A DNA stretch of 64,000 nt from an uncultured Prevotellaceae bacterium (GTDB lineage Bacteria; Bacteroidota; Bacteroidia; Bacteroidales; Muribaculaceae). The stretch spans positions 2,227 through 66,226 of the forward strand of contig CAMVAP010000012.1 of NCBI GenBank assembly GCA_947165485.1. Reading direction: 5' to 3'. Under the pieces are notes generated by a model. It was not told where the DNA came from. It made no database searches and saw nothing but the letters and a program-made list of their open reading frames with translations. The translations under genes and the position numbers were made by a program. Shown one piece after another: positions 1 through 64,000 of this stretch; positions within the stretch are counted from its first letter, which is position 1, and every line of letters begins with the position of its first letter.

Positions 1-1332
1 ACCAGGAAGATCTGCGAGGCCCTGGGCTATGCCCACGACTTCTCGCTCTGGGAGAGCAGCGACTACCGCCACCTGTGGCTGATGAACACCACGCCATACG
101 CCAACAGCAACCGCACATGGGCGAGTGCTTTGCCGCATTGGACGGTGAACGAGTTCTTCCAGGAACTGGAGAAACTCCTGCTCTGTGAGTTCGACATTGA
201 CCACGCCCGCAGCACGATAGCCTGCACTGCGACCGCGGACAACATCGAGGCGGCGGGTGCCATCCACATCTCAAAGGTCGTGGACGCTTTCACCGTGGAG
301 GTCACCACCGACGAGGAGAAGAGCGGCTACAAGGCGATGCTCAACCAGGGCTACGCCGCCGGCGGCCACCGCCTTGACAACATCTACAGCTGCCCGTGGT
401 ACCTTGAGCAGATGACACAGGCCGACGGCACGGTAAGGTGCCGCAGCTATGCCACCCTCAACGAGCTGCTCAACAGCAACGTCCGCCAGGAGGCCCTGCC
501 CGACAGCGGAGGCTGCTGGGGCCTGCACTACGCCCAAGACGTGGACACCTACTTCGTGCTGGAGGTGATGCAAAGGGTAAAATACCGCACGGGCGGGCGC
601 GAGGAGTGGGACAACTGGGGCAACGTGACCCGGCTTGTCCCCATCAACCGCTTCGGCCCGCTGATCATCGACAAAGACCACCCCGACGACATCGACGAGA
701 TGAAGATAGTCCCTGCCTGGATCGATGAGACGGACGGCACCATCGGCAACCTGGTGTTCCTCGAGTGCGGCGAGACGGGAGAGGGCGACAGCGCCTATTC
801 CGACCAGACCCACACGGGCCGCCCCCGCTGGTCCGAGAAGGTGGACCAGGACGTGCCCATCCAGTGGGGAGCCCTGCCCACGGTCAGCGCAGGCAAGCGC
901 GAGAAGAGCGGCGCCGTGTTCGACAAACTGTTTGTCGCCTACTGGTGGGGCGACTACAGCCGCTTCGCCCCGAGGCTCCCGCATCCCTGGACCGACACCT
1001 TCGACGTGGACTACAGCTATTCGGCCCCCAATCCCAACAGCAACGCCGGGACGCTGCTGGTGACCTGGAAGCGCACCGACAGCGGCAAGGCCTGCTCGCT
1101 GCGCCTGAACAACGCCGCCTACGGCCAGGGCGTGGAGCGCCGCACCTACTATCCCGTCGACCAGAAGAAGAAATACACCTTCTCCTTCCTTGCCGACAAG
1201 ATCCCCAACGTCCGCTCCCTGTTCCACATCGACGGCAAACAGTACCTATGTGAAAAGATAACCGCGACATTCACCGAGGATGGAATGTCGCAGTTACTTC
1301 GCGGTACCTTCTTCAAGGTCGAGAAAGGGTAG
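1..1332 (+). CDS. 5'-truncated hypothetical protein, probable prophage virion/tail-associated protein
   Basis: Frame is open from position 1 (TRKICEALGYAHDF...) through the 82..1332 ORF to TAG at 1330-1332. GC-rich codon usage; abuts the integrase. Function is inferred from context only. Confidence 0.6.
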   Translation, partial: TRKICEALGYAHDFSLWESSDYRHLWLMNTTPYANSNRTWASALPHWTVNEFFQELEKLLLCEFDIDHARSTIACTATADNIEAAGAIHISKVVDAFTVEVTTDEEKSGYKAMLNQGYAAGGHRLDNIYSCPWYLEQMTQADGTVRCRSYATLNELLNSNVRQEALPDSGGCWGLHYAQDVDTYFVLEVMQRVKYRTGGREEWDNWGNVTRLVPINRFGPLIIDKDHPDDIDEMKIVPAWIDETDGTIGNLVFLECGETGEGDSAYSDQTHTGRPRWSEKVDQDVPIQWGALPTVSAGKREKSGAVFDKLFVAYWWGDYSRFAPRLPHPWTDTFDVDYSYSAPNPNSNAGTLLVTWKRTDSGKACSLRLNNAAYGQGVERRTYYPVDQKKKYTFSFLADKIPNVRSLFHIDGKQYLCEKITATFTEDGMSQLLRGTFFKVEKG

Positions 1333-1334
1333 GG

Positions 1335-2486
1335 TTACAATTCGCCCTCAAATACCTTTGTCACTTCGTGTACATCATTCGGGTGTACTTGTATGTATTT
1401 ATTCGTTGTGGACACATCGCTATGGCGTGCCTGATCGCGAGCCACAACGATGCCAGCATCATTAGCAAGATCACGGATGCCGCTATCCTTCAGAGAGTAG
1501 AATTGGTAACATTCTTCCCAACCTAATTCTTCACGCATCTTTTTCCAGCGGCGGTTGAATTGGTCAGCGTTGTAGCGATCTCTACGTGGCACAAAGCCAC
1601 GTCCAAACAGATAGAACTCGCCAGGCTGCTCCAGCACTTTCAAATCAATCATCAACCTACAGATGCGGCGATTGATGCCCACGTAGCCATCCTTGTGGTT
1701 CTTGCTGAAATCGCCAGAGACGAAGATGGTTTGATCCTTCAGTGACACATCCTTCACCTTCAGATGACTCAGTTCATTGGGTCGGATGAAGGTATAGTAT
1801 TCCAACTCGCAGGCGAGCAGGAAATGTGGGTCAGTCTCAAGAAGGTGGCGACGCATCGTAGCGAGTTTCTCTTTACTGAGATCCTTTCGAAACTTCGCGG
1901 TTTCTTTAAGAATCTCCACATCCTCAACAGGATTGACAGTTATGTACTTTCTCTTCTTAAGAAACTCGCTCAAACCATAGAGCCAAGAGCGGTAGTTGTT
2001 ACGGGTGCGGGCACTCGCATCACGATCCAATAAGAGCCAATCGAGAAAGTCAATAATCAAAGCCTGGTCGAATTGGTACACATACTTGGGCTGAATAACG
2101 AGAGTAGCCATGAACTCACGTAGAATGTTTACACTTGAATGATACCTCATGCGGGTCTTGTACCTGTCACCCTTCTTGTCAATATATTCCAGATAGCGGT
2201 CAAGACATTCCTGGATGGGGGTGAATCCACGACTCTCTTGAGTGTTGACCCAAGGGTTCCAGCCCTCACGCAATTGTCGCATGATTTGCTCGATAACCTC
2301 GGCTGCACGACGGCGTTTTTCAGCCTTTTTATCCAAACCGTCGAGCATGAATTTCTTGCGCCTCATCTCTCCCGAAACGGGATCAAGCGCATAGAAATCG
2401 ACATACCAATTCTTCCCTGTGTGCAGTTTAGGATAGGTGAATCCTATTAATTGAACTGTGGTTTTTGTTCTGGCGGAATATAACAT
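1335..2486 (-). CDS. Tyrosine-type site-specific recombinase/integrase
   Basis: N-terminal arm-binding-like region (WYVDFYALDP...RRKK), SAM-like core (RNNYRSWL), catalytic-domain motifs RPNEL, YSLKD, RHS and TTNKY. ATG at 2486 preferred over TTG at 2525. Confidence 0.92.
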   Translation of the reverse strand: MLYSARTKTTVQLIGFTYPKLHTGKNWYVDFYALDPVSGEMRRKKFMLDGLDKKAEKRRRAAEVIEQIMRQLREGWNPWVNTQESRGFTPIQECLDRYLEYIDKKGDRYKTRMRYHSSVNILREFMATLVIQPKYVYQFDQALIIDFLDWLLLDRDASARTRNNYRSWLYGLSEFLKKRKYITVNPVEDVEILKETAKFRKDLSKEKLATMRRHLLETDPHFLLACELEYYTFIRPNELSHLKVKDVSLKDQTIFVSGDFSKNHKDGYVGINRRICRLMIDLKVLEQPGEFYLFGRGFVPRRDRYNADQFNRRWKKMREELGWEECYQFYSLKDSGIRDLANDAGIVVARDQARHSDVSTTNKYIQVHPNDVHEVTKVFEGEL

Positions 2487-2552
2487 TTTTTTACATTTTT
2501 TATCGCGCCTTAACTGGTGTTCCAAAAAATGCTAAACTGTTATCTAATTTTT

Positions 2553-2572
2553 ATCGTCCGAAAATCGTCCGA
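2553..2572. repeat. Direct repeat ATCGTCCGA x2 with 11-bp period; possible integrase arm-type sites
   Basis: ATCGTCCGA at 2553-2561 and 2564-2572, between the tRNA 3' end and the integrase start. Confidence 0.45.
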
Positions 2573-2573
2573 C

Positions 2574-2623
2574 CAAAAAAGAAAAAATTGGGTTAATTAC
2601 TTGATTACCAAGCAACTAACCCA
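2574..2623 (-). terminator. Intrinsic terminator downstream of tRNA-Ser
   Basis: Minus strand TGGGTTAGTTGCTTG-GTAAT-CAAGTAATTAACCCA forms a 15-bp stem with two G-U pairs, followed by a T-rich run. Confidence 0.7.
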
Positions 2624-2630
2624 CATTCTG

Positions 2631-2716
2631 CGGAAAGGGAGGGATTCGAACCCACGGTACGCAAAGCGTACAACGGTTTTCGAGACCGCCCCGATCGACC
2701 ACTCCGGCACCTTTCC
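2631..2716 (-). tRNA. tRNA-Ser (anticodon CGA), CCA not encoded
   Basis: Reverse complement GGAAAGGTGCCGGAGTGGTCGATCGGGGCGGTCTCGAAAACCG...GGGTTCGAATCCCTCCCTTTCCG shows acceptor stem GGAAAGG/CCTTTCC, anticodon loop CTCGAAA, long variable arm and TTCGAA T-loop. Confidence 0.96.
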
Positions 2717-2754
2717 AGTCTTGCCCTCGGGATGTTATCCCCCAAAAGCGGGTG

Positions 2755-2785
2755 CAAAGTTAGGGCAAATTTTCCACCCGACAAA
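2755..2785 (-). promoter_or_regulatory. Bacteroidetes sigma-A promoter for tRNA-Ser
   Basis: -7 TAACTTTG (2755-2762) and -33 TTTG (2782-2785) with a 19-nt spacer. Confidence 0.7.
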
Positions 2786-2791
2786 ATATTT

Positions 2792-3436
2792 TCAGAGGTT
2801 TTTGAGCCCTTCGATGGTTTTGATGGGGTCTTCTGCCCCAAAAACATAGCTGCCTGCAACAAGGATATCGGCACCCGCCTCAGCGAGTTGAGCGCCAGTG
2901 ACATTGTTCACGCCGCCGTCAATCTCGATTTGGGCATTGGAGCCGTTGAGGGCGATGAGTTGCCGCAATTCACGCACCTTGTTCAACGTCTGGACGATGA
3001 ATTTTTGTCCGCCAAAGCCTGGGTTAACCGACATCAGCAGCACCAGGTCCACGTCACAGATGATGTCACGCAGCATCATCACTGGAGTGGCGGGGTTGAG
3101 GGCCACACCTGCTTGCATACCTGCATCATGAATCTGTTGCACGACGCGGTTCAGGTGGATACACGCCTCCTGGTGCACGGTCATGATGCGGGTGCCGCAG
3201 TCGCGCACCTGGGGAATGAACTTCTGTGGCTCGACAATCATCAGGTGCACGTCCAGTGGCTTGTCGCACAGGCGCTGCACGTGCTTGATGACGGGAAAAC
3301 CAAACGAGATGTTGGGCACAAACACGCCGTCCATCACGTCGAGGTGCAGCAGGTCGGCATCGCTGTGGTTGATCATGTCAATGTCCTTGGCCAGGTTGCC
3401 AAAGTCGGCTGACAACAGTGAGGGGGAGACTTTCAT
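2792..3436 (-). CDS. rpe: Ribulose-phosphate 3-epimerase
   Basis: VSPSLLSADF, HLDVMDGVFVPNISFG, DVHLMI, MSVNPGFGGQKF and IEIDGG motifs; ATG at 3436. Confidence 0.97.
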   Translation of the reverse strand: MKVSPSLLSADFGNLAKDIDMINHSDADLLHLDVMDGVFVPNISFGFPVIKHVQRLCDKPLDVHLMIVEPQKFIPQVRDCGTRIMTVHQEACIHLNRVVQQIHDAGMQAGVALNPATPVMMLRDIICDVDLVLLMSVNPGFGGQKFIVQTLNKVRELRQLIALNGSNAQIEIDGGVNNVTGAQLAEAGADILVAGSYVFGAEDPIKTIEGLKNL

Positions 3437-3437
3437 T

Positions 3438-4172
3438 TTATAGTTGTTGGTTGTTAGTGGATGGGCGTTTCTTGATGGCTTGATAGGCAAGGAACAGGAC
3501 GATGGCGATGGCCAGCGCATAGCCTGCCCACGACAGGTACCGGTTGTAGTGCTCCAACTGGGCCAGCAATTCCTGCTCGGGGAAGTGAAGACTCAGCCAG
3601 TAGCCCAGTGCTGCCAGTACCACGTTCCAGATGCCGGCACCCAGCGAGGTGAACAGGGCAAAGGTGCCGAAGTTCATGCGCGACAAGCCCGCGGGAATGG
3701 AGATGAGCTGGCGGATGGCGGGAATCAATCGGCCCAGGAAGGTCGATATGGCACCGTGACGGTCAAAGTAGGCCTCGGCCTTCTGCACTTTTTCGGCATC
3801 GATGAGGCACATGTGCCCGATGCGGCTGTTGGCAAAGGCATAGACCACAGGGCGCCCGATGAGCAGTGACAGCACATAGTTGATCACGGCGCCGATGAGT
3901 GCGCCCAGTGTGGCGATGACGACGATCATGATGAGGTTCAGATCGCCATTGCGGGCGGCAAAATAGGCCGCGGGCGGAATCACCACCTCGCTGGGGAAGG
4001 GGATGAATGAACTCTCAATCGCCATCAGCAGCAGGATGGTGCCGTAGGTCAAATGCTCCTTGTACCAGTTGTAAATCGTCACGATGTCGTGAGGCATATA
4101 GAAGATGATGGCTACTGCCGCAGCAAGTAGCACCAGCAAAATCACAATCAGTTGTATCGTGTCCTTTTTCAT
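3438..4172 (-). CDS. DedA family membrane protein
   Basis: IESSFIPFPSEVVIPPAAY and F(L)GRLIPAIRQLISIPAGLSRM DedA motifs; ATG at 4172. Confidence 0.92.
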   Translation of the reverse strand: MKKDTIQLIVILLVLLAAAVAIIFYMPHDIVTIYNWYKEHLTYGTILLLMAIESSFIPFPSEVVIPPAAYFAARNGDLNLIMIVVIATLGALIGAVINYVLSLLIGRPVVYAFANSRIGHMCLIDAEKVQKAEAYFDRHGAISTFLGRLIPAIRQLISIPAGLSRMNFGTFALFTSLGAGIWNVVLAALGYWLSLHFPEQELLAQLEHYNRYLSWAGYALAIAIVLFLAYQAIKKRPSTNNQQL

Positions 4173-4179
4173 AACATGC

Positions 4180-5262
4180 TCATTTATCAGTTGTTTTTCC
4201 TGACGCCTCTTCTTCGGTGGGCTGGGTAGGGGAGAAGGCGTTCCAGCCCTGGGCTTGGATGGCGACTTCCTGGCTGTCACGGGTCACCATGTAAGCGCCC
4301 AGGTCGGGTTTGGTGATGTGGCCAATCAGGCGGGCGGTCTTCATGCGCGCCACCTTGTCATGGTCGGCCAGCGGGACGGTGAACAGCAGTTCATAGTCCT
4401 CTCCACCATTCATGGCGGCGGTGACCAGGTTCATGTTCAACTCCTCGGCCATGAGTGCCGTCTGGTAGTCGATGGGGATGCGGTCCTCATACACGCGGCA
4501 TCCCACGCCCGAGTCCTTGCAGATGTGCAGCAGCTCGCTCGACAGGCCATCGCTCACGTCCATCATGGCCGTGGGACGAATACCCAGTTCCTGCAACTCC
4601 TGTATCACATCACGGCGGGCCTCCGGCTTGAGTTGGCGCTCGATGATGTATTCTTTTCCCGCAAAATCGGGCTCAAATTCCTTGTCCTTCATCTCGGCGC
4701 TCACGCGGCGTTCACGTTCCAGCAGTTGCAGGCCCATGTAGGCCGCGCCCAGGTTGCCGCTCACGCAGATGAGGTCGGTATCCTTGGCCCCCGTGCGATA
4801 GACGATGTCGTCATGGGCGGCCTCGCCCAGGCAGGTCACACTGATGATGAGCCCCGTGACCGATGCGCTCGTGTCGCCACCCACCAGGTCCACGCCATAG
4901 TGTTCACAGGCGATGCGCATTCCCTCATAGAGTTGTTCGATGTGCTCCAGGGTGAAGCGTTTGCTGATGCCCAGCGACACCGTTACTTGTCGAGGTGTGC
5001 CATTCATGGCGTACACGTCACTCAGGTTGACCACAATCGCCTTGTAGCCCAGGTGCATCAGCGGCACATAGGTCAAGTCGAAGTGGATGCCCTCAAGCAG
5101 CAGGTCGGTAGTGACCAGCGTCTCGCGGTCCTTGCCATAGTTGATGACGGCACAATCATCGCCCACACCACGACGTGTGGACTCATTGCGCACAGGGAAC
5201 GAGCGGGTGAGGTGTTCAATCAGCCCAAACTCGCCCATCGTCGAAATCTCGGTTTCCTTCAT
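4180..5262 (-). CDS. thiL: Thiamine-monophosphate kinase
   Basis: GEFGLIE, GVGDDCAV, TTDLLLEGIHF, NLSDVYAMNG, DVSDGL and GGEDYELLFT motifs. Confidence 0.96.
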   Translation of the reverse strand: MKETEISTMGEFGLIEHLTRSFPVRNESTRRGVGDDCAVINYGKDRETLVTTDLLLEGIHFDLTYVPLMHLGYKAIVVNLSDVYAMNGTPRQVTVSLGISKRFTLEHIEQLYEGMRIACEHYGVDLVGGDTSASVTGLIISVTCLGEAAHDDIVYRTGAKDTDLICVSGNLGAAYMGLQLLERERRVSAEMKDKEFEPDFAGKEYIIERQLKPEARRDVIQELQELGIRPTAMMDVSDGLSSELLHICKDSGVGCRVYEDRIPIDYQTALMAEELNMNLVTAAMNGGEDYELLFTVPLADHDKVARMKTARLIGHITKPDLGAYMVTRDSQEVAIQAQGWNAFSPTQPTEEEASGKTTDK

Positions 5263-5336
5263 GATGTTCAGTGGTCAGTCTCTATAATCCGTATGATTTC
5301 CGTAATCTCGGTTTAATCCGTTATTTCCGCTTGAGA

Positions 5337-6179
5337 TCAAAGCTCGTCAAAGCGGTTGATGATTTCCTGCACCAGCATCGCCATGATGGGCTGAGCGGCG
5401 GCGGCTGCCTTCTGCACCTCCTCGTGTGAGGCGCGCTCGACGATACCTTCCACGCCCAGGTCGGTGATGACCGAGATGCCAAACACCTCCATGTCGGCAT
5501 GGCGCGCCACGATGACCTCGGGAACAGTGCTCATGCCCACGGCGTCACCGCCAATGCGCCAGAAGTAGCGGTACTCGGCAGGTGTCTCAAATGTGGGACC
5601 CTGAGTGCCCACATACACACCCTCCATCAGGCGGATGCCCTTCTCCTTGGCAATGTCGCGGGCCATCTGGATCAGGCGGGGGCTGTAGGCATCAACCATT
5701 GCCGGGAAGCGGGGACCCAGCTCGTCGATGTTCTTGCCGTGCAGGGGATGCTCGGGAAAGACGTTGATATGGTCGGTGATGACCATCAGGTCGCCCACCT
5801 TGAAGTCGGGATTCATGCCGCCCGAGGCGTTGGACACAAACACGGTCTTGATGCCGATGGCCTTCATCACCCTCACGGGGAAGGTCACCTCTTGCATGGT
5901 ATAGCCCTCATAGTAATGGAAACGGCCTTGCATGGCCATGACATATTTGTTGCCCAGGGTGCCAAAGATCAGGCGGCCCTTGTGGCCCTGAACGGTCGAG
6001 ACGGGGAAGTTGGGCACCTCGCTATAAGGGATCTCAACTTCAATATTGATGTGGTCCACCACTGCGCCCAGGCCGGTGCCCAGGATGATGGCGGTCTTGG
6101 GCAGCTTGCCGTTCACACGCTGCTTGATAAATGCGCTGGTCTCTTGGATTCTCTCCAGCCAGTTGATTTCTTGTGCCAT
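5337..6179 (-). CDS. punA: Purine-nucleoside phosphorylase (trimeric type)
   Basis: ILGTGLG, GRFHYYEGY, GPTFETPAE and GDAVGMSTVPEVIVARH motifs; ATG at 6179. Confidence 0.96.
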   Translation of the reverse strand: MAQEINWLERIQETSAFIKQRVNGKLPKTAIILGTGLGAVVDHINIEVEIPYSEVPNFPVSTVQGHKGRLIFGTLGNKYVMAMQGRFHYYEGYTMQEVTFPVRVMKAIGIKTVFVSNASGGMNPDFKVGDLMVITDHINVFPEHPLHGKNIDELGPRFPAMVDAYSPRLIQMARDIAKEKGIRLMEGVYVGTQGPTFETPAEYRYFWRIGGDAVGMSTVPEVIVARHADMEVFGISVITDLGVEGIVERASHEEVQKAAAAAQPIMAMLVQEIINRFDEL

Positions 6180-6225
6180 AGGATAGTCTATTAATTGTTG
6201 TTGAATGATTGTCTGTGATAAATGA

Positions 6226-7365
6226 TCAGATGGTAATGGACTGGTCATCCTGCTTGTCGATGCGCTGCACCAGGTCCTCGATAAACCCCGCACCTTCCAT
6301 CTCAAGGAAACCCACGCGCATGGGAATGTAGTAGATGATATTGCGCTTGGTGGGAGGGAAGTAAGGATTGTTGAGGATGCGCACAGCGTCCTTCTCGGTC
6401 GTGATGATGAACTTGCGCTTACCTTCCAGACTGTTGAACACCTTGAAGATGTCGCTAAAGTCCCTGCGTGTGAAGAAATGGTGGTCGTCAAAGTGCATCA
6501 CCTTGATCGACGCGGGGAATTGCCGCAGATACCGGACAAGGGGCTTGGGTGTGGCGATTCCCGTCAAGCACAGGATGGCATCGTCATCGCGGAGCCATTG
6601 CAGGGAGGTGAGCTGGGGTGACTGGATAGGGAACACGGGTACCGGGTCGGCATACCGGATGTTGCTGAAGAACAGTTGTTGTGAAGGTGGCGGGAACATA
6701 TACTGGTCCAGGTTCTTCTTCATCATCCTGATGTCCATGGCCGTTAGGTCGGTAGGACACTTGGTCACCACTACGATGTCACTCCTGGTGATACTGGTTG
6801 ACGGCTCGCGCAACGTGCCCAGCGGCATCAGTTTGTCTTCATAGCAGGGCCTGTTGTAATCCATCAACAGGATGCTCACCTTGGGCTTCACATAGCGGTG
6901 CTGGAAGCCGTCATCAAGCAGGATGAGGTTGATGTCGGGGTCGATGCGCAACAGCTCGCGGATGCCCTTGCGGCGCCTCTCGCACACGGCAAGGGTGATC
7001 AGCCCACCGTACTTGCGGTAGATCTGGTAGGGCTCATCACCGATGTCGCGTGGCGTCATGTTGTTGCTGGCAAGGATAAAGCCCTTGGTCTTGCGTTTGT
7101 ATCCGCGGCTCAGTACCGCCACATGATAGCGGCGGTACAACGCTTCGATGATATACTCCACATGAGGCGTCTTGCCCGTTCCTCCAACGGTGATATTTCC
7201 CACCGATACCACGGGAACGTCAAACTCCTCCTGCGGCAGCAATCCCAAGTCAAATGCCTTGTTGCGTAACCACACGCCGGCGCCATATCCCCACGAGAAT
7301 GGCGTCAGCAGTGCGTCCATGATAGACTTGCGTTGTTCTTTGTTTAATAACTTGGAAAGGTCCAT
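6226..7365 (-). CDS. lpxK: Tetraacyldisaccharide 4'-kinase
   Basis: VGNITVGGTGKTP, LSRGYKR, GDEP, LDDGFQH, PLGTLRE and TTEKDAVR motifs. Confidence 0.96.
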   Translation of the reverse strand: MDLSKLLNKEQRKSIMDALLTPFSWGYGAGVWLRNKAFDLGLLPQEEFDVPVVSVGNITVGGTGKTPHVEYIIEALYRRYHVAVLSRGYKRKTKGFILASNNMTPRDIGDEPYQIYRKYGGLITLAVCERRRKGIRELLRIDPDINLILLDDGFQHRYVKPKVSILLMDYNRPCYEDKLMPLGTLREPSTSITRSDIVVVTKCPTDLTAMDIRMMKKNLDQYMFPPPSQQLFFSNIRYADPVPVFPIQSPQLTSLQWLRDDDAILCLTGIATPKPLVRYLRQFPASIKVMHFDDHHFFTRRDFSDIFKVFNSLEGKRKFIITTEKDAVRILNNPYFPPTKRNIIYYIPMRVGFLEMEGAGFIEDLVQRIDKQDDQSITI

Positions 7366-7452
7366 TTTGTGACGTTAGACTTTAGACCTTAAGATGTTTG
7401 TTGATATACAATAAGTTAGTTCTTGACACTTGGATGGTATCGTTGGGTAGCT

Positions 7453-9246
7453 TTAATACCGGATGTCCTGGACAGGCATCAGGCACAGGATGTGGTCACG
7501 CCTCAAGATGCGCTGCATCTCCTGGTGCCACTCATAGAGCGGTCCCAGCTCTTCCTTGAGACGGGCCTCATAGCTGGTATTCATGTACTTCTCCAACAAG
7601 GCCTCAAAACGGTCCTTGACTTCAGGATAGTTCTGGGTCTCATAGTCGTCGCCCATCTTCAGCTTCTTGGCCACCCAGGCGGTAGCCTCCTTGATGCCTC
7701 CAAACTCGTCCACAAGACCAATCTGCTTGGCCGTCACGGCGTCCCACACGCGACCCTCGGCAATCTTCTTGATGGAGTCTTGGCTCATGTGGCGGCCATC
7801 GGCACAACGCTTGGTGAACAACTCATAACCCTCGTTGACCATCTTCTGCAATGCGGCCAGCTGGACGGGAGTGAGTTTGGAGCCCATAGCCCCCATGTCG
7901 CTGTTCTCGTTGGTCTTGACCGATGCCATGTGGATACCTATCTTGTTCTCCACGAGTTGGTTAAAAGAAGGAATCATGCCAAAGATGCCGATCGATCCTG
8001 TGATCGTGGTGCGCTCGGCAAAGATGCGGTCGGCGTTACAGGAGATATAGTAACCACCCGAGGCGGCATAGTCGCCCATCGACACGGCAACAGGCTTGCC
8101 GGCAGCCTTGAAGTCCTGTACGGCCTTCCAGATCTGTTCGCTGGCAAAGGCGCTACCGCCAGGCGAGTTCACCCTGAGCACCATGCCCTTGACGTTGTCG
8201 TCATCCTTGAGACGCAGGATCGTCTTGGACAACTCCTGGCCGTTGATCTCGGTGTTGCCATCGCCGGTAGTGCTGCTGATTTCGCCCACTGCATAGACGA
8301 TTGCGATGTGCTCGCCCATGGCGATATTGTCGAGCGATGATACCAGATCGCCGGGAGTCACATAATTCAGTTCCTCATCTTTCTTGACCTGGGTGCGGGC
8401 TTTCAGTATGTTGTCCATCTCATTGCTGTACACCAGCTTGTCCACCAGCTTGCTCTTGAGCAGGTCCTGGGTGTTGAAACAGAATACCACACTGTCGCAC
8501 AAGGAGTTTAACGCATCCGACGTCATCTTGCGGTCGGCAGCGATGCTGTCGCGCATCTCTTTCCAGATGGCTCCCAGGTAGTGCTCGGTCTGCAAGCGGT
8601 TGGCCTCGCTCATGTCTTCGAGCATGTAAGGCTCAACTGCGCTCTTGAATGTGCCCACGCGCACCACTTGCATCTCCACTCCGATCTTGTCGAGCGCTTT
8701 CTTGAAATAGGGGATGACCGAGCCCATGCCGTGCAGGTCAACCGACCCCACCGGGTTGAGGTAAATGCTGTCGGCAACGCTGGCCAGGTAATAGTCGGCC
8801 TGGTTAATGCCCTCGTAGCCGTAGGCTGCAATCCACTTTCCGCTCTTCTTGAACTTCTTGAGCGCGCTGCGTAGTTTCTCTAGTGTGGCAGGAGCGGCAC
8901 TAACGCCATTGCACTCGATGTAGATGCCGTCCACCTTGTCGTTCTGGGCAGCATTGTCGATGGCTGCTACCAGCGTGTTCAAGCCCGTGGATGAGGGCAG
9001 ACCTTCATTTTGCAGCAATGACATCATATCAATAGGTTCAGAATTGTCGCGCTCACTGATGTTCATCCCCAAGTCGAGCTTGAGGATTGAGTGCTTGCTC
9101 ACGCTCACATTGCTCTTGCTGCCTCCCATTGCCATTGACCCCATGATGCCAAAACTCATGATGATGCCAACAATCATGAAAATCAGGAATGCCAGAAACG
9201 CCCCCACAAAGGAGCCGCACACGATAAGCAGAAATTTCTTCATCAT
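7453..9246 (-). CDS. sppA: Signal peptide peptidase SppA (67-kDa type)
   Basis: N-terminal TM segment, RVGTFKSAVEP, RVNSPGGSAFAS, SMGDYAASGGYYI, TITGSIGIFG and GRVW motifs. Confidence 0.96.
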   Translation of the reverse strand: MMKKFLLIVCGSFVGAFLAFLIFMIVGIIMSFGIMGSMAMGGSKSNVSVSKHSILKLDLGMNISERDNSEPIDMMSLLQNEGLPSSTGLNTLVAAIDNAAQNDKVDGIYIECNGVSAAPATLEKLRSALKKFKKSGKWIAAYGYEGINQADYYLASVADSIYLNPVGSVDLHGMGSVIPYFKKALDKIGVEMQVVRVGTFKSAVEPYMLEDMSEANRLQTEHYLGAIWKEMRDSIAADRKMTSDALNSLCDSVVFCFNTQDLLKSKLVDKLVYSNEMDNILKARTQVKKDEELNYVTPGDLVSSLDNIAMGEHIAIVYAVGEISSTTGDGNTEINGQELSKTILRLKDDDNVKGMVLRVNSPGGSAFASEQIWKAVQDFKAAGKPVAVSMGDYAASGGYYISCNADRIFAERTTITGSIGIFGMIPSFNQLVENKIGIHMASVKTNENSDMGAMGSKLTPVQLAALQKMVNEGYELFTKRCADGRHMSQDSIKKIAEGRVWDAVTAKQIGLVDEFGGIKEATAWVAKKLKMGDDYETQNYPEVKDRFEALLEKYMNTSYEARLKEELGPLYEWHQEMQRILRRDHILCLMPVQDIRY

Positions 9247-9404
9247 AATAATATATTATTAGAGATGTTAATAATCTTGAATAAGTTATTTAAAATCAAA
9301 CCATTGCGGCACCTGTGCCGTCTGTTGCCATCGCATTGCAGTGGTCTAAAATACAAAGGTAACGCATTTTCCCGACAAATAAGCAATTTCAAGCCCAAAT
9401 ATTT

Positions 9405-9498
9405 TGGTTTTTCAGTTTTCAGTCATTAGAATTTAGAATGCGGATGCCACTAACAACTAACAACTAACAACTAACAACTAACAACTAACAACTAACAA
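9405..9498 (+). repeat. Heptamer-array element copy 1: degenerate TTTTCAG/TTTAGAA units, TGCGGATGCCA core, then (CTAACAA)7
   Basis: Core at 9439-9449; seven perfect CTAACAA units at 9450-9498. Confidence 0.9.
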
Positions 9499-10343
9499 CT
9501 CCTAACCCCATAATGTCGGGCCGCCCACAGGGCAATGGCTAGCGAGGCGATGAGGCTGGCGACGGCAAGCCACGGAAAAGCGCCAGGGGAGGGGAGACCC
9601 AGCGTGTCGCCATATCCCTCGGGAATGTAGCCCCTGCCAGTGAGAAATGACATCACCACGACGGTGGTATTGTTGAGCGTGTGGGCAATGATGGGAGCCC
9701 ACAGGCTGCGGGTCCACACCAGCAGGTAGCCCAGCCATAGCCCCAGCATCATGCGAGGGATGAAACCATAGAACTGCATGTGGATTGCGCTGAAGATAAT
9801 AGCGGTGATCCACACGGCAGCGTGGGTGCCCAGGCGGCTATCCTGCATGGTGCGTTGCATCGCACCGCGAAATAGGGTCTCCTCGCTCAATCCAGCCAGG
9901 AACCCCACAACCAGTGTGCACGCAATCAGCATCCCGACGCTCTTGAAATCCAGCAAGCGGGCAGTGGTCTCGGCTGCCGCTTCCTCCGATCGCTGCATCG
10001 CTTGCTCGATACCGCTCATCCAGGCTGGTAGCGACATGGATTTGTTGAGCTCCACCAGCCAGTTCATGGCAGGGAGTGAAATGATGTAGAACAAGATGAC
10101 GAGGACAATCGCTGTCCATCCTGGCGCTCGGTCCAAGCACATGACGTGCACGGGCCGTTTATAAAATATGGCCATTGCCACCACGGCAGGCACGATAAAA
10201 ACCATGATGTCCTGTATCGTGAGCATGACAAGCAGCTCCTTGCTGGCAAGCAGCACGCTCACAATCGCCCCCAATCCCATGAGACATAACAGGATGAGTA
10301 ACCGTGTACTCAGTTTACAATTGATTTTCCTTTCCATTATCAT
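9492..10343 (-). CDS. CPBP/Abi (CAAX protease-like) intramembrane metalloprotease
   Basis: EETLFRG, FSAIH and HTLNN motifs with multiple TM segments. The TAG stop is supplied by a CTA in the heptamer array. Confidence 0.93.
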   Translation of the reverse strand: MIMERKINCKLSTRLLILLCLMGLGAIVSVLLASKELLVMLTIQDIMVFIVPAVVAMAIFYKRPVHVMCLDRAPGWTAIVLVILFYIISLPAMNWLVELNKSMSLPAWMSGIEQAMQRSEEAAAETTARLLDFKSVGMLIACTLVVGFLAGLSEETLFRGAMQRTMQDSRLGTHAAVWITAIIFSAIHMQFYGFIPRMMLGLWLGYLLVWTRSLWAPIIAHTLNNTTVVVMSFLTGRGYIPEGYGDTLGLPSPGAFPWLAVASLIASLAIALWAARHYGVRSC

Positions 10344-10357
10344 TTTTCATTTTTTTG

Positions 10358-10520
10358 TTTCTAGTTTCTAGTCCCTAGTTGCTGGTTGGCATCCGCAAAC
10401 GCCTAACGCCTAAAACCTAAAACCTAAAGCCTAAAGCCTAAAACCTAAAACCTAAAACCTAACGCCTAAAGCCTAAAGCCTAAACCAAACGCCTAAAACC
10501 TAAAGCCTAAACCAAACGCC
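10358..10520 (-). repeat. Heptamer-array element copy 2 (inverted orientation)
   Basis: Plus strand: TTTCTAG TTTCTAG TCCCTAG units, GTTGGCATCCGCAAA core (10385-10399), then 12 contiguous (G/A)CCTAA(A/C) units (10401-10484) and 3 more interrupted by CCAAAC. Confidence 0.92.
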
Positions 10521-10619
10521 TTTTCGGTTTTTTTGATTTTTTTTATCGCAAAATTAAACATTTTTTCAACAAGCGTGTCTAAATGACAAAACAATAATCA
10601 TTTTAATCCCTATAGAACT

Positions 10620-11225
10620 ATGAAGAATATCCTTATAGCAATCACGGTGGCGCTGGTCGCATCCTTGAACGCTGCGGCTCAGACCAATCCCGAAATCGAT
10701 ATAGAAACCAATGAGGTTGAGTTACAGGTGATTAATCCCGCTGAGCCCGTCAAGGAAACCAAGCAGGAAATAAAAGAACGCGAGAAAAAGTTGCGCGAAC
10801 TCAACGATGATGTGGCCTTTGCCAAGGCTGCCAATTCCCTGCGCCGCGGTTACTTTGTTCTGCTGGCCGAGAACATCCAGATCGGACGCAACTCCTACCG
10901 CCACTATGGCATCAACGAGCAGTCCAACTTCATTCTTGTCCAGAACACCGATGGCATTATCCAGTTTGCCCTGAACACGGGATCGCCTGGCATCAATGGT
11001 CTGGGAGGCTGGACCGGAAAGGGAGAAGTCAGGGATAAACGCATCACCTATGCCGACAATGGCGACGTGTTCATGCAGTTTAACGTGGTCAGCTCCAAGG
11101 TCAATGCCCAGGTGTACATCACCCTCTTCCACAACAGCAATTATGCCATTGCCGAGATCACAGGAGGAACCAATATCACCATGCGAGGCAAGATCCAGCC
11201 TTACCGCGACAAGAACCACCGTTAA
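10620..11225 (+). CDS. DUF4251-like exported protein
   Basis: Signal peptide; FVLLAENI..GR...NEQSNFI and Q.ALNTGSPGINGLGGWTGKG match the DUF4251 pattern as recalled. Confidence 0.75.
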   Translation: MKNILIAITVALVASLNAAAQTNPEIDIETNEVELQVINPAEPVKETKQEIKEREKKLRELNDDVAFAKAANSLRRGYFVLLAENIQIGRNSYRHYGINEQSNFILVQNTDGIIQFALNTGSPGINGLGGWTGKGEVRDKRITYADNGDVFMQFNVVSSKVNAQVYITLFHNSNYAIAEITGGTNITMRGKIQPYRDKNHR

Positions 11226-11227
11226 GG

Positions 11228-11409
11228 CTTTTTAGGCCTTTTAGGTTTTAGGCTTTAGGTTTTAGGCTTTAGGTGTTTGCGGATGCCAACTAGGGACTAG
11301 AAACTAACAACTAGAAACTAACAACTAACAACTAGAAACTAACAACTAGAAACTAATAACTAATAACTAATAACTAATAACTAATAACTAATAACTAACA
11401 ACTAACAAC
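11228..11409 (+). repeat. Heptamer-array element copy 3
   Basis: About 6 (T/C)TTTAGG units, TTTGCGGATGCCAAC core (11276-11290), then 17 contiguous TAGGGAC/TAGAAAC/TAACAAC/TAATAAC units (11291-11409). Confidence 0.92.
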
Positions 11410-11485
11410 TCTTATAAACGTACTATTATATTATTAATAGATTGATGCCGGTAATAGATGGTAGCTCATGATGAGCATGTAGTCC

Positions 11486-11535
11486 GCACCCCGCAATTTC
11501 GGTAGGAAAATGAAGCGGGGTGCAATTTTTTTTTG
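11486..11535 (+). terminator. Terminator-like hairpin upstream of the secreted-protein gene
   Basis: GCACCCCGC (11486-11494) / GCGGGGTGC (11515-11523) followed by a long T run. Confidence 0.5.
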
Positions 11536-11713
11536 TTTTTTTTCTTTATTGTATTAAAGAAATGAAGTATTTTTGCCACTTGACTTGGAGTTTGTAGCTT
11601 TGTGGGGGCGTTATGCGAAACCCTGTACACACCTTATACATGCCGACTCAACAAGTTTCGATCAACTGGACTGTGTTTATTTTCTTAATAATAATTTTTT
11701 AAAATTCAAGTGT

Positions 11714-13303
11714 ATGAAGAAGATTTTTACTCTTGTGGCAATGGCCATATTTGCCTTTGGCACAATGATGGCAGGTTGGCAACCTAGTGACACCGAGGCA
11801 ACACGCCTCGACAAGGAAGGAGCCGAAGGGCAAGTGCAGATGAAGACCATCCACACCGATGATGGAAAAATCATCCTCAGCTGGTTGCGACCCGAGCGTG
11901 TTAACGAAGTGTTCTCCTACACCTTGCACTTGCAACTGTTTGATGCTGCTGGCAATCCCCAGTTTGGTGATGAGGGCATTGTGGTGTGTGACAAGGCCAC
12001 CAGATCATGGACAACCGACTATTCGTTGGCGATGGCCGACAATGGGGACATCCTTCTGGCTTACAACGATTCCCGCAATGATGCTGGCGATGGCGAGGTG
12101 ACCGAGGTGTACCTCTATCGTTACAACCAGCAGGGTGAGCCCGTGTGGGATCCCGACGGTATCTTGTTCTCCTCTTGGATGCTCGATCAAGAGGCTTATA
12201 TGGCCGAGGACGTCGCTCCGCAAATCTGTGTTAGTGGCGAGAACATCTATGTAGCTGTATCTCATGTCGAGTATCCCAACTACACGACCCACTGGGAGGT
12301 GATCCGCGTCAATGATGACGGCACCGTAGCTCCCACGATGCCCACCGCCATCGCTTGCAGAATGCTTGTCACCCGTCCTGCTCCCGATGGTTCACTGTAT
12401 TGCGTCTATGAGAATGCCAACCTCGGCTTTGACGCGATGAGGCTGGACGAGGACCTTGTTGGCATGTGGGACGAGCCCATCACTATCGAGGAAAGGGTGA
12501 TCTCCAACGGTCGTTATGTGCCCACCCCTATCGCACAAACCGATGACGAGGGTGGCTTGTTCCTCTCCTATAGGGTGCTGGAAAGCTTCACTGGATATCA
12601 GGTGCTCAATTACCTGACCCCAGAGGGCGCATTCCTTGCCGAGGCGCCTAGCTGCAATGGCAGCATCGATGGCGATGCGGGTACCGCAGCCATTGGCGTC
12701 AAGGATGATATGGCATTTGTGGCATGGGAATACGACTTTGGCAACTTCTTCATGAATGTCAACGTGTTAGATGCTGCTGGTGGTTACTGCTGGCCCGACG
12801 AGTCGGCTCTGGGTCGCTCGCTGGACGAGAATGACATGTGGGGCTTCACTCCCGTCAAGGTCATCCCGCAGGAGAATGGATGGGTTCTCCTCTATGGCAA
12901 CAGCACGAGCTGGAATGGTGCCAAGTTTATGGTTGTTAAGCTCGATGAACTCGGCGTAGAGGTGTGGAGAAAGCAGATTGGCGAGGACGAATTCAAGTCA
13001 AGCGGCTTCTCGGTTGCTTATGATGAGAAATATGCCTACATCTTCTTCACCCAGGAAGAGCAGTATGACGACAACTGGAATGTGATTCCCGGTTCGAGCG
13101 GCATGTTTGTGATGTGTGTTGACATTGCTGGTGACGAGCCCACGCCTTCGTCGTCGGTTCAGGATGTCGTTGCTGGACAGCCCGTTTCGGTCGAGGTATT
13201 CACCCTCGATGGCAAGCGTGTCAATGAGATGGAGAGCGGTGTTTATATCGTTCGCTCCACCGATGCCAACGGCAACATCACCACTCGCAAGGTGCGCAAG
13301 TAA
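11714..13303 (+). CDS. Secreted protein with repeated beta-propeller-like blades and a T9SS type-A-like C-terminal domain
   Basis: Signal peptide MKKIFTLVAM...; recurring D..G...W blades; C-terminus VFTLDGKRVNEMESGVYIVR...TRKVRK. ATG at 11714. Confidence 0.75.
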   Translation: MKKIFTLVAMAIFAFGTMMAGWQPSDTEATRLDKEGAEGQVQMKTIHTDDGKIILSWLRPERVNEVFSYTLHLQLFDAAGNPQFGDEGIVVCDKATRSWTTDYSLAMADNGDILLAYNDSRNDAGDGEVTEVYLYRYNQQGEPVWDPDGILFSSWMLDQEAYMAEDVAPQICVSGENIYVAVSHVEYPNYTTHWEVIRVNDDGTVAPTMPTAIACRMLVTRPAPDGSLYCVYENANLGFDAMRLDEDLVGMWDEPITIEERVISNGRYVPTPIAQTDDEGGLFLSYRVLESFTGYQVLNYLTPEGAFLAEAPSCNGSIDGDAGTAAIGVKDDMAFVAWEYDFGNFFMNVNVLDAAGGYCWPDESALGRSLDENDMWGFTPVKVIPQENGWVLLYGNSTSWNGAKFMVVKLDELGVEVWRKQIGEDEFKSSGFSVAYDEKYAYIFFTQEEQYDDNWNVIPGSSGMFVMCVDIAGDEPTPSSSVQDVVAGQPVSVEVFTLDGKRVNEMESGVYIVRSTDANGNITTRKVRK

Positions 13304-13342
13304 CGCATTTTTCTCCAAGCCGAGTAATTGATACTTTCTACT

Positions 13343-13389
13343 CAGGCCTTGCCCCCATTTGTTGTGGTGGGCAAGGCCTGTACTTTTTC
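13343..13389 (+). terminator. Intrinsic terminator
   Basis: Perfect 12-bp inverted repeat CAGGCCTTGCCC/GGGCAAGGCCTG followed by TACTTTTTC. Confidence 0.85.
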
Positions 13390-13442
13390 ACTGTGCTTTG
13401 ATTTGTTTTTATTGGGGCTTGAGTGTTTTTTTTTGTTCTTTT

Positions 13443-13474
13443 TTTGCCGCATTTTGTATTATTGTTTATCTTTG
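13443..13474 (+). promoter_or_regulatory. Bacteroidetes sigma-A promoter of the TlpA-Omp28 operon
   Basis: -33 TTTG (13443-13446), 20-nt spacer, -7 TATCTTTG (13467-13474). Confidence 0.75.
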
Positions 13475-13514
13475 CAGGCTGTAGATGATGAAATCACTAA
13501 AAATTTAAGTAGAT

Positions 13515-14003
13515 ATGATGAAAAAGTTATTTGTTACATTGACTGCCCTCGTGATGGCACTTATGGCTCAGGCTCAATTACCCGCGGTCACGCTTAAGAC
13601 TATTGACGGCACAACAGTGCAGAGTGAGACATTGAACAACGACGGCAAGCCGTTTATCATCGACTTCTTTGCCACCTGGTGCAAGCCCTGCAACCGTGAG
13701 TTGTCGGCCATTGCCGAGGTTTATGACGACTGGAAGGAGGAGACGGGAGTCAAGATTTATGCCGTGAGCATCGATCAGGCACAAAACATCAACAAGGTGA
13801 AGCCTCTGGTGGATCAAAACGAGTGGGAATATGAAGTGCTGCTCGATACCAACAGTGAGCTGCTCAAAGCCCTCGGTGGCCAGATGATCCCGTTTGTCGT
13901 TGTGGTAGATGGCAAAGGCAACATTGCGAGCAAGCACAGCGGCTATACCGATGGTGCCGAGAACGAATTGATCGAGGAAGTGCGTAAACTTCTTGCCCAG
14001 TAA
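13515..14003 (+). CDS. TlpA family thiol:disulfide oxidoreductase
   Basis: Signal peptide, IDFFATWCKPC (CxxC) and thioredoxin-fold IPF.VVVD.KG. Confidence 0.93.
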   Translation: MMKKLFVTLTALVMALMAQAQLPAVTLKTIDGTTVQSETLNNDGKPFIIDFFATWCKPCNRELSAIAEVYDDWKEETGVKIYAVSIDQAQNINKVKPLVDQNEWEYEVLLDTNSELLKALGGQMIPFVVVVDGKGNIASKHSGYTDGAENELIEEVRKLLAQ

Positions 14004-14024
14004 TCCCTCTCACCGAGACCAATA

Positions 14025-15677
14025 ATGAATCATAGCAATCTAATACGTCTTGTGCTGCTGGTAATGTCACTGGCAGCATTCCCCGCTCTGGCCCAGATCA
14101 CAGTGAGCGGTAGTGTGCAGAGCGATATCCTCATCCCGCAGGATGACGAGAAAATCGGTACCCAGCATAGCGATGACAAGGTGCTCACCAACACCTATCT
14201 CGACTTGAACCTGGGTAGCAAGTGGGTGGACGCTGGAGCCCGCTTTGAGTTTCTCAAGTATCCGCTGCCTGGCTATGAGCCCGACTTCAAGGGCTGGGGC
14301 GTGCCTCACTTCTATGTCAAGGGGCATTACAAGAATGTGGAACTCACAGCAGGTGACTATTACGAGCAGTTTGGATCGGGATTCGTGCTGCGCACCTACG
14401 AGGAACGCTCGCTAGGTGTGGATAACGCCCTGCGTGGAGCACGTCTCAATTACAAGCCTGTCGATGGTGTGATACTCAAGGCCCTGACGGGCAAGCAGCG
14501 TCGCTATTGGCATCACAACAGCGCCCTGGTGAGTGGTGTGGACCTGGAACTGGGGCTTGATCGGTTTTTCAAGTCGCTTGAGGCTCATGACATGCACATC
14601 ACGCTGGGTGGATCGTGGGTCAACAAGCATGAGAGTGCCGATGATGATGCCATCTTTCTCGATGCCACCCACAAGCTGAATCTGCCCAAGTATGTCAACG
14701 CATGGGATGCACGCATCAACTTGACACACAAGGGATTCTCTGTCCTTGCCGAGTATGCCCAGAAGTCCCAAGACCCATCCTTTGACAATGGTTATCATTA
14801 TGGCAAGGGCAACGTGGCGATGATCAGTATGTCCTATTCCCGCAAGGGAATGAGCGCATTGCTACAGGCCAAGCGCAGCCAGGGCATGTCGTTCCGCAGC
14901 CGTCGCAGCATGAACGGAACTTCCAGTTTCATCAATCACCTGCCTGCTTTCACCCATGACCAGACCTATGCTCTGGCAGCACAGTACCCCTATGCCACCC
15001 AGCCCGAGGGCGAGTGGGCCTTCCAGGGTGAGTTTGGCTACTCGTTCAAGAAGGAAACCACGTTGGGCGGCAAGTATGGCACTAAGTTGAAACTCAACAT
15101 CTCACATGTGCGCGGTATCGCTCGGGACGGGATCAAGAATCCTGTGGCCGAGGGACGCTTGATGGGTAGCGATGGCTACAAGTCCAGATTCTTTGACATG
15201 GGTGACGAGACCTATTATCAAGATATCGATGTACAGATCGAGAAACGCTTTACACGTGACTTCTCCTTGATTTTCATGTACATGAACCAGCATTACAATA
15301 TGACTGTCATCGAGGGACATGGGGGCATGATTAAGAGCAATATCCTGATTGCCGATGGCAAATACCGTTTCTCCCACAAACTGACCCTGCGCTGTGAGTT
15401 GCAATATCAGTTCTGCAAGGGTGATGACGGGGACTGGGCTTTTGGCTTGGCTGAGTTGTCATGGGCTCCCCACTGGATGTTTACCGTCAGCGACACGTGG
15501 AATTGTGGTGAGACGGGTATTCATTACTATCAGTTCCTTGCTACCTATAATCTCAAGTCACACCGCATTCAGGCTGGCTATGGCAAGACCGACGCGGGAT
15601 TCAACTGCTCGGGGGGTGTGTGCCGATGGGTTCCTGCCACCAAGGGTTTCACATTATCCTATAATTACAATTTCTAA
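14025..15677 (+). CDS. DUF6029-like outer-membrane beta-barrel protein
   Basis: Signal peptide, GDYYEQFGSGFVLRTYEERSLGVDNALRG, C-terminal GFNCSGGVCRWVPA..GF.LSYNYNF with terminal Phe. Confidence 0.8.
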   Translation: MNHSNLIRLVLLVMSLAAFPALAQITVSGSVQSDILIPQDDEKIGTQHSDDKVLTNTYLDLNLGSKWVDAGARFEFLKYPLPGYEPDFKGWGVPHFYVKGHYKNVELTAGDYYEQFGSGFVLRTYEERSLGVDNALRGARLNYKPVDGVILKALTGKQRRYWHHNSALVSGVDLELGLDRFFKSLEAHDMHITLGGSWVNKHESADDDAIFLDATHKLNLPKYVNAWDARINLTHKGFSVLAEYAQKSQDPSFDNGYHYGKGNVAMISMSYSRKGMSALLQAKRSQGMSFRSRRSMNGTSSFINHLPAFTHDQTYALAAQYPYATQPEGEWAFQGEFGYSFKKETTLGGKYGTKLKLNISHVRGIARDGIKNPVAEGRLMGSDGYKSRFFDMGDETYYQDIDVQIEKRFTRDFSLIFMYMNQHYNMTVIEGHGGMIKSNILIADGKYRFSHKLTLRCELQYQFCKGDDGDWAFGLAELSWAPHWMFTVSDTWNCGETGIHYYQFLATYNLKSHRIQAGYGKTDAGFNCSGGVCRWVPATKGFTLSYNYNF

Positions 15678-15680
15678 GCG

Positions 15681-16478
15681 ATGAGAAAAATACGTTTGAT
15701 ATTATTGACAGGCATTGCGCTACTGTTAGCCGCTTGTGACGAAGTGGGGGTTAACGACCGTTTGACCTATGTGGAGCCTCCCGAGGTGGGGCGTGCGGTT
15801 CTCATCGAGGATTACACGGGCCAGTATTGTGTGAACTGTCCGCGGGCCACTCAGGAGATAGAGCGTCTCGTTGAGGAGTATGGTGACTCGGTTGTTATCG
15901 CCGTGGCCATCCACTCGGGGCCGTTCTCCAAGCAGAAGGGGACCCCTTCACCGCTTTATACCGAGGTGGGTGATCAGTATTTCACTCGCTGGAACCTGTC
16001 GGCACAACCCGTCGGGCTGATCGATAGGCTGTTTGGCCCCATGCCGTTCAGTTACACCGATTGGGGCGCTGGCGTGAACTATGAGCTGACCAATTCCAAG
16101 GCTTCGGTAGCCTTTGTGACAACCCCAAAGCTCAACGACGGGCGCGATAAGCTCTCGGTCGAGGTGCAGACCATCGGCATGGACTCTGTCCAAGTGGCGG
16201 GCAAGTTGCAGGTGTGGCTGGTCGAGGACAGTATCGACGATTTCCAGTATATGCCTGACGGGACGATCAACGAGCATTACAACCACATGCATGTGCTGCG
16301 CGCCAGCATCAACGACCCCTGGGGCGATGCCATGACTGTGGAACACGGCCAGGTGGTGACCAGGACCTATGACCTCGCGATGGATCCCGCATGGGTGCCC
16401 GAGAATTGTGCGATTGTCACTTTCCTCTATGACGACGATGGCGTCAAACAGGTGACCAAGACCAAATTGATCAATTAA
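15681..16478 (+). CDS. Omp28 family outer-membrane lipoprotein
   Basis: Lipobox LLAAC; VLIEDYTGQYCVNCP CxxC; YNHMHVLRA. Confidence 0.9.
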   Translation: MRKIRLILLTGIALLLAACDEVGVNDRLTYVEPPEVGRAVLIEDYTGQYCVNCPRATQEIERLVEEYGDSVVIAVAIHSGPFSKQKGTPSPLYTEVGDQYFTRWNLSAQPVGLIDRLFGPMPFSYTDWGAGVNYELTNSKASVAFVTTPKLNDGRDKLSVEVQTIGMDSVQVAGKLQVWLVEDSIDDFQYMPDGTINEHYNHMHVLRASINDPWGDAMTVEHGQVVTRTYDLAMDPAWVPENCAIVTFLYDDDGVKQVTKTKLIN

Positions 16479-16496
16479 TCTTAAAAACTTATAATA

Positions 16497-17189
16497 ATGA
16501 AGAAAACGATTACTTTTTTGATGCTTTGCCTGTCGATGGTCGCTGGATCATTGCAGGCTCAGGAAATTGACGAGAGCTTCTTGTTTGTGGACGAGGATGG
16601 AGAAATTATCGAGCACGGATCCACCATCGTCCGCGATGTCGTGGAAATGGGTGGCGATGGACGTGAGTTCATCAATTCGGGACTCTATGTGTTCAACATG
16701 GAAGGCACCGCCAACGATTTTATCAAGGTGCATTACAGCATCGAGCGCATCGATAACGGCTCTTTCCAGATATGCTTCCCGATCACATGCAATACCCAGG
16801 AACAGGTGGGTGTGTATGAAACAGCTGCCGGCCAGTTGATGATGGACTTGCAGGACCTGCAGTCCGAGTGGTTCCCTGTCGCCGATGGCGTGTGCCTGGT
16901 GAATGTTTCGCTTGAGATTCTGGAGAAGACAGGTTCCTTCCCCAACTTCAGCTATGTGCACAAGGCCGACGGACCCGCCATCACCTTGAAGTTTATCAAG
17001 GGTGACGAGCCTGGCCCCGGCCCCGTCATTGTGGATGTGAATGGTGATGGTGAGATCAACATTGCCGACATCAATGCGTTGATCGATATCATCCTGAATG
17101 CTACCTACCAGGCTAGTGCCGACGTTAACCAGGATGGAGAAGTCAACATCGCTGATGTCAATTCGGTAATCGACCTGATCTTGAAGTAA
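16497..17189 (+). CDS. Secreted protein (QICFPITC motif) with C-terminal dockerin
   Basis: Signal peptide; P/G linker; duplicated DVNGDGEINIADINALID / DVNQDGEVNIADVNSVID dockerin repeats. Confidence 0.8.
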   Translation: MKKTITFLMLCLSMVAGSLQAQEIDESFLFVDEDGEIIEHGSTIVRDVVEMGGDGREFINSGLYVFNMEGTANDFIKVHYSIERIDNGSFQICFPITCNTQEQVGVYETAAGQLMMDLQDLQSEWFPVADGVCLVNVSLEILEKTGSFPNFSYVHKADGPAITLKFIKGDEPGPGPVIVDVNGDGEINIADINALIDIILNATYQASADVNQDGEVNIADVNSVIDLILK

Positions 17190-17217
17190 ACTAAACCAAT
17201 GATTAAAAATACATAGT

Positions 17218-19137
17218 ATGAGAAGAACATTACTTGTGATGGTAGTGGCCATGCTGCTGCCATTGTTGACACAGGCTCAAATCGGCAGCCTGTTGAGTTT
17301 TACTAACGCACAGCCCCGCTGGGGCTTCAACCCGCATCTCACCCCGGCGGCAAGAATCGACCTGCCCGCTCATCAAAAGTTGATGGGACATTACAGCAGC
17401 GACAGCATCGCTGACCAGGGCTATGCCATGCTGAGTGCGGGTCTGCAACCCGTTGCCATCATGATGGAACCCGATGAACTGGATGTGTTCCAGGGGGGCA
17501 AGATTGTTGCCATTCGCGTGGGACTTGTCCAGCCTGCCGAGGTTACCAGGGTCTTTGTCATTCCCGTGAAGGCCAATGGCAAGTATGGCGATAAGTCTGA
17601 GTGGCTCTGCGATGTGAATGCCGCTGGATGGAATACGGTAGAACTTGAGACACCCTACGAGATCAATCTCAATGCCGACGAGAAACTGCTGGTGGGCTTC
17701 TATTTCAGGCAGATAGCCGATGCCAGTCCCCTGTCATTTGTCAAGGTGGGTAAGCCCTATGACACCTATACCTATAAAAAGGTGGGTACATCGGCACGAT
17801 GGAGGGAACTGGGCCTCACCGATAACGGCAACCTGAGTGTGCAGTGCATTGTAGAGAAAGAGGATTTTCCTGAATACAGCATTTCCACCTACAACCTGCG
17901 GTCCAATGATTATGTCCAGATTGGTGAAGACTTGCCTTTTGCCCTCGAAGTCAAGAACAAGGGCACCAAGACTGTCGAATCGGGAAAACTCACCGTGAAT
18001 ATGATGATCGACGGTCAGCCCGTGGGTACGGCAACCAATGCCGATGCCTTCAGCGGCGATTACTATACCCTGCTGGCTGGTGCGCCTACCGATGGACTGG
18101 AGTCTGGCGACCATGTGTTGTCGGTCCAGGTGGTTGAGGTGGATGGAGTGGCGCTTGAGAACATGCCCACGTTTGAACATGCTTTCAAGGCCTACCGGCA
18201 AGGCTTCCCCCGCCAGAAACACCTGGTCGAGCAACTCACCTCGACCTATTGCACCTGGTGTCCGCTGGGCAACTCGATGCTCAAGGTGCTCACCTCGCAG
18301 CGCAAGGATGTCATTTGGGTCGGCATCCACGGCAATCTGGGCGGTGTGGATCCCTTTAAGAACAACCAGTGCGATACGATCATGTCCTATCTCACCGGTG
18401 GATCGGTAAGCTATCCCTCGGGTGCATTCGACCGCTCGACGGGTTGGGATTCTCCCACTACAATCGTCTCTAGTCTGGGTTACTATGAGGAATATCACCA
18501 GATGGCAGCCGATGCCTTGGGCGAATTCTTTGATTATGTCAGTGAAGCTCTGCCCACGTTTGTACAGATCAAGGGTGAGTGCCAATTCAATGAGGAAACC
18601 CGTCAGGCGACGGTAAAGGTGAGCGGCGGTATCTCGCCCGACTTCAACCTCATGCTGGGCGAGGACTCCAGGCTCACGGTTTACTTGATTCAGGATAGCC
18701 TTGTCGCTTCTCAGCTCAATCAGGGCACATGGGAACCCAATTATATGCACAATGGTGTGTTCCGCAAGGCTCTGGGCTCGGCTCTGGGCAACCCGCTCAA
18801 TATCACGGGCGATCACTATGAGAATGTCTATACCACAACAATTCCCAGCAGCTGGAATTGGAAGAACATGCGTGCCGTGGCTTTCGTTAGCCGTCCCTTG
18901 TCCAATGCGGTTAATGGCTTCACCGACCTGTTTGTCAACAATGCCGAGGTGTTCTCATTCTATCAAGAGACGATGACTGGAGATGTGAACGGTGATCAAG
19001 AAATCAATATCGCCGACATCAATGCGCTGATCGACATGATCTTGTCGGGTGAGGAACAACCGGTAGCCGACGTGAACGGTGACAGCGAGGTTAACATTGC
19101 CGACATCAATGCCGTCATCGACATGATCCTGCAATAA
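17218..19137 (+). CDS. Omp28-related secreted protein with C-terminal dockerin
   Basis: Signal peptide; LVEQLTSTYCTWCP CxxC; HNGVFRKAL; two dockerin repeats at the C-terminus. Confidence 0.85.
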   Translation: MRRTLLVMVVAMLLPLLTQAQIGSLLSFTNAQPRWGFNPHLTPAARIDLPAHQKLMGHYSSDSIADQGYAMLSAGLQPVAIMMEPDELDVFQGGKIVAIRVGLVQPAEVTRVFVIPVKANGKYGDKSEWLCDVNAAGWNTVELETPYEINLNADEKLLVGFYFRQIADASPLSFVKVGKPYDTYTYKKVGTSARWRELGLTDNGNLSVQCIVEKEDFPEYSISTYNLRSNDYVQIGEDLPFALEVKNKGTKTVESGKLTVNMMIDGQPVGTATNADAFSGDYYTLLAGAPTDGLESGDHVLSVQVVEVDGVALENMPTFEHAFKAYRQGFPRQKHLVEQLTSTYCTWCPLGNSMLKVLTSQRKDVIWVGIHGNLGGVDPFKNNQCDTIMSYLTGGSVSYPSGAFDRSTGWDSPTTIVSSLGYYEEYHQMAADALGEFFDYVSEALPTFVQIKGECQFNEETRQATVKVSGGISPDFNLMLGEDSRLTVYLIQDSLVASQLNQGTWEPNYMHNGVFRKALGSALGNPLNITGDHYENVYTTTIPSSWNWKNMRAVAFVSRPLSNAVNGFTDLFVNNAEVFSFYQETMTGDVNGDQEINIADINALIDMILSGEEQPVADVNGDSEVNIADINAVIDMILQ

Positions 19138-19170
19138 TACGGACGCTGGAATATGAATTTCTGAGGCTTT

Positions 19171-19743
19171 TTAGAACTGTATTGTAGCGGTCAATCCATA
19201 GGCCCGGTCACCAAAGGTGGTCGGGCTTATTGCTACATCTACATCCTTGATAAACGGTCTCGTGAAGATAAATGCACTGCCGGCTCCTATCGCGGCTCCA
19301 CCCAGCACATCCCACCAGTCATGGCGCTTGGTGTGTACACGTCCCCAGGCCACAAAACTTGACACAACGTATGCGGGGACACCCCATTTCCAGCCGTAAC
19401 GTTTCATCAGGTAGGTCGAGCCGTTAAAGGCTACTGCCGTGTGGGTACTGGGAAAGGCATGGTGCCCGCTGCCGTCAGGACGGTCCTTGCGGATGCACAG
19501 TTCCAGCCCGTAATTCACGGCAAGGCAGGTCGCGGTGCTCAACCCCAGCTGTTTCAGGCCCTCGGTGTCATGCTTGGCCAGAGTGACTCCCAGTGCGGTA
19601 GCATCAGGCAACAGGCACAGCACATCGGTCGCACGACGCAACCCATCATCCCCAGCGTGAGCCATCAAGCAGCCCCCCAACATCATTGTAACGACCCAAT
19701 AAACAACAATCCTTCTCATAATCATTAAAATATCACCTAACAC
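19171..19743 (-). CDS. PAP2 family phosphatase
   Basis: KDRPDG, FPSTHTA and GRVHTKRHDWWD match the PAP2 motifs. Confidence 0.9.
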   Translation of the reverse strand: MLGDILMIMRRIVVYWVVTMMLGGCLMAHAGDDGLRRATDVLCLLPDATALGVTLAKHDTEGLKQLGLSTATCLAVNYGLELCIRKDRPDGSGHHAFPSTHTAVAFNGSTYLMKRYGWKWGVPAYVVSSFVAWGRVHTKRHDWWDVLGGAAIGAGSAFIFTRPFIKDVDVAISPTTFGDRAYGLTATIQF

Positions 19744-21585
19744 CTAATACAACCTCTGCAACAAGTCATTGCGGTGAATGCGTTTCAGCGCCTTGGTAAT
19801 GGCAGCGCGGTTCTTGCGGTCATACCAGAAGAAGAATAACCGTTGGGCCTGCTTTTCCTGCGGGGTCTTGGCGCAAAAGACATGTTTCATCGTGTAAGGA
19901 TGAAATCCCGTGTAGTAGGTCTCGGTCGAGACGGTCATGGGTGTGGGTGTGAAGTCCTGCACTTGTTCCAGCCTGAAGTCCAACTCCTTGGTGATGGCGG
20001 CAAGTTCGGCCATGTCAGCCTCGTGACAACCGGGGTGTGACGAGATGAAGTAAGGAATCAGTTGTTGTCGCAGGTGGTACTTCACATTCACGCGATCAAA
20101 CAGTGCCTTAAAGCGGCGGAACAGTTCAAATGACGGCTTGCGCATCAGCATCAACACGGTGTCGCTGGTGTGCTCGGGGGCGACCTTCAACCGGCCCGAC
20201 ACATGGTAGCGGATGAGCTCCTCGTTGTACTGGGCATTGACCTTGTCCACACGGGGGTCTCCCGTGCGGTGCATCGACAAGTCGTAGCGCACACCGCTGC
20301 CAATAAACGATTTCTTCACCTCGGGCAGGGCGTCCACAGCATGATAGATGTCAAGTAACTGGCTATGGTCAGTATTGAGGTTGCCACACGGCTGGGGATG
20401 CAGGCATGACGGGCGCTGGCAACGCTGGCATCGCTCCAGATCCTTGCCGTGCATCCCGTACATGTTGGCACTGGGGCCACCCAGGTCGCTGATGTAGCCC
20501 TTGAAATCCTCCATCTGCACCACCTGTTTCACTTCGCGCAGGATGGATTCCTTGCTGCGCGAGGCGATGAACTTGCCCTGATGGGCGCTGATGGTGCAAA
20601 AGGCGCAACCGCCAAAACAGCCGCGGTGCATGCACACCGAGTGGCGGATCATCTCGTAGGCGGGAATGCGCTTGCCCTGATAGCGAGGGTGGGGCAGGCG
20701 GGTATATGGCAGGTCAAACGAGGCATCTATCTGCTCGGTCGTCATCGGTGGGTTGGTGCGGTTCACCTTCACCGCGATATCGCCCGTGGCTTGCCACACG
20801 TTGTGCCCGTGCCACAGGTTGCTCTCCACCTCGATGACCTTGAAGTTCTCGGCATGGGCCTTCTTGGATTTCAGGCATTCCTCGTAGGGGTGCAACACCA
20901 CATCGCTTTCGGTGCTAGTGGCGGGCAATTCGCTCAATGGCCGTCGAACCACCGTTTGGGGTATATCGGTCAACTCCTCGATGCGCTTACCAGCGGCCAG
21001 GGCTTCGGCGATAGCGATATTGGGCAGTTCTCCCATGCCATACACCAGCAGGTCGGCATGGCAATCCATGAGGATGGAGGGACGCAGCTTGTCTTGCCAG
21101 TAGTCATAGTGGGCCAACCGCCTGAGTGACACCTCAATGCCGCCAGCCACAACGGGTACATCGGGGAATAGCCGCTTGAGGATGTCACAATACACAATGG
21201 TGGGGTAGTCGGGGCGCGCTCCCGCACGTCCATCGGGGGTATAGGCATCGTCACTGCGCTTGCGCCGTGCCGCGGTGTAGTGGTTCACCATCGAGTCCAT
21301 TGCGCCAGCCGATACGCCAAAGAACAGCCGTGGTCTCCCCAGCTTCTTGAAGTCACGCAGGTCGTCCCGCCAGTTGGGTTGGGGAACGATAGCCACCTTG
21401 TAACCATGGGATTCCAGCACACGGCCAATGACGGCAGTGCCCATCGACGGGTGGTCGATATAGGCATCGCCAGTAAAGAGGATCACATCGGCCTGTTCCC
21501 AGCCCAGGTGCTCCATCTCCTTCCTTGTCGTGGGCAACCACTGCCCCTTGATCCGGTGGTCACTATGTCCCTTATCCTGCCTCAT
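19744..21585 (-). CDS. YgiQ family radical SAM protein
   Basis: GDAYIDHPSMG, AGAMDSMVNHYT, HRGCFGGCAFC (CxxxCxxC) and QVQDFTPTPM. ATG at 21585 chosen. Confidence 0.95.
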   Translation of the reverse strand: MRQDKGHSDHRIKGQWLPTTRKEMEHLGWEQADVILFTGDAYIDHPSMGTAVIGRVLESHGYKVAIVPQPNWRDDLRDFKKLGRPRLFFGVSAGAMDSMVNHYTAARRKRSDDAYTPDGRAGARPDYPTIVYCDILKRLFPDVPVVAGGIEVSLRRLAHYDYWQDKLRPSILMDCHADLLVYGMGELPNIAIAEALAAGKRIEELTDIPQTVVRRPLSELPATSTESDVVLHPYEECLKSKKAHAENFKVIEVESNLWHGHNVWQATGDIAVKVNRTNPPMTTEQIDASFDLPYTRLPHPRYQGKRIPAYEMIRHSVCMHRGCFGGCAFCTISAHQGKFIASRSKESILREVKQVVQMEDFKGYISDLGGPSANMYGMHGKDLERCQRCQRPSCLHPQPCGNLNTDHSQLLDIYHAVDALPEVKKSFIGSGVRYDLSMHRTGDPRVDKVNAQYNEELIRYHVSGRLKVAPEHTSDTVLMLMRKPSFELFRRFKALFDRVNVKYHLRQQLIPYFISSHPGCHEADMAELAAITKELDFRLEQVQDFTPTPMTVSTETYYTGFHPYTMKHVFCAKTPQEKQAQRLFFFWYDRKNRAAITKALKRIHRNDLLQRLY

Positions 21586-21616
21586 AGTAGCATTTCCCTT
21601 CAATATCTCTAAAAAA

Positions 21617-21679
21617 GCCTAAACCCTAAACCCTAAAACCTAAAGCCTAAAACCTAAAACCTAAAACCTAACGCCTAAA
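21617..21679. repeat. Heptamer array, 9 x (G/C/A)CCTAA(A/C)
   Basis: Nine contiguous units; the uvrB TAG stop (21675-21677) lies in the last unit. Confidence 0.92.
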
Positions 21680-23753
21680 TCCTCTCCTTCACCATCTCCT
21701 CCAGTTTCAGGATCTCGTCGCGATACTGTGCGGCTTCGAGGAAGTCCATACGCTTGGCGGCTTCAATCATCTGGGTCTTGAGACGGTCGATGGCGGCCTG
21801 CATGTCCTTGCCACTCATGTAGGCGACTACAGGATCGGCAGCAACGCCAGCGCTGCTGTCAAACTCATCGGTATAGCGCATGTGGGTTGCCGGTGTGCCA
21901 GCCGATGGCATCGCACCTTGATTGTGGCGACTGGGTGTCGTCGGGTGACGCATGTCGGTGTCTTGGCCGATGATAGCCGTTCTTGCCTTGATGATGGCGG
22001 TGGGAGTGATACCATGCTCCTCGTTATACTTGAGTTGTAACGTGCGGCGGCGCTCGGTCTCGTCGATGGTTTGGCGCATCGAGTCGGTGATGTTGTCGGC
22101 ATACATGATGACCGTGCCGTTCAGGTTGCGGGCGGCACGGCCTGCCGTCTGCGTCAACGAGCGGCGGCTGCGCAGGAAACCTTCCTTGTTAGCATCCAGG
22201 ATGGCAACCAGCGACACCTCGGGCAAGTCAAGGCCCTCGCGCAGCAGGTTCACACCCACGAGCACATCAATAGCACCGGCACGCAGGTTATCGATGATCT
22301 CGATGCGTTCCATCGTCTCTACATCGCTGTGCATATAGGCGGTGCGGATGTCCAGCTTCTTGAGGTAGTCGCTCAACTCCTCGGCCATGCGCTTGGTCAG
22401 GGTGGTAACGAGGGTGCGCTCACCGCGCTCGATGCGCAGCTGTATCTCTTCAACCAGGTCATCGACCTGACCCTGGGAGGGACGTACAATAATTTGCGGG
22501 TCAAGCAGGCCCGTCGGGCGGATGAGCTGCTCGGTGATGATGCCTTCGCTCTTGTTCAGCTCGTAGTCGGCTGGCGTGGCGCTCACATAGATGGTCTGAT
22601 GGGTCAACTGCTCAAATTCCTCAAACCTCAACGGCCTGTTATCCAGCGCTGCCTCCAGGCGGAAGCCATAGTGCACCAGGTTGGTCTTGCGCGACTGGTC
22701 GCCGCCATACATGGCGCGTATCTGGGGCACGGTCACGTGGCTCTCGTCGATGATGGTCAGGAAGTCGTCGGGGAAATAGTCCAGCAGGCAGAAAGGCCTC
22801 ATGCCTGGCCTGCGGCCATCAAAGTAGCGGCTATAATTCTCAATGCCAGAACAGTAGCCCACCTCACGCATCATCTCCATGTCGTAGGTCACGCGCTCGT
22901 TCAGACGCTTGGCCTCGGCAAAGCGGTTCTCGCGGGCAAAGGCGGCCACCTGGTTCTCGCGGTCCAGGTCAATCTGTCCCATGGCGGCTTTCATGCGCTC
23001 CTTGGTGGTAACAAAGATGTTGGCCGGGAAAATCTTGAAGCCCTCGACGTCCTCGGTGGGCATCTGTGTCTCGCTGTCGAGCACCTGGATGCGTTCAATC
23101 TCGTTGCCCCAAAAGATGACCCGCAGCATGATGTCCTCATCGCTCAGGAACACGTCAACCGTGTCGCCCTTGACGCGGAAAGTGCCCATCCTCAGTTCGG
23201 TGTCGCTGCGGGAGTACAGGGCATCCACCAGGCGGCGCAACAGGTCGTCACGACCTATCTGGTCTCCCACTTTCAGCTCAATGGCATTGGCGGTGATATC
23301 CTCGGGGTTGCCCATACCATACAGGCACGACACGCTCGACACCACCACGATGTCGCGGCGACCGCTCAGCAGGGCCGTCACGGTCGAGAGCCTCAACCGC
23401 TCAATCTCGTCGTTGATGGCGAGGTCTTTCTCGATATACTTGTCGGTCGAGGGAATATAAGCCTCAGGCTGATAGTAGTCATAGTAGGACACAAAGTAAT
23501 GCACCGCGTTCTCGGGGAAAAAACTCTTGAACTCGGCATACAGCTGTGCCGCCAGCGTCTTGTTGTGCGACAAGACCAGGGTGGGGCGCCCAGTGCGGGC
23601 TATTACATTGGCCATCGTGAACGTCTTGCCCGATCCCGTCACGCCCAGCAGCGTCTGGTATGGCACACCGTCGTTCACGCCGCCAGCCAACTCGGCAATC
23701 GCCTGCGGCTGGTCCCCCGTCGGCTCATATTCACTATGCAGTCTATATTCCAT
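21675..23753 (-). CDS. uvrB: Excinuclease ABC subunit B
   Basis: PTGDQP, LGVTGSGKT, FVSYYDYYQPEAY, DESH, GVNLLREGLDLPEV, GRAARN and C-terminal UVR domain. ATG at 23753. Confidence 0.98.
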   Translation of the reverse strand: MEYRLHSEYEPTGDQPQAIAELAGGVNDGVPYQTLLGVTGSGKTFTMANVIARTGRPTLVLSHNKTLAAQLYAEFKSFFPENAVHYFVSYYDYYQPEAYIPSTDKYIEKDLAINDEIERLRLSTVTALLSGRRDIVVVSSVSCLYGMGNPEDITANAIELKVGDQIGRDDLLRRLVDALYSRSDTELRMGTFRVKGDTVDVFLSDEDIMLRVIFWGNEIERIQVLDSETQMPTEDVEGFKIFPANIFVTTKERMKAAMGQIDLDRENQVAAFARENRFAEAKRLNERVTYDMEMMREVGYCSGIENYSRYFDGRRPGMRPFCLLDYFPDDFLTIIDESHVTVPQIRAMYGGDQSRKTNLVHYGFRLEAALDNRPLRFEEFEQLTHQTIYVSATPADYELNKSEGIITEQLIRPTGLLDPQIIVRPSQGQVDDLVEEIQLRIERGERTLVTTLTKRMAEELSDYLKKLDIRTAYMHSDVETMERIEIIDNLRAGAIDVLVGVNLLREGLDLPEVSLVAILDANKEGFLRSRRSLTQTAGRAARNLNGTVIMYADNITDSMRQTIDETERRRTLQLKYNEEHGITPTAIIKARTAIIGQDTDMRHPTTPSRHNQGAMPSAGTPATHMRYTDEFDSSAGVAADPVVAYMSGKDMQAAIDRLKTQMIEAAKRMDFLEAAQYRDEILKLEEMVKERI

Positions 23754-24156
23754 ATCAACCTGCAAAGTTACGAATTAGTTTTTACTATTGCGAGCAATTG
23801 ACGGATGAAACAGGGCCACCTCACCAAAATTAACAAAAATTGATGTGGAACACCCCGAGGGTGGTGTGTCATAATTCACCCACTTGTTTTTTAATCGGCC
23901 TGAGGGCCGAGAAATTAAACAAAATTTGTATAAAAATTAAACAAAATAAATTTTTATAATAATTTTATTTATAATTTTGTTTGATTTGGCGTCGTTGAGC
24001 TGATGGTTTTCAAGCGAAGCTTGATCAAAGGTTTCAGATGTAATTATGACACAACCCCTTTGGGCGTCAAATAATCATTTTGACTGCTAATGAGTAAATG
24101 TTAACTTTGGTGCGGTTGCCCCGTCTCTACGATTTGGAATAGTTTCCTGATGGGGA

Positions 24157-25725
24157 TTAATTCCAGCTTCCGGTCAGCAGGTAGTCGATCAATGCTGTTG
24201 CATCGCTGATGTCGATGCTGCCATTGAGGTCGCAGTCGGCTGTAGATGATGCCTCGGCGCTGGTCAGCAGCATGTCGATCAGGCTTGTAATGTCGGCAAT
24301 ATCGACATGGCCGTCTTGATTGGCATCACCACGCAGGGCCTGAGCCTTCTGGTAGGCAAAGGTGGCAGTAGGCATGAAGGGGACAAGCTCTGTGTCAAAT
24401 CCGCTGTACCACATGCTGTTATATGCGGCACAAGGATACTCGGTCGGCGTGCCGTAGAAGTGGGTTTGGTTATAATTGGTTGTGCCGGCTTCGGTGACGA
24501 TGCAATCCACGAGCAAATTTCCGCCATTGTACTCAAAAGGCTCGTCAAAGTAGAATACAAACTCATCGCTGTTCAGCACAGGACTCGTGGTAGCAACGGG
24601 TGTCAAGTCGGTCATCAATTCAGCTGATGCAAAGGCTTCGTCATTCACCACCTTGAGCGAGAGCTGAATCACGCCCCCGTCCATTTGCACTTGATCCATC
24701 ACGTGGAAGTGCAGGCCAACGATCTGGCTTCCCACTAGGTCGCGCAACATGCGCTCGGGATAGATGATCTGGCCCTGGGTGCCCACGATGTCGATGTCGG
24801 CACCATAGATGGGAACATAGCTGGCATAGTCGGTACTGTCGCCAACCATCACGTCGGTGGCGGCCTCCAGTGCGGTGCCGTGCAGGATCACCTGGTGGAT
24901 GCCGGCTTCACCACAGTCCACGCTGAGCGTGCCAGTATAGTCGCCGGCTGCCGTCGGGGCAAAGGTCACAGGCACCTCAAGCGTACCGCCAGCGGGAATC
25001 ACCGCGTTGGGCGTATGGGCAATGAAGGGAGCATCGGCGCTAAATGTGGGGGAGAACGCTTCAAGGCCGGTATTGGAGACAACAACGGTCTGGACGTTCT
25101 CGCGGTTGGCGCGGATGGTCTTGAAATTCAACTCAAAGGGCAACACCTTGGCACTATAGTCATCAGACGTGCCGTAGTCAAATGTGGTCTTGGGCAAGAA
25201 CTTGTTGAGCTCGCCACGAGTAAAGGCGTTGTAATTCTCAGGTCGTTCACCCAGGTAGCCGACATAGCAGTAATCGGATGCTACCTCGTTGATGATGGTT
25301 TCAAACACGAGGTTGCCGCCCTTATAGTAGTAGGGGGTATCGAACACAATCTTGATCTCGCTGGTCCCTTCGACCATCGTGATCGTTGCCACTGGAGTCA
25401 TCTCCTCGACATACTTGAGGTCGGTGTAGGTTGACTTGTCGGTCTCGCCCAGCGACACCTGGATGCTGCCGCCGCTCACTGTGATGGGGCCATCGGCATA
25501 GAAGGTCATCGAGTTGATGACCTCGCCCGTCATCTGTGACAAGCTGCTGGCTGGATACATGACCTGTGTCCTGGTGCCCGCCTCGTCAAGATAGACATTG
25601 TTGATGGGGATGGTGTTGCTCAAATGCGTCTCGCCAAACACGGTGAACGTCACGTTGCCCAGTGCAGGCATGATGGTAGCTGCTGCGAGGAGCGCAGCCG
25701 ATAATGGTCTGAAAATTTTGGTCAT
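24157..25725 (-). CDS. Secreted protein with two related beta-rich domains, a central ASH/Ig-like domain and a C-terminal dockerin
   Basis: Signal peptide; TRTQVMYPAS vs TQGQIIYPER internal repeat; V.V.FAPTAAGDYTGTL Ig-like segment; GDANQDGHVDIAD / ADCDLNGSIDISD dockerin. Confidence 0.75.
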   Translation of the reverse strand: MTKIFRPLSAALLAAATIMPALGNVTFTVFGETHLSNTIPINNVYLDEAGTRTQVMYPASSLSQMTGEVINSMTFYADGPITVSGGSIQVSLGETDKSTYTDLKYVEEMTPVATITMVEGTSEIKIVFDTPYYYKGGNLVFETIINEVASDYCYVGYLGERPENYNAFTRGELNKFLPKTTFDYGTSDDYSAKVLPFELNFKTIRANRENVQTVVVSNTGLEAFSPTFSADAPFIAHTPNAVIPAGGTLEVPVTFAPTAAGDYTGTLSVDCGEAGIHQVILHGTALEAATDVMVGDSTDYASYVPIYGADIDIVGTQGQIIYPERMLRDLVGSQIVGLHFHVMDQVQMDGGVIQLSLKVVNDEAFASAELMTDLTPVATTSPVLNSDEFVFYFDEPFEYNGGNLLVDCIVTEAGTTNYNQTHFYGTPTEYPCAAYNSMWYSGFDTELVPFMPTATFAYQKAQALRGDANQDGHVDIADITSLIDMLLTSAEASSTADCDLNGSIDISDATALIDYLLTGSWN

Positions 25726-25937
25726 AGTCTATAGCTATAAGATGTTAGGTTAATTAATTAATGTGTCGGAGAAGTATGGGGTAGGTAGATGATTGACATC
25801 TGGTTTTCAAGTAACGCGCCATCCGCATCAATGGTCATCGATGCGGGTGGCGTGTTTGGGTAGGTGGGTGTTGCTGAACTCGCCCGCATGGGCGATTGAA
25901 TCACGTGTCGTTAGTTGGGCAACACTCACATGAGGGT

Positions 25938-27275
25938 TTAGAACTGGCGGGCAGCTGTGAGGGTTACCTCGCTCAGGGTGGGATGACCATGGATGCTGCT
26001 GGTGAGCAAATCGATGGTGGCTCCAGCGTTCATCGCGGTGACAACTTCCTGGATGAGGTCGGCTGCATGAGCGCCACAGATGTGGCAACCCACAATCTGG
26101 CGTGTCTCGTTATCGACAATCATCTTCAGCAGGCCGTCGGTCTCGTTCATGGCAACAGCCTTGCCGTTGCTGCGGAAGAAAGCCTTCTTTACCGTCACGT
26201 CCATGCCGCGCTCGGCGCACTGCTCCTCGGTGAGACCCACCATGGCCAACTCGGGCACGGTGAACACGGCGCTGGGAACAATGTCGAGCTTGATGTTGTC
26301 GGCCTTGCCCATGATGGCGTGCAGGGCGCGCTGGCCCTGTGCGCTGGCAGCGTGGGCGAGCATCATGCGACCGTTCACGTCGCCAATGGCATACACGCCC
26401 TTGACGTTGGTCATCATGTTGTCATCCACCTCGATGCCGCGACGGCCAACGGTAACGCCCACTGCGTCAAGACCTTGAGGCAGCACTGGCTGGCGGCCAA
26501 CCGACATGAGCACCTTCTCGGCACTCACGCTCTGGGCCTTGCCCTTGAGCTCGTAGGATACGGTATAGCCGTCCTCGCTCTGGCTGATGCCATTGACGGC
26601 GGCGCTGGTGATGATCTTGATGCCACGCTTGCTCAGGACGGTCTTCAGGCGCTTGGCCACGTCCTTGTCAAACGGGGGCAGAATCTCCTTGCAATACTCG
26701 ATGACGGTCACCTCGACACCAAATGTGCTGAACACGGCGGCAAACTCCATGCCGATGACACCGCCACCCACGATGCACAGGCTCTGGGGCAGCGTTTCCA
26801 TCGCCAGGATGTCGTCGCTGGTCATCGCCAGGTCGGCGCCCTCGATGGGCAAGCCACGCGGAGCCGAACCGGTAGCGATAATGATGTTCTTGGCACTGTA
26901 TTCCTCACCGTTGACAACGACGGTATTGGCGTCCTTGAGGATGGCTTCGCCCTTGATGGCAGTGATGCCGGGAGCACCCATCAGGGTCTCCACGCCCTCG
27001 CGCAACTGCTTGACAACAGCTTCCTTGCGTTCAAACACGGGTGCGTAGTCAAAGGCCATCTCTCCGGTCTTAACGCCCCACACCTCGGCCTCGCGCATCA
27101 GGTTGACAACCTCGGCATTGCGGCACATGGCCTTGGTGGGAATGCAACCGCGGTTCAGGCATGTGCCTCCCATCTGGTCCTTCTCGACGATGGCGACGGT
27201 CAAACCATGAGCAGCGGCATCGGCAGCGGTCTCATATCCGCCAGGACCGGCACCTATAATAATAATGTCAAACAT
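25938..27275 (-). CDS. lpdA: Dihydrolipoamide dehydrogenase (GCS L protein)
   Basis: IGAGPGG, GGTCLNRGCIP (redox CxxxxC), IVGGGVIG.E, AIGDV and HPTLSE. Confidence 0.97.
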   Translation of the reverse strand: MFDIIIIGAGPGGYETAADAAAHGLTVAIVEKDQMGGTCLNRGCIPTKAMCRNAEVVNLMREAEVWGVKTGEMAFDYAPVFERKEAVVKQLREGVETLMGAPGITAIKGEAILKDANTVVVNGEEYSAKNIIIATGSAPRGLPIEGADLAMTSDDILAMETLPQSLCIVGGGVIGMEFAAVFSTFGVEVTVIEYCKEILPPFDKDVAKRLKTVLSKRGIKIITSAAVNGISQSEDGYTVSYELKGKAQSVSAEKVLMSVGRQPVLPQGLDAVGVTVGRRGIEVDDNMMTNVKGVYAIGDVNGRMMLAHAASAQGQRALHAIMGKADNIKLDIVPSAVFTVPELAMVGLTEEQCAERGMDVTVKKAFFRSNGKAVAMNETDGLLKMIVDNETRQIVGCHICGAHAADLIQEVVTAMNAGATIDLLTSSIHGHPTLSEVTLTAARQF

Positions 27276-27320
27276 AATGATTCCTAATGAATGATGTCAA
27301 TATTAAAATTTTAACAAACT

Positions 27321-27392
27321 CTCACGCTAAGCCACAAAGCCGCTAAGGAATAATTAAAAATAAAACCTAGCGTCTTAGCGACTTAGCGTGAG
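27321..27392. repeat. Inverted repeat CTCACGCTAAG / CTTAGCGTGAG with nested GCTAAG copies
   Basis: Perfect 11-bp arms at 27321-27331 and 27382-27392, with an A/T-rich centre. Confidence 0.75.
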
Positions 27393-27411
27393 TTGTTTCG
27401 GCTGTCGGTGT

Positions 27412-28896
27412 TTACTGGTTGTCAGCAACGAGCTCGCGCCAGGTCACGATGGGATGCAATGCGGCCTGGGTGTCGTCCAGACGACGCACGGGCGTGTTGT
27501 GAGGAGCGGTCTTTACCATCTCGGGATCGTCCTTGGCCTCCTGGGCGATGACACGCATGATGCGGATGAACTCGTCCAGGGTCTGCTTGCTCTCGTTCTC
27601 GGTGGGCTCGATCATGAGGGCCTCGTGGAACAGCAAGGGGAAGTAGATCGTGGGAGCATGGAAACCATAGTCCAGCAGGCGCTTGGCCACGTCAAGCGTG
27701 GTGACACCAGTGGACTTGTCCTTCAGACCGTCAAAGACAAACTCGTGCTTGCACACGCCGCCGATGGGCAGCTCATACACGTCCTTCAACGATTCCTTGA
27801 TGTAGTTGGCGTTGAGCGTGGCCAGCGGGCCCACCCACTTGAGCTGATTGTGACCCAAGGTCAGGATGTAGGCCAGGGCGCGCATCATCACGCCGAAGTT
27901 GCCCAGGTGACCGCTGATGCTGCCAATGGACTTGTCGCTGCACTCGAGCTTGAAGTAGTCATAGTCCTCGGTCTCCACCTTCACGACACGGGGATTGGGA
28001 AGCAGGTGCTCCAGACCCTCGCGCACGCCCACGGGACCGCTGCCAGGACCACCGCCACCGTGAGGTGTCGAGAAGGTCTTGTGCAGGTTGATGTGCATGA
28101 TGTCAAAGCCGATGTCACCGGGACGCACCTTGCCCAGCATGGGGTTGAGGTTGGCGCCGTCATAGTACATCAAGCCGCCGCAATCGTGAACGGCCTTGGC
28201 AATCTCACCGATGTTGTGCTCAAAGATGCCCAGCGTGTTGGGGTTGGTCATCATCATGCCGGCGATGGTGTCGTCGAGCAGGGGACGCAGGTCATCCACA
28301 TCCACAGTGCCGTCGGGACGGCTCTTTACAACTACCACGTCGAGGCCGCACACTGCCGAGCTGGCAGGATTGGTGCCGTGAGCGCTGTCGGGGATGATGA
28401 CCTTGGTGCGCTTCATGTCACCACGTTCCATGTGGTAACCGCGCATGATCATCAGACCCGTCAACTCTCCGTGAGCGCCAGCAAAGGGGTTCAACGTGAA
28501 CTCCTTCAAGCCTGAAATCTCGGCCAGGCTGGTCTGCAAGAAGTAATAGACTGCGAGGGCGCCCTGGGTGGTCTCGGGGTTCTGCAGCGGGTGCAGACCC
28601 GTGAACTCGCGGTGGGCAGCGATTTCCTCGTTGATCTTGGGATTATACTTCATGGTGCAGGAACCCAGGGGATAGAAGCCTGTGTCAACACCAAAGTTGT
28701 TGTTGCTCATGTTGGTGTAGTGGCGCACTACGCTCAGCTCATCCACCTCGGGCAGCAGCGGTGCGTTTTCACGCATCAGCACCTGGGGCAGGTCGCTCAT
28801 CTTGTACTCCTTACACTGGTTCTCGGGCAGGGAATAACCCTGACGGCCATTCTGTGACAACTCAAATATGAGTTTACCGTAAAATGTGTTATTCAT
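27412..28896 (-). CDS. gcvPB: Glycine dehydrogenase (decarboxylating) subunit 2
   Basis: YPLGSCTMKYNPK, AHGTNPAS, YYDGANLN, HINLHKTFSTPHGGGGPG (PLP Lys) and EPTENE. Confidence 0.97.
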   Translation of the reverse strand: MNNTFYGKLIFELSQNGRQGYSLPENQCKEYKMSDLPQVLMRENAPLLPEVDELSVVRHYTNMSNNNFGVDTGFYPLGSCTMKYNPKINEEIAAHREFTGLHPLQNPETTQGALAVYYFLQTSLAEISGLKEFTLNPFAGAHGELTGLMIMRGYHMERGDMKRTKVIIPDSAHGTNPASSAVCGLDVVVVKSRPDGTVDVDDLRPLLDDTIAGMMMTNPNTLGIFEHNIGEIAKAVHDCGGLMYYDGANLNPMLGKVRPGDIGFDIMHINLHKTFSTPHGGGGPGSGPVGVREGLEHLLPNPRVVKVETEDYDYFKLECSDKSIGSISGHLGNFGVMMRALAYILTLGHNQLKWVGPLATLNANYIKESLKDVYELPIGGVCKHEFVFDGLKDKSTGVTTLDVAKRLLDYGFHAPTIYFPLLFHEALMIEPTENESKQTLDEFIRIMRVIAQEAKDDPEMVKTAPHNTPVRRLDDTQAALHPIVTWRELVADNQ

Positions 28897-28899
28897 AAT

Positions 28900-30246
28900 T
28901 TACTTGCCCTCCTTTTCATCGTTAAAGGTTACACATGCGTCAACAAGGTCATCACAGTCCTCGCGGCTGTAGGTCTCGGTCACGGCGATCAGCAAGGTGT
29001 CGTCGGCAATCTTGAGACCGCACTGCAGGTATTCCTGGTTGCAATATTCCTGCAACTCGTCGATATTGAGCTTGGTCTTCACGGCAAACTCATTCAGGAA
29101 TGGCTTGCCGGGATAAGCCATCTCAAACAGACCGGTCTTCACCAGACTGTCGGCCAGGTAGTGGGCATTGCTGTAGCTGATGGAGTTCACCTCCTTCAGA
29201 CCCTTGGCACCCATGAGACCCATATAGATGGTCACATACAAGGCCATCAGGCTTTGGTTGGAGCAGATGTTGCTCGTGGCCTTCTCGCGGCGGATGTGCT
29301 GCTCGCGTGCTTGAAGGGTGAGAACAAAGGCACGCTTGCCGTCAGCATCCTTGGTGGCTCCAACGATGCGGCCCGGCATCTTGCGTATCAGCTTCTTGGT
29401 CGTGCACAGGAAGCCCACGTAGGGACCGCCATAGTTCAGGGGGATGCCCAGGCTCTGGCCGTCACCCACTGCAATGTCGGCACCCCACTCGGCGGGGGTC
29501 TTGACAACACTCAACGCGGTTGCTACGCAGTTCATGATGAGCAATGCCTTGTGCTCGTGGCACATCTCGGCAACGCCGGTGTAGTCTTCCAGAATGCCAT
29601 AGAAGTTGGGAGTGGCAACGATCACGCCTGCCACATCGTCCTTCTCGAGTTCCACCTTGAGGGCGGCATGGTCCATCACACCGTCAACAGCGGGAATCAT
29701 GTCGATCTGGATGCCCTGGTACTTGGCGTAGGTCTTCACCACGCGCAGCACATAGGGGCTGATGGTCTCGCTCACCAGGACGCGTTTGCGCTTCTTGGCG
29801 TTGGCAACGGCCATCATCATGGCCTCGGCAGTGGCGGTAGTGCCGTCATACATGGATGCGTTGGACACCTCCATGCCTGTCAGCTCGGCCATCATGCTCT
29901 GATACTCAAAGATGTATTGCAGGGTACCCTGCGAAATCTCGGCCTGATAGGGCGTGTAAGCGGTGAGAAACTCGCTGCGCTTCAAGATGTCCTGTACGAC
30001 AGCGGGGCTATAGTGGTCATAGTAGCCTGCTCCCAGGAAGGTGCGCATGGTGATGTTACCCATGCCCAGCTCGTCAAAGAAGCGACGCACTTCAATCTCA
30101 CTCATGGCCTCAGGTAGCTCATATTCTTTCTTGAGCTGCAACTCCTGGGGCACATCCTGGTAGAGGTCATCCAGCGATTTGACTCCAGCCGTGTTGAGCA
30201 TGGCCTTCATCTCTTCGTCGGTGTGCGGAAAAAATTTATAACTCAT
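28900..30246 (-). CDS. gcvPA: Glycine dehydrogenase (decarboxylating) subunit 1
   Basis: FLGAGYYDH, YTPYQAEISQGTLQ, NASMYDG and LQAREQHIRREKATSNICSNQ. Confidence 0.97.
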   Translation of the reverse strand: MSYKFFPHTDEEMKAMLNTAGVKSLDDLYQDVPQELQLKKEYELPEAMSEIEVRRFFDELGMGNITMRTFLGAGYYDHYSPAVVQDILKRSEFLTAYTPYQAEISQGTLQYIFEYQSMMAELTGMEVSNASMYDGTTATAEAMMMAVANAKKRKRVLVSETISPYVLRVVKTYAKYQGIQIDMIPAVDGVMDHAALKVELEKDDVAGVIVATPNFYGILEDYTGVAEMCHEHKALLIMNCVATALSVVKTPAEWGADIAVGDGQSLGIPLNYGGPYVGFLCTTKKLIRKMPGRIVGATKDADGKRAFVLTLQAREQHIRREKATSNICSNQSLMALYVTIYMGLMGAKGLKEVNSISYSNAHYLADSLVKTGLFEMAYPGKPFLNEFAVKTKLNIDELQEYCNQEYLQCGLKIADDTLLIAVTETYSREDCDDLVDACVTFNDEKEGK

Positions 30247-30316
30247 TAAAAAAACTTTATTTTCTGTTGTTTGATGTTTTTGTCAATGTCATGAGTGACG
30301 TGGCAATCGTTGATAT

Positions 30317-30697
30317 TTACTCACCGATCATTGCCTTGTAGGCAGCGGCATCCATCAGGTTGTCGAGTTCGCTCTTGTCGCTCAGTTCCACCTTGATGAT
30401 CCAGTTCTCAAAGGCATCCTTGTTGATCAGGCCGGGCTCGTCCTCAAGGGCGTCATTGACCTCGACAACGGTGCCGCTAACGGGAGACATCAGGTCGCTG
30501 GCGGCCTTCACGCTCTCTACTGCGCCAAAGTCCTCACCTGCGGTGACCTCGTCGTCAACCTCGGGCATGTCAACATAAACCACGTTGCCCAGCTCGTGCT
30601 GAGCATAGTCGGTGATACCAATGAAACCGAAGTCGCCTTCTACCTTTACATACTCATGTGACTCGCTGTAATAGAGTCCGTCGATAATCTTACTCAT
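30317..30697 (-). CDS. gcvH: Glycine cleavage system H protein
   Basis: GITDYAQHELG and lipoyl motif VESVKAASD. Confidence 0.98.
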   Translation of the reverse strand: MSKIIDGLYYSESHEYVKVEGDFGFIGITDYAQHELGNVVYVDMPEVDDEVTAGEDFGAVESVKAASDLMSPVSGTVVEVNDALEDEPGLINKDAFENWIIKVELSDKSELDNLMDAAAYKAMIGE

Positions 30698-30762
30698 TGT
30701 GTTATAAAGAATTAATCAGTTAATATTTGTTTGCTAAATAATAATCTCTTATTAAAATACCT

Positions 30763-30804
30763 CCTAAAGCCTAAAGCCTAAAGCCTAAAGCCTAGAGCCT
30801 AGAG
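30763..30804. repeat. Heptamer array (CCTAAAG)4(CCTAGAG)2
   Basis: Six contiguous units ending 2 bp from the gcvT stop codon. Confidence 0.9.
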
Positions 30805-30806
30805 CC

Positions 30807-31904
30807 TTACTTCTTATAATTAGGGGTATAGAAGCGTTTCTTCACCACGGTGGCGGGGAACACTTTCTTGCGGATGCGAACATTCAGCGTGTTGCCCAGG
30901 GCGCCAACGGCACGGTCAACCAGTGCAAATGCTACGCTCTTGTCCAGCGAGATGCTGTGATAACCAGTGGTGATGTAACCCACGACGTTCTCGCCGTCGA
31001 GCACCTCATAGCCATGGCGGGGAATAGCCTTGCCTTCAAGCTCCAGACCCACGAGCTTCTTGGGGGTGCCTTCGGCCTTCTGCTGGGCGCAGGCATCGCG
31101 ACCAATGAAACCACCTTCCTTGTCGAGCTTCACAAACATGCCAAAGGTAGCTGCAATGGGCGAAATCTCAGGGGTCAACTCGTCGCCATACAGGGGCAGA
31201 CCAGCCTCAAAACGCAGGGTGTCGCGGCAACCCAGTCCACAAGCCTGTACGCCAGCCTCCATGAGCTTGTCCCACATCTTGCAGATGATAGCGGGATCGG
31301 CATAAACCTCAAAACCGTCCTCACCAGTGTAACCGGTACGGCTCACGATGATGGTCTTGCCGTCATATTCCATCTTCTTGAATGTGTAGAATGTTAAGTC
31401 GGTGGTGTCGATGCCCAGCACAGCGCCCATGGTCTTCTCGGCCTCGGGACCCTGAACGGCAATCTGACCGTACTGCTCGCTCTGGTGGTCAACTTTCACG
31501 TCGAAGTTCTTGGCATGTTCCATGATCCATGCTACATCCTTATCGATGTTGGCAGCGTTGATCACGAGGAAGTAGTCGTTATCGTCAACACGATAAACCA
31601 GCAGGTCATCAACGGTTCCACCGTCGGGGTACAGCATCATGCCGTACAGGATCTGACCAGCCTTAATTGCATTGATGTCGTTGGTGAAAATGTAGTTGGT
31701 GAACTTGGCGGCGTCGGGGCCAGTGATTTCCACCTCACCCATGTGAGACACGTCAAAGACTCCCACCTTGTGGCGAACTGCATTGTGTTCGGTAGTGATA
31801 TCTACATACTGGATGGGCATGTCATAACCTGCAAAGGGGGACATGAGAGCGCCTTGCGCCACGTGCCTGTCATGCAGACAGGTAACTTTGATTTCTTCAG
31901 TCAC
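30807..31904 (-). CDS. gcvT: Glycine cleavage system T protein (aminomethyltransferase)
   Basis: FAGYDMP, FDVSHMGE, SRTGYTGEDGFE and GLGCRDTLRFEAGLPLYG; GTG start. Confidence 0.97.
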   Translation of the reverse strand: MTEEIKVTCLHDRHVAQGALMSPFAGYDMPIQYVDITTEHNAVRHKVGVFDVSHMGEVEITGPDAAKFTNYIFTNDINAIKAGQILYGMMLYPDGGTVDDLLVYRVDDNDYFLVINAANIDKDVAWIMEHAKNFDVKVDHQSEQYGQIAVQGPEAEKTMGAVLGIDTTDLTFYTFKKMEYDGKTIIVSRTGYTGEDGFEVYADPAIICKMWDKLMEAGVQACGLGCRDTLRFEAGLPLYGDELTPEISPIAATFGMFVKLDKEGGFIGRDACAQQKAEGTPKKLVGLELEGKAIPRHGYEVLDGENVVGYITTGYHSISLDKSVAFALVDRAVGALGNTLNVRIRKKVFPATVVKKRFYTPNYKK

Positions 31905-31920
31905 GGTTTTAATGGTTTTT

Positions 31921-32904
31921 TTAATTGGTTAATAGTAGTGATATTAATTGTTCGTTTGTTAAATTCAAGATCCATTGCCTGGCATCGCTGTCGGCGAGGG
32001 CCAAGCGCAAGTCATTGGCTTCTAGCTTCACACCACGCAACTTGCCGAGCAACACCTCACGCACATCGCTGCACAAGGGCAGGAAATCGCCCGTCAGGTG
32101 CAGGTCGTGGAGGGCTCCATGGCGCAGCTCCATGTTGAGGTGGATGCTGCCCACGCCATCGATGCGTCCCCCACGGGTGAGCTCGCACCGCGGGTCATTG
32201 CCCCACAGGAATGTTGGCTCCAGATAGGGCAGGGTGAGGCGATCAATCTCGGCCACATCATCGGTCGTGAGTTGAATCGCTCCGTCGCACATGGTCTCAC
32301 GCACGTGATGCTTGAAGGACTCAATGTCCATCGACAAGTGCTCACGCAGCGTGGTGATGTGGCTCCTGACCGACTGCACGCCCTTGCTCGTCAACTTCTC
32401 GCGCGATGGCGTGATGGCGCTCATCATGTGCTCCATGTTGGTGTCATAGAGCATCGTGCCATGCACGATACTGCGACCCGGAATGTGGTAGAACGCGTTA
32501 CCGCTCACCTTGCGCCCGTCAATCAGTACGTCGTTGCGGTCGCTGGCAGTGGCGTTCAGCCCCAACTCCCGCAACATGCTGGCCACAGCGCTCGTGTATC
32601 GCGAGAAGGTTGTCTGAACCTCGTCGCTGCGCGTGATGTAACTGAACATGATGTTGTCCCTGTCGGCATACACGCAGCCGCCACCACTGCGACGACGATA
32701 AAACGCAATGCCATGCTCACGACAATAATCCACGTTCACCTCGCTTGCAATCAGCTGGTTGCGACCAAAGATTACCGTCGGCTCCACCTGCCACATGAAG
32801 AAGATATCATCCTCTCCAATGATACGTGCAGCATACTCCTCCATCGCTAAGTAGAAAGGGAGGATACGCGTCGCGTTGTCAGGCAGACTAAGGTATTTCA
32901 TCAT
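31921..32904 (-). CDS. lplA: Lipoate-protein ligase A
   Basis: LAMEEY, VIFGRNQ, RRRSGGGCVYAD, RNDVLIDGRKVSGNA, HGTMLY and KGVQSVRSHIT. Confidence 0.95.
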   Translation of the reverse strand: MMKYLSLPDNATRILPFYLAMEEYAARIIGEDDIFFMWQVEPTVIFGRNQLIASEVNVDYCREHGIAFYRRRSGGGCVYADRDNIMFSYITRSDEVQTTFSRYTSAVASMLRELGLNATASDRNDVLIDGRKVSGNAFYHIPGRSIVHGTMLYDTNMEHMMSAITPSREKLTSKGVQSVRSHITTLREHLSMDIESFKHHVRETMCDGAIQLTTDDVAEIDRLTLPYLEPTFLWGNDPRCELTRGGRIDGVGSIHLNMELRHGALHDLHLTGDFLPLCSDVREVLLGKLRGVKLEANDLRLALADSDARQWILNLTNEQLISLLLTN

Positions 32905-33087
32905 GTCTTCTAAACTTCACCACAAAAGTAAGCCAAATTCCTCACATTATAAAATAATAACTCAAAATAATTATTAAAACCCCATTTTTACACAACAGAG
33001 ACCGCCATTCCACAACAAGAACAGCAGCCCCATCCGTCAATCGTCAACCCCCGCGTCATCACCCCATCACCCCCGCGCGTCAGCGTC

Positions 33088-33288
33088 CCCTATGCCGCGG
33101 CCATCGCCTCCCGCGCCGCGCGCCAGTGTTCCCTATGCCGCGGCTCCCGCCGCGGCCCCTCTGGCATCTCCCGCCGCGGCCCTTCTGTCATCTCCCGCCG
33201 CGTGTCAGTGTTCCCTATGCCGCGGCTCCTGCCGCGGCCCTTCTGGCATCACGCTGGCCGCGGCCCCGGTACCGCGGCCAGCGTGATG
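33088..33288. repeat. GC-rich CCGCGG repeat cluster ending in a perfect 17-bp hairpin
   Basis: 45-bp direct repeat at 33124-33168 and 33206-33250 (2 mismatches); 8 CCGCGG sites at 33095-33277; inverted repeat 33247-33263 / 33272-33288. Confidence 0.85.
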
Positions 33289-33296
33289 AGAATGCG

Positions 33297-34508
33297 TCAA
33301 TAGCACTTGATGCGGTACATGAAGCCAAGCTCCACGCGGTTGGTGTTATAGTCCTGCAAGCCGCAAGCCTTGTTAAAGTCGTACCTGTGACCCAGGTAGG
33401 CGAGGAACACGCGGAAGTCCAGCTTCTTGGGCATCGGCCAGTACTCGATGCTCCCCAGGTAACCAATCGACTTGCGGTAGTTGTGCAGGTCCTCGATCTT
33501 GGCAATGCTGGTGGTCTCGTAGGTGCCCTTGAGCATCAGGTTCCACTTGGGGGCAAACTGCCAGTTCATCTTGGCGATGAAGGTGTGGCTGTGCACCTTG
33601 CCCAGGTGGGTCGATCCAGGAGCAATCATGTCCTGCAAGTCGGTCGTGGCATAGTGCAGGCGATCCACGTCATCCCACTCACCGAAGTAATCAAAATATA
33701 GCTGGAAATCGGTCAGGTTCAGCCGTTGACCCAGGGTGATCATGCGTGAGTACTTGTGCTTGGCCTGAGTCTGGATGCCCCACGCCCAGCGGGTCTGCAA
33801 CTGGTCGTGCAGGAAGTTGCCGTTCCAGTTCAGAATGTAGGTGAACGGGGCGCGGCTGCGGCTCAGTTTCTCGGGCTTCTGCAGGTCGTCGGTCACGATC
33901 TGAGGGTCAGGACCCAGATCCTCGGTAAACGCTCCGTTATAGCTATTGGTGATCTGGAAGGCCACTTCCTGGGTCGGGACGGGGTGGTAACTCACCATCG
34001 CACCGGCCATGAAGATGTCCATCATGTCGATCAGGTCGCTATAGCGGTAGATCTCCATGGGGTTCTGGTCATACTCAAATCCGCCCCATATCTGACACAA
34101 CTTACCGGCAGCAATATCCACCTTGCTGCTGGGGCGATAGCCCACCATCATGATGTCGGTCGCTTTGGCAAAGCGGTCCAGGCCCTTGGCCGTCTGGTTG
34201 CTGTTGAAGCGGTGACGGATGCGGTAGAACACCTTGGGGGTGATGTCGCCCTTGATGTCCAGGCGCAGGTCGCGGCACACAAACTTCGTGTCCCACTCAC
34301 CGTGGTTAGCGTCCTCGGCCACCAGGCTTGATGCAAAATTGATGTGGAAGTTAAAGGCGTCGGTCTTCTTCTCCAGATTGAAGATGCGCTCGGCCAGTGA
34401 TTCGGTGTCATCGTTCTCGTCGCCGCCCATGCCAGTGTTGTTGCCCTGGGCCATGGCGTTGATACCCAGCAGCGTTGCGCACAGGGTAAACAGGAAAGTT
34501 TTTCTCAT
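33297..34508 (-). CDS. Outer-membrane porin (phosphate-selective porin O/P-like)
   Basis: Signal peptide, coiled N-terminus SLAERIFNLEKK, GKLCQIWGGFEYD, amphipathic strands and terminal aromatic residue. Confidence 0.75.
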   Translation of the reverse strand: MRKTFLFTLCATLLGINAMAQGNNTGMGGDENDDTESLAERIFNLEKKTDAFNFHINFASSLVAEDANHGEWDTKFVCRDLRLDIKGDITPKVFYRIRHRFNSNQTAKGLDRFAKATDIMMVGYRPSSKVDIAAGKLCQIWGGFEYDQNPMEIYRYSDLIDMMDIFMAGAMVSYHPVPTQEVAFQITNSYNGAFTEDLGPDPQIVTDDLQKPEKLSRSRAPFTYILNWNGNFLHDQLQTRWAWGIQTQAKHKYSRMITLGQRLNLTDFQLYFDYFGEWDDVDRLHYATTDLQDMIAPGSTHLGKVHSHTFIAKMNWQFAPKWNLMLKGTYETTSIAKIEDLHNYRKSIGYLGSIEYWPMPKKLDFRVFLAYLGHRYDFNKACGLQDYNTNRVELGFMYRIKCY

Positions 34509-34548
34509 CGTTACAGTTTTCAGTAATACAAGTTTCTAAAATAGGCTG

Positions 34549-34556
34549 CAAAATTA
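34549..34556 (-). promoter_or_regulatory. -7 promoter element for the porin gene
   Basis: Minus strand TAATTTTG(CA). Confidence 0.55.
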
Positions 34557-34665
34557 CACATAAAAATCGGTTATTATGCACCTTGATGACATTTTATTAT
34601 CCCGTTGCCCCCTAGAAAAAACAAGTTTCTGCGACCCGTGAGTGTTGAATTCCGAGAATTCTGTG

Positions 34666-34673
34666 TAATTTTG
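34666..34673 (+). promoter_or_regulatory. -7 promoter element for mazG-topB
   Basis: TAATTTTG(CA), 36 bp before the mazG ATG. Confidence 0.6.
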
Positions 34674-34709
34674 CAACTTGTAAATCATCAAAACATCAAT
34701 AGAGACATC

Positions 34710-35507
34710 ATGCCTAACAATAGCAGAGAAAAGAAATTGGAGGCCTTCGGACGACTGCTCGACATCCTGGACGAGTTGCGCGTGAAGTGCCCGTGGGACC
34801 GCAAGCAGACCAACGAGAGCCTGCGCCCCAACACCATCGAGGAAACCATGGAACTCGCCGATGCCATCATGGGCGAGGATGACGATAAGATCCGCAAGGA
34901 ACTGGGCGACGTGTTGCTGCACATCGTCTTTTATGCCAAGATCGGCGACGAGAAGGGCAAGTTTGACATTGCCGACGTGTGCGACGCCCTGTGCGAGAAG
35001 TTGGTTTTCCGCCATCCACACGTCTTCGGTGAGGAGAAGGCCGACACTGCCGCCCAGGTGCTCCAGAACTGGGAACTGCTCAAGATGAAGGAGAAGGACG
35101 GCAACAAGATGGTGCTCAGCGGAGTGCCGCGCAGCCTGCCCTCGCTCATCAAGGCCGAGCGTGTCCAGGAGAAGGCCGCCAACGTGGGCTTTGATTGGCA
35201 GCACAAGGAGGACGTCTGGGACAAGGTCCGCGAGGAATTCAGGGAGGTCGAGGCCGAGTTGAAAGGTAACGACCCGGTGGACCGCGAAAAAGAGTTTGGC
35301 GACCTGTTCTTCTCGCTTGTTAATGCGGCACGCCTCTACGGTGTGCGCCCCGATAACGCCCTGGAACGCACCAACCGCAAGTTCATTGCCCGATTCAACT
35401 ACATCGAGCAGAAGGCCAACGAGCAAGGCCGCCATGTCAACGAATTGACCCTTGCCCAGATGGACGAGCTCTGGAACGAAGCCAAGTCTCAGAAACTCGG
35501 TGAATAA
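34710..35507 (+). CDS. mazG: Nucleoside triphosphate pyrophosphohydrolase MazG
   Basis: CPWDRKQT, ELGDVLLHIVF, RHPHVFG and EFGDLFFSLVN; ATG at 34710. Confidence 0.96.
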   Translation: MPNNSREKKLEAFGRLLDILDELRVKCPWDRKQTNESLRPNTIEETMELADAIMGEDDDKIRKELGDVLLHIVFYAKIGDEKGKFDIADVCDALCEKLVFRHPHVFGEEKADTAAQVLQNWELLKMKEKDGNKMVLSGVPRSLPSLIKAERVQEKAANVGFDWQHKEDVWDKVREEFREVEAELKGNDPVDREKEFGDLFFSLVNAARLYGVRPDNALERTNRKFIARFNYIEQKANEQGRHVNELTLAQMDELWNEAKSQKLGE

Positions 35508-35559
35508 AGATGGCTAATCTAAAGTAAAACTCAAGATAATAACTGTTAACTGAAAGGAA

Positions 35560-37641
35560 ATGAAGGTCTGCGTAACCGAGAAACCCAGTGTGGCGCGTGA
35601 CATTGCCCGATTGCTTGGTGCCAACGACAGGCACGAGGGCTACTTTGAGGGCAATGGCTATCAGGTGACGTGGACTTTTGGACACTTGTGCGAGCTCAAG
35701 GCGCCCAACGACTACACCGACCAGTGGAAATGGTGGAGCCTGGGGCAACTGCCGATGATACCGCAACGCTTTGGCATTAAGCTAAAAGATGACAAGGGTA
35801 TAAAGCAACAGTTTAATGTTATACAAAACCTGATTGCGGGCGCCGATGAGGTGATAAATTGTGGTGATGCTGGACAGGAGGGTGAGCTCATCCAGCGCTG
35901 GGTGTATCAAAAGGCTGGCTGTGACAAGCCTGTCAAGCGCCTGTGGATATCATCCCTGACCGACGAGAGCATCCGCAAGGGTTTTGAACAGCTCAAGAGC
36001 TCTCAAGAGTTTGATAACCTGTATTTTGCGGGACTCTCTAGGGCAGTTGGCGACTGGATCTTGGGTATGAATGCCACTCGCCTTTATACCTTAAAGTATT
36101 CGCGCTCGCGCGACGTGCTCTCGGTGGGCCGTGTGCAGACCCCCACGCTCGCCATGATAGTGGCCCGCTATCGTGAGATTGAAAATTTTGTCCCCGTGGA
36201 TTACTGGGAGTTGAAAACCAAGTACTGTGGCGTGACCTTCAACAGTACCCGTGGCCGTTTCAAGACCGAGGGCGAGGCGAGCGGTATTGTTGAGCAGATC
36301 AAGCAGTTGCCGTTGACGGTGACTTCGGTCGAGACCAAGAAAGGTCGGGAGGCGCCTCCCCGCCTGTTTGACTTGACAAGCCTGCAAGTGGAGTGTAATA
36401 AAAAATTCGGCATGTCTGCCGACGAGGCGCTCAAGACCATCCAGTCACTTTACGAGAAAAAAGCGACCACCTATCCACGCGTTGACACGACTTACCTGAG
36501 CGACGACATCTATCCCCAGGTGCCTGGCATTCTCAAGGCGATGGTGCCTTATGCCAATCTGACGGCACCGGTCCTGGCGCTGAGCAAGTTGCCCAAGACC
36601 AAAAAGGTGTTTGACAACAGCAAGGTAACCGATCACCATGCCATTATTCCCACCAATGTCAACCCTGCAACGGTAGCCATGACCCCCGACGAGAAGCGTG
36701 TCTATCACCTTATCGCCATGCGGTTTATTGCCGCCTTTTACCCTGATTGTGAGTTTAATACGACAACGGTCATGGCCGAGGTTGGCACTTATGGCTTCAA
36801 GGCGACGGGTAAAGAGATTCTGAAACCAGGCTGGCGAGAATTGTTCAATAAGCCGGGTGACAGGAGTGCCGATGATGATGGTAAGGAAAAGGCTGAAGAT
36901 GAGGACAATGGCATAATGCCGCACTTCGAGAAAGGGGAGAGCGGACCACATGAGCCGTCGGTGATCAAGCGCACGACGCAGCCACCTAAACCTTACACCG
37001 AGGGCACCCTGTTGCGCGCCATGGAGACGGCGGGAAAGACCGTCGATGACGAGGAGCTGCGTGATGCCATGAAGGAAAACGGTATCGGGCGCCCCTCTAC
37101 TCGTGCTGCCATCATCGAGACCCTGTTCAAGCGTCGTTACATCCGCAAGGAGCGCAAGAGCATTACTCCCACGCTGGCTGGCATTCAACTCATCGATACA
37201 ATACATGAACCTTTGCTTAAGAGTGTATCGCTCACTGGGTTGTGGGAGAAAAAGTTACGTGAGATTGAACGGGGAGAGTACAGCGCTGCTCAGTTCATTG
37301 AGGAACTCAAGAAGATGATAGGCGAGATCGTCCTTAATGTGCTCAAGGATAACAATAGCGGCAGCATTGCTGTGGAACAGGGCAAGTCGGTCAACCCCAA
37401 GTCGCCAGCGGCAGCATCGGGCGAGGAAAAGCCCAGGAAACCTCGTGCGCCTCGACTCAAGAGCATTGAGGAAATCCCGTGCCCCGTGTGTGGCAAGGGG
37501 CATCTGGTCAAGGGCAAAACAGCCTATGGGTGCAGCGAGTACAGGAATGGATGTCACACGGTTTTGCCCTTTGACGCGTATCCTGCCGACTTGACGCCTG
37601 CGCGGTTGTCCAGATTGGTGAAAAAGAACTTCAAGTCATGA
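35560..37641 (+). CDS. topB: DNA topoisomerase III
   Basis: TEKPSVA, GHLCEL, CGDAGQEGE, GRVQTPTL, TYPRVD, GRPSTRA and C-terminal zinc ribbon CPVC...C. Confidence 0.95.
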   Translation: MKVCVTEKPSVARDIARLLGANDRHEGYFEGNGYQVTWTFGHLCELKAPNDYTDQWKWWSLGQLPMIPQRFGIKLKDDKGIKQQFNVIQNLIAGADEVINCGDAGQEGELIQRWVYQKAGCDKPVKRLWISSLTDESIRKGFEQLKSSQEFDNLYFAGLSRAVGDWILGMNATRLYTLKYSRSRDVLSVGRVQTPTLAMIVARYREIENFVPVDYWELKTKYCGVTFNSTRGRFKTEGEASGIVEQIKQLPLTVTSVETKKGREAPPRLFDLTSLQVECNKKFGMSADEALKTIQSLYEKKATTYPRVDTTYLSDDIYPQVPGILKAMVPYANLTAPVLALSKLPKTKKVFDNSKVTDHHAIIPTNVNPATVAMTPDEKRVYHLIAMRFIAAFYPDCEFNTTTVMAEVGTYGFKATGKEILKPGWRELFNKPGDRSADDDGKEKAEDEDNGIMPHFEKGESGPHEPSVIKRTTQPPKPYTEGTLLRAMETAGKTVDDEELRDAMKENGIGRPSTRAAIIETLFKRRYIRKERKSITPTLAGIQLIDTIHEPLLKSVSLTGLWEKKLREIERGEYSAAQFIEELKKMIGEIVLNVLKDNNSGSIAVEQGKSVNPKSPAAASGEEKPRKPRAPRLKSIEEIPCPVCGKGHLVKGKTAYGCSEYRNGCHTVLPFDAYPADLTPARLSRLVKKNFKS

Positions 37642-37647
37642 TGAGGT

Positions 37648-37854
37648 ATGGTCAACACTATTGTGCAATATGTCCTCTCGGCCCTGATTGTCGCGGCTGC
37701 CGTCCTGGTGACGGTGAGATCGATTGTGCGGTCGGTAAACAGTAGAAAATCGGCTCTAACTGCCTGTGCTGCATGTCAATTGAAGGATATCTGCCAGAAA
37801 CCCGAGAAAAATTCTGCAAAAAAATGTGCCGATAAAGTTGCACAGGTAAAATAA
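37648..37854 (+). CDS. Small membrane protein resembling FeoB-associated Cys-rich proteins
   Basis: N-terminal TM helix followed by CAACQLKDIC...C. Confidence 0.65.
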   Translation: MVNTIVQYVLSALIVAAAVLVTVRSIVRSVNSRKSALTACAACQLKDICQKPEKNSAKKCADKVAQVK

Positions 37855-37885
37855 TCGCAGTAAATTTGCACCGCAAATCGCAACA

Positions 37886-37957
37886 GGTCGCTTGGATGAG
37901 TGGTTTAGTCACCGGTCTGCAAAACCGGGTACAGCGGTTCGAATCCGCTAGTGACCT
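37886..37957 (+). tRNA. tRNA-Cys (anticodon GCA), CCA not encoded
   Basis: Acceptor GGTCGCT/AGTGACC, anticodon loop CTGCAAA, GGTTCGAATCC T-arm, U73 discriminator; -7 promoter TAAATTTG at 37861-37868. Confidence 0.96.
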
Positions 37958-37967
37958 CAACAGAATG

Positions 37968-38010
37968 AATCGTTAATTGGTCTTGATGGCTGATTAACGA
38001 TTTTCTTTTT
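37968..38010 (+). terminator. Intrinsic terminator after tRNA-Cys
   Basis: AATCGTTAAT / ATTAACGATT inverted repeat followed by TTCTTTTT. Confidence 0.75.
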
Positions 38011-38477
38011 CAATGCATCACATCACATTATTTAAAGCATTACTTTAAGGCTCACCCGATAAAAGGTGGGGGATGAACGTGGCCGAAGGCCACAACAAGG
38101 CCGACGGCCTAGGCGAGGTCTATGACCTCACTACAGTCCCCAGTTTTTTTCAGCTGAACCTATCTTTAAGCATCCCTGTCCTGGAAATGGTTTCATTGTG
38201 ACGCAATCAGGACACGAATGGTTGTTAAATTTCTATAAAATGAGTCCGGAGGCTGTGTTTTTGTATTCAATTTGCTTTGAAAAAACTTCAAGATGCAGTA
38301 ATTTTGTGGCATTAAAGAGTGGGGCATGAAGATATTGGTGGCAACCTATCGACGGTGCTTTTTAAAAACTGATATGGTAAATCATTGATCCCCAACTGCT
38401 TCTTTTTGGTCTTCTCCACTAGTTCATTGCTCTGCGGCAGTGAGCCCCTATCATTGCATACTAAAAAACTAACATAA

Positions 38478-40235
38478 ATGATAAGTAAATGGAATTACTT
38501 ACCTCTAACATCCGACGAACGCATTGCCGTGGAGCAGTTGGCGAACCAGTTCCCCAATTGTCCCGAGATCGCTCGGCTGTTGGTGCTCAGGGGCTTGAAG
38601 ACCGCGGACGATGTCCACGACTTCCTCTACCCGTCGCTCCAGCAACTGCACGATCCGTTCTTGATGAAGAACATGGACAAGGCCGTGGCAAGGCTCAACC
38701 AGGCGTTAGGGGCAAAAGAGAAGATCATGGTGTACGGAGACTACGACGTGGATGGAACCACTGCAGTAGCGCTCGTCTATAAGTATCTTCAAAACATTTA
38801 CTCCGACCTAGTGTACTATATACCGACGCGTGACGATGACGGTTATGGTATCTCTCTGCAAAGCATCGACTATGCAGCATCGATCGGAGTGAGTCTGATT
38901 ATTGTGCTCGACTGCGGTATCAAGGCGGTTGACGAGATTGCCTATGCCCGGGAGAAAGGCATAGACTTCATTGTGTGTGACCATCATGTCCCCGATGATG
39001 TCTTGCCCGATGCGGCGGCAATCTTGAATCCCAAGTTGCTCGATGACACCTATCCCTTCAAGGGCTTGTCGGGATGTGGCGTGGGCTTCAAGTTCATGCA
39101 GGCCTTCTCCAAGAGCAACGGTCTGGGACAGATGTACAACCTGGAGGCTATGCTCGACCTGGTGGCCGTGAGCATTGCTGCCGACATTGTCCCCATCACC
39201 GGCGAGAACAGGGTGATGATGTTCTATGGCCTGCGACGGCTGAACAACAATCCTAACGTGGGCCTGCGTAGCATTATCCGCACCTGTGGCCTGAACCGTC
39301 ACGAGTTGACCATCAATGACATTATCTTTAAGATAGGGCCGCGCATCAACGCTTCGGGCCGCATGGAGTCGGGTCAGGAATCGGTAGAGTTGCTGGTGAG
39401 CCGCAACATGTCCAGCGCAATGGAGATTTCCAAGCGCATCGACCAGTATAACAACAATCGCAAGGAGCTTGATAGCCAGGTGACCGTTGAGGCCAACGAG
39501 ATCATCGAGAGTCATGCCCAGGTGCTGGATGGCAAGAAGCCTATCGTCATCTATGACCGCAACTGGCACAAGGGAGTCATTGGCATTGTCGCAGCACGAC
39601 TGGCCGAGTTGTATTTCCGCCCATCGGTGGTACTTACCCATTATGCCGACGGCATTGCAACGGGGTCGTCACGATCGGTGCGCGGATTTGATGTCTATAC
39701 CGCCATCAAGTCTTGCCGTGACTTGCTGGAGACCTTCGGCGGACACACCAATGCGGTGGGCTTGTCGATCAAGGAAGAGAACATCCCCGAGTTCAGGAGG
39801 CGTCTCACGGCCTATGTCGAGGAGCACATCGAGGATGAGCAGGTGACCCCTGCCATGGATATCGACTGTGAACTCAAGTTCAGCGACATCAATGGCGCGT
39901 TCTTGCGTTACCTGCGCATGCTCAACCCCTATGGCCCGGGCAACAGCAAGCCGATGTTTATGACACGCAAGGTGTTTGACGCAGGCACCAGCAAGGTCGT
40001 GGGCAAGAAGGCCGAACACATCAAGCTGGATCTTGTCGATGAGGACGGCAACAAGGTTTTCAACGCCATCGCCTTTGGTATGGCGGCCTATAGTGATGCC
40101 CTCAAGGCCGGCAAGCCCATCGACATCTGCTATACGATCGAGGAAACTCGTCATCGCACCAGCTCAACGGTGCAACTCATGGTGAAGGCAATAAAATTGC
40201 ACGAAGATGCCGAGCCATCCCAAGCCGATTCTTGA
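38478..40235 (+). CDS. recJ: ssDNA-specific exonuclease RecJ
   Basis: YGDYDVDG, LDCG, CDHH (DHH), ADIVP, GPRINASGR and GGH (DHHA1). Confidence 0.97.
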   Translation: MISKWNYLPLTSDERIAVEQLANQFPNCPEIARLLVLRGLKTADDVHDFLYPSLQQLHDPFLMKNMDKAVARLNQALGAKEKIMVYGDYDVDGTTAVALVYKYLQNIYSDLVYYIPTRDDDGYGISLQSIDYAASIGVSLIIVLDCGIKAVDEIAYAREKGIDFIVCDHHVPDDVLPDAAAILNPKLLDDTYPFKGLSGCGVGFKFMQAFSKSNGLGQMYNLEAMLDLVAVSIAADIVPITGENRVMMFYGLRRLNNNPNVGLRSIIRTCGLNRHELTINDIIFKIGPRINASGRMESGQESVELLVSRNMSSAMEISKRIDQYNNNRKELDSQVTVEANEIIESHAQVLDGKKPIVIYDRNWHKGVIGIVAARLAELYFRPSVVLTHYADGIATGSSRSVRGFDVYTAIKSCRDLLETFGGHTNAVGLSIKEENIPEFRRRLTAYVEEHIEDEQVTPAMDIDCELKFSDINGAFLRYLRMLNPYGPGNSKPMFMTRKVFDAGTSKVVGKKAEHIKLDLVDEDGNKVFNAIAFGMAAYSDALKAGKPIDICYTIEETRHRTSSTVQLMVKAIKLHEDAEPSQADS

Positions 40236-42117
40236 AGTCCTCAAGAAATACTGGGGATATGATGCCTTCAGGCCCCTCCAGCAGGATATCATCGAGTCGG
40301 TTCTCATGGGGCGTGACACCCTGGGCCTGATGCCCACGGGTGGCGGCAAGTCTATCACATTTCAGGTGCCCACAATGGTCATGGATGGCATGGCCCTTGT
40401 TGTCACACCCATTATCTCGCTGATGAAAGACCAGGTAGATCGCCTGCGCTCATTGCACATCAAGGCGACTTACCTCTATGCCGGCCTAACAAGAGCCGAG
40501 GTGAACCGCACCTACGAGAAATGCCTCTATGGCAACTGCAAGTTCCTCTACGTCTCGCCCGAGCGGCTGCAATCCCAATCTTTCCTAGAGCGCTTGCGCC
40601 AGATGCCCGTCCGTCTCATCGTTGTGGACGAGGCGCATTGCATCTCGCAGTGGGGCTATGACTTCAGGCCTTCATTCCTGCGCATCGTCCAGGTGCGCAA
40701 ACTCTTCCCCAAGGTCCCCGTGCTGGCACTCACTGCCACAGCCACGCCCATCGTGGTCGATGATATACAGCGTTGCCTCAACTTCAAGGAGCCCAACGTG
40801 TTCTCGATGAGTTTTGCCCGCAGCAACCTCACCTATGTGGTGAGGCACACCGAGGAAAAAAACGCTGAACTCGTTCACATCCTGCGCTCGGTGCCGGGCA
40901 CGGCCATCGTCTATGTGCGCTCACGCCAGCGCACCAAGCAGATCAGTGACCAACTCAACCAGGCTGGCATCCATGCCGATTTCTACCATGCGGGCCTCTA
41001 TGTCGAGGACAAGGAGGACAAGCAGACCAAGTGGACGACCGATGAGTGCCGTGTGATGGTGGCTACCAATGCCTTCGGCATGGGCATCGATAAGCCCGAT
41101 GTGCGTCTGGTGGTTCATGTCGATGTCCCTAACTCGCTAGAGGAGTATTACCAGGAGGCGGGTAGGGCAGGACGTGATGGCAAGCGGTCCTATGCCGTCT
41201 TGCTGGTCAAGCACACCGACCAGCGTATCCTGCGCCGCCACATCACCGAAGCCTTTCCCGACAAGGACTTTATCCGCAACATCTATGAGCGGGTGGGCAA
41301 CTTCTTGGGCGTGAGCCTGGGTGAAGGCTACCAGCAGATGTATGACTTCAATTTCAACCTCTTTTGCCGCACCTTTGACCTGCCGGTATTGCCCACCCAC
41401 AATGCCTTGAAGATTCTCACCCAGGCAGGCTACATCGAGTTTGTTGAGGAAATCGAGACGCAATCCCGTGTCATGATCCATGCCAGGAAGGAAGAACTCT
41501 ATGACCTGGAGACAACCACTCCTGGTGCAGACCAGGTGCTGCAAGCGATCCTCAGGTTATATACGGGGCTGTTTGCCGACTATGTGTTCATCAACGAGGA
41601 TGTCATCGCTTTCCGCACGGGGCTGGACCAGGAAACCATCTACAAGTCATTGCTTGAATTGACAAGGATGCGCATTCTGCACTATGTGCCACGCAAGCGC
41701 ACACCTTATATAATATATACCACCTCACGGGAGGAGCCCAAGCACGTGTTGATTCCACGGGTGGTCTATGAAGAACTGCGCCAGCGCATGACCGACCGCA
41801 TCGAGGCCGTCATCAACTATGCCTACAGCGACACGGGTTGCCGCGAGCGCATGTTGCTCGGCTACTTCGGTGAGAAATCAGACGAGAACTGCGGCAGTTG
41901 CGACCTGTGCATCGACCGCCGCAAGCGTGGTGACCATGAGCCCGCCGACGTGCAGCAGGGCATCCTCTACATGGCAGGCCTGCGTCCCCGCCGCTTGGAA
42001 GAATTCCTCAACACCCTCTCTTTCCCCAAGGATGAAATCATTTCAACGCTATCCTTCCTCGTTGACGAAGGCTTCATCGACCATCTCGACAACGACACCT
42101 ACTCCAAGCGCCCATAA
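40207..42117 (+). CDS. recQ: RecQ family ATP-dependent DNA helicase
   Basis: MPTGGGKS, VDEAHCISQWGYDFRP, ATNAFGMGIDK, QEAGRAGRDG and zinc-binding CR...CGSCDLC. No HRDC domain is apparent, so this is a RecQ paralog type. Confidence 0.93.
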   Translation: MPSHPKPILEVLKKYWGYDAFRPLQQDIIESVLMGRDTLGLMPTGGGKSITFQVPTMVMDGMALVVTPIISLMKDQVDRLRSLHIKATYLYAGLTRAEVNRTYEKCLYGNCKFLYVSPERLQSQSFLERLRQMPVRLIVVDEAHCISQWGYDFRPSFLRIVQVRKLFPKVPVLALTATATPIVVDDIQRCLNFKEPNVFSMSFARSNLTYVVRHTEEKNAELVHILRSVPGTAIVYVRSRQRTKQISDQLNQAGIHADFYHAGLYVEDKEDKQTKWTTDECRVMVATNAFGMGIDKPDVRLVVHVDVPNSLEEYYQEAGRAGRDGKRSYAVLLVKHTDQRILRRHITEAFPDKDFIRNIYERVGNFLGVSLGEGYQQMYDFNFNLFCRTFDLPVLPTHNALKILTQAGYIEFVEEIETQSRVMIHARKEELYDLETTTPGADQVLQAILRLYTGLFADYVFINEDVIAFRTGLDQETIYKSLLELTRMRILHYVPRKRTPYIIYTTSREEPKHVLIPRVVYEELRQRMTDRIEAVINYAYSDTGCRERMLLGYFGEKSDENCGSCDLCIDRRKRGDHEPADVQQGILYMAGLRPRRLEEFLNTLSFPKDEIISTLSFLVDEGFIDHLDNDTYSKRP

Positions 42118-42182
42118 ATCCACATCCTCTTTCAACTCATTCACTTGATGGACTTGTATTCTATAGTGAGATTGTTCCTAAA

Positions 42183-44354
42183 TCAATTGCTGTTAAGGAT
42201 GATGTTAATGAGAGCGTTGATGTCAGCAATACTTATCGCACCATCGCTGTTTACATCACTCAAGTAATAACTTAGGCTATCGCTGACGACACCAAAGATG
42301 TTGTTGATGATACAATTGATATCGGCGAGGTTGACTTCACTGTCACTGTTCACGTCACCCGATGAAGGGTCAAGGCCAACAATAGTAGTGAAAAGACTCC
42401 ACGGATAAGTGGATTTATAAGTATTGACTGAGGCTATCGGTACACGTAGTGTCGCTTTTTCATAAGGGCCAGGAACACCATTGTAACTTCCAAAGACATC
42501 CTGATTCTTTAATTGAGGTGGGTTCAGTGCTAAACAAGCCACTGTTGATAGATTATTACAATATTCAAATGCTCCATTATCAATGGCTGTAACCCCTCTA
42601 CCAATGATTAAATCTGTTAAGCCTTCAAAGCCTCGGAAAGCATAGTTCCCGATAGTGGTTACCGTGTTAGAAATAGTCACTTTTTTCAAGCTTTGCACCC
42701 AACGAGGCAGAGCATCTGTTTTGAGAAATTGTTGATATATCTGCTTTACACCGTTTCCAATAGTCAGATTCTCGACTGTGGACTTCTGGAAAGCATGATT
42801 ATTGCAAGGGGTACTAAACTCAGTCTTCCAAATCAAGTTCTTGATATTGCATTCAGTGAACGCACCAGTGCCAATCGAAACAACGGAGTTACCAATCGTC
42901 ATGTTCTTCAAGCTTGAACAACCCCAAAATGCCGCAAAACCGATTGAATTAACTGAGTTGGGGATTGTAATGCTCTTTAATTTATTGCATCCAACGAAAG
43001 CATAATCGGCTATTGAGTTAAGACCCGTGAAGTATTGGAACTCGTCAAACGATTCAATGTCAGATTCAGAAAACTCATAATAATCCATCTTACTCGCAGC
43101 TCTGGCTTCATTCATAGTAAAGACACCGTTATCATCCCCATCCCAGCGCATCAGGCAATGATATTTGGCTTTTTGATCAACAAAAGTCATACCTGCATCA
43201 AGGTTGATAGATTTTGGCTGTAAACCAATTACAGCATGTTGTCCATAAGCATAATTCAAAAGACAGTCTTCACAATCAGAAACGTCAAGCACGAAATAGC
43301 CATCTAAACCACCGTTCCAGCCCCAGTTGATATGGTAGTAACCATTGCCGTCATAGCCGTCACAAATAAAAACATGACCAACAATATTATCCTGTGGATG
43401 ACCACCGTAAAGAACTGGGCGGTTCTCAGCCAATTCGTTGTATATGATATCATTCCATTCCTCATCGCTATAAGACCCCGACTCTCGAAAAACTAAATGG
43501 GCCTGGAATCTATAAGCAAAATATTCTTTTAAAGCCGACAACGCGGAATAATTGGAGGAGCAGCTACTTCCAGCATTATATGCCATCTTTGCCGCCACTC
43601 CACAGTATTTCATGAGGTTGGCAACTGCCTCCTTCTGGCTTTCGGTAGGATTACTATAGAGGTAATCATCAATCATATTGTCCCAATCTATGACTGAGCC
43701 TGCCGGGATAGCATCAACCTGCAATCCATTTACCATGGTGTAAGACGGTATCTCAAATATAGTCTGATTCAAAGAGTGATCTCGATGAAAATACATCACT
43801 TGAGCCATTGCAGTGGCAACACATCCAGTGGCACACCTTTGCCCATTTCTGGGGTCAATCGGACAAAACATGTTATAAGGATCCCCTTGGCCCCATTGGC
43901 AAGTAAGCAATGGGGTAATGGCGTGAGGGTAGGATACTTTCTTTTGTACGCGATGGGGTATTGCACCGTGTTCCTGAAGGTATCTGATTTGGTGGGCATA
44001 ACTGTCAAGCCATTCTTGCAGGTTGCAGGGTATATCATTGTAGTTAAAGAAACCCTCATTTGAATAGCCGAGAACGGTATGTGCGGCATCGTCACCGCTA
44101 ACGATGACAAAACCCTGATGATTGCCGATGTTGAACACATAATAGGGCTGCGGCTCATCTTCATGGATAACAGCACGCATTGTGGCATGACGCAACGACG
44201 AAACTGTGATGTTTTGGCCACGTTCTTGCATAAAGGTGAGCGCGTTCAATTGGGCCTGTTGGCGAGTGATGGGTCTTGCTGTGGTTTGAAAGGGGATGGT
44301 GAGACACATCAGCATCAATAGGACTATGAATGATCGGGTATATAGAGGTTTCAT
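42183..44354 (-). CDS. C10 (streptopain-like) cysteine protease with Spi/I69 prodomain, BspA-type LRR region and C-terminal dockerin
   Basis: YYVFN..GFVIVSGDD prodomain; QGDPYN..CP; catalytic TGCVATAMAQ, GHVFICDGY and HINWGW; TIPNSVNSIG..AF LRR_5 repeats; two dockerin repeats. Confidence 0.9.
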   Translation of the reverse strand: MKPLYTRSFIVLLMLMCLTIPFQTTARPITRQQAQLNALTFMQERGQNITVSSLRHATMRAVIHEDEPQPYYVFNIGNHQGFVIVSGDDAAHTVLGYSNEGFFNYNDIPCNLQEWLDSYAHQIRYLQEHGAIPHRVQKKVSYPHAITPLLTCQWGQGDPYNMFCPIDPRNGQRCATGCVATAMAQVMYFHRDHSLNQTIFEIPSYTMVNGLQVDAIPAGSVIDWDNMIDDYLYSNPTESQKEAVANLMKYCGVAAKMAYNAGSSCSSNYSALSALKEYFAYRFQAHLVFRESGSYSDEEWNDIIYNELAENRPVLYGGHPQDNIVGHVFICDGYDGNGYYHINWGWNGGLDGYFVLDVSDCEDCLLNYAYGQHAVIGLQPKSINLDAGMTFVDQKAKYHCLMRWDGDDNGVFTMNEARAASKMDYYEFSESDIESFDEFQYFTGLNSIADYAFVGCNKLKSITIPNSVNSIGFAAFWGCSSLKNMTIGNSVVSIGTGAFTECNIKNLIWKTEFSTPCNNHAFQKSTVENLTIGNGVKQIYQQFLKTDALPRWVQSLKKVTISNTVTTIGNYAFRGFEGLTDLIIGRGVTAIDNGAFEYCNNLSTVACLALNPPQLKNQDVFGSYNGVPGPYEKATLRVPIASVNTYKSTYPWSLFTTIVGLDPSSGDVNSDSEVNLADINCIINNIFGVVSDSLSYYLSDVNSDGAISIADINALINIILNSN

Positions 44355-44532
44355 ACTTTATGATAATAAGAAAAAGTTAAACTCACGCAAAGTTATATCG
44401 TTTTCTTGGATGCTACAAGAATACATGAAGAAAATAGCAAGCTAACACCTTATATCATATAAACCACAATTATATATATCACCTCGACGACGACACCAAT
44501 TCCAAGGTGCCCATAATTCCATAAACAAAATG

Positions 44533-44567
44533 AAAAAGAGCGGTTCCATGACGGAACCACTCTTTTT
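44533..44567 (-). terminator. Intrinsic terminator of the 1113-aa protein gene
   Basis: Minus strand AAAAAGAGTGGTTCC-GTCAT-GGAACCGCTCTTTTT is fully paired with one G-U. Confidence 0.85.
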
Positions 44568-44604
44568 TTCAAGAGTCAGATAGCTGATCGCTAATAGCTA
44601 ATTC

Positions 44605-47600
44605 TTACTTGATCACCTTAACGGCGCTGTGGCTGCCGTCGGTGTAGGTGGTAACAACGATCGTCAGACCGTTGGCCTCCTGCATCTCCTGGCCCATGAT
44701 GTTGTAGTAGCGAACGCCAGCAACAACCTTCTCGGTGTCGTTGATCAGCTCTTCTACACCACCCGAGCCCTTGGTCAGACGGTAAACAGCGAAGTTGCCA
44801 CCAGGATAGTACTGATAGATGGTTGCACCGACGCCATCGGGATCAACCTCAACATTCAGCCAGTCGGCCTGGTAAGTGTTAGCATTGCCAGTGACGGTCG
44901 AAGCAACAGCCACGATGGGCTCGTCGGCACCACCCTCGGCTACAGCAAATGCGTTCTGGTAGTTGGGCTCCTGAGGATAAACAAACAGCTGCTTGTTGTC
45001 CCAAACAAACGGGAACACACCGTTGCAAGTGCCCTTGCCAGGCAGTGCTACTGCACAGGCTGCGAAGTTCTCACCGTCGAAGATGAGCTTCTGGGGAGCA
45101 GCGTTGCGGGTCACGTACAGCAGAGCCTCTTCACCAGCGATGTCGGTGAAGTAGTTGATAACGGTCGAGCTGGTGGGAGTCAGACCGTCGCAGGTAGCGG
45201 GATAGCACTCGTCGATGTTCACCTCACCACCAGTGATGGTCATAACCGAAACACCAAAGGTGGTAGCACCGGTCAGGTAGATAACGCCGTCTTCCATCAG
45301 GTTGCCCTTGGCAAAGCCCATGAAGTCGCAGCGACCCTCAATACCGCACTCGGCAGGAACAATGTATTCCTTCATCTCGTTGGTCTCGGGGTTGATCACC
45401 TTGATGGTAGCCTCGGCCCAAGGATCGGGGAATTTAGCGTTGCTGACAACCAGGTTGCCGGCCTCGTCACGGGTAAGACCGCAGTTGGCACCGCCAGGAT
45501 AGGTGGTGTTGGTCAAGCCATTCTTGCCGATTACATAGATGGTCTGAGTGGCCTTGTCGTTAACATAGAACTTGCTGTTCATACCGAAGCCCTGACGAAC
45601 GTCGGCAGTGTTCATGAATGAGAGGTCGGTGATGTCCCAAACCTTTACAATCTTGTAACCATCCTCGGTGCCGCCCTGCTTGGCAGGAATAACAACAACC
45701 AGAGTCGTGGTCTCGCTGATGCCCTGGCCTTCGCCCTGAGCGGTAGCGGTAATCGTTACAGTCTGCTCCTCGTCGCCGAAGGGGATGGTGTAGGGGTTCT
45801 CAACCTCAACACCGTCAACATAGACGTGGATCTCGCCCTCACCGGTAACGGTGACAACGACACCGTCCTCAGTCTCCTCGGTAGTGATGGTGGGAGGAGT
45901 GGTGGGCTCGGGCTCGGGAACGTTCTTGGTCAAGCGGTAAACGGTGAAGTTGCCACCAGGATAGTACTGGTAGATGATGACAACCTTGTCATTCACCTCA
46001 GCATTCAGCCAGTCGGCCTGATAATTGTTCATGTTGCCAGTGACGGTCGAGGGAACGGCCACGATGGGCTCCTCGGCACCAGCCTCGGCGATAGCAAAGC
46101 CATTCTGGTAGTTAGGCTCCTGGGGATAGATGTAGAACTGCTTGCCGTCCCAAACAAACGGGAACACACCGTTGCAAGTGCCCTTGCCAGGCAGTGCGAT
46201 ACCGCTGGCAACAAAGTTCTCACCATCGGCGATCAGCTTCTGGGGAGCAGCGTTGCGGGTAACATACAGCAGAGCGTCTTCACCAGCGAGATCCTTGAAG
46301 TAGTTGATAACGGTCGAGCTGGTGGGAGTCAGACCGTCGCAGGTTGCGGGATAGCACTCGTCGATGTTCACCTCACCACCAGTGATGGTCAGGATAGCAA
46401 CACCGTTGGTGGTAGCACCGGTCAGGTAGAGAACACCGTCCTCCATCAGGTTGCCCTTGGCAAAGCCCATGAAGTCGCAGCGACCCTCAATACCGCACTC
46501 GGCAGGAACAATGTATTCCTTCATCTCGTTGGTCTCGGGGTTGATCACCTTGATGGTAGCCTCGGCCCAAGGATCGGGGAAGTTAGCGTTGCTGACGATC
46601 AGGTTGCCAGCCTCGTCACGGGTCAGACCGCAGTTGGCACCGCCAGGATAGGTGGTGGTGGTCAGACCGTTCTTGCCAATCACATAGATGGTCTGGTTGG
46701 CCTTGTCGTTGACATAGAACTTAGCGTTCATACCGAAGCCCTGACGAACGTCGGCGGTGTTCAGGAACGATACATCCGATACTTCCCAAATCTTCTCAAA
46801 CTTGTAAGTCTCTTCTTGGGGAGCAGCAGCGGGCTTGATGTTCATGGTCATGGTCGTGGTATTAACGATGACCTCATAGGTGCCGGCAGCAACCTTGAAG
46901 CTGTTGGCCTTAGCAAAGCCGCCCAGCTCAATGTCGATACCCATCATGTCCTCGCTCAGCAGGTAGCCATCCTCGATAGCACCCAGGCGATAACCGGCGA
47001 TACCGTTCCAGTCGTCGCTGTTCTCACCCAGCTTAGAGGTGAATGAGAAGTAGCTGTAACCGATACCATCATTCTCATCGATGGTCTCACCGGCAGCGGT
47101 GATGGTTGCCTTGTAAACATTCTCGCTCACAACCTCCATGGGTACACCCACGCTGGGATCCCATGCGTTGCCGTTCACCTGACCCAGGATGTACATATAG
47201 CCGGTGATGGGGTTAAAGCCACCGCTTATCGAGCCACTCAGCTGAATGGTCGAGGTGCTGGGATCAAAGGTGAAGCGCAGCGTGTAGATGCCGCTCTTCT
47301 CGACGGTGTAAACAAAGTTCTCGGGAGGCCAGCAGGTACCCCAATCACGGTTACCGACAACCTTGAATGCCAACTCGGTGCCCTCGGCGAGCTCACAATT
47401 GGTCTTGATGAGCTCATAGGTGCCGTCCGACAACTTGGTCATGTCGTTAGCGGTGTTGGTGGGATCCCACTCAGTGCCGAATACCGATGCGGGAGCACCA
47501 GCTACGGTGTAAGTGCTGATCTCGACGGGAACAACATCACCTTCAATCTTGAACTTGTTGATGAAGGGGTTGTAGGTGATGATGTATTCACTGCCTGAAC

Positions 47601-47946
47601 CAGTGAATTTGTAAGCACCATGGTCTCCACCTGACTTCTGGGTTGTGATCCAGGTGTCAGCGGTAACAGTTTCGTCACCACCTGTGGGACCGATACGCAG
47701 GTTGTCATTAAAGTTGGTCCAGTCGCCTGCATCGGCAAGACCATCAGCCATTACAAACCAGATGGAACCGTTGATGGTGGCCTTGAAGCTGTAGGTACCA
47801 TCAGCGTTCTGGGTCATTTCAACACCGGTGGAAGGATCCCAGCCGTTGCCGAATGGCTCATTTCCGACGAGATAGTATGCTGCCTGTGATGAGAAGGCTA
47901 GCATTACTACCATTGACAGTAAAGTAATTAATTTTTTCATAGACAT
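44605..47946 (-). CDS. Large secreted protein: three SusE/SusF-like N-terminal modules, two near-identical ~295-aa domains, an Ig-like spacer and a T9SS-like CTD
   Basis: Signal peptide; three Y..(V/L)G....WDP modules; duplicated domain; C-terminus VRYYNIMGQEMQEANGLTIVVTTYTDGSHSAVKVIK. Confidence 0.75.
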   Translation of the reverse strand: MSMKKLITLLSMVVMLAFSSQAAYYLVGNEPFGNGWDPSTGVEMTQNADGTYSFKATINGSIWFVMADGLADAGDWTNFNDNLRIGPTGGDETVTADTWITTQKSGGDHGAYKFTGSGSEYIITYNPFINKFKIEGDVVPVEISTYTVAGAPASVFGTEWDPTNTANDMTKLSDGTYELIKTNCELAEGTELAFKVVGNRDWGTCWPPENFVYTVEKSGIYTLRFTFDPSTSTIQLSGSISGGFNPITGYMYILGQVNGNAWDPSVGVPMEVVSENVYKATITAAGETIDENDGIGYSYFSFTSKLGENSDDWNGIAGYRLGAIEDGYLLSEDMMGIDIELGGFAKANSFKVAAGTYEVIVNTTTMTMNIKPAAAPQEETYKFEKIWEVSDVSFLNTADVRQGFGMNAKFYVNDKANQTIYVIGKNGLTTTTYPGGANCGLTRDEAGNLIVSNANFPDPWAEATIKVINPETNEMKEYIVPAECGIEGRCDFMGFAKGNLMEDGVLYLTGATTNGVAILTITGGEVNIDECYPATCDGLTPTSSTVINYFKDLAGEDALLYVTRNAAPQKLIADGENFVASGIALPGKGTCNGVFPFVWDGKQFYIYPQEPNYQNGFAIAEAGAEEPIVAVPSTVTGNMNNYQADWLNAEVNDKVVIIYQYYPGGNFTVYRLTKNVPEPEPTTPPTITTEETEDGVVVTVTGEGEIHVYVDGVEVENPYTIPFGDEEQTVTITATAQGEGQGISETTTLVVVIPAKQGGTEDGYKIVKVWDITDLSFMNTADVRQGFGMNSKFYVNDKATQTIYVIGKNGLTNTTYPGGANCGLTRDEAGNLVVSNAKFPDPWAEATIKVINPETNEMKEYIVPAECGIEGRCDFMGFAKGNLMEDGVIYLTGATTFGVSVMTITGGEVNIDECYPATCDGLTPTSSTVINYFTDIAGEEALLYVTRNAAPQKLIFDGENFAACAVALPGKGTCNGVFPFVWDNKQLFVYPQEPNYQNAFAVAEGGADEPIVAVASTVTGNANTYQADWLNVEVDPDGVGATIYQYYPGGNFAVYRLTKGSGGVEELINDTEKVVAGVRYYNIMGQEMQEANGLTIVVTTYTDGSHSAVKVIK
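44770..46806 (-). repeat. Intragenic domain duplication (45925-46806 and 44770-45657)
   Basis: Both copies run from YK..K.W to YRLTK with long identical amino-acid and nucleotide stretches. Confidence 0.92.
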
Positions 47947-48259
47947 GAAATATTAAAAATTAAAACAAAATATAAAATACTACATTCTATCTTCATGCAT
48001 TGCTATCGTTAAACCGGACTTTTGCAATGATTTGCAAAATTAAGAAAGTTATTTATAATAAACAAATGAACAAACAAAAAATTTATTTTTTAACAATGTG
48101 TACACCTGTTTATCATGGTCTTGGCTGGCTATGCACGGATCATTCATGCAAAATGGACCTCATCGGATCCATGATGTGTAAAAATATTCATAAAAAAATG
48201 TTTTGGTCGGGAAAATAGTTGTACTTTTGCAGCGGTTTATTTAACATCAATATTTTGAC

Positions 48260-50110
48260 ATGGCAGAAAAAGCAAAAGTCCAGTTCCGTCAGAGTATCGT
48301 CGTGCGCTTCTCGGGTGATAGCGGCGATGGTATGCAGTTGGCTGGCAACATTTTCTCTAACGTGAGTGCTGGTCTGGGTGACCGCATCTCAACTTTCCCC
48401 GATTATCCCGCCGAGGTGCGTGCCCCGCAGGGCTCCCTGGGCGGTGTGTCTGGTTTTCAAGTTCACATTGGTCACGGCGTGCACACGCCGGGCGACGAGT
48501 GCGATGTATTGGTGGCTATGAACCCTGCGGCTCTCAAGCAGAACGCTCAGTTCTTGCGCAAGGGTGGTGCTGCCATCGTTGACATCGACACTTTTACCCA
48601 GGCTGGTCTCGACAAGGCGCTCTACACCACCAGTGACCCCTATGAGGAGTTGAACCTCAAGGCTCAAGTCATCGAAGCCCCCATCACCACGATGGTCAAG
48701 GAGGCTCTCAAGGACACGGGCATGGACCTCAAGGCGCAACTCAAGTGCCGCAACATGTTTGCACTCGGTCTCGTGTGCTGGCTCTTCAACCGTCCCATGG
48801 AGGCTCCGTTGAAGTTCCTCAAGGCTAAATTTGCCGAGAAACCCGATGTGTATGCCGCCAACGAGCTTGTCATCAAGGGCGGTTACAACTACGGTCACAA
48901 TATCCACGCCACGGTATCGACCTATCGCATCCAGAGCGATGATGTGCGCCCCGGCACCTATACCGACGTGAGTGGCAACAAGGCTACTGCTTGGGGTCTG
49001 ATCAAGGCCTCCGAGATGAGTGGTCGTCCCTTGTTCCTGGGCTCTTATCCCATTACCCCAGCCACCGACATCCTGCACGAGCTGGCCAAGCGTCGCGACC
49101 TGGGTGTGAAGGCTATTCAGATGGAGGATGAGATTGGTGGCATCTGCTCTGCGATAGGTGCGGCATTTGCCGGACATCTCGCTGTGACATCCACTTCTGG
49201 CCCTGGCCTGGCGCTCAAGAGCGAGGCTTTGGGCTTGGCTGTGATGGCCGAGTTGCCTCTTGTGCTTGTGGACGTGCAGCGTGGCGGTCCCTCGACGGGA
49301 CTTCCCACCAAGACCGAACAGACCGACTTGCAGCAGGCACTCTATGGACGCAGTGGTGAGAGCCCCCTGGTGGTTCTCGCTGCAGCATCGCCCACCGATT
49401 GCTTCAAGATGGCATTCCAGGCAGCACGCCTCGCCATCGAGCACATGACACCGGTCATCCTGCTCACCGATGCCTTTATCGCCAACGGCTCGTCGGCATG
49501 GCGCATCCCCGAGGAGGGTGAGTATCCCGTCATCAAGCCCAACTATGTCCCCGAGGCATTGAAACCCACATGGACTCCGTTCATGCGCAACGCTTTAGGC
49601 ATCCGTTACTGGGCGATCCCCGGCACCAAGGGGCTCGAACACGTCGTGGGTGGTCTGGAGAAGGATTACAACCTGGGCGTGCTCAGCAATGATCCCATCA
49701 ACCATGCCCACATGGTGGAGACCCGCCGCCTCAAGATTGCCAATGTGGCCAACGATATTCCCGAGCTCAAGCTCAAGGGGGACTCTGGGGCCGACACCAT
49801 CATCCTGGGATGGGGCAGCACCTATGGTCACATCCTCGATGCGGTTAACCGCTTGAATAATGAGGGCTTCAGAATCGCGATGACCCACTTCCGTTACATC
49901 AACCCGCTGCCCAAGAACACCGCCGAGCTGCTCAGCCGCTTCAAGACGGTGATTGTCGCCGAGTTGAACACCGGCCAGATGGCAAGTTACCTGCAAAGCA
50001 AGATACCTAACCTGAACATCTGCCACATCAACAAGGTGCAGGGACAGCCGTTCCTGGTTCAGGAAATTGTTGACGGAGTTAAAAACATCATGATGGAGGA
50101 GGAATTGTAA
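48260..50110 (+). CDS. korA: 2-oxoacid:acceptor (ferredoxin) oxidoreductase alpha subunit
   Basis: SGDSGDGMQLAG, YPAEVRAP, SYPITPATD, QMEDEIG and QRGGPSTGLPTKTEQ. Confidence 0.93.
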   Translation: MAEKAKVQFRQSIVVRFSGDSGDGMQLAGNIFSNVSAGLGDRISTFPDYPAEVRAPQGSLGGVSGFQVHIGHGVHTPGDECDVLVAMNPAALKQNAQFLRKGGAAIVDIDTFTQAGLDKALYTTSDPYEELNLKAQVIEAPITTMVKEALKDTGMDLKAQLKCRNMFALGLVCWLFNRPMEAPLKFLKAKFAEKPDVYAANELVIKGGYNYGHNIHATVSTYRIQSDDVRPGTYTDVSGNKATAWGLIKASEMSGRPLFLGSYPITPATDILHELAKRRDLGVKAIQMEDEIGGICSAIGAAFAGHLAVTSTSGPGLALKSEALGLAVMAELPLVLVDVQRGGPSTGLPTKTEQTDLQQALYGRSGESPLVVLAAASPTDCFKMAFQAARLAIEHMTPVILLTDAFIANGSSAWRIPEEGEYPVIKPNYVPEALKPTWTPFMRNALGIRYWAIPGTKGLEHVVGGLEKDYNLGVLSNDPINHAHMVETRRLKIANVANDIPELKLKGDSGADTIILGWGSTYGHILDAVNRLNNEGFRIAMTHFRYINPLPKNTAELLSRFKTVIVAELNTGQMASYLQSKIPNLNICHINKVQGQPFLVQEIVDGVKNIMMEEEL

Positions 50111-51141
50111 TGGAACAGAATAATAATCAACAGCCCGTGGCCTACAAGCCACTTGATTACAAGAATAATCAGCCCGTGCGCTGGTGCCCCGGTTGCGGTG
50201 ATCACGCCGTGCTCAATGTGCTACTCAAGGCAATGTCACAACTGGGCATCCCGCCCGAGAAGACCGCTGTGATATCCGGTATCGGTTGCAGTTCGCGTCT
50301 GCCTTACTATACCCACACCTATGCCTTCCACACCATTCATGGTCGTGGCGGTGCTGTGGCAACAGGTTTCAAGACGGCCAATCCCGACATGACCGTTTGG
50401 CAGGTGTCGGGCGATGGCGACTGCCTGGCCATCGGTGGTAACCACTTCATCCACGAGGTGCGCCGCAATGTGGACCTGAACCTGCTGTTGTTGAACAACC
50501 GCATCTACGGCTTGACCAAGGGCCAGTTCTCTCCCACGAGTGCTCGCGGTTTCAAGTCCAAGTCGTCGCCCTATGGCACTGTTGAGGATCCCTTCATCCC
50601 CGCCGAGTTGACCTTTGGCGCACGTGGCACATTCTTTGCACGCAGCCTTGACGTGGAACTGTCAATCAGTCAAGAGGTGATGATGGCCGCTGCCAGGCAC
50701 AAGGGATGCTCGGTCGTTGAGATATTGCAGAACTGCATGATCTTTAACAACGGTATTCATGGCTATATTACTGATCGTGAGCACCGTGCCGACCGCACCA
50801 TCCATCTCGTGCATGGCGAGAAGATGATCTTCGGCAAGGACAATAACCGTGGCCTCATCCAGGATGGATTTGGTCTCAAGGCCATCACCATCGGCCAGGA
50901 CGGCTACACCATTGATGATGTGCTCGTTCACGATGCCCACTGCGAGAGCTTCTTCCTGCACCAGATGCTGGCCATGATGGATGGCACCGACCTGCCCGTG
51001 GCTCTCGGTGTGATTCGTTCGGTCGAGGCTCCCACCTATGAGACCGCTGTTGCCGAGCAGGTCGAGGAAGCCAAGGCCAAGCATGGCTTCACCTGCCTGA
51101 ACGATGTCATCATGGCTGGTGACACCTGGCAAGTGGAATAA
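50110..51141 (+). CDS. korB: 2-oxoacid:ferredoxin oxidoreductase beta subunit
   Basis: WCPGCGD, SGIGCSSR, HTIHGR, GDGD.LAIGGNHF and NNRIYGLTKGQFSPT (TPP-binding). Confidence 0.93.
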   Translation: MEQNNNQQPVAYKPLDYKNNQPVRWCPGCGDHAVLNVLLKAMSQLGIPPEKTAVISGIGCSSRLPYYTHTYAFHTIHGRGGAVATGFKTANPDMTVWQVSGDGDCLAIGGNHFIHEVRRNVDLNLLLLNNRIYGLTKGQFSPTSARGFKSKSSPYGTVEDPFIPAELTFGARGTFFARSLDVELSISQEVMMAAARHKGCSVVEILQNCMIFNNGIHGYITDREHRADRTIHLVHGEKMIFGKDNNRGLIQDGFGLKAITIGQDGYTIDDVLVHDAHCESFFLHQMLAMMDGTDLPVALGVIRSVEAPTYETAVAEQVEEAKAKHGFTCLNDVIMAGDTWQVE

Positions 51142-51158
51142 TGTATTGATAATGAATG

Positions 51159-52064
51159 CTATATCAGGGCATTGATAGTGCCCATGATGCAACCCAACAG
51201 GGCTCCCAGCCACACGATGGCGCGGAGCTCTTTTTTCATCACATCCAGGATGATGGCTTCGGCCTCCATCATGTCCATCTCGTTGATGCGTTGCTCGATG
51301 ATGGCGCTGATGTCGATATCCTGTAGGATGCGGGGCAGATGCTCGGTAATGATGACGCGGTAAGCGCTCAAGATGCCGCCCTTGGCCTGCGCCACTTGTT
51401 CATCATGGCCGGTCATGAGGCTGCTCATGGTCAATGACATGAGTTGTCCCGATTGTTCCTGCACCAGTCCATCGACCATCTGCTGCGAGTTGTTGTGCAG
51501 GATCTCGTTGATGTGCTTGGCAAGAATGCCCTCAATGAGTTGGGCGACAGGTTGCAGGAGTATGTCGGCACCCAATTTGCCTGCTACGCTCTTGCGGGTC
51601 TTCTCCATGACGTGGGCAGTGGCCATGCGGGCAATGCTTTCTCCCAAGCGGCTATCCTGTAGCTTGGCGGTGATCATCTTGGTGATACCGCCGGTCACGT
51701 TCTCGCGCATGGCAACGATGTCGTCTTGAGGCAGGTAGTGGCGTGCAAACTCCTCAACAGTCTCATTGTTGCCGCTCTGGGTGGCCACAAACTCGTCGAT
51801 GGCATCACCAATCTTGCTCAGCATCTCGTCACTCAACAAGCTCTTCTCCAGCACTTCACGGTTCATCAGATTCTCACTCACCGCCTTGCCTATCGCTCCA
51901 GCGATGCGCTCTTTCTCCTTGGGAATAATGCCAGGGGTGAAAGGCACCCTCACCCCCATGATGTACTTGGCATGATGAGGTCTGAACAACATCCTGATGG
52001 CGATGTCGTTAGTGATGTACCCGATAGCCGCACCCACTAGTGGGCCAATTAAATAATGCAACAT
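51159..52064 (-). CDS. DUF445 family membrane protein
   Basis: IGYITNDIAIRMLFRP, PGIIPKEKERIA and C-terminal KELRAIVWLGALLG. Confidence 0.88.
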   Translation of the reverse strand: MLHYLIGPLVGAAIGYITNDIAIRMLFRPHHAKYIMGVRVPFTPGIIPKEKERIAGAIGKAVSENLMNREVLEKSLLSDEMLSKIGDAIDEFVATQSGNNETVEEFARHYLPQDDIVAMRENVTGGITKMITAKLQDSRLGESIARMATAHVMEKTRKSVAGKLGADILLQPVAQLIEGILAKHINEILHNNSQQMVDGLVQEQSGQLMSLTMSSLMTGHDEQVAQAKGGILSAYRVIITEHLPRILQDIDISAIIEQRINEMDMMEAEAIILDVMKKELRAIVWLGALLGCIMGTINALI

Positions 52065-52080
52065 AGTAAAACCCTATAAA

Positions 52081-52129
52081 CCTAACCCCTAAAGCCTAAA
52101 GCCTAAAACCTAAAGCCTAAAACCTAAAA
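52081..52129. repeat. Heptamer array, 7 x CCTAA(A/C)(A/G/C)
   Basis: Seven contiguous units abutting the lolA TGA stop at 52130-52132. Confidence 0.9.
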
Positions 52130-52750
52130 TCACCTCAAATCAACAACTTGTGTTCCAGCAGGAACCAGCGACTTGTCATAGGTGAATGTCGAGGCGGGTA
52201 GGGAAGTGTGCTTGTAGTTGGTGATCTTGATGATATACACCGTCTTGTCTCTCATCTCAAATCGCGCCGTGCGCAGCAACGAGGTCGTCTCGTCAAAGTA
52301 GAGCCACAAGGTCTTGACGGCATCATTCTTGGCCTTGGGCGTGAGCTTGATGGCGTATGTCTTGGCCGTTTTGGCCTTGGCTTTCTTCATGTTGAAACGC
52401 GACTTGAAGTGCTGGGCAGCCGCAATGGGGTTGGTCATCTGCAACTCATCGGGAGTGGGCGAGGTGATATTCACCTCTTGGGTCAACGGGGACCACGACC
52501 ATTGTGTCTTGCCGTCATACCAGCACTTGGCATCGGGGGAAATGACACGGAACTTACTGCCCTGCATGGCAATCTTACCCTGGCTGGTGCCTTGTGAAGT
52601 GGTGATGCTATAGGAAGCGGTGACACCTCCACTGGCATTGATTGCCGCTATACACTTGTCGAGCATGGTGCTCGGCGACTGGGCTTGAGCCATGGCAACG
52701 ATAGTGGCCAGGGTCATGAGAAGAGCGATATGGATTCTTTTCATTGTCAT
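52130..52750 (-). CDS. lolA: LolA-like outer-membrane lipoprotein carrier protein
   Basis: Signal peptide; WYDGKTQWSW...EVNIT; conserved position downstream of ftsK. Confidence 0.85.
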   Translation of the reverse strand: MTMKRIHIALLMTLATIVAMAQAQSPSTMLDKCIAAINASGGVTASYSITTSQGTSQGKIAMQGSKFRVISPDAKCWYDGKTQWSWSPLTQEVNITSPTPDELQMTNPIAAAQHFKSRFNMKKAKAKTAKTYAIKLTPKAKNDAVKTLWLYFDETTSLLRTARFEMRDKTVYIIKITNYKHTSLPASTFTYDKSLVPAGTQVVDLR

Positions 52751-52853
52751 TAAATTTTTATCATGATTACTCTAAATCTAGATATTCCAGAGCATCTAGA
52801 TTGCAAAAAGAGTGCCAACTCGTGGGGGCACTCTTGATAATGTGAAGCTGTTG

Positions 52854-55361
52854 TCACGAGAACAACTGGTCGATGTCCATGGGGCTGACAAGCACCTGAC
52901 GGGGTTTGCTGCCCTGGGCTGGACCCACGATGCCGGCATGTTCCATCTGGTCCATCAAGCGACCAGCGCGGTTATAGCCGATCTCGTAGCGGCGTTGCAG
53001 TGACGACGTGCTGGCCGTGTTACCCATGACAACAAATCGCACTGCCTCCTCAAACAACGGGTCACGGTCCTTGACGTTGCCCACATTGGCATCACTGCCG
53101 CCGCCCTCGTCCTTACCGACGTACTCGGGCAGCAAGTAAGGCTCCTCGTGGTTGATGTCACGGTCATTGTCCTCTTGTTCCTTGATGTAGTCACAGATGC
53201 GCACGATGTCGGGCGTATCGACAAACGGACACTGCAATCGGGTTAACTCGCCATCGATCTGGAACAGCATGTCGCCTCGACCGATGAGCTGCTGGGCGCC
53301 CGTGCGGTCGATGATGATCTGGCTGTCGATGCGCTGGGCAACGGCAAAGGCGATGCGGCCTGGGAAGTTACCCTTGATCAAGCCGGTGATAACCTTGGAC
53401 GACGGGCGCTGGGTGGCAATAATCATGTGGATGCCCACGGCACGGGCTTTCTGGGCGATGCGCACCAGCGGCGTTTCCACCTCCTTGCCAGCGGTCATGA
53501 TCATGTCGCTGAACTCGTCGATGATACCCACAATGTAGGGCATGTACTGGTACTTCTTCTCGCCGTGCTCGTCGCGCACCTCACGCAGTTCGCGGCGCCA
53601 CATCTCGTTATAGTCGCTCACGTTGCGCACCCTCACCTCTTCAAACACCTTGTAGCGGTCTTCCATCTCCTGCACGAGGCAGTTCAACGTCTTGATGACG
53701 CGGTCGGTGTCGGTGATGATGGCTTTCTCCTCACCGGGAGCTTTGGCAAAGTAATATTTCTCCAGGTCGGCATACACGCTGAATTCCACGCGCTTGGGGT
53801 CAACGAGGACAAATTTCAGCTCCGACGGGCCTTTCTTGTACAGCAGCGACGTGATGATAGCGTTCAAACCAACGGATTTACCTTTACCGGTAGCACCTGC
53901 TACCAGCAGGTGAGGCATCTTGGTCAGGTCGGCGATAAACACCTCGTTGCTCACCGTGCAGCCCAGGCACATGGGCAACTTGGCACGGCTTTCCTGGAAG
54001 GCTTTGGATCCCAGCACCTCACGCATCGGCACCACTTGAGGATCGCGGTTAGGCACCTCGATGCCGATGGTTCCCTTACCGGGCATGGGGGCGATAATGC
54101 GGATGCCCAGTGCGGCAAGGCTCAAGGCGATATCATCCTCCAGACCGCGTATCTTGTTGACGCGCACACCGTCCTCGGGCACGATTTCAAACAGTGTCAC
54201 CGTGGGACCCACGTGCACCATGATTTCCTTGATCTCGATGCCATACTTGCTCAGGGTGTCGCGGATGCGCTCCTTGTTCTCGTCCTGCTCCTGCTTGTCA
54301 ACGCTGTTAGGATTCATGCGGATGTCTTGCAGCAGGTCTAGGGTGGGGAAGCGGTAGTGGCGGTATTCGCCCGTGGGATCATGCGGGTTGCTCACCTCGG
54401 TGCTGGCCATGATGGGCTTGAGATGGGCCGTCTCCCCCGAACCGGCCTCGGTGGCGGACTGGGGCTTAGGACTCGATTTCCGCTTCCTGATGATTTTATC
54501 CATCAAGGGGCGCTCTTGCTGGTTGTCGTCCTGCTTGCGCTCGTCCTGTAGCTTCTGCTCGCTGCCCAGGAATGTCGATTCTCCAGGTTCACTGATGACC
54601 TCCTCGGCTTTTTCCTTGCTGCGGTTACGCTTTTTCTCTATTTCCTGTTGTAATTGGCGGTACAGGTTAGAGAAGGTTTGATAGGTAAGGAAAATCCACA
54701 GCATGAGGATGATCAGGTTGACGGCAACCATGCCATAGATGCCCAGGAACCCCAGCAGCCACTTGTTGGCATAGTAACCAAAGTAGCCCCCCAGGGGGAA
54801 AAACGTGATGGGTTTCATGAAATAGGTTGCTGCTCCCACCACCATCGAGAAGGTGAAGATGCTGAACAGGCACACCAGTGAGTAAGAGAAAAAGTGGGCT
54901 TTCTTCTTGAGCAATAATCTCATACCCAAGGTGCCAAACCACACGACAATGATAAATGCGGCAATGCCCACGCCGTTGGCAATGAGGAAATCACTCAGCG
55001 ACGCTCCCATTGCTGCGCCGGCATTGCGGATTTTCTCTGGCATCTGCGCGTTTTCAATCATCGAGTAGTTGGCCACACGGTTCTGGTCACTCATGCCGGC
55101 GGCAATAAAGAACGACAGGAAGGAGATCAACAGATAAATCGCGGTGAACAACAGGATAAGTCCCATACCCACCTTGATGCGGCCATTCTTGAAGAAGGCC
55201 ATGAACCGTTGCCACTTGGTGACGTTCTCGTTATCGATGGCCTCCTCGACCTCACGCGACTTGCGGTAGTCCTCCGACTTTTTTACACCACTGATGTCAG
55301 GATTGAAAAACCCCTGATTATCATTTATTTTTTTACTCTGGTTGCTCTTATTCTTGCTCAT
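52854..55361 (-). CDS. ftsK: DNA translocase FtsK
   Basis: N-terminal TM region, PHLLVAGATGKGKS, IIDEFSD, IATQRPS, GRGDML and gamma domain LQRRYEIGYNRAGR. Confidence 0.97.
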   Translation of the reverse strand: MSKNKSNQSKKINDNQGFFNPDISGVKKSEDYRKSREVEEAIDNENVTKWQRFMAFFKNGRIKVGMGLILLFTAIYLLISFLSFFIAAGMSDQNRVANYSMIENAQMPEKIRNAGAAMGASLSDFLIANGVGIAAFIIVVWFGTLGMRLLLKKKAHFFSYSLVCLFSIFTFSMVVGAATYFMKPITFFPLGGYFGYYANKWLLGFLGIYGMVAVNLIILMLWIFLTYQTFSNLYRQLQQEIEKKRNRSKEKAEEVISEPGESTFLGSEQKLQDERKQDDNQQERPLMDKIIRKRKSSPKPQSATEAGSGETAHLKPIMASTEVSNPHDPTGEYRHYRFPTLDLLQDIRMNPNSVDKQEQDENKERIRDTLSKYGIEIKEIMVHVGPTVTLFEIVPEDGVRVNKIRGLEDDIALSLAALGIRIIAPMPGKGTIGIEVPNRDPQVVPMREVLGSKAFQESRAKLPMCLGCTVSNEVFIADLTKMPHLLVAGATGKGKSVGLNAIITSLLYKKGPSELKFVLVDPKRVEFSVYADLEKYYFAKAPGEEKAIITDTDRVIKTLNCLVQEMEDRYKVFEEVRVRNVSDYNEMWRRELREVRDEHGEKKYQYMPYIVGIIDEFSDMIMTAGKEVETPLVRIAQKARAVGIHMIIATQRPSSKVITGLIKGNFPGRIAFAVAQRIDSQIIIDRTGAQQLIGRGDMLFQIDGELTRLQCPFVDTPDIVRICDYIKEQEDNDRDINHEEPYLLPEYVGKDEGGGSDANVGNVKDRDPLFEEAVRFVVMGNTASTSSLQRRYEIGYNRAGRLMDQMEHAGIVGPAQGSKPRQVLVSPMDIDQLFS

Positions 55362-55483
55362 TTTGCTATCGATATAATTTGGGGGTGTAAAATTACAAAA
55401 TAAAATTGGTTTACAAACGCAAACCGCACGTTTTTTTTAAAAAAAATTCTAAGTGGTAAAGAAATGGTGACCGCTCAGCCTGA

Positions 55484-56965
55484 TCAGTCTTTCTTCCAGA
55501 AGGAGCGGGTGAAGATCACCAGCACGGTGAACAGCTCTAGACGACCCACCATCATCTCAAAGGCTAGTACCCATTTGGCACCTGGATGCAAGGCTACCCA
55601 CGAGCCGCCCGACCCTGTCACGCCATGGCCGATGCCCACGTTGCTGATGGCCGACATCGAGGTGTATATCGCGTCAAACACGGGAATGCCATAGAAGGTG
55701 AGATACAGCGCCACCACCATGATGAGGACAATATAGACAGTGAAAAAGGTGTTGACTTTATTCACCACATGGTTGGGCACCGGCTTGCCGTCAACGTGCA
55801 CGGCGCGCACCGAGTTGGTGTGCAGTACACGGTAAAACTCATTGGCTGTGTTCCTGAGCAGGACAATGAGGCGGTCCATCTTGGCACCGCCCGATGTCGA
55901 GCCCGCCATGCCGCCAAAGAACATCATCACCATCAGGATGACGGTGACAAATTCACCGCTGTTCTCATAATCAAATGTCGAGAACCCCGTGGACGTGATA
56001 GCCGACAGTGTGTCAAATGCTCCATATATCAGGCGGTCACTATGGTTGTCGAGAAAGCCCTTATACACCATGTAGGCAAAGATGGCAACCGTGGTAATCA
56101 GCGTTGTCATGCAATACCAGCGCAGGGTGTTGTTGTGCTTGATGCGCTTGAAGTTTCCTCGCATGGTGGCCACGATGATCGAGAAACTGATACCACCGAT
56201 GAACATGAAGATAATCACCACAATAAACACATAACTCGAGTGCCAGTAGTCGAGGCCGATATTCTTGGTGGAATAGCCGCCTGTCGAGGTCGTGGTCATC
56301 GCGTGGCACACGGCATCAAACCAGTCCATGGGACCCAGATACAGTAAAACGGTCAACAGGATGGTCAGGCCGATGTAGATGAGCCACAGGTCCTTGGCTG
56401 TCTGGCTGACACGTGGACGCAGGCGCTCGTGGGTAATGCCGGTCACCTCGGCGTTGAACAAGGCGATGCCTCCTTTCTGGTTCAGCATGGGGATGACCGC
56501 CAGGGTGAACAGGATGATTCCCATACCCCCAATCCACTGGGTCATCGCACGCCAGAACAGCACGCCACGTGGAATCTCCTCCACATAGCGGATCACGCTC
56601 GATCCTGTCGTGGTGAAGCCTGCCATCGTCTCAAAAAACGCATCGGTCACATTATTGAACGTCTCAGAAAACAGGTAGGGCAACATGCCGAAGAGCGAGA
56701 AGAATACCCAGATGATGGCGGTGAGCATCAGGCCCTCTCGCTTGTGCATCGAGGAACTGCGGGGCTTGATGCCAAATGCCATCAGGCTGCCGGCTCCCGC
56801 TGTGATGAGCGCACTGTAGATGAATGACCACAATGCCGTGTGCTCTTCAAACCACCATGACACGGCAAGTGGCAGGAGCATGAAGGCTGCCTCGATGAGC
56901 AACAGCCAGCCCTGCATACGCATCACGATGGCAAAATTGATATTTTGGTTCTTAACCCTCGGCAT
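55484..56965 (-). CDS. trkH: Trk system potassium uptake protein TrkH
   Basis: FFETMAGFTTTG, QWIGGMG, TSTGG, GSTSGG, SNVGIG and GRLE. Confidence 0.95.
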   Translation of the reverse strand: MPRVKNQNINFAIVMRMQGWLLLIEAAFMLLPLAVSWWFEEHTALWSFIYSALITAGAGSLMAFGIKPRSSSMHKREGLMLTAIIWVFFSLFGMLPYLFSETFNNVTDAFFETMAGFTTTGSSVIRYVEEIPRGVLFWRAMTQWIGGMGIILFTLAVIPMLNQKGGIALFNAEVTGITHERLRPRVSQTAKDLWLIYIGLTILLTVLLYLGPMDWFDAVCHAMTTTSTGGYSTKNIGLDYWHSSYVFIVVIIFMFIGGISFSIIVATMRGNFKRIKHNNTLRWYCMTTLITTVAIFAYMVYKGFLDNHSDRLIYGAFDTLSAITSTGFSTFDYENSGEFVTVILMVMMFFGGMAGSTSGGAKMDRLIVLLRNTANEFYRVLHTNSVRAVHVDGKPVPNHVVNKVNTFFTVYIVLIMVVALYLTFYGIPVFDAIYTSMSAISNVGIGHGVTGSGGSWVALHPGAKWVLAFEMMVGRLELFTVLVIFTRSFWKKD

Positions 56966-56971
56966 AGCGGT

Positions 56972-58303
56972 TCAAGAGAAATATTTGTCCAACTTGTGAA
57001 TCGCCCCTTGCAAGCAGAATACCACCACATGGTCGCCTGCCATGATCTCGGTGTTGCCGTCAACCAGGTAACCCTTGCCGTTGCGCACCAGACCGGCTAT
57101 CGTGAAGTCTCGACTCAGCTTCAGGTCCTTGACTGGGGCGCGGGTCACGCGGTCCCCTTCCTGGACAATGATTTCGGCCACTTCGGCGTCCGACAGGGCC
57201 AGGCAACGGGCATTGTCCTCGTCGGCATCAATCAGGATTTGATAGATGCGGCTCGATGCCAGCAATTTCTTATTGACAATGGTGCCGATGTTGAGGGCCT
57301 CGGCCTCATTGATGAACTGGATATCTTCAACCTGGGCAATGGTCTTGGGCACAAGGTTGGCCTTGGCCATCATGCAGGCCATCATGTTGACAGCACTGTT
57401 CTCTCCCAGGGCGATAAAGGCGTCATAGTTGCTCACGCTCTCTTCCTCGCTCAACTCGGTGTCGCGGAAGTCGCCTTGAACCAGCTTGCAGTTGGGGTAG
57501 CGCTGGGCCAGCTCGTCACAGCGGTTCAAGTCCTCCTCGATGATCTTGATGTCAACCGTCTTGCCCAGTTTCTTGATGAGTTGCTCGGCAATATCGTTGC
57601 CGCCAACGATGAGTACGCTGTCAACCGGCGACTGTGTCTTGCCGCACACCTCACGCACCTCATCGATGTGGTCGCGCGTGGTGGCTATATATACAATGTC
57701 ATTGTCCAGCACCCGGTCATCGCCACGCGGGATGATGATCTCGCGGTTGCGCTTGATGGCCGACACGTGCAGGAAGTGGCTGATGTTGGACACATCCCTG
57801 AGCATCTGGTTGACAATGCGGGCGTTGGAGCGTATCTTCACACCCACCACAATGAGCTCGCCGTCAAAGAGCTCAAACCAGTTCCTGGCCCACGTGCGCT
57901 TGAGTGCGCTGGAAATCTCGCGCGCTGCCAGTCTCTCGGGGTAGATGAGGTTGTCAATGCCCAGGTTGGTGATGTGGTCACGCCACTTGGGACTGAAGAA
58001 TTCATCATTATCGACGCGTGCCACAGTCCTCTTGGCTCCCAGCTTCTTGGCCATCGAGCAGGCTAGGATGTTACGGGCCTCGCTCTTGGTCACGGAGATA
58101 AACAGGTCACACAGTCCCGTCTTGATGGCATTCAAGTCATTGAACGAGATAGCGCTACCCTGATGAGTGAGCAGGTTATAATTCTCGAGGGGTTCGAGCT
58201 TCTTGTTATCAACGTCCATGACGATGATGTCCTGCTCCTCATTGCTGAGCATCTTGGCTAGATGCGTCCCCACTTCTCCGGCACCGGCAATTACAATTCT
58301 CAT
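56972..58303 (-). CDS. trkA: Trk system potassium uptake protein TrkA
   Basis: IAGAGEVG, two RCK_N/RCK_C pairs and YPERLAAREI. Confidence 0.96.
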   Translation of the reverse strand: MRIVIAGAGEVGTHLAKMLSNEEQDIIVMDVDNKKLEPLENYNLLTHQGSAISFNDLNAIKTGLCDLFISVTKSEARNILACSMAKKLGAKRTVARVDNDEFFSPKWRDHITNLGIDNLIYPERLAAREISSALKRTWARNWFELFDGELIVVGVKIRSNARIVNQMLRDVSNISHFLHVSAIKRNREIIIPRGDDRVLDNDIVYIATTRDHIDEVREVCGKTQSPVDSVLIVGGNDIAEQLIKKLGKTVDIKIIEEDLNRCDELAQRYPNCKLVQGDFRDTELSEEESVSNYDAFIALGENSAVNMMACMMAKANLVPKTIAQVEDIQFINEAEALNIGTIVNKKLLASSRIYQILIDADEDNARCLALSDAEVAEIIVQEGDRVTRAPVKDLKLSRDFTIAGLVRNGKGYLVDGNTEIMAGDHVVVFCLQGAIHKLDKYFS

Positions 58304-58360
58304 CTGTTATCCAATAATTAATTCTCTCTCAGTATTGTGAAAACGCTTGATGTTTTGCGT

Positions 58361-60280
58361 CTAGGATTTAGCGTTTAACTCTTCTTTGATCGCTTTTTCC
58401 AGCGATTGGGCATCCATGCCACAGCGCTCATACAGCTGTGCCACGGTACCCTGATGTACAAACTCGTCCTGCACACCCAGCATCCTCAAGCGGTTGGTCT
58501 TGTGGTGGCGGGTCATCCACTCGGCAACAGCCGACCCCATACCGCCCACAACGGTACCGTCCTCGATGGTGATGAGGCTGGAGTAGCGGGTCGTGGCTTC
58601 TTCGAGGATTTCCTCGTCAATCGGCTTGGCAAAGATCATGTCATAATGGCCCACTTGGATTCCCTGTTGAGCCAGGTTGCTCACGACCTCAATGACCTCA
58701 TTGCCGATGTGACCGATGCTCAGGACTGCTACACCCTGACCTTGACTCATGCGGCGGCCTCGACCGATGGGGAGTGCCTCCATCTCGTTATGCCACTCGG
58801 TGAGGACTCCCTTGCCTCGGGGATAACGGATGGCAAACGGGCCGACACCGTCCTGCTGGGCGGTGAACATGAGGTTGCGCAGGTCGTGCTCGTTGATGGG
58901 CGAGGCCACGATCATCCCAGGAATGCAGCGCAGGTAGGCCAGGTCAAACAGGCCGTGGTGAGTCACTCCGTCCTCGCCCACAATGCCGCCACGGTCGATG
59001 CAGAAGGTGACGGGCAGGCCCTGGATGGCCACGTCGTGGATGATGGAGTCATAGCCTCGTTGCAGGAACGTGCTGTAGATTGCGCAGTAGGGATGCATTC
59101 CGTCCTTGGCAAGACCTCCGGCAAAGGTCACGGCATGACCCTCGCTGATGCCTACGTCAAAGGCGCGTGTGGGCATCGCTTCCAGCATCATCGACATCGA
59201 GGTGCCACTGGGCATGGCTGCCGTGATGCCCACGATTCTGTCGTTCTTCTCGGCGAGTTCAACAAGCGTCTTGCCAAACACGTCTTGATACTTGATGGGA
59301 CCGCCCTTGCCGCCCTTGGACCGCTCTCCGGTTTCCTCGTCAAACTTGCCTGGAGCGTGCCATGTGGCGGGATCGGCCTCGGCGGCGGCAAAGCCTTTAC
59401 CCTTGACCGTGCGCACGTGGACGAGCTTGGGACCGGTCATGTCCTTGATCTCATTGAAAATCTTGACCAGGCGCTTCACGTCATGCCCGTCATATAGCCC
59501 AAAGTAGCGGATGTTCAAGCCCTCAAAGATATTTTGCTGGCCCGAGAATAGCGACTTCAACGCATTGCTGAAACGCATGATCAAACCCTTGCGGTTATCA
59601 TTGATGACGTTGTGACGGCGCAGGAACTGATAGGCCTTATAGCGCATCTTGTTGTAACGGTGGGACGTGTGCAGGTCGTTCATGTAGGAACTCAGCGCTC
59701 CCACGTTGGCATCGATGGCCATGTCGTTGTCGTTGAGGACAATGATCAGGTTGTTGGGATTGGTCGTGGCATTGTTGATGCCTTCAAAGGCCAGTCCGCC
59801 GCTGATGCTGGCATCACCGATGATGGCCACCACCTTGCGATGGGCGTTGTGTTGCAGCTCGGCGGCAATGGCCATGCCCAGCGCTGCCGATATGGAATTG
59901 GAGGCATGACCCGCAGTGAAGGTGTCATACTCGCTCTCGGCGGGGTTGGGAAATCCGCTCAGGCCGTCCAGCTTGCGGTTGTCGTCAAACTGGTCGCGAC
60001 GGCCCGTCAATATCTTGTGGGCATAGGCCTGATGACCCACATCCCACACCAGGCGGTCATCGGGCGTGTTGAAAACGTAATGCAGAGCCACCACAATCTC
60101 CACGGCACCCATGCTCGACGCAAAGTGGCCCGGATTGCTCGATAGCTCGTGAATCATATATTGCCGCAACTCGTGGCACACCTGGGGCAACTGGTCGATG
60201 TCCAGTTTGCGCAGGTCGGCAGGGCTGTCGATCTGTGCCAGTAGGGGGCAATGCTCTTGGATATATGGTTTAGTCGTCAT
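58361..60280 (-). CDS. dxs: 1-deoxy-D-xylulose-5-phosphate synthase
   Basis: WDVGHQAYAHKILTGR, IGDASISGG, NDND, DVGISEGHA, FLQRGYD and RYPRG. Confidence 0.98.
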   Translation of the reverse strand: MTTKPYIQEHCPLLAQIDSPADLRKLDIDQLPQVCHELRQYMIHELSSNPGHFASSMGAVEIVVALHYVFNTPDDRLVWDVGHQAYAHKILTGRRDQFDDNRKLDGLSGFPNPAESEYDTFTAGHASNSISAALGMAIAAELQHNAHRKVVAIIGDASISGGLAFEGINNATTNPNNLIIVLNDNDMAIDANVGALSSYMNDLHTSHRYNKMRYKAYQFLRRHNVINDNRKGLIMRFSNALKSLFSGQQNIFEGLNIRYFGLYDGHDVKRLVKIFNEIKDMTGPKLVHVRTVKGKGFAAAEADPATWHAPGKFDEETGERSKGGKGGPIKYQDVFGKTLVELAEKNDRIVGITAAMPSGTSMSMMLEAMPTRAFDVGISEGHAVTFAGGLAKDGMHPYCAIYSTFLQRGYDSIIHDVAIQGLPVTFCIDRGGIVGEDGVTHHGLFDLAYLRCIPGMIVASPINEHDLRNLMFTAQQDGVGPFAIRYPRGKGVLTEWHNEMEALPIGRGRRMSQGQGVAVLSIGHIGNEVIEVVSNLAQQGIQVGHYDMIFAKPIDEEILEEATTRYSSLITIEDGTVVGGMGSAVAEWMTRHHKTNRLRMLGVQDEFVHQGTVAQLYERCGMDAQSLEKAIKEELNAKS

Positions 60281-60285
60281 GGTTA

Positions 60286-60465
60286 TTAATCAGATTTCTT
60301 CCTCACATATTTCTTGTAGAGAGGGACAAAAACGATGATGCCTGATGCTACGATGGTGAAAATCACCATAAAGTCGATTCTTGCTGCTCTTGTGAGCAAC
60401 ATCCAGCACAATCCCACCCACAGGAGCAGGATGCAGGCAAAGCGTATCATATTACCTGTTGTCAT
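60286..60465 (-). CDS. Small two-TM membrane protein (hypothetical)
   Basis: Two hydrophobic segments and a basic tail; lies between a -7 element (60493-60500) and dxs. ATG at 60465 preferred. Confidence 0.6.
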   Translation of the reverse strand: MTTGNMIRFACILLLWVGLCWMLLTRAARIDFMVIFTIVASGIIVFVPLYKKYVRKKSD

Positions 60466-60601
60466 AGCAGCATTGTGATCATATCTAAACTGCAAAGGTA
60501 ATCATAAATTTGTGAAACTTGCCCCTGTTGTCTTTTTTTTAGCACATTTTCAACAAATAAAAGACTTGTCACCCTAGCATGGGTATCGATTGATAGAAAG
60601 A

Positions 60602-60633
60602 AAGTGGAGGCGCAGTCGGTTGCACCTCCACTT
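60602..60633 (-). terminator. Intrinsic terminator of the C10 protease gene
   Basis: Minus strand AAGTGGAGGTGCA-ACCGAC-TGCGCCTCCACTT followed by T-rich sequence. Confidence 0.75.
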
Positions 60634-60661
60634 GTGTCGTCGGTCTTGGAACCGCGGGTGA

Positions 60662-62065
60662 TCAATTGTTGCCCGAGACCAGCTTGTCGATCAGAGTGGA
60701 CAAGTCTTCGATATTAACCGATTCGTCTTGATTTACATCGGCAGCGGCAGGTGCTTCGGCACCACTCAGCAGATAGTCAATCAGTACAGTCACATCGGAG
60801 ATGGTGACCTCACCGTCACCGTCAACGTCGCCATACTTCACCTCGGGGTCCTCACCACCAGGGATGACATAACCATCGTAGGGATACATGCCGATAATCA
60901 TCTCGTTTCCGCCGTTGCTACCCTGGCTGAAGTCCCACACCTCACTGTCACCATAGGGGTTGAAGGCAAGGGCGTTAATTTCAAACCAGCCGTTGAACCT
61001 TCCGTTGAAACCCCAGTTCATGTGGAACTTGCCATCGGCGTCAACACCGTCAAGAACCCAGGCATGGCCTTCATAGAGGTCATGGTAGGGGATGGGACGG
61101 CCTGCTTCGAGCTCGGTACAGATAAGCTCACACCATTCATCAATGGTATATTTGTTACTATTGGAGCAGTAGTAGGAGGGATCTTTACCAATCAGTTGCA
61201 TGTTCTTGTTGAAACCAAAGGTTATGAAAGCGTCGCGCTGATCATAAGTATAAGAGCCTGTTGAAGTTGAATTGGCATTACCATAGCGAGCCTTGCAGGC
61301 TTGTCCGCAATAGCGGCTCAGCTTGGCTACTTCATTGGCCTGCTCTTCGGTAAAGGGTGCATAACCCGTGGGGTTACCAGTCTCAGGGTTGTGAATGTAG
61401 TAGTTGTCAAGCATTTTGCTATAGTCAAATGTGGTGCCAGGCAATTCGGGGTACCACTGGTAGCCGGTTCCCTGGTAGCCAGGAAGATTGGGTACTTCAC
61501 TTGGATATTTCCAGTAGTAGCAGATTTGTGCCATGGCGAGCGGACCACAACCCACCGAAGTGCGTTCCCCACTACCGTTCAACGGACAAAGGCGGTTGAG
61601 CGGCTCACCTTGTCCCCAGTCGGTCTTCAGCAAAGGCTGGACAGCAGTCGCGAGCTTGATGGTTTTAGAGGGTACGGTTTGGCCCTTGTAAACCTGTGCT
61701 GTTTCAATCTGACCCTTGAGCATATTCAGGAAACCCTTCATGTTTTCGGGCAGGTTGTTTAAGTCGATGTTACCCTGGTCGCCATAGGCCAGAACCTGCT
61801 TGGCGCGGTCATCACCGGCCATGATGATCCAGCCACCGCCCTGGATGTTGAACACATAGTAGGCATTACCCTCGACCGATGATGCCTCGGTGTGGGTCAG
61901 CTTCAGGCCCGAGAGTGAGCTGGACTTGAAGGCCGTGGACTGGTGTTGCTGGAGAAACTTGCCAGCAGCGGCACGGGCAGCCTCGGCATCAATGTTACCA
62001 CTGGCGGCATTAAATGCCATTAGACCCACTGCGGCCAGCATGGATAAAGTTTTCTTGTAGTTCAT
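60662..62065 (-). CDS. C10 family cysteine protease with I69 prodomain and C-terminal dockerin
   Basis: YYVFNIQGGGWIIMAGDD; WGQGEPLN..CP; SVGCGPLAMAQ, GHAWVLDGV and HMNWGF; GDVDGDGEVTISD / ADVNQDESVNIED. Confidence 0.9.
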   Translation of the reverse strand: MNYKKTLSMLAAVGLMAFNAASGNIDAEAARAAAGKFLQQHQSTAFKSSSLSGLKLTHTEASSVEGNAYYVFNIQGGGWIIMAGDDRAKQVLAYGDQGNIDLNNLPENMKGFLNMLKGQIETAQVYKGQTVPSKTIKLATAVQPLLKTDWGQGEPLNRLCPLNGSGERTSVGCGPLAMAQICYYWKYPSEVPNLPGYQGTGYQWYPELPGTTFDYSKMLDNYYIHNPETGNPTGYAPFTEEQANEVAKLSRYCGQACKARYGNANSTSTGSYTYDQRDAFITFGFNKNMQLIGKDPSYYCSNSNKYTIDEWCELICTELEAGRPIPYHDLYEGHAWVLDGVDADGKFHMNWGFNGRFNGWFEINALAFNPYGDSEVWDFSQGSNGGNEMIIGMYPYDGYVIPGGEDPEVKYGDVDGDGEVTISDVTVLIDYLLSGAEAPAAADVNQDESVNIEDLSTLIDKLVSGNN

Positions 62066-62264
62066 AGTTTTTTTGTTAAGCGATTAATGAATTAATGAAT
62101 AAAAGTAGTTATGTTAACAATATGTTGTCTCTTGAGTAAAAGGTATTTAATGTTAATCTTGCTGGATTGGTTAACAGTATGCAAAATTAGCATATTTTTT
62201 GGTTGTATGGGGCTTTTATACATTTTTTTTTACATCACTTCCTGAAAAATCGCGACTACTCACC

Positions 62265-62310
62265 AAAAACAAGAGGGGTGGATCCGGCGCTATGACCGAT
62301 TCCACCTCTC
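62265..62310 (-). terminator. Probable intrinsic terminator between the tandem C10 genes
   Basis: Minus strand GAGAGGTGGAATCGG-N8-CCGGATCCACCCCTC followed by TTGTTTTTG. Confidence 0.65.
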
Positions 62311-62339
62311 ATTGCATGATCTAGTTGGATGTTTCTGTA

Positions 62340-63992
62340 TCAATTGCCGCTCAGCAGGGTGTCAATGAGCAGCGTCACATCGTCGATGTTGACCGTGGCA
62401 TGGTTGCCTGCCAGCAGGTAGTCGATGACGGTGGTCACATCGTCAATGCCGAATGGCGCATTGAACTTGGCAAGGTTGCCGATGACATTGAGCTGGCCGT
62501 CCTCACAGTTGATTGTCGTGAGCGCGCGCGGGCTATTGGTGTAGTAGTTAAACTTCACGAGGTAGCTGCCTGTCTCCATGGTCGTGGGCAATGTGATCTT
62601 GCCGGACAAGGTGTTGCCCTGGGTGTAATCGGTGGTGGTCACGGCAATGGCACTACTCTGGGCAACGCCCTTACCGCTGGCCTGGTTGATGCTGAAGATG
62701 AAATTCAGCTTGGCATTGGTCGTGTGGATGTTCACGTTTTGAGCCTCAACGGGCATTTCCTCACCCAGCACAAGCAATGTTGAGGGACCGGTGATGCCAT
62801 CGGCCTCGATGAGGCAATAGGTGGGAGGCTCAATGCCGGTGAGCATTTCGTGCGCAGTGTTGAATTTCAAGACCTCGCCACTGCGGTGGGTCATGTTAAG
62901 GGCGGTCGAGGTGTACCAGCCGTCACATGTTCCATACCAGCCAAAGTTGAAGTGGAACAAGCCGTTGCTGTCATATCCGTCGCACACAAAGGCATGGCCG
63001 CCGCCACCGTTCACATCGTTGGCCGAGTACAGGATGGGACGACGGGCATCAAGCTCTGTCCTGATCATGGCTTCCCATTCCTCGTCGCTGTAGTTACTGC
63101 TCCACCAGCCGCTACGGGTTACGTCCTGGGCGCTGGAACTGAAACCAAACTTCTTCATGGCGCTCAACTGGTTGGAAACTGTGGCACCGCTGCCGTCGGG
63201 ATGATAACCCATTCTCACGGCTTGGCCGCAGTAGCGGGCGAGCTTGGCGACAGCCTGGGCCTGCTCATCGGTGTAGCTGTCCTGAATCAATTGGCTCTGA
63301 TCCCAATCCCAGTGGCAATAGGAGGTGAGCATCATGCTGTAATCAAATGTGGTCTCGGGCAATGCCGGCACGGTCTGTCCTATTTCATAGCAATAGAAGG
63401 AGTTCAGGCTGGGACTTGTCGTGGGGTATTGCCAGTAATACATGACTTGACTCATGGCTGTGGCAACGCAGCCCACCGCACAATATTCACCTTGATACAC
63501 CGGACATTGCAGGCAGTAAGGTATCTCTTGACCCCAGATGGCTGTGATCAACGGCTGCACGCTGCTGCCTGAACTGGCGCGCAGCGATGGGCTGACCTTG
63601 ATCTCGGGATGGTTCTGCAAGAACTCGATCTCTTCCTTGTAGCTGCCCATCAGGGCTTTGAAGCTATCAGGCAGGTTGTTGAAGTCCAGACGCCCGCTGT
63701 CATTGTATCCCAGCACCTGGTTGGCGCGGTCTTCACCTGCGATGATGATCCATCCGCCTCCCTCGATGTTGAAGGCATAGTAGGCATGGGCACCAGCAAC
63801 CGATGCCTCGGCATGAACTAGTTTCAGGTCGTTGCGGGATACCGATTTAATGGTCTTGCCCGCAGCAACTTGCTGCTTGAGGAACTGGTTGGCTACATGA
63901 CTTGCACTGGTCGCGTCGATGTTGTTGGCTGCCGTCTGTAGCGATAACATCGCAAATCCTGTCGCTAGGCAGGAATACATGATTCGTTTCAT
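62340..63992 (-). CDS. C10 family cysteine protease with extra beta-domain and degenerate dockerin-like tail
   Basis: YYAFNIEGGGWIIIAGED; WGQEIPY..CP; AVGCVATAMSQ, GHAFVCDGY and HFNFGW; tail IDDVTTVIDYLL...NIDDVTLLIDTLL. Confidence 0.9.
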   Translation of the reverse strand: MKRIMYSCLATGFAMLSLQTAANNIDATSASHVANQFLKQQVAAGKTIKSVSRNDLKLVHAEASVAGAHAYYAFNIEGGGWIIIAGEDRANQVLGYNDSGRLDFNNLPDSFKALMGSYKEEIEFLQNHPEIKVSPSLRASSGSSVQPLITAIWGQEIPYCLQCPVYQGEYCAVGCVATAMSQVMYYWQYPTTSPSLNSFYCYEIGQTVPALPETTFDYSMMLTSYCHWDWDQSQLIQDSYTDEQAQAVAKLARYCGQAVRMGYHPDGSGATVSNQLSAMKKFGFSSSAQDVTRSGWWSSNYSDEEWEAMIRTELDARRPILYSANDVNGGGGHAFVCDGYDSNGLFHFNFGWYGTCDGWYTSTALNMTHRSGEVLKFNTAHEMLTGIEPPTYCLIEADGITGPSTLLVLGEEMPVEAQNVNIHTTNAKLNFIFSINQASGKGVAQSSAIAVTTTDYTQGNTLSGKITLPTTMETGSYLVKFNYYTNSPRALTTINCEDGQLNVIGNLAKFNAPFGIDDVTTVIDYLLAGNHATVNIDDVTLLIDTLLSGN

Positions 63993-64000
63993 TTTACTCA

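What the first reader, a model, noticed from the sequence alone, without database searches (positions are those of the whole stretch)
9405..11409. Composite heptamer-array element with a conserved TGCGGATGCCA core; two copies bracket a DUF4251 gene as inverted repeats
Seen: three copies share the architecture (TTTAGG-type heptamers)n - core - (CTAG/CTAA-type heptamers)n. Copy 1 has its core at 9439-9449 (+). Copy 2 (10385-10399, -) and copy 3 (11276-11290, +) share an exact 15-bp core, TTTGCGGATGCCAAC, and the downstream segment AACTAGGGACTAGAAACTA. Copies 2 and 3 are inverted around the DUF4251 gene, and copies 1 and 2 are inverted around the CPBP gene. Ordinary slippage microsatellites have no fixed core separating two different unit types. 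Inference: this is a dispersed, REP/BIME-like or cassette-boundary element that may mark gene capture, inversion or insertion events, or a protein-binding site.
Basis: partly seen in the sequence, partly recalled or inferred. Interest (0 to 1): 0.7.

Follow-up and report, generated by a model that had tools for sequence, protein, structure and literature searches.

The report
Hub-and-heptamer intergenic repeat family
The three copies belong to a repeat family found only in one genus of rumen Muribaculaceae, in which a 10-base hub sits between two fast-changing runs of 7-base units that fill the gaps between genes; it is a new variant of a known, still unexplained kind of bacterial repeat and does not mark gene capture.

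Summary
All three copies lie at the stated coordinates. The hub GCGGATGCCA is dispersed: about 61 array-flanked copies (36 exact) in this 3.0-Mb genome. The junction GCGGATGCCAACTA occurs in 39 of 133 species of the genus and only at chance level in 400 other Bacteroidales.

Layout: stop codon, T-rich TTAG-type heptamers, hub, A-rich G-poor CTAA/CTAG-type heptamers, start codon. Arrays are 89% intergenic and strongly oriented with transcription.

The flanked genes (sppA, CPBP, DUF4251) are syntenic in 20 genus relatives, none of which has the hub at these three sites. CPBP and DUF4251 are divergent in all 35 related loci. So no gene capture or inversion is seen at this locus.

A conspecific contig carries copy 3 with the same hub and outer edges but different unit numbers and order. 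At two orthologous sites only the 10-nt hub is present or absent, and the arms remain.

No Rfam match, no significant fold, no promoter box, no link to the RAYT/IS200 genes.

Best reading: a non-autonomous mosaic repeat, transcribed within mRNAs, changed by slippage and spread by recombination between arrays. The A-rich arm doubles as the Shine-Dalgarno-less leader.

This scan has noted similar hub-and-heptamer mosaics in other Bacteroidales genomes. Verdict: new variant of a known kind; moderate interest.

The parts
7453..9246 (-). sppA (peptidase S49) gene, conserved neighbour
   Evidence: Pfam PF01343, E 2.9e-73. Syntenic in genus relatives.
9407..9500 (+). Copy 1 (class II junction, GAAT-hub-CTAACAA). 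Degenerate T-type units at 9407-9439, hub at 9440-9449, seven ACTAACA units at 9449-9500. The array supplies the CPBP stop codon (9492-9494).
   Evidence: Absent at this site in 20 relatives. In the sense of the flanking minus-strand genes, the T-rich arm follows the CPBP stop.
9492..10343 (-). CPBP/Rce1-like intramembrane protease gene
   Evidence: Pfam PF02517, E 1.5e-20. Orthologues at the same place in 20 relatives.
10357..10521 (-). Copy 2 (class I). On the minus strand: L arm (TTTAGGY units) 10521-10400, hub 10399-10385, R arm (ACTAGRR units) 10384-10357. It ends 13 nt before the CPBP ATG and lies inside the inferred CPBP 5' UTR.
   Evidence: The CPBP/DUF4251 spacer is 276 bp here, against 85-101 bp in 13 of 20 relatives and 127-255 bp in the other 7, which hold other sequence and no hub. 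The conserved promoter region is retained outside the element.
10549..10556 (-). Bacteroidota-type -7 promoter box (TAATTTTG) inferred for CPBP, conserved in relatives
   Evidence: Read from the aligned spacers. The consensus TAnnTTTG is from established knowledge of Bacteroides promoters. The inference is not tested.
10620..11225 (+). DUF4251 gene
   Evidence: Pfam PF14059, E 3.5e-10. Always divergent from CPBP in 35 related loci.
11225..11410 (+). Copy 3 (class I). L arm 11225-11275 starts at the DUF4251 stop codon, hub 11276-11290, R arm 11288-11410.
   Evidence: A conspecific contig, L025, has the same hub and outer edges but different unit number and order. The closest species, G007, has a hub-less mini L+R at this site.
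11411..11547 (+). Conserved 3' region of DUF4251 (CCGGTAATAGATGG motif, small hairpin, GC-rich terminator hairpin with T run). Not part of the repeat; it marks the repeat's outer edge.
   Evidence: Alignment of 26 related loci and alifold.
21614..21683 (-). Hub-less L-type array (CCTAAAR on +, that is TTTAGG-type on the minus strand)
30763..30807 (-). Hub-less L-type array starting at the stop codon of a minus-strand gene
52067..52129 (-). Hub-less L-type array filling the spacer between two minus-strand genes

Best explanation
The three copies are members of a genus-restricted, non-autonomous mosaic repeat family. Each element is an ordered spacer module: T-rich TTAG-type heptamers next to the upstream stop codon, a 10-nt hub (GCGGATGCCA, in one of two fixed junction forms), then A-rich, G-poor CTAA/CTAG-type heptamers running up to the downstream start codon.

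Shown: the layout, the orientation with transcription, the lineage-specific gain at conserved spacers, the rapid change in unit number and order, and gain or loss of the hub alone.

Inferred: the module is transcribed as part of the mRNA (5' UTR, 3' UTR or intercistronic). The arrays change by replication slippage and unequal exchange. The hub with adjacent units spreads between spacers by homology-driven recombination or gene conversion, using the arrays as flanking homology, not by a dedicated transposase. The A-rich arm is tolerated or favoured because it provides the unstructured, adenine-rich leader that Shine-Dalgarno-less Bacteroidota use for translation initiation. Heptamers carrying stop codons cannot extend reading frames.
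For: Dispersal:
- 62 exact hubs.
- 36, 17 and 8 array-flanked hubs with 0, 1 and 2 mismatches.
- The 14-mer junction occurs in 39/133 species of the genus with zero reversed-pattern control hits. It occurs in 7/400 other Bacteroidales genomes as singletons, similar to the control.

Layout:
- Sense L arrays start a median 0 nt after the stop (46/57 within 10 nt).
- Sense R arrays end a median 6.5 nt before the start (69/104 within 10 nt).
- G is 1-10% at -15..-1.

Orientation between co-directional genes:
- ACTAR-type arrays 93:14.
- TTAGG-type arrays 57:17.
- Class I composites 15:2.

The same stop-L-hub-R-ATG layout is seen in G129, G013, G115 and G118.

Gain at conserved spacers: none of 20 relatives has the hub at the three sites, and the promoter and terminator flanks are retained.

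Turnover: conspecific L025 differs in unit order on both arms, with over 99% identical flanks.

Hub-only presence or absence with arms kept: window copy 3 against G007, and G007 L127 against G000 C7.

Copying between loci: identical tracts up to 59 bp span the hub. Copies are clustered, with 16 pairs within 5 kb against 2.6 expected.

No promoter box: TAnnTTTG occurs 0 times in 3.2 kb of composites against 7.3 expected.

Adenines upstream of starts promote initiation in Bacteroidota (PMC6847099).
Against:
- Exact conservation of a 10-14-nt hub across 39 species whose genes are only about 70-85% identical is more than passive hitchhiking easily explains. It hints at a function or an active copying mechanism.
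- At one orthologous site the hub is kept in both G000 and G007.
- The orientation bias could come from an insertion mechanism coupled to transcription or replication, not from selection.
- Gene calls are my own ORF/Markov caller, so start-codon distances are approximate.
Confidence: 0.55

Rival explanations
1. The composite is a functional RNA-level device inside operons. The T-rich arm pairs, partly through G-U pairs, with the A-rich leader arm, and the hub forms the apical loop. The pairing masks the downstream initiation region until the upstream ribosome or a hub-binding protein opens it (translational coupling or insulation), or it forms an RNase processing or stabilising hairpin as REP/BIME elements do in E. 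coli mRNAs.
For: - Strong sense orientation, and placement exactly between stop and start.
- Arm types co-vary as inverted complements: TCAG with CTGA, TTAGT with ACTAA, TTAGG with CCTAA.
- Perfect inverted arms around the hub in G007, G115, G125 and G044.
- ACTAGGG units can pair with CTTTAGG at 6 of 7 positions, using two G-U pairs (read from the sequence).
- The hub is conserved across 39 species.
Against: - Folds of copies 2 and 3 are no better than shuffles: z = -1.0 and -1.2 in sense.
- In G129 the L and R units pair at only 4 of 7 positions (read from the sequence).
- The hub occurs in both orientations relative to transcription, as classes I and II.
- Hub copies decay at about 4-5% per site.
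- Hub-less L-R junctions exist.
Confidence: 0.2
2. The hub is the recognition or cleavage site of a dedicated enzyme that actively copies the element, such as a RAYT-like Y1 transposase or another HUH or tyrosine recombinase. On this view it is a true REP/REPIN- or MITE-type mobile element.
For: - Patchy species distribution with very different copy numbers, 0 to 38.
- Clustering and long identical tracts between loci.
- Inverted hub pairs forming hairpins exist elsewhere in the genome.
- Y1_Tnp genes are present in all five high-copy genomes tested.
Against: - Y1_Tnp genes also occur in hub-free genomes G077 and G005.
- In G000 they are flanked by their own GC-rich hairpins or GTAG-type REPs, with 5-8 copies, not near hubs.
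- The elements have no terminal inverted repeats, no target duplications and no fixed ends.
- A 10-nt unit alone is gained or lost.
Confidence: 0.1
3. The elements are cassette boundaries or recombination sites (integron-attC-like) that capture, invert or shuffle the genes they bracket.
For: - Several genes are bracketed by two hubs.
- In G063 and G066 a small gene is bracketed by two direct composites, where G000 has one composite and G007 none.
- Dispersed repeats can always serve as substrates for homologous recombination.
Against: - At the locus in question the bracketed genes are conserved and keep their orientation relative to each other in all relatives.
- The 6.9-kb island next to a composite on C10 has its own ~30-bp terminal inverted repeats.
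- No recombinase was found adjacent.
- Bracketed genes include conserved housekeeping-type genes.
Confidence: 0.07
4. Ordinary local microsatellite slippage, with the shared core a coincidence.
For: Heptamer repeats are the commonest long simple repeats in prokaryotes and are attributed to slippage (Mrazek 2007, as summarised in PMC4679880).
Against: - The same hub sits at about 61 array junctions.
- The exact 14-mer occurs in 39 species with no control hits.
- Identical 40-59-bp tracts are shared between loci.
Confidence: 0.02

Closest known systems
Small dispersed repeats (SDR) embedded in tandem heptamer arrays of Nostoc punctiforme (Elhai et al. 2008, Genome Res 18:1484; reference listed in PMC3116915; the paper itself was not held, so content is from my own knowledge)
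   Same: A very short dispersed unit sits inside heptamer arrays. Filled and empty sites are seen. No transposase, terminal repeats or target duplication. Confined to one coherent clade.
   Different: - The hub here is 10-15 nt, against 21-27 nt.
- It has no supported hairpin of its own.
- It always sits at the switch between two different arm types (T-rich then A-rich).
- It is tied to stop and start codons.
- The phylum is Bacteroidota, not Cyanobacteria.
TAACTGA-type heptamer direct repeats upstream of start codons in Beggiatoaceae, Cyanobacteria and a few Bacteroidetes (MacGregor 2015, PMC4679880)
   Same: A-rich CTGA/CTAA-containing heptamers in forward orientation lie within a few nucleotides of start codons, in genomes with few Shine-Dalgarno sites. 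Relatives have shorter spacers without the repeats.
   Different: Here the start-proximal array is only one arm of a composite with a hub and a second, stop-proximal T-rich arm. The units are ACTAACA, ACTAGAA and ACTAGGG. The family is genus-specific.
Long simple sequence repeats with heptanucleotide units (Mrazek et al. 2007) and cyanobacterial STRR heptamers
   Same: Period 7 dominates (401 TRF rows). The arrays are intergenic and hypervariable.
   Different: A fixed hub, an ordered pairing of arm types, strict placement relative to genes, and exact sharing of tracts between loci.
BIME / REP mosaics of enterobacteria and REPIN-RAYT systems (PMC3116915)
   Same: Dispersed extragenic mosaics of a few modules in fixed order, often inside operons and transcribed. 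The hub also occurs as inverted pairs forming hairpins.
   Different: There is no palindromic unit with a GTAG-type head, no REPIN doublets and no cognate RAYT next to the repeats. Most of each element is made of tandem heptamers.

Membership tests
REP / REPIN-RAYT | The repeat unit is an imperfect palindrome (hairpin) with a conserved 5' tetranucleotide such as GTAG | tested here: not met
   The hub is not a palindrome. The folds of copies 2 and 3 are not better than shuffles. Only a 2-bp GC/GGAT/GC mini-stem is possible.
REP / REPIN-RAYT | A RAYT (Y1 transposase) gene is flanked by the same repeats and co-distributed with them | tested here: not met
   The Y1_Tnp genes of G000 carry other flanks, GC hairpins or GTAG REPs, and these are not near hubs. 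Y1_Tnp is also present in hub-free G077 and G005.
BIME-like mosaic | Dispersed extragenic elements are built from a small set of modules in a fixed order | tested here: met
   The order T-arm, hub, A-arm holds in 38-42 of 43 composites. There are two fixed junction classes. The hub is also combined with 23-nt repeats and hairpins.
SDR-in-heptamer-array type (Elhai 2008) | A short dispersed unit is embedded in tandem heptamers, with filled and empty orthologous sites | tested here: met
   61 array-flanked hubs. Hub-only presence or absence at two orthologous sites, with the arms kept.
SDR-in-heptamer-array type (Elhai 2008) | The unit is 21-27 nt with a secondary structure supported by compensatory changes | tested here: not met
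   The conserved part is 10-15 nt. No structure is supported.
TAACTGA-type start-proximal heptamer repeats | Forward-oriented heptamer arrays lie within a few nucleotides upstream of start codons | tested here: met
   R arrays: 93 sense against 14 antisense. The median gap to the start is 6.5 nt.
Integron-like cassette boundary (attC) | Flanked genes are mobile cassettes that vary between relatives, with an integrase nearby | tested here: not met
   CPBP and DUF4251 are conserved and keep their relative orientation in 20 genomes and 35 loci. No recombinase lies in the neighbourhood.
Known RNA family (Rfam) | Match to a curated covariance model | tested here: not met
   No match at E<=1 in 9000-12000.

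The most novel reading that the evidence does not exclude
The 10-nt hub is an active signal and not a passenger. It could be a recognition site for a lineage-specific protein or RNA that nucleates or maintains the two heptamer arrays and controls the junction between upstream and downstream cistrons, for example by processing, coupling or pausing. If so, the composite would be a dedicated operon-punctuation system for Shine-Dalgarno-less Bacteroidota, and the hub one of the smallest units known to be copied between loci.
Probability: 0.12. Interest if true: 0.75.

Novelty: new variant of a known kind. Interest (0 to 1): 0.4.

Why it matters
Heptamer arrays are a long-known but unexplained feature of many bacterial genomes. 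This family gives an unusually clean rule set:
- a stop-proximal T-rich arm, a conserved hub, and a start-proximal A-rich G-poor arm;
- orientation with transcription;
- hypervariability between strains.

These rules make concrete hypotheses testable: tuning of the translation leader in Shine-Dalgarno-less Bacteroidota, and recombination-driven spread of a 10-nt unit. In practice the elements break short-read assemblies, can mislead gene-end calling because the arrays supply stop codons, and could serve as strain-typing loci for rumen Muribaculaceae.

Tried and rejected
- Rfam scan of 9000-12000 at E<=1: nothing.
- RNA folds of copies 2 and 3 on both strands: z = -1.0, 0.0, -1.2 and +2.9, so no significant structure.
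- Hub as integrase attB or island end: the 26-kb stretch between two hub sites on C15 holds ordinary genes, not an element.
- Hub derived from a tRNA end: none of 38 tRNAs carries it.
- RAYT/IS200 link: rejected.
- Promoter in the element: no TAnnTTTG box. The sigma-70 and terminator scan was uninformative.
- The Elhai 2008 paper could not be read.
- Inversion of 10400-11276: not seen in 35 related loci.
Full report
**Observation**

- TGCGGATGCCA at 9439-9449 (+);
- the 15-mer TTTGCGGATGCCAAC at 10385-10399 (-) and 11276-11290 (+).

Tandem Repeats Finder reports period-7 arrays on both sides of each core. Pfam confirms the neighbours: sppA (7453-9246, -), a CPBP/Rce1-like gene (9492-10343, -) and a DUF4251 gene (10620-11225, +). 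Three further hub-less arrays of the same unit type lie at 21614, 30763 and 52067.

**Organism and distribution**

The window is contig C12 of a 3.03-Mb, 100-contig, 52.6% GC assembly. Record titles of relatives name ruminant-gut MAGs labelled Muribaculaceae, Sodaliphilus sp. or uncultured Prevotellaceae. Sheep-rumen runs hold the region.

- The 10-mer hub occurs 62 times in the genome.
- The 9-mer is 83 intergenic against 51 genic, although only 18% of the genome is intergenic by my own gene calls.
- Array-flanked hubs number 36, 17 and 8 with 0, 1 and 2 mismatches. That is the profile of a repeat family with some decay.
- The junction GCGGATGCCAACTA is present in 39 of 133 species of the genus, with 1 to 38 copies and no hits of the reversed control.
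- In 400 other Bacteroidales genomes it appears only as singletons in 7 genomes, like the control.
- The 80 viral-contig matches examined, of at least 118, are chance hits without arrays.

**Anatomy**

All 43 composites with an exact 9-mer hub share one order: a T-rich arm (TTAGG, TTAGT or TCAGT types), the hub, then an A-rich arm (ACTAA, ACTAG, CCTAA or ACTGA types).

The hub has two junction forms:
- Class I: xTTT-GCGGATGCCA-ACTAR.
- Class II: GAAT-GCGGATGCC-N-CTRA, which on the other strand reads TGGCATCCGC-ATTC followed by an A-type arm.

Copies 2 and 3 of the window are class I. Copy 1 is class II.

Because the T-arm-then-A-arm order reads the same on both strands, the hub's polarity is meaningful only relative to the specific arm types. 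The hub also occurs outside arrays. It forms inverted pairs that make terminator-like hairpins, and it sits beside 23-nt tandem repeats. The family is therefore a mosaic of modules.

**Relation to genes**

I used my own ORF/Markov gene caller, which gave 1959 genes and 82% coding. Of 304 period-7 arrays, 271 are intergenic and 5 genic.

Orientation between co-directional genes:

| Array type | Sense | Antisense |
|---|---|---|
| ACTAR-type arrays | 93 | 14 |
| TTAGG-type arrays | 57 | 17 |
| Class I composites | 15 | 2 |

(binomial p from 2e-15 to 2e-3).

- Sense L arrays begin a median 0 nt after the upstream stop codon.
- Sense R arrays end a median 6.5 nt before the downstream start codon.
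- G is almost absent from -15 to -1.
- No fixed register to the ATG is seen.
- The same stop-L-hub-R-ATG layout is seen in four other species.
- No composite contains the Bacteroidota -7 promoter box (0 found against 7.3 expected).

At the window locus:
- Copy 2 lies between the conserved -7 box of CPBP and its ATG. The inferred 5' UTR grows from about 20 nt to about 200 nt.
- Copy 3 lies between the DUF4251 stop and a conserved 3' element with a terminator.
- Copy 1 overlaps the CPBP stop codon.

**Evolution**

sppA, CPBP and DUF4251 are syntenic in the 20 genus relatives fetched. None of these has the hub at any of the three sites. The CPBP/DUF4251 spacer is 276 bp here. It is 85-101 bp in 13 of the 20 relatives; the other 7 have 127-255 bp of other sequence, in G060 a different heptamer array, and no hub. 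The promoter region is retained in G000 next to the insert.

Other species carry other heptamer arrays at the same spots (G044, G045, G060, G061). The closest species, G007, has a hub-less pair of L and R units after the DUF4251 stop.

CPBP and DUF4251 are divergent in 35 of 35 related loci. G011 and G022 have the pair on the other side of sppA, but without arrays at the break.

A conspecific metagenome contig with over 99% identical flanks has copy 3 with the same hub and the same outer edges. It has more L units, a different junction and a different order of R units.

At two orthologous sites only the 10-nt hub differs, and the arms stay:
- G000 has it and G007 lacks it (copy 3);
- G007 has it and G000 lacks it (C7:28.8 kb).

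At a third site both species keep the hub while the arrays differ.

Different loci in G000 share identical tracts of up to 59 bp across the hub. Composites are clustered, with 16 pairs within 5 kb against 2.6 expected.

**Mechanism**

These facts fit a non-autonomous repeat that sits inside transcripts. Its arrays change by slippage and unequal exchange. Its hub and neighbouring units move between spacers by recombination between the homologous arrays. This explains several features:
- the lack of ends, target duplications and a linked transposase;
- the hub-only indels;
- the shared tracts and the local clustering.

The strong sense bias, and the placement of A-rich G-poor units at start codons, agree with what is known about translation initiation in Bacteroidota. 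There, adenines at -3, -6, -12 and -13 and low structure promote initiation (PMC6847099). They also agree with the proposal made for TAACTGA repeats (PMC4679880). Transcription, recombination and any effect on translation are inferred, not shown.

**Alternatives**

- *RNA hairpin or coupling device.* This is attractive because the arms are partly complementary and some copies have perfect inverted arms. However, the folds are not better than shuffles, arm complementarity is poor in G129, and the hub occurs in both orientations.
- *RAYT-driven REP system.* Not supported.
- *Cassette capture.* Not supported at this locus. Still, in G063 and G066 a small gene is bracketed by two direct composites where G000 has one. 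Recombination between copies may therefore occasionally add or remove genes.

The conservation of the exact hub across 39 species remains the least well explained fact. It keeps a functional or actively copied hub possible; I put this at about 0.12 for the strong form.

**Comparison and verdict**

The closest known things are:
- small dispersed repeats inside heptamer arrays of Nostoc (Elhai 2008, from my own knowledge; the paper was not held);
- TAACTGA start-proximal repeats;
- heptamer LSSR/STRR;
- BIME mosaics.

This scan has already reported comparable hub-and-heptamer mosaics in other uncultured Bacteroidales.

The present family adds a very short hub conserved across the genus, a strict two-arm order tied to stop and start codons, and hub-only indels. 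I rate it a new variant of a known kind, with interest 0.4.

Noticed in passing
window 11411-11547: A conserved non-coding block follows the DUF4251 stop in about 25 related loci. It has an invariant CCGGUAAUAGAUGRU motif, a small hairpin whose stem sequence differs between relatives while staying complementary (by eye, not counted), then a GC-rich terminator hairpin with a U run. There is no Rfam match. It could be a 3'-UTR element or a small RNA.
   Followed up: partly
G000 C10:12700-19340 (L134:1200-7840): A 6.9-kb four-gene segment with ~30-bp terminal inverted repeats (GGCGGYTTCCATTTTTTCCATTTTTCCAC type). It is absent at this site in G007, G115, G063 and G066, and present elsewhere in G066 (C5) and G129 (C22). 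It looks like a mobile island inserted beside a composite.
   Followed up: partly
L137:3760-4600 and L138:1073-1895: In G066 and G063, a small gene (identity not tested) is bracketed by two direct composites with a variant hub (GGGCGGATGCTCT in G063; more diverged forms in G066). G000 has one composite and G007 only a 35-bp spacer at this site.
   Followed up: no
G000 C32:15061-15396 (L021): A Y1 transposase gene is flanked by GTAG-plus-hairpin REP-like repeats (5-8 copies in the genome). This is a separate candidate RAYT/REP system. Three near-identical IS200-like copies lie on C3, C16 and C81.
   Followed up: partly
G000 C29:10950-11130 and C15:39650-39790: Tandem repeats of about 23 nt (TTTTTCAAACAACATTTACAACG type) lie between two hubs, followed by a conserved AACGCTGATTGCGCGGGTTAC segment found at four loci. 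This is another module of the mosaic.
   Followed up: no
G000 C13:32119-32910: A 790-bp insert with about 50-bp repeats holding a GCCCGCTTGCGGGC hairpin at each end. It lies where G007 and G115 have a palindromic composite instead.
   Followed up: no
L002 (G011) and L003 (G022): The CPBP-DUF4251 pair lies on the opposite side of sppA compared with the other 18 relatives. No arrays are seen at the breakpoints.
   Followed up: partly
G000 C14:33638-33667; C1:27970-28005; C15:4385-4420: Inverted hub pairs (GGCATCCGC, loop, GCGGATGCC) form strong hairpins. The C14 copy has T and A runs on either side, like a bidirectional terminator.
   Followed up: no
L025:1-20 and window 10494-10521: The conspecific metagenome contig ends inside the L arm of copy 2. 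These arrays break short-read assemblies.
   Followed up: no
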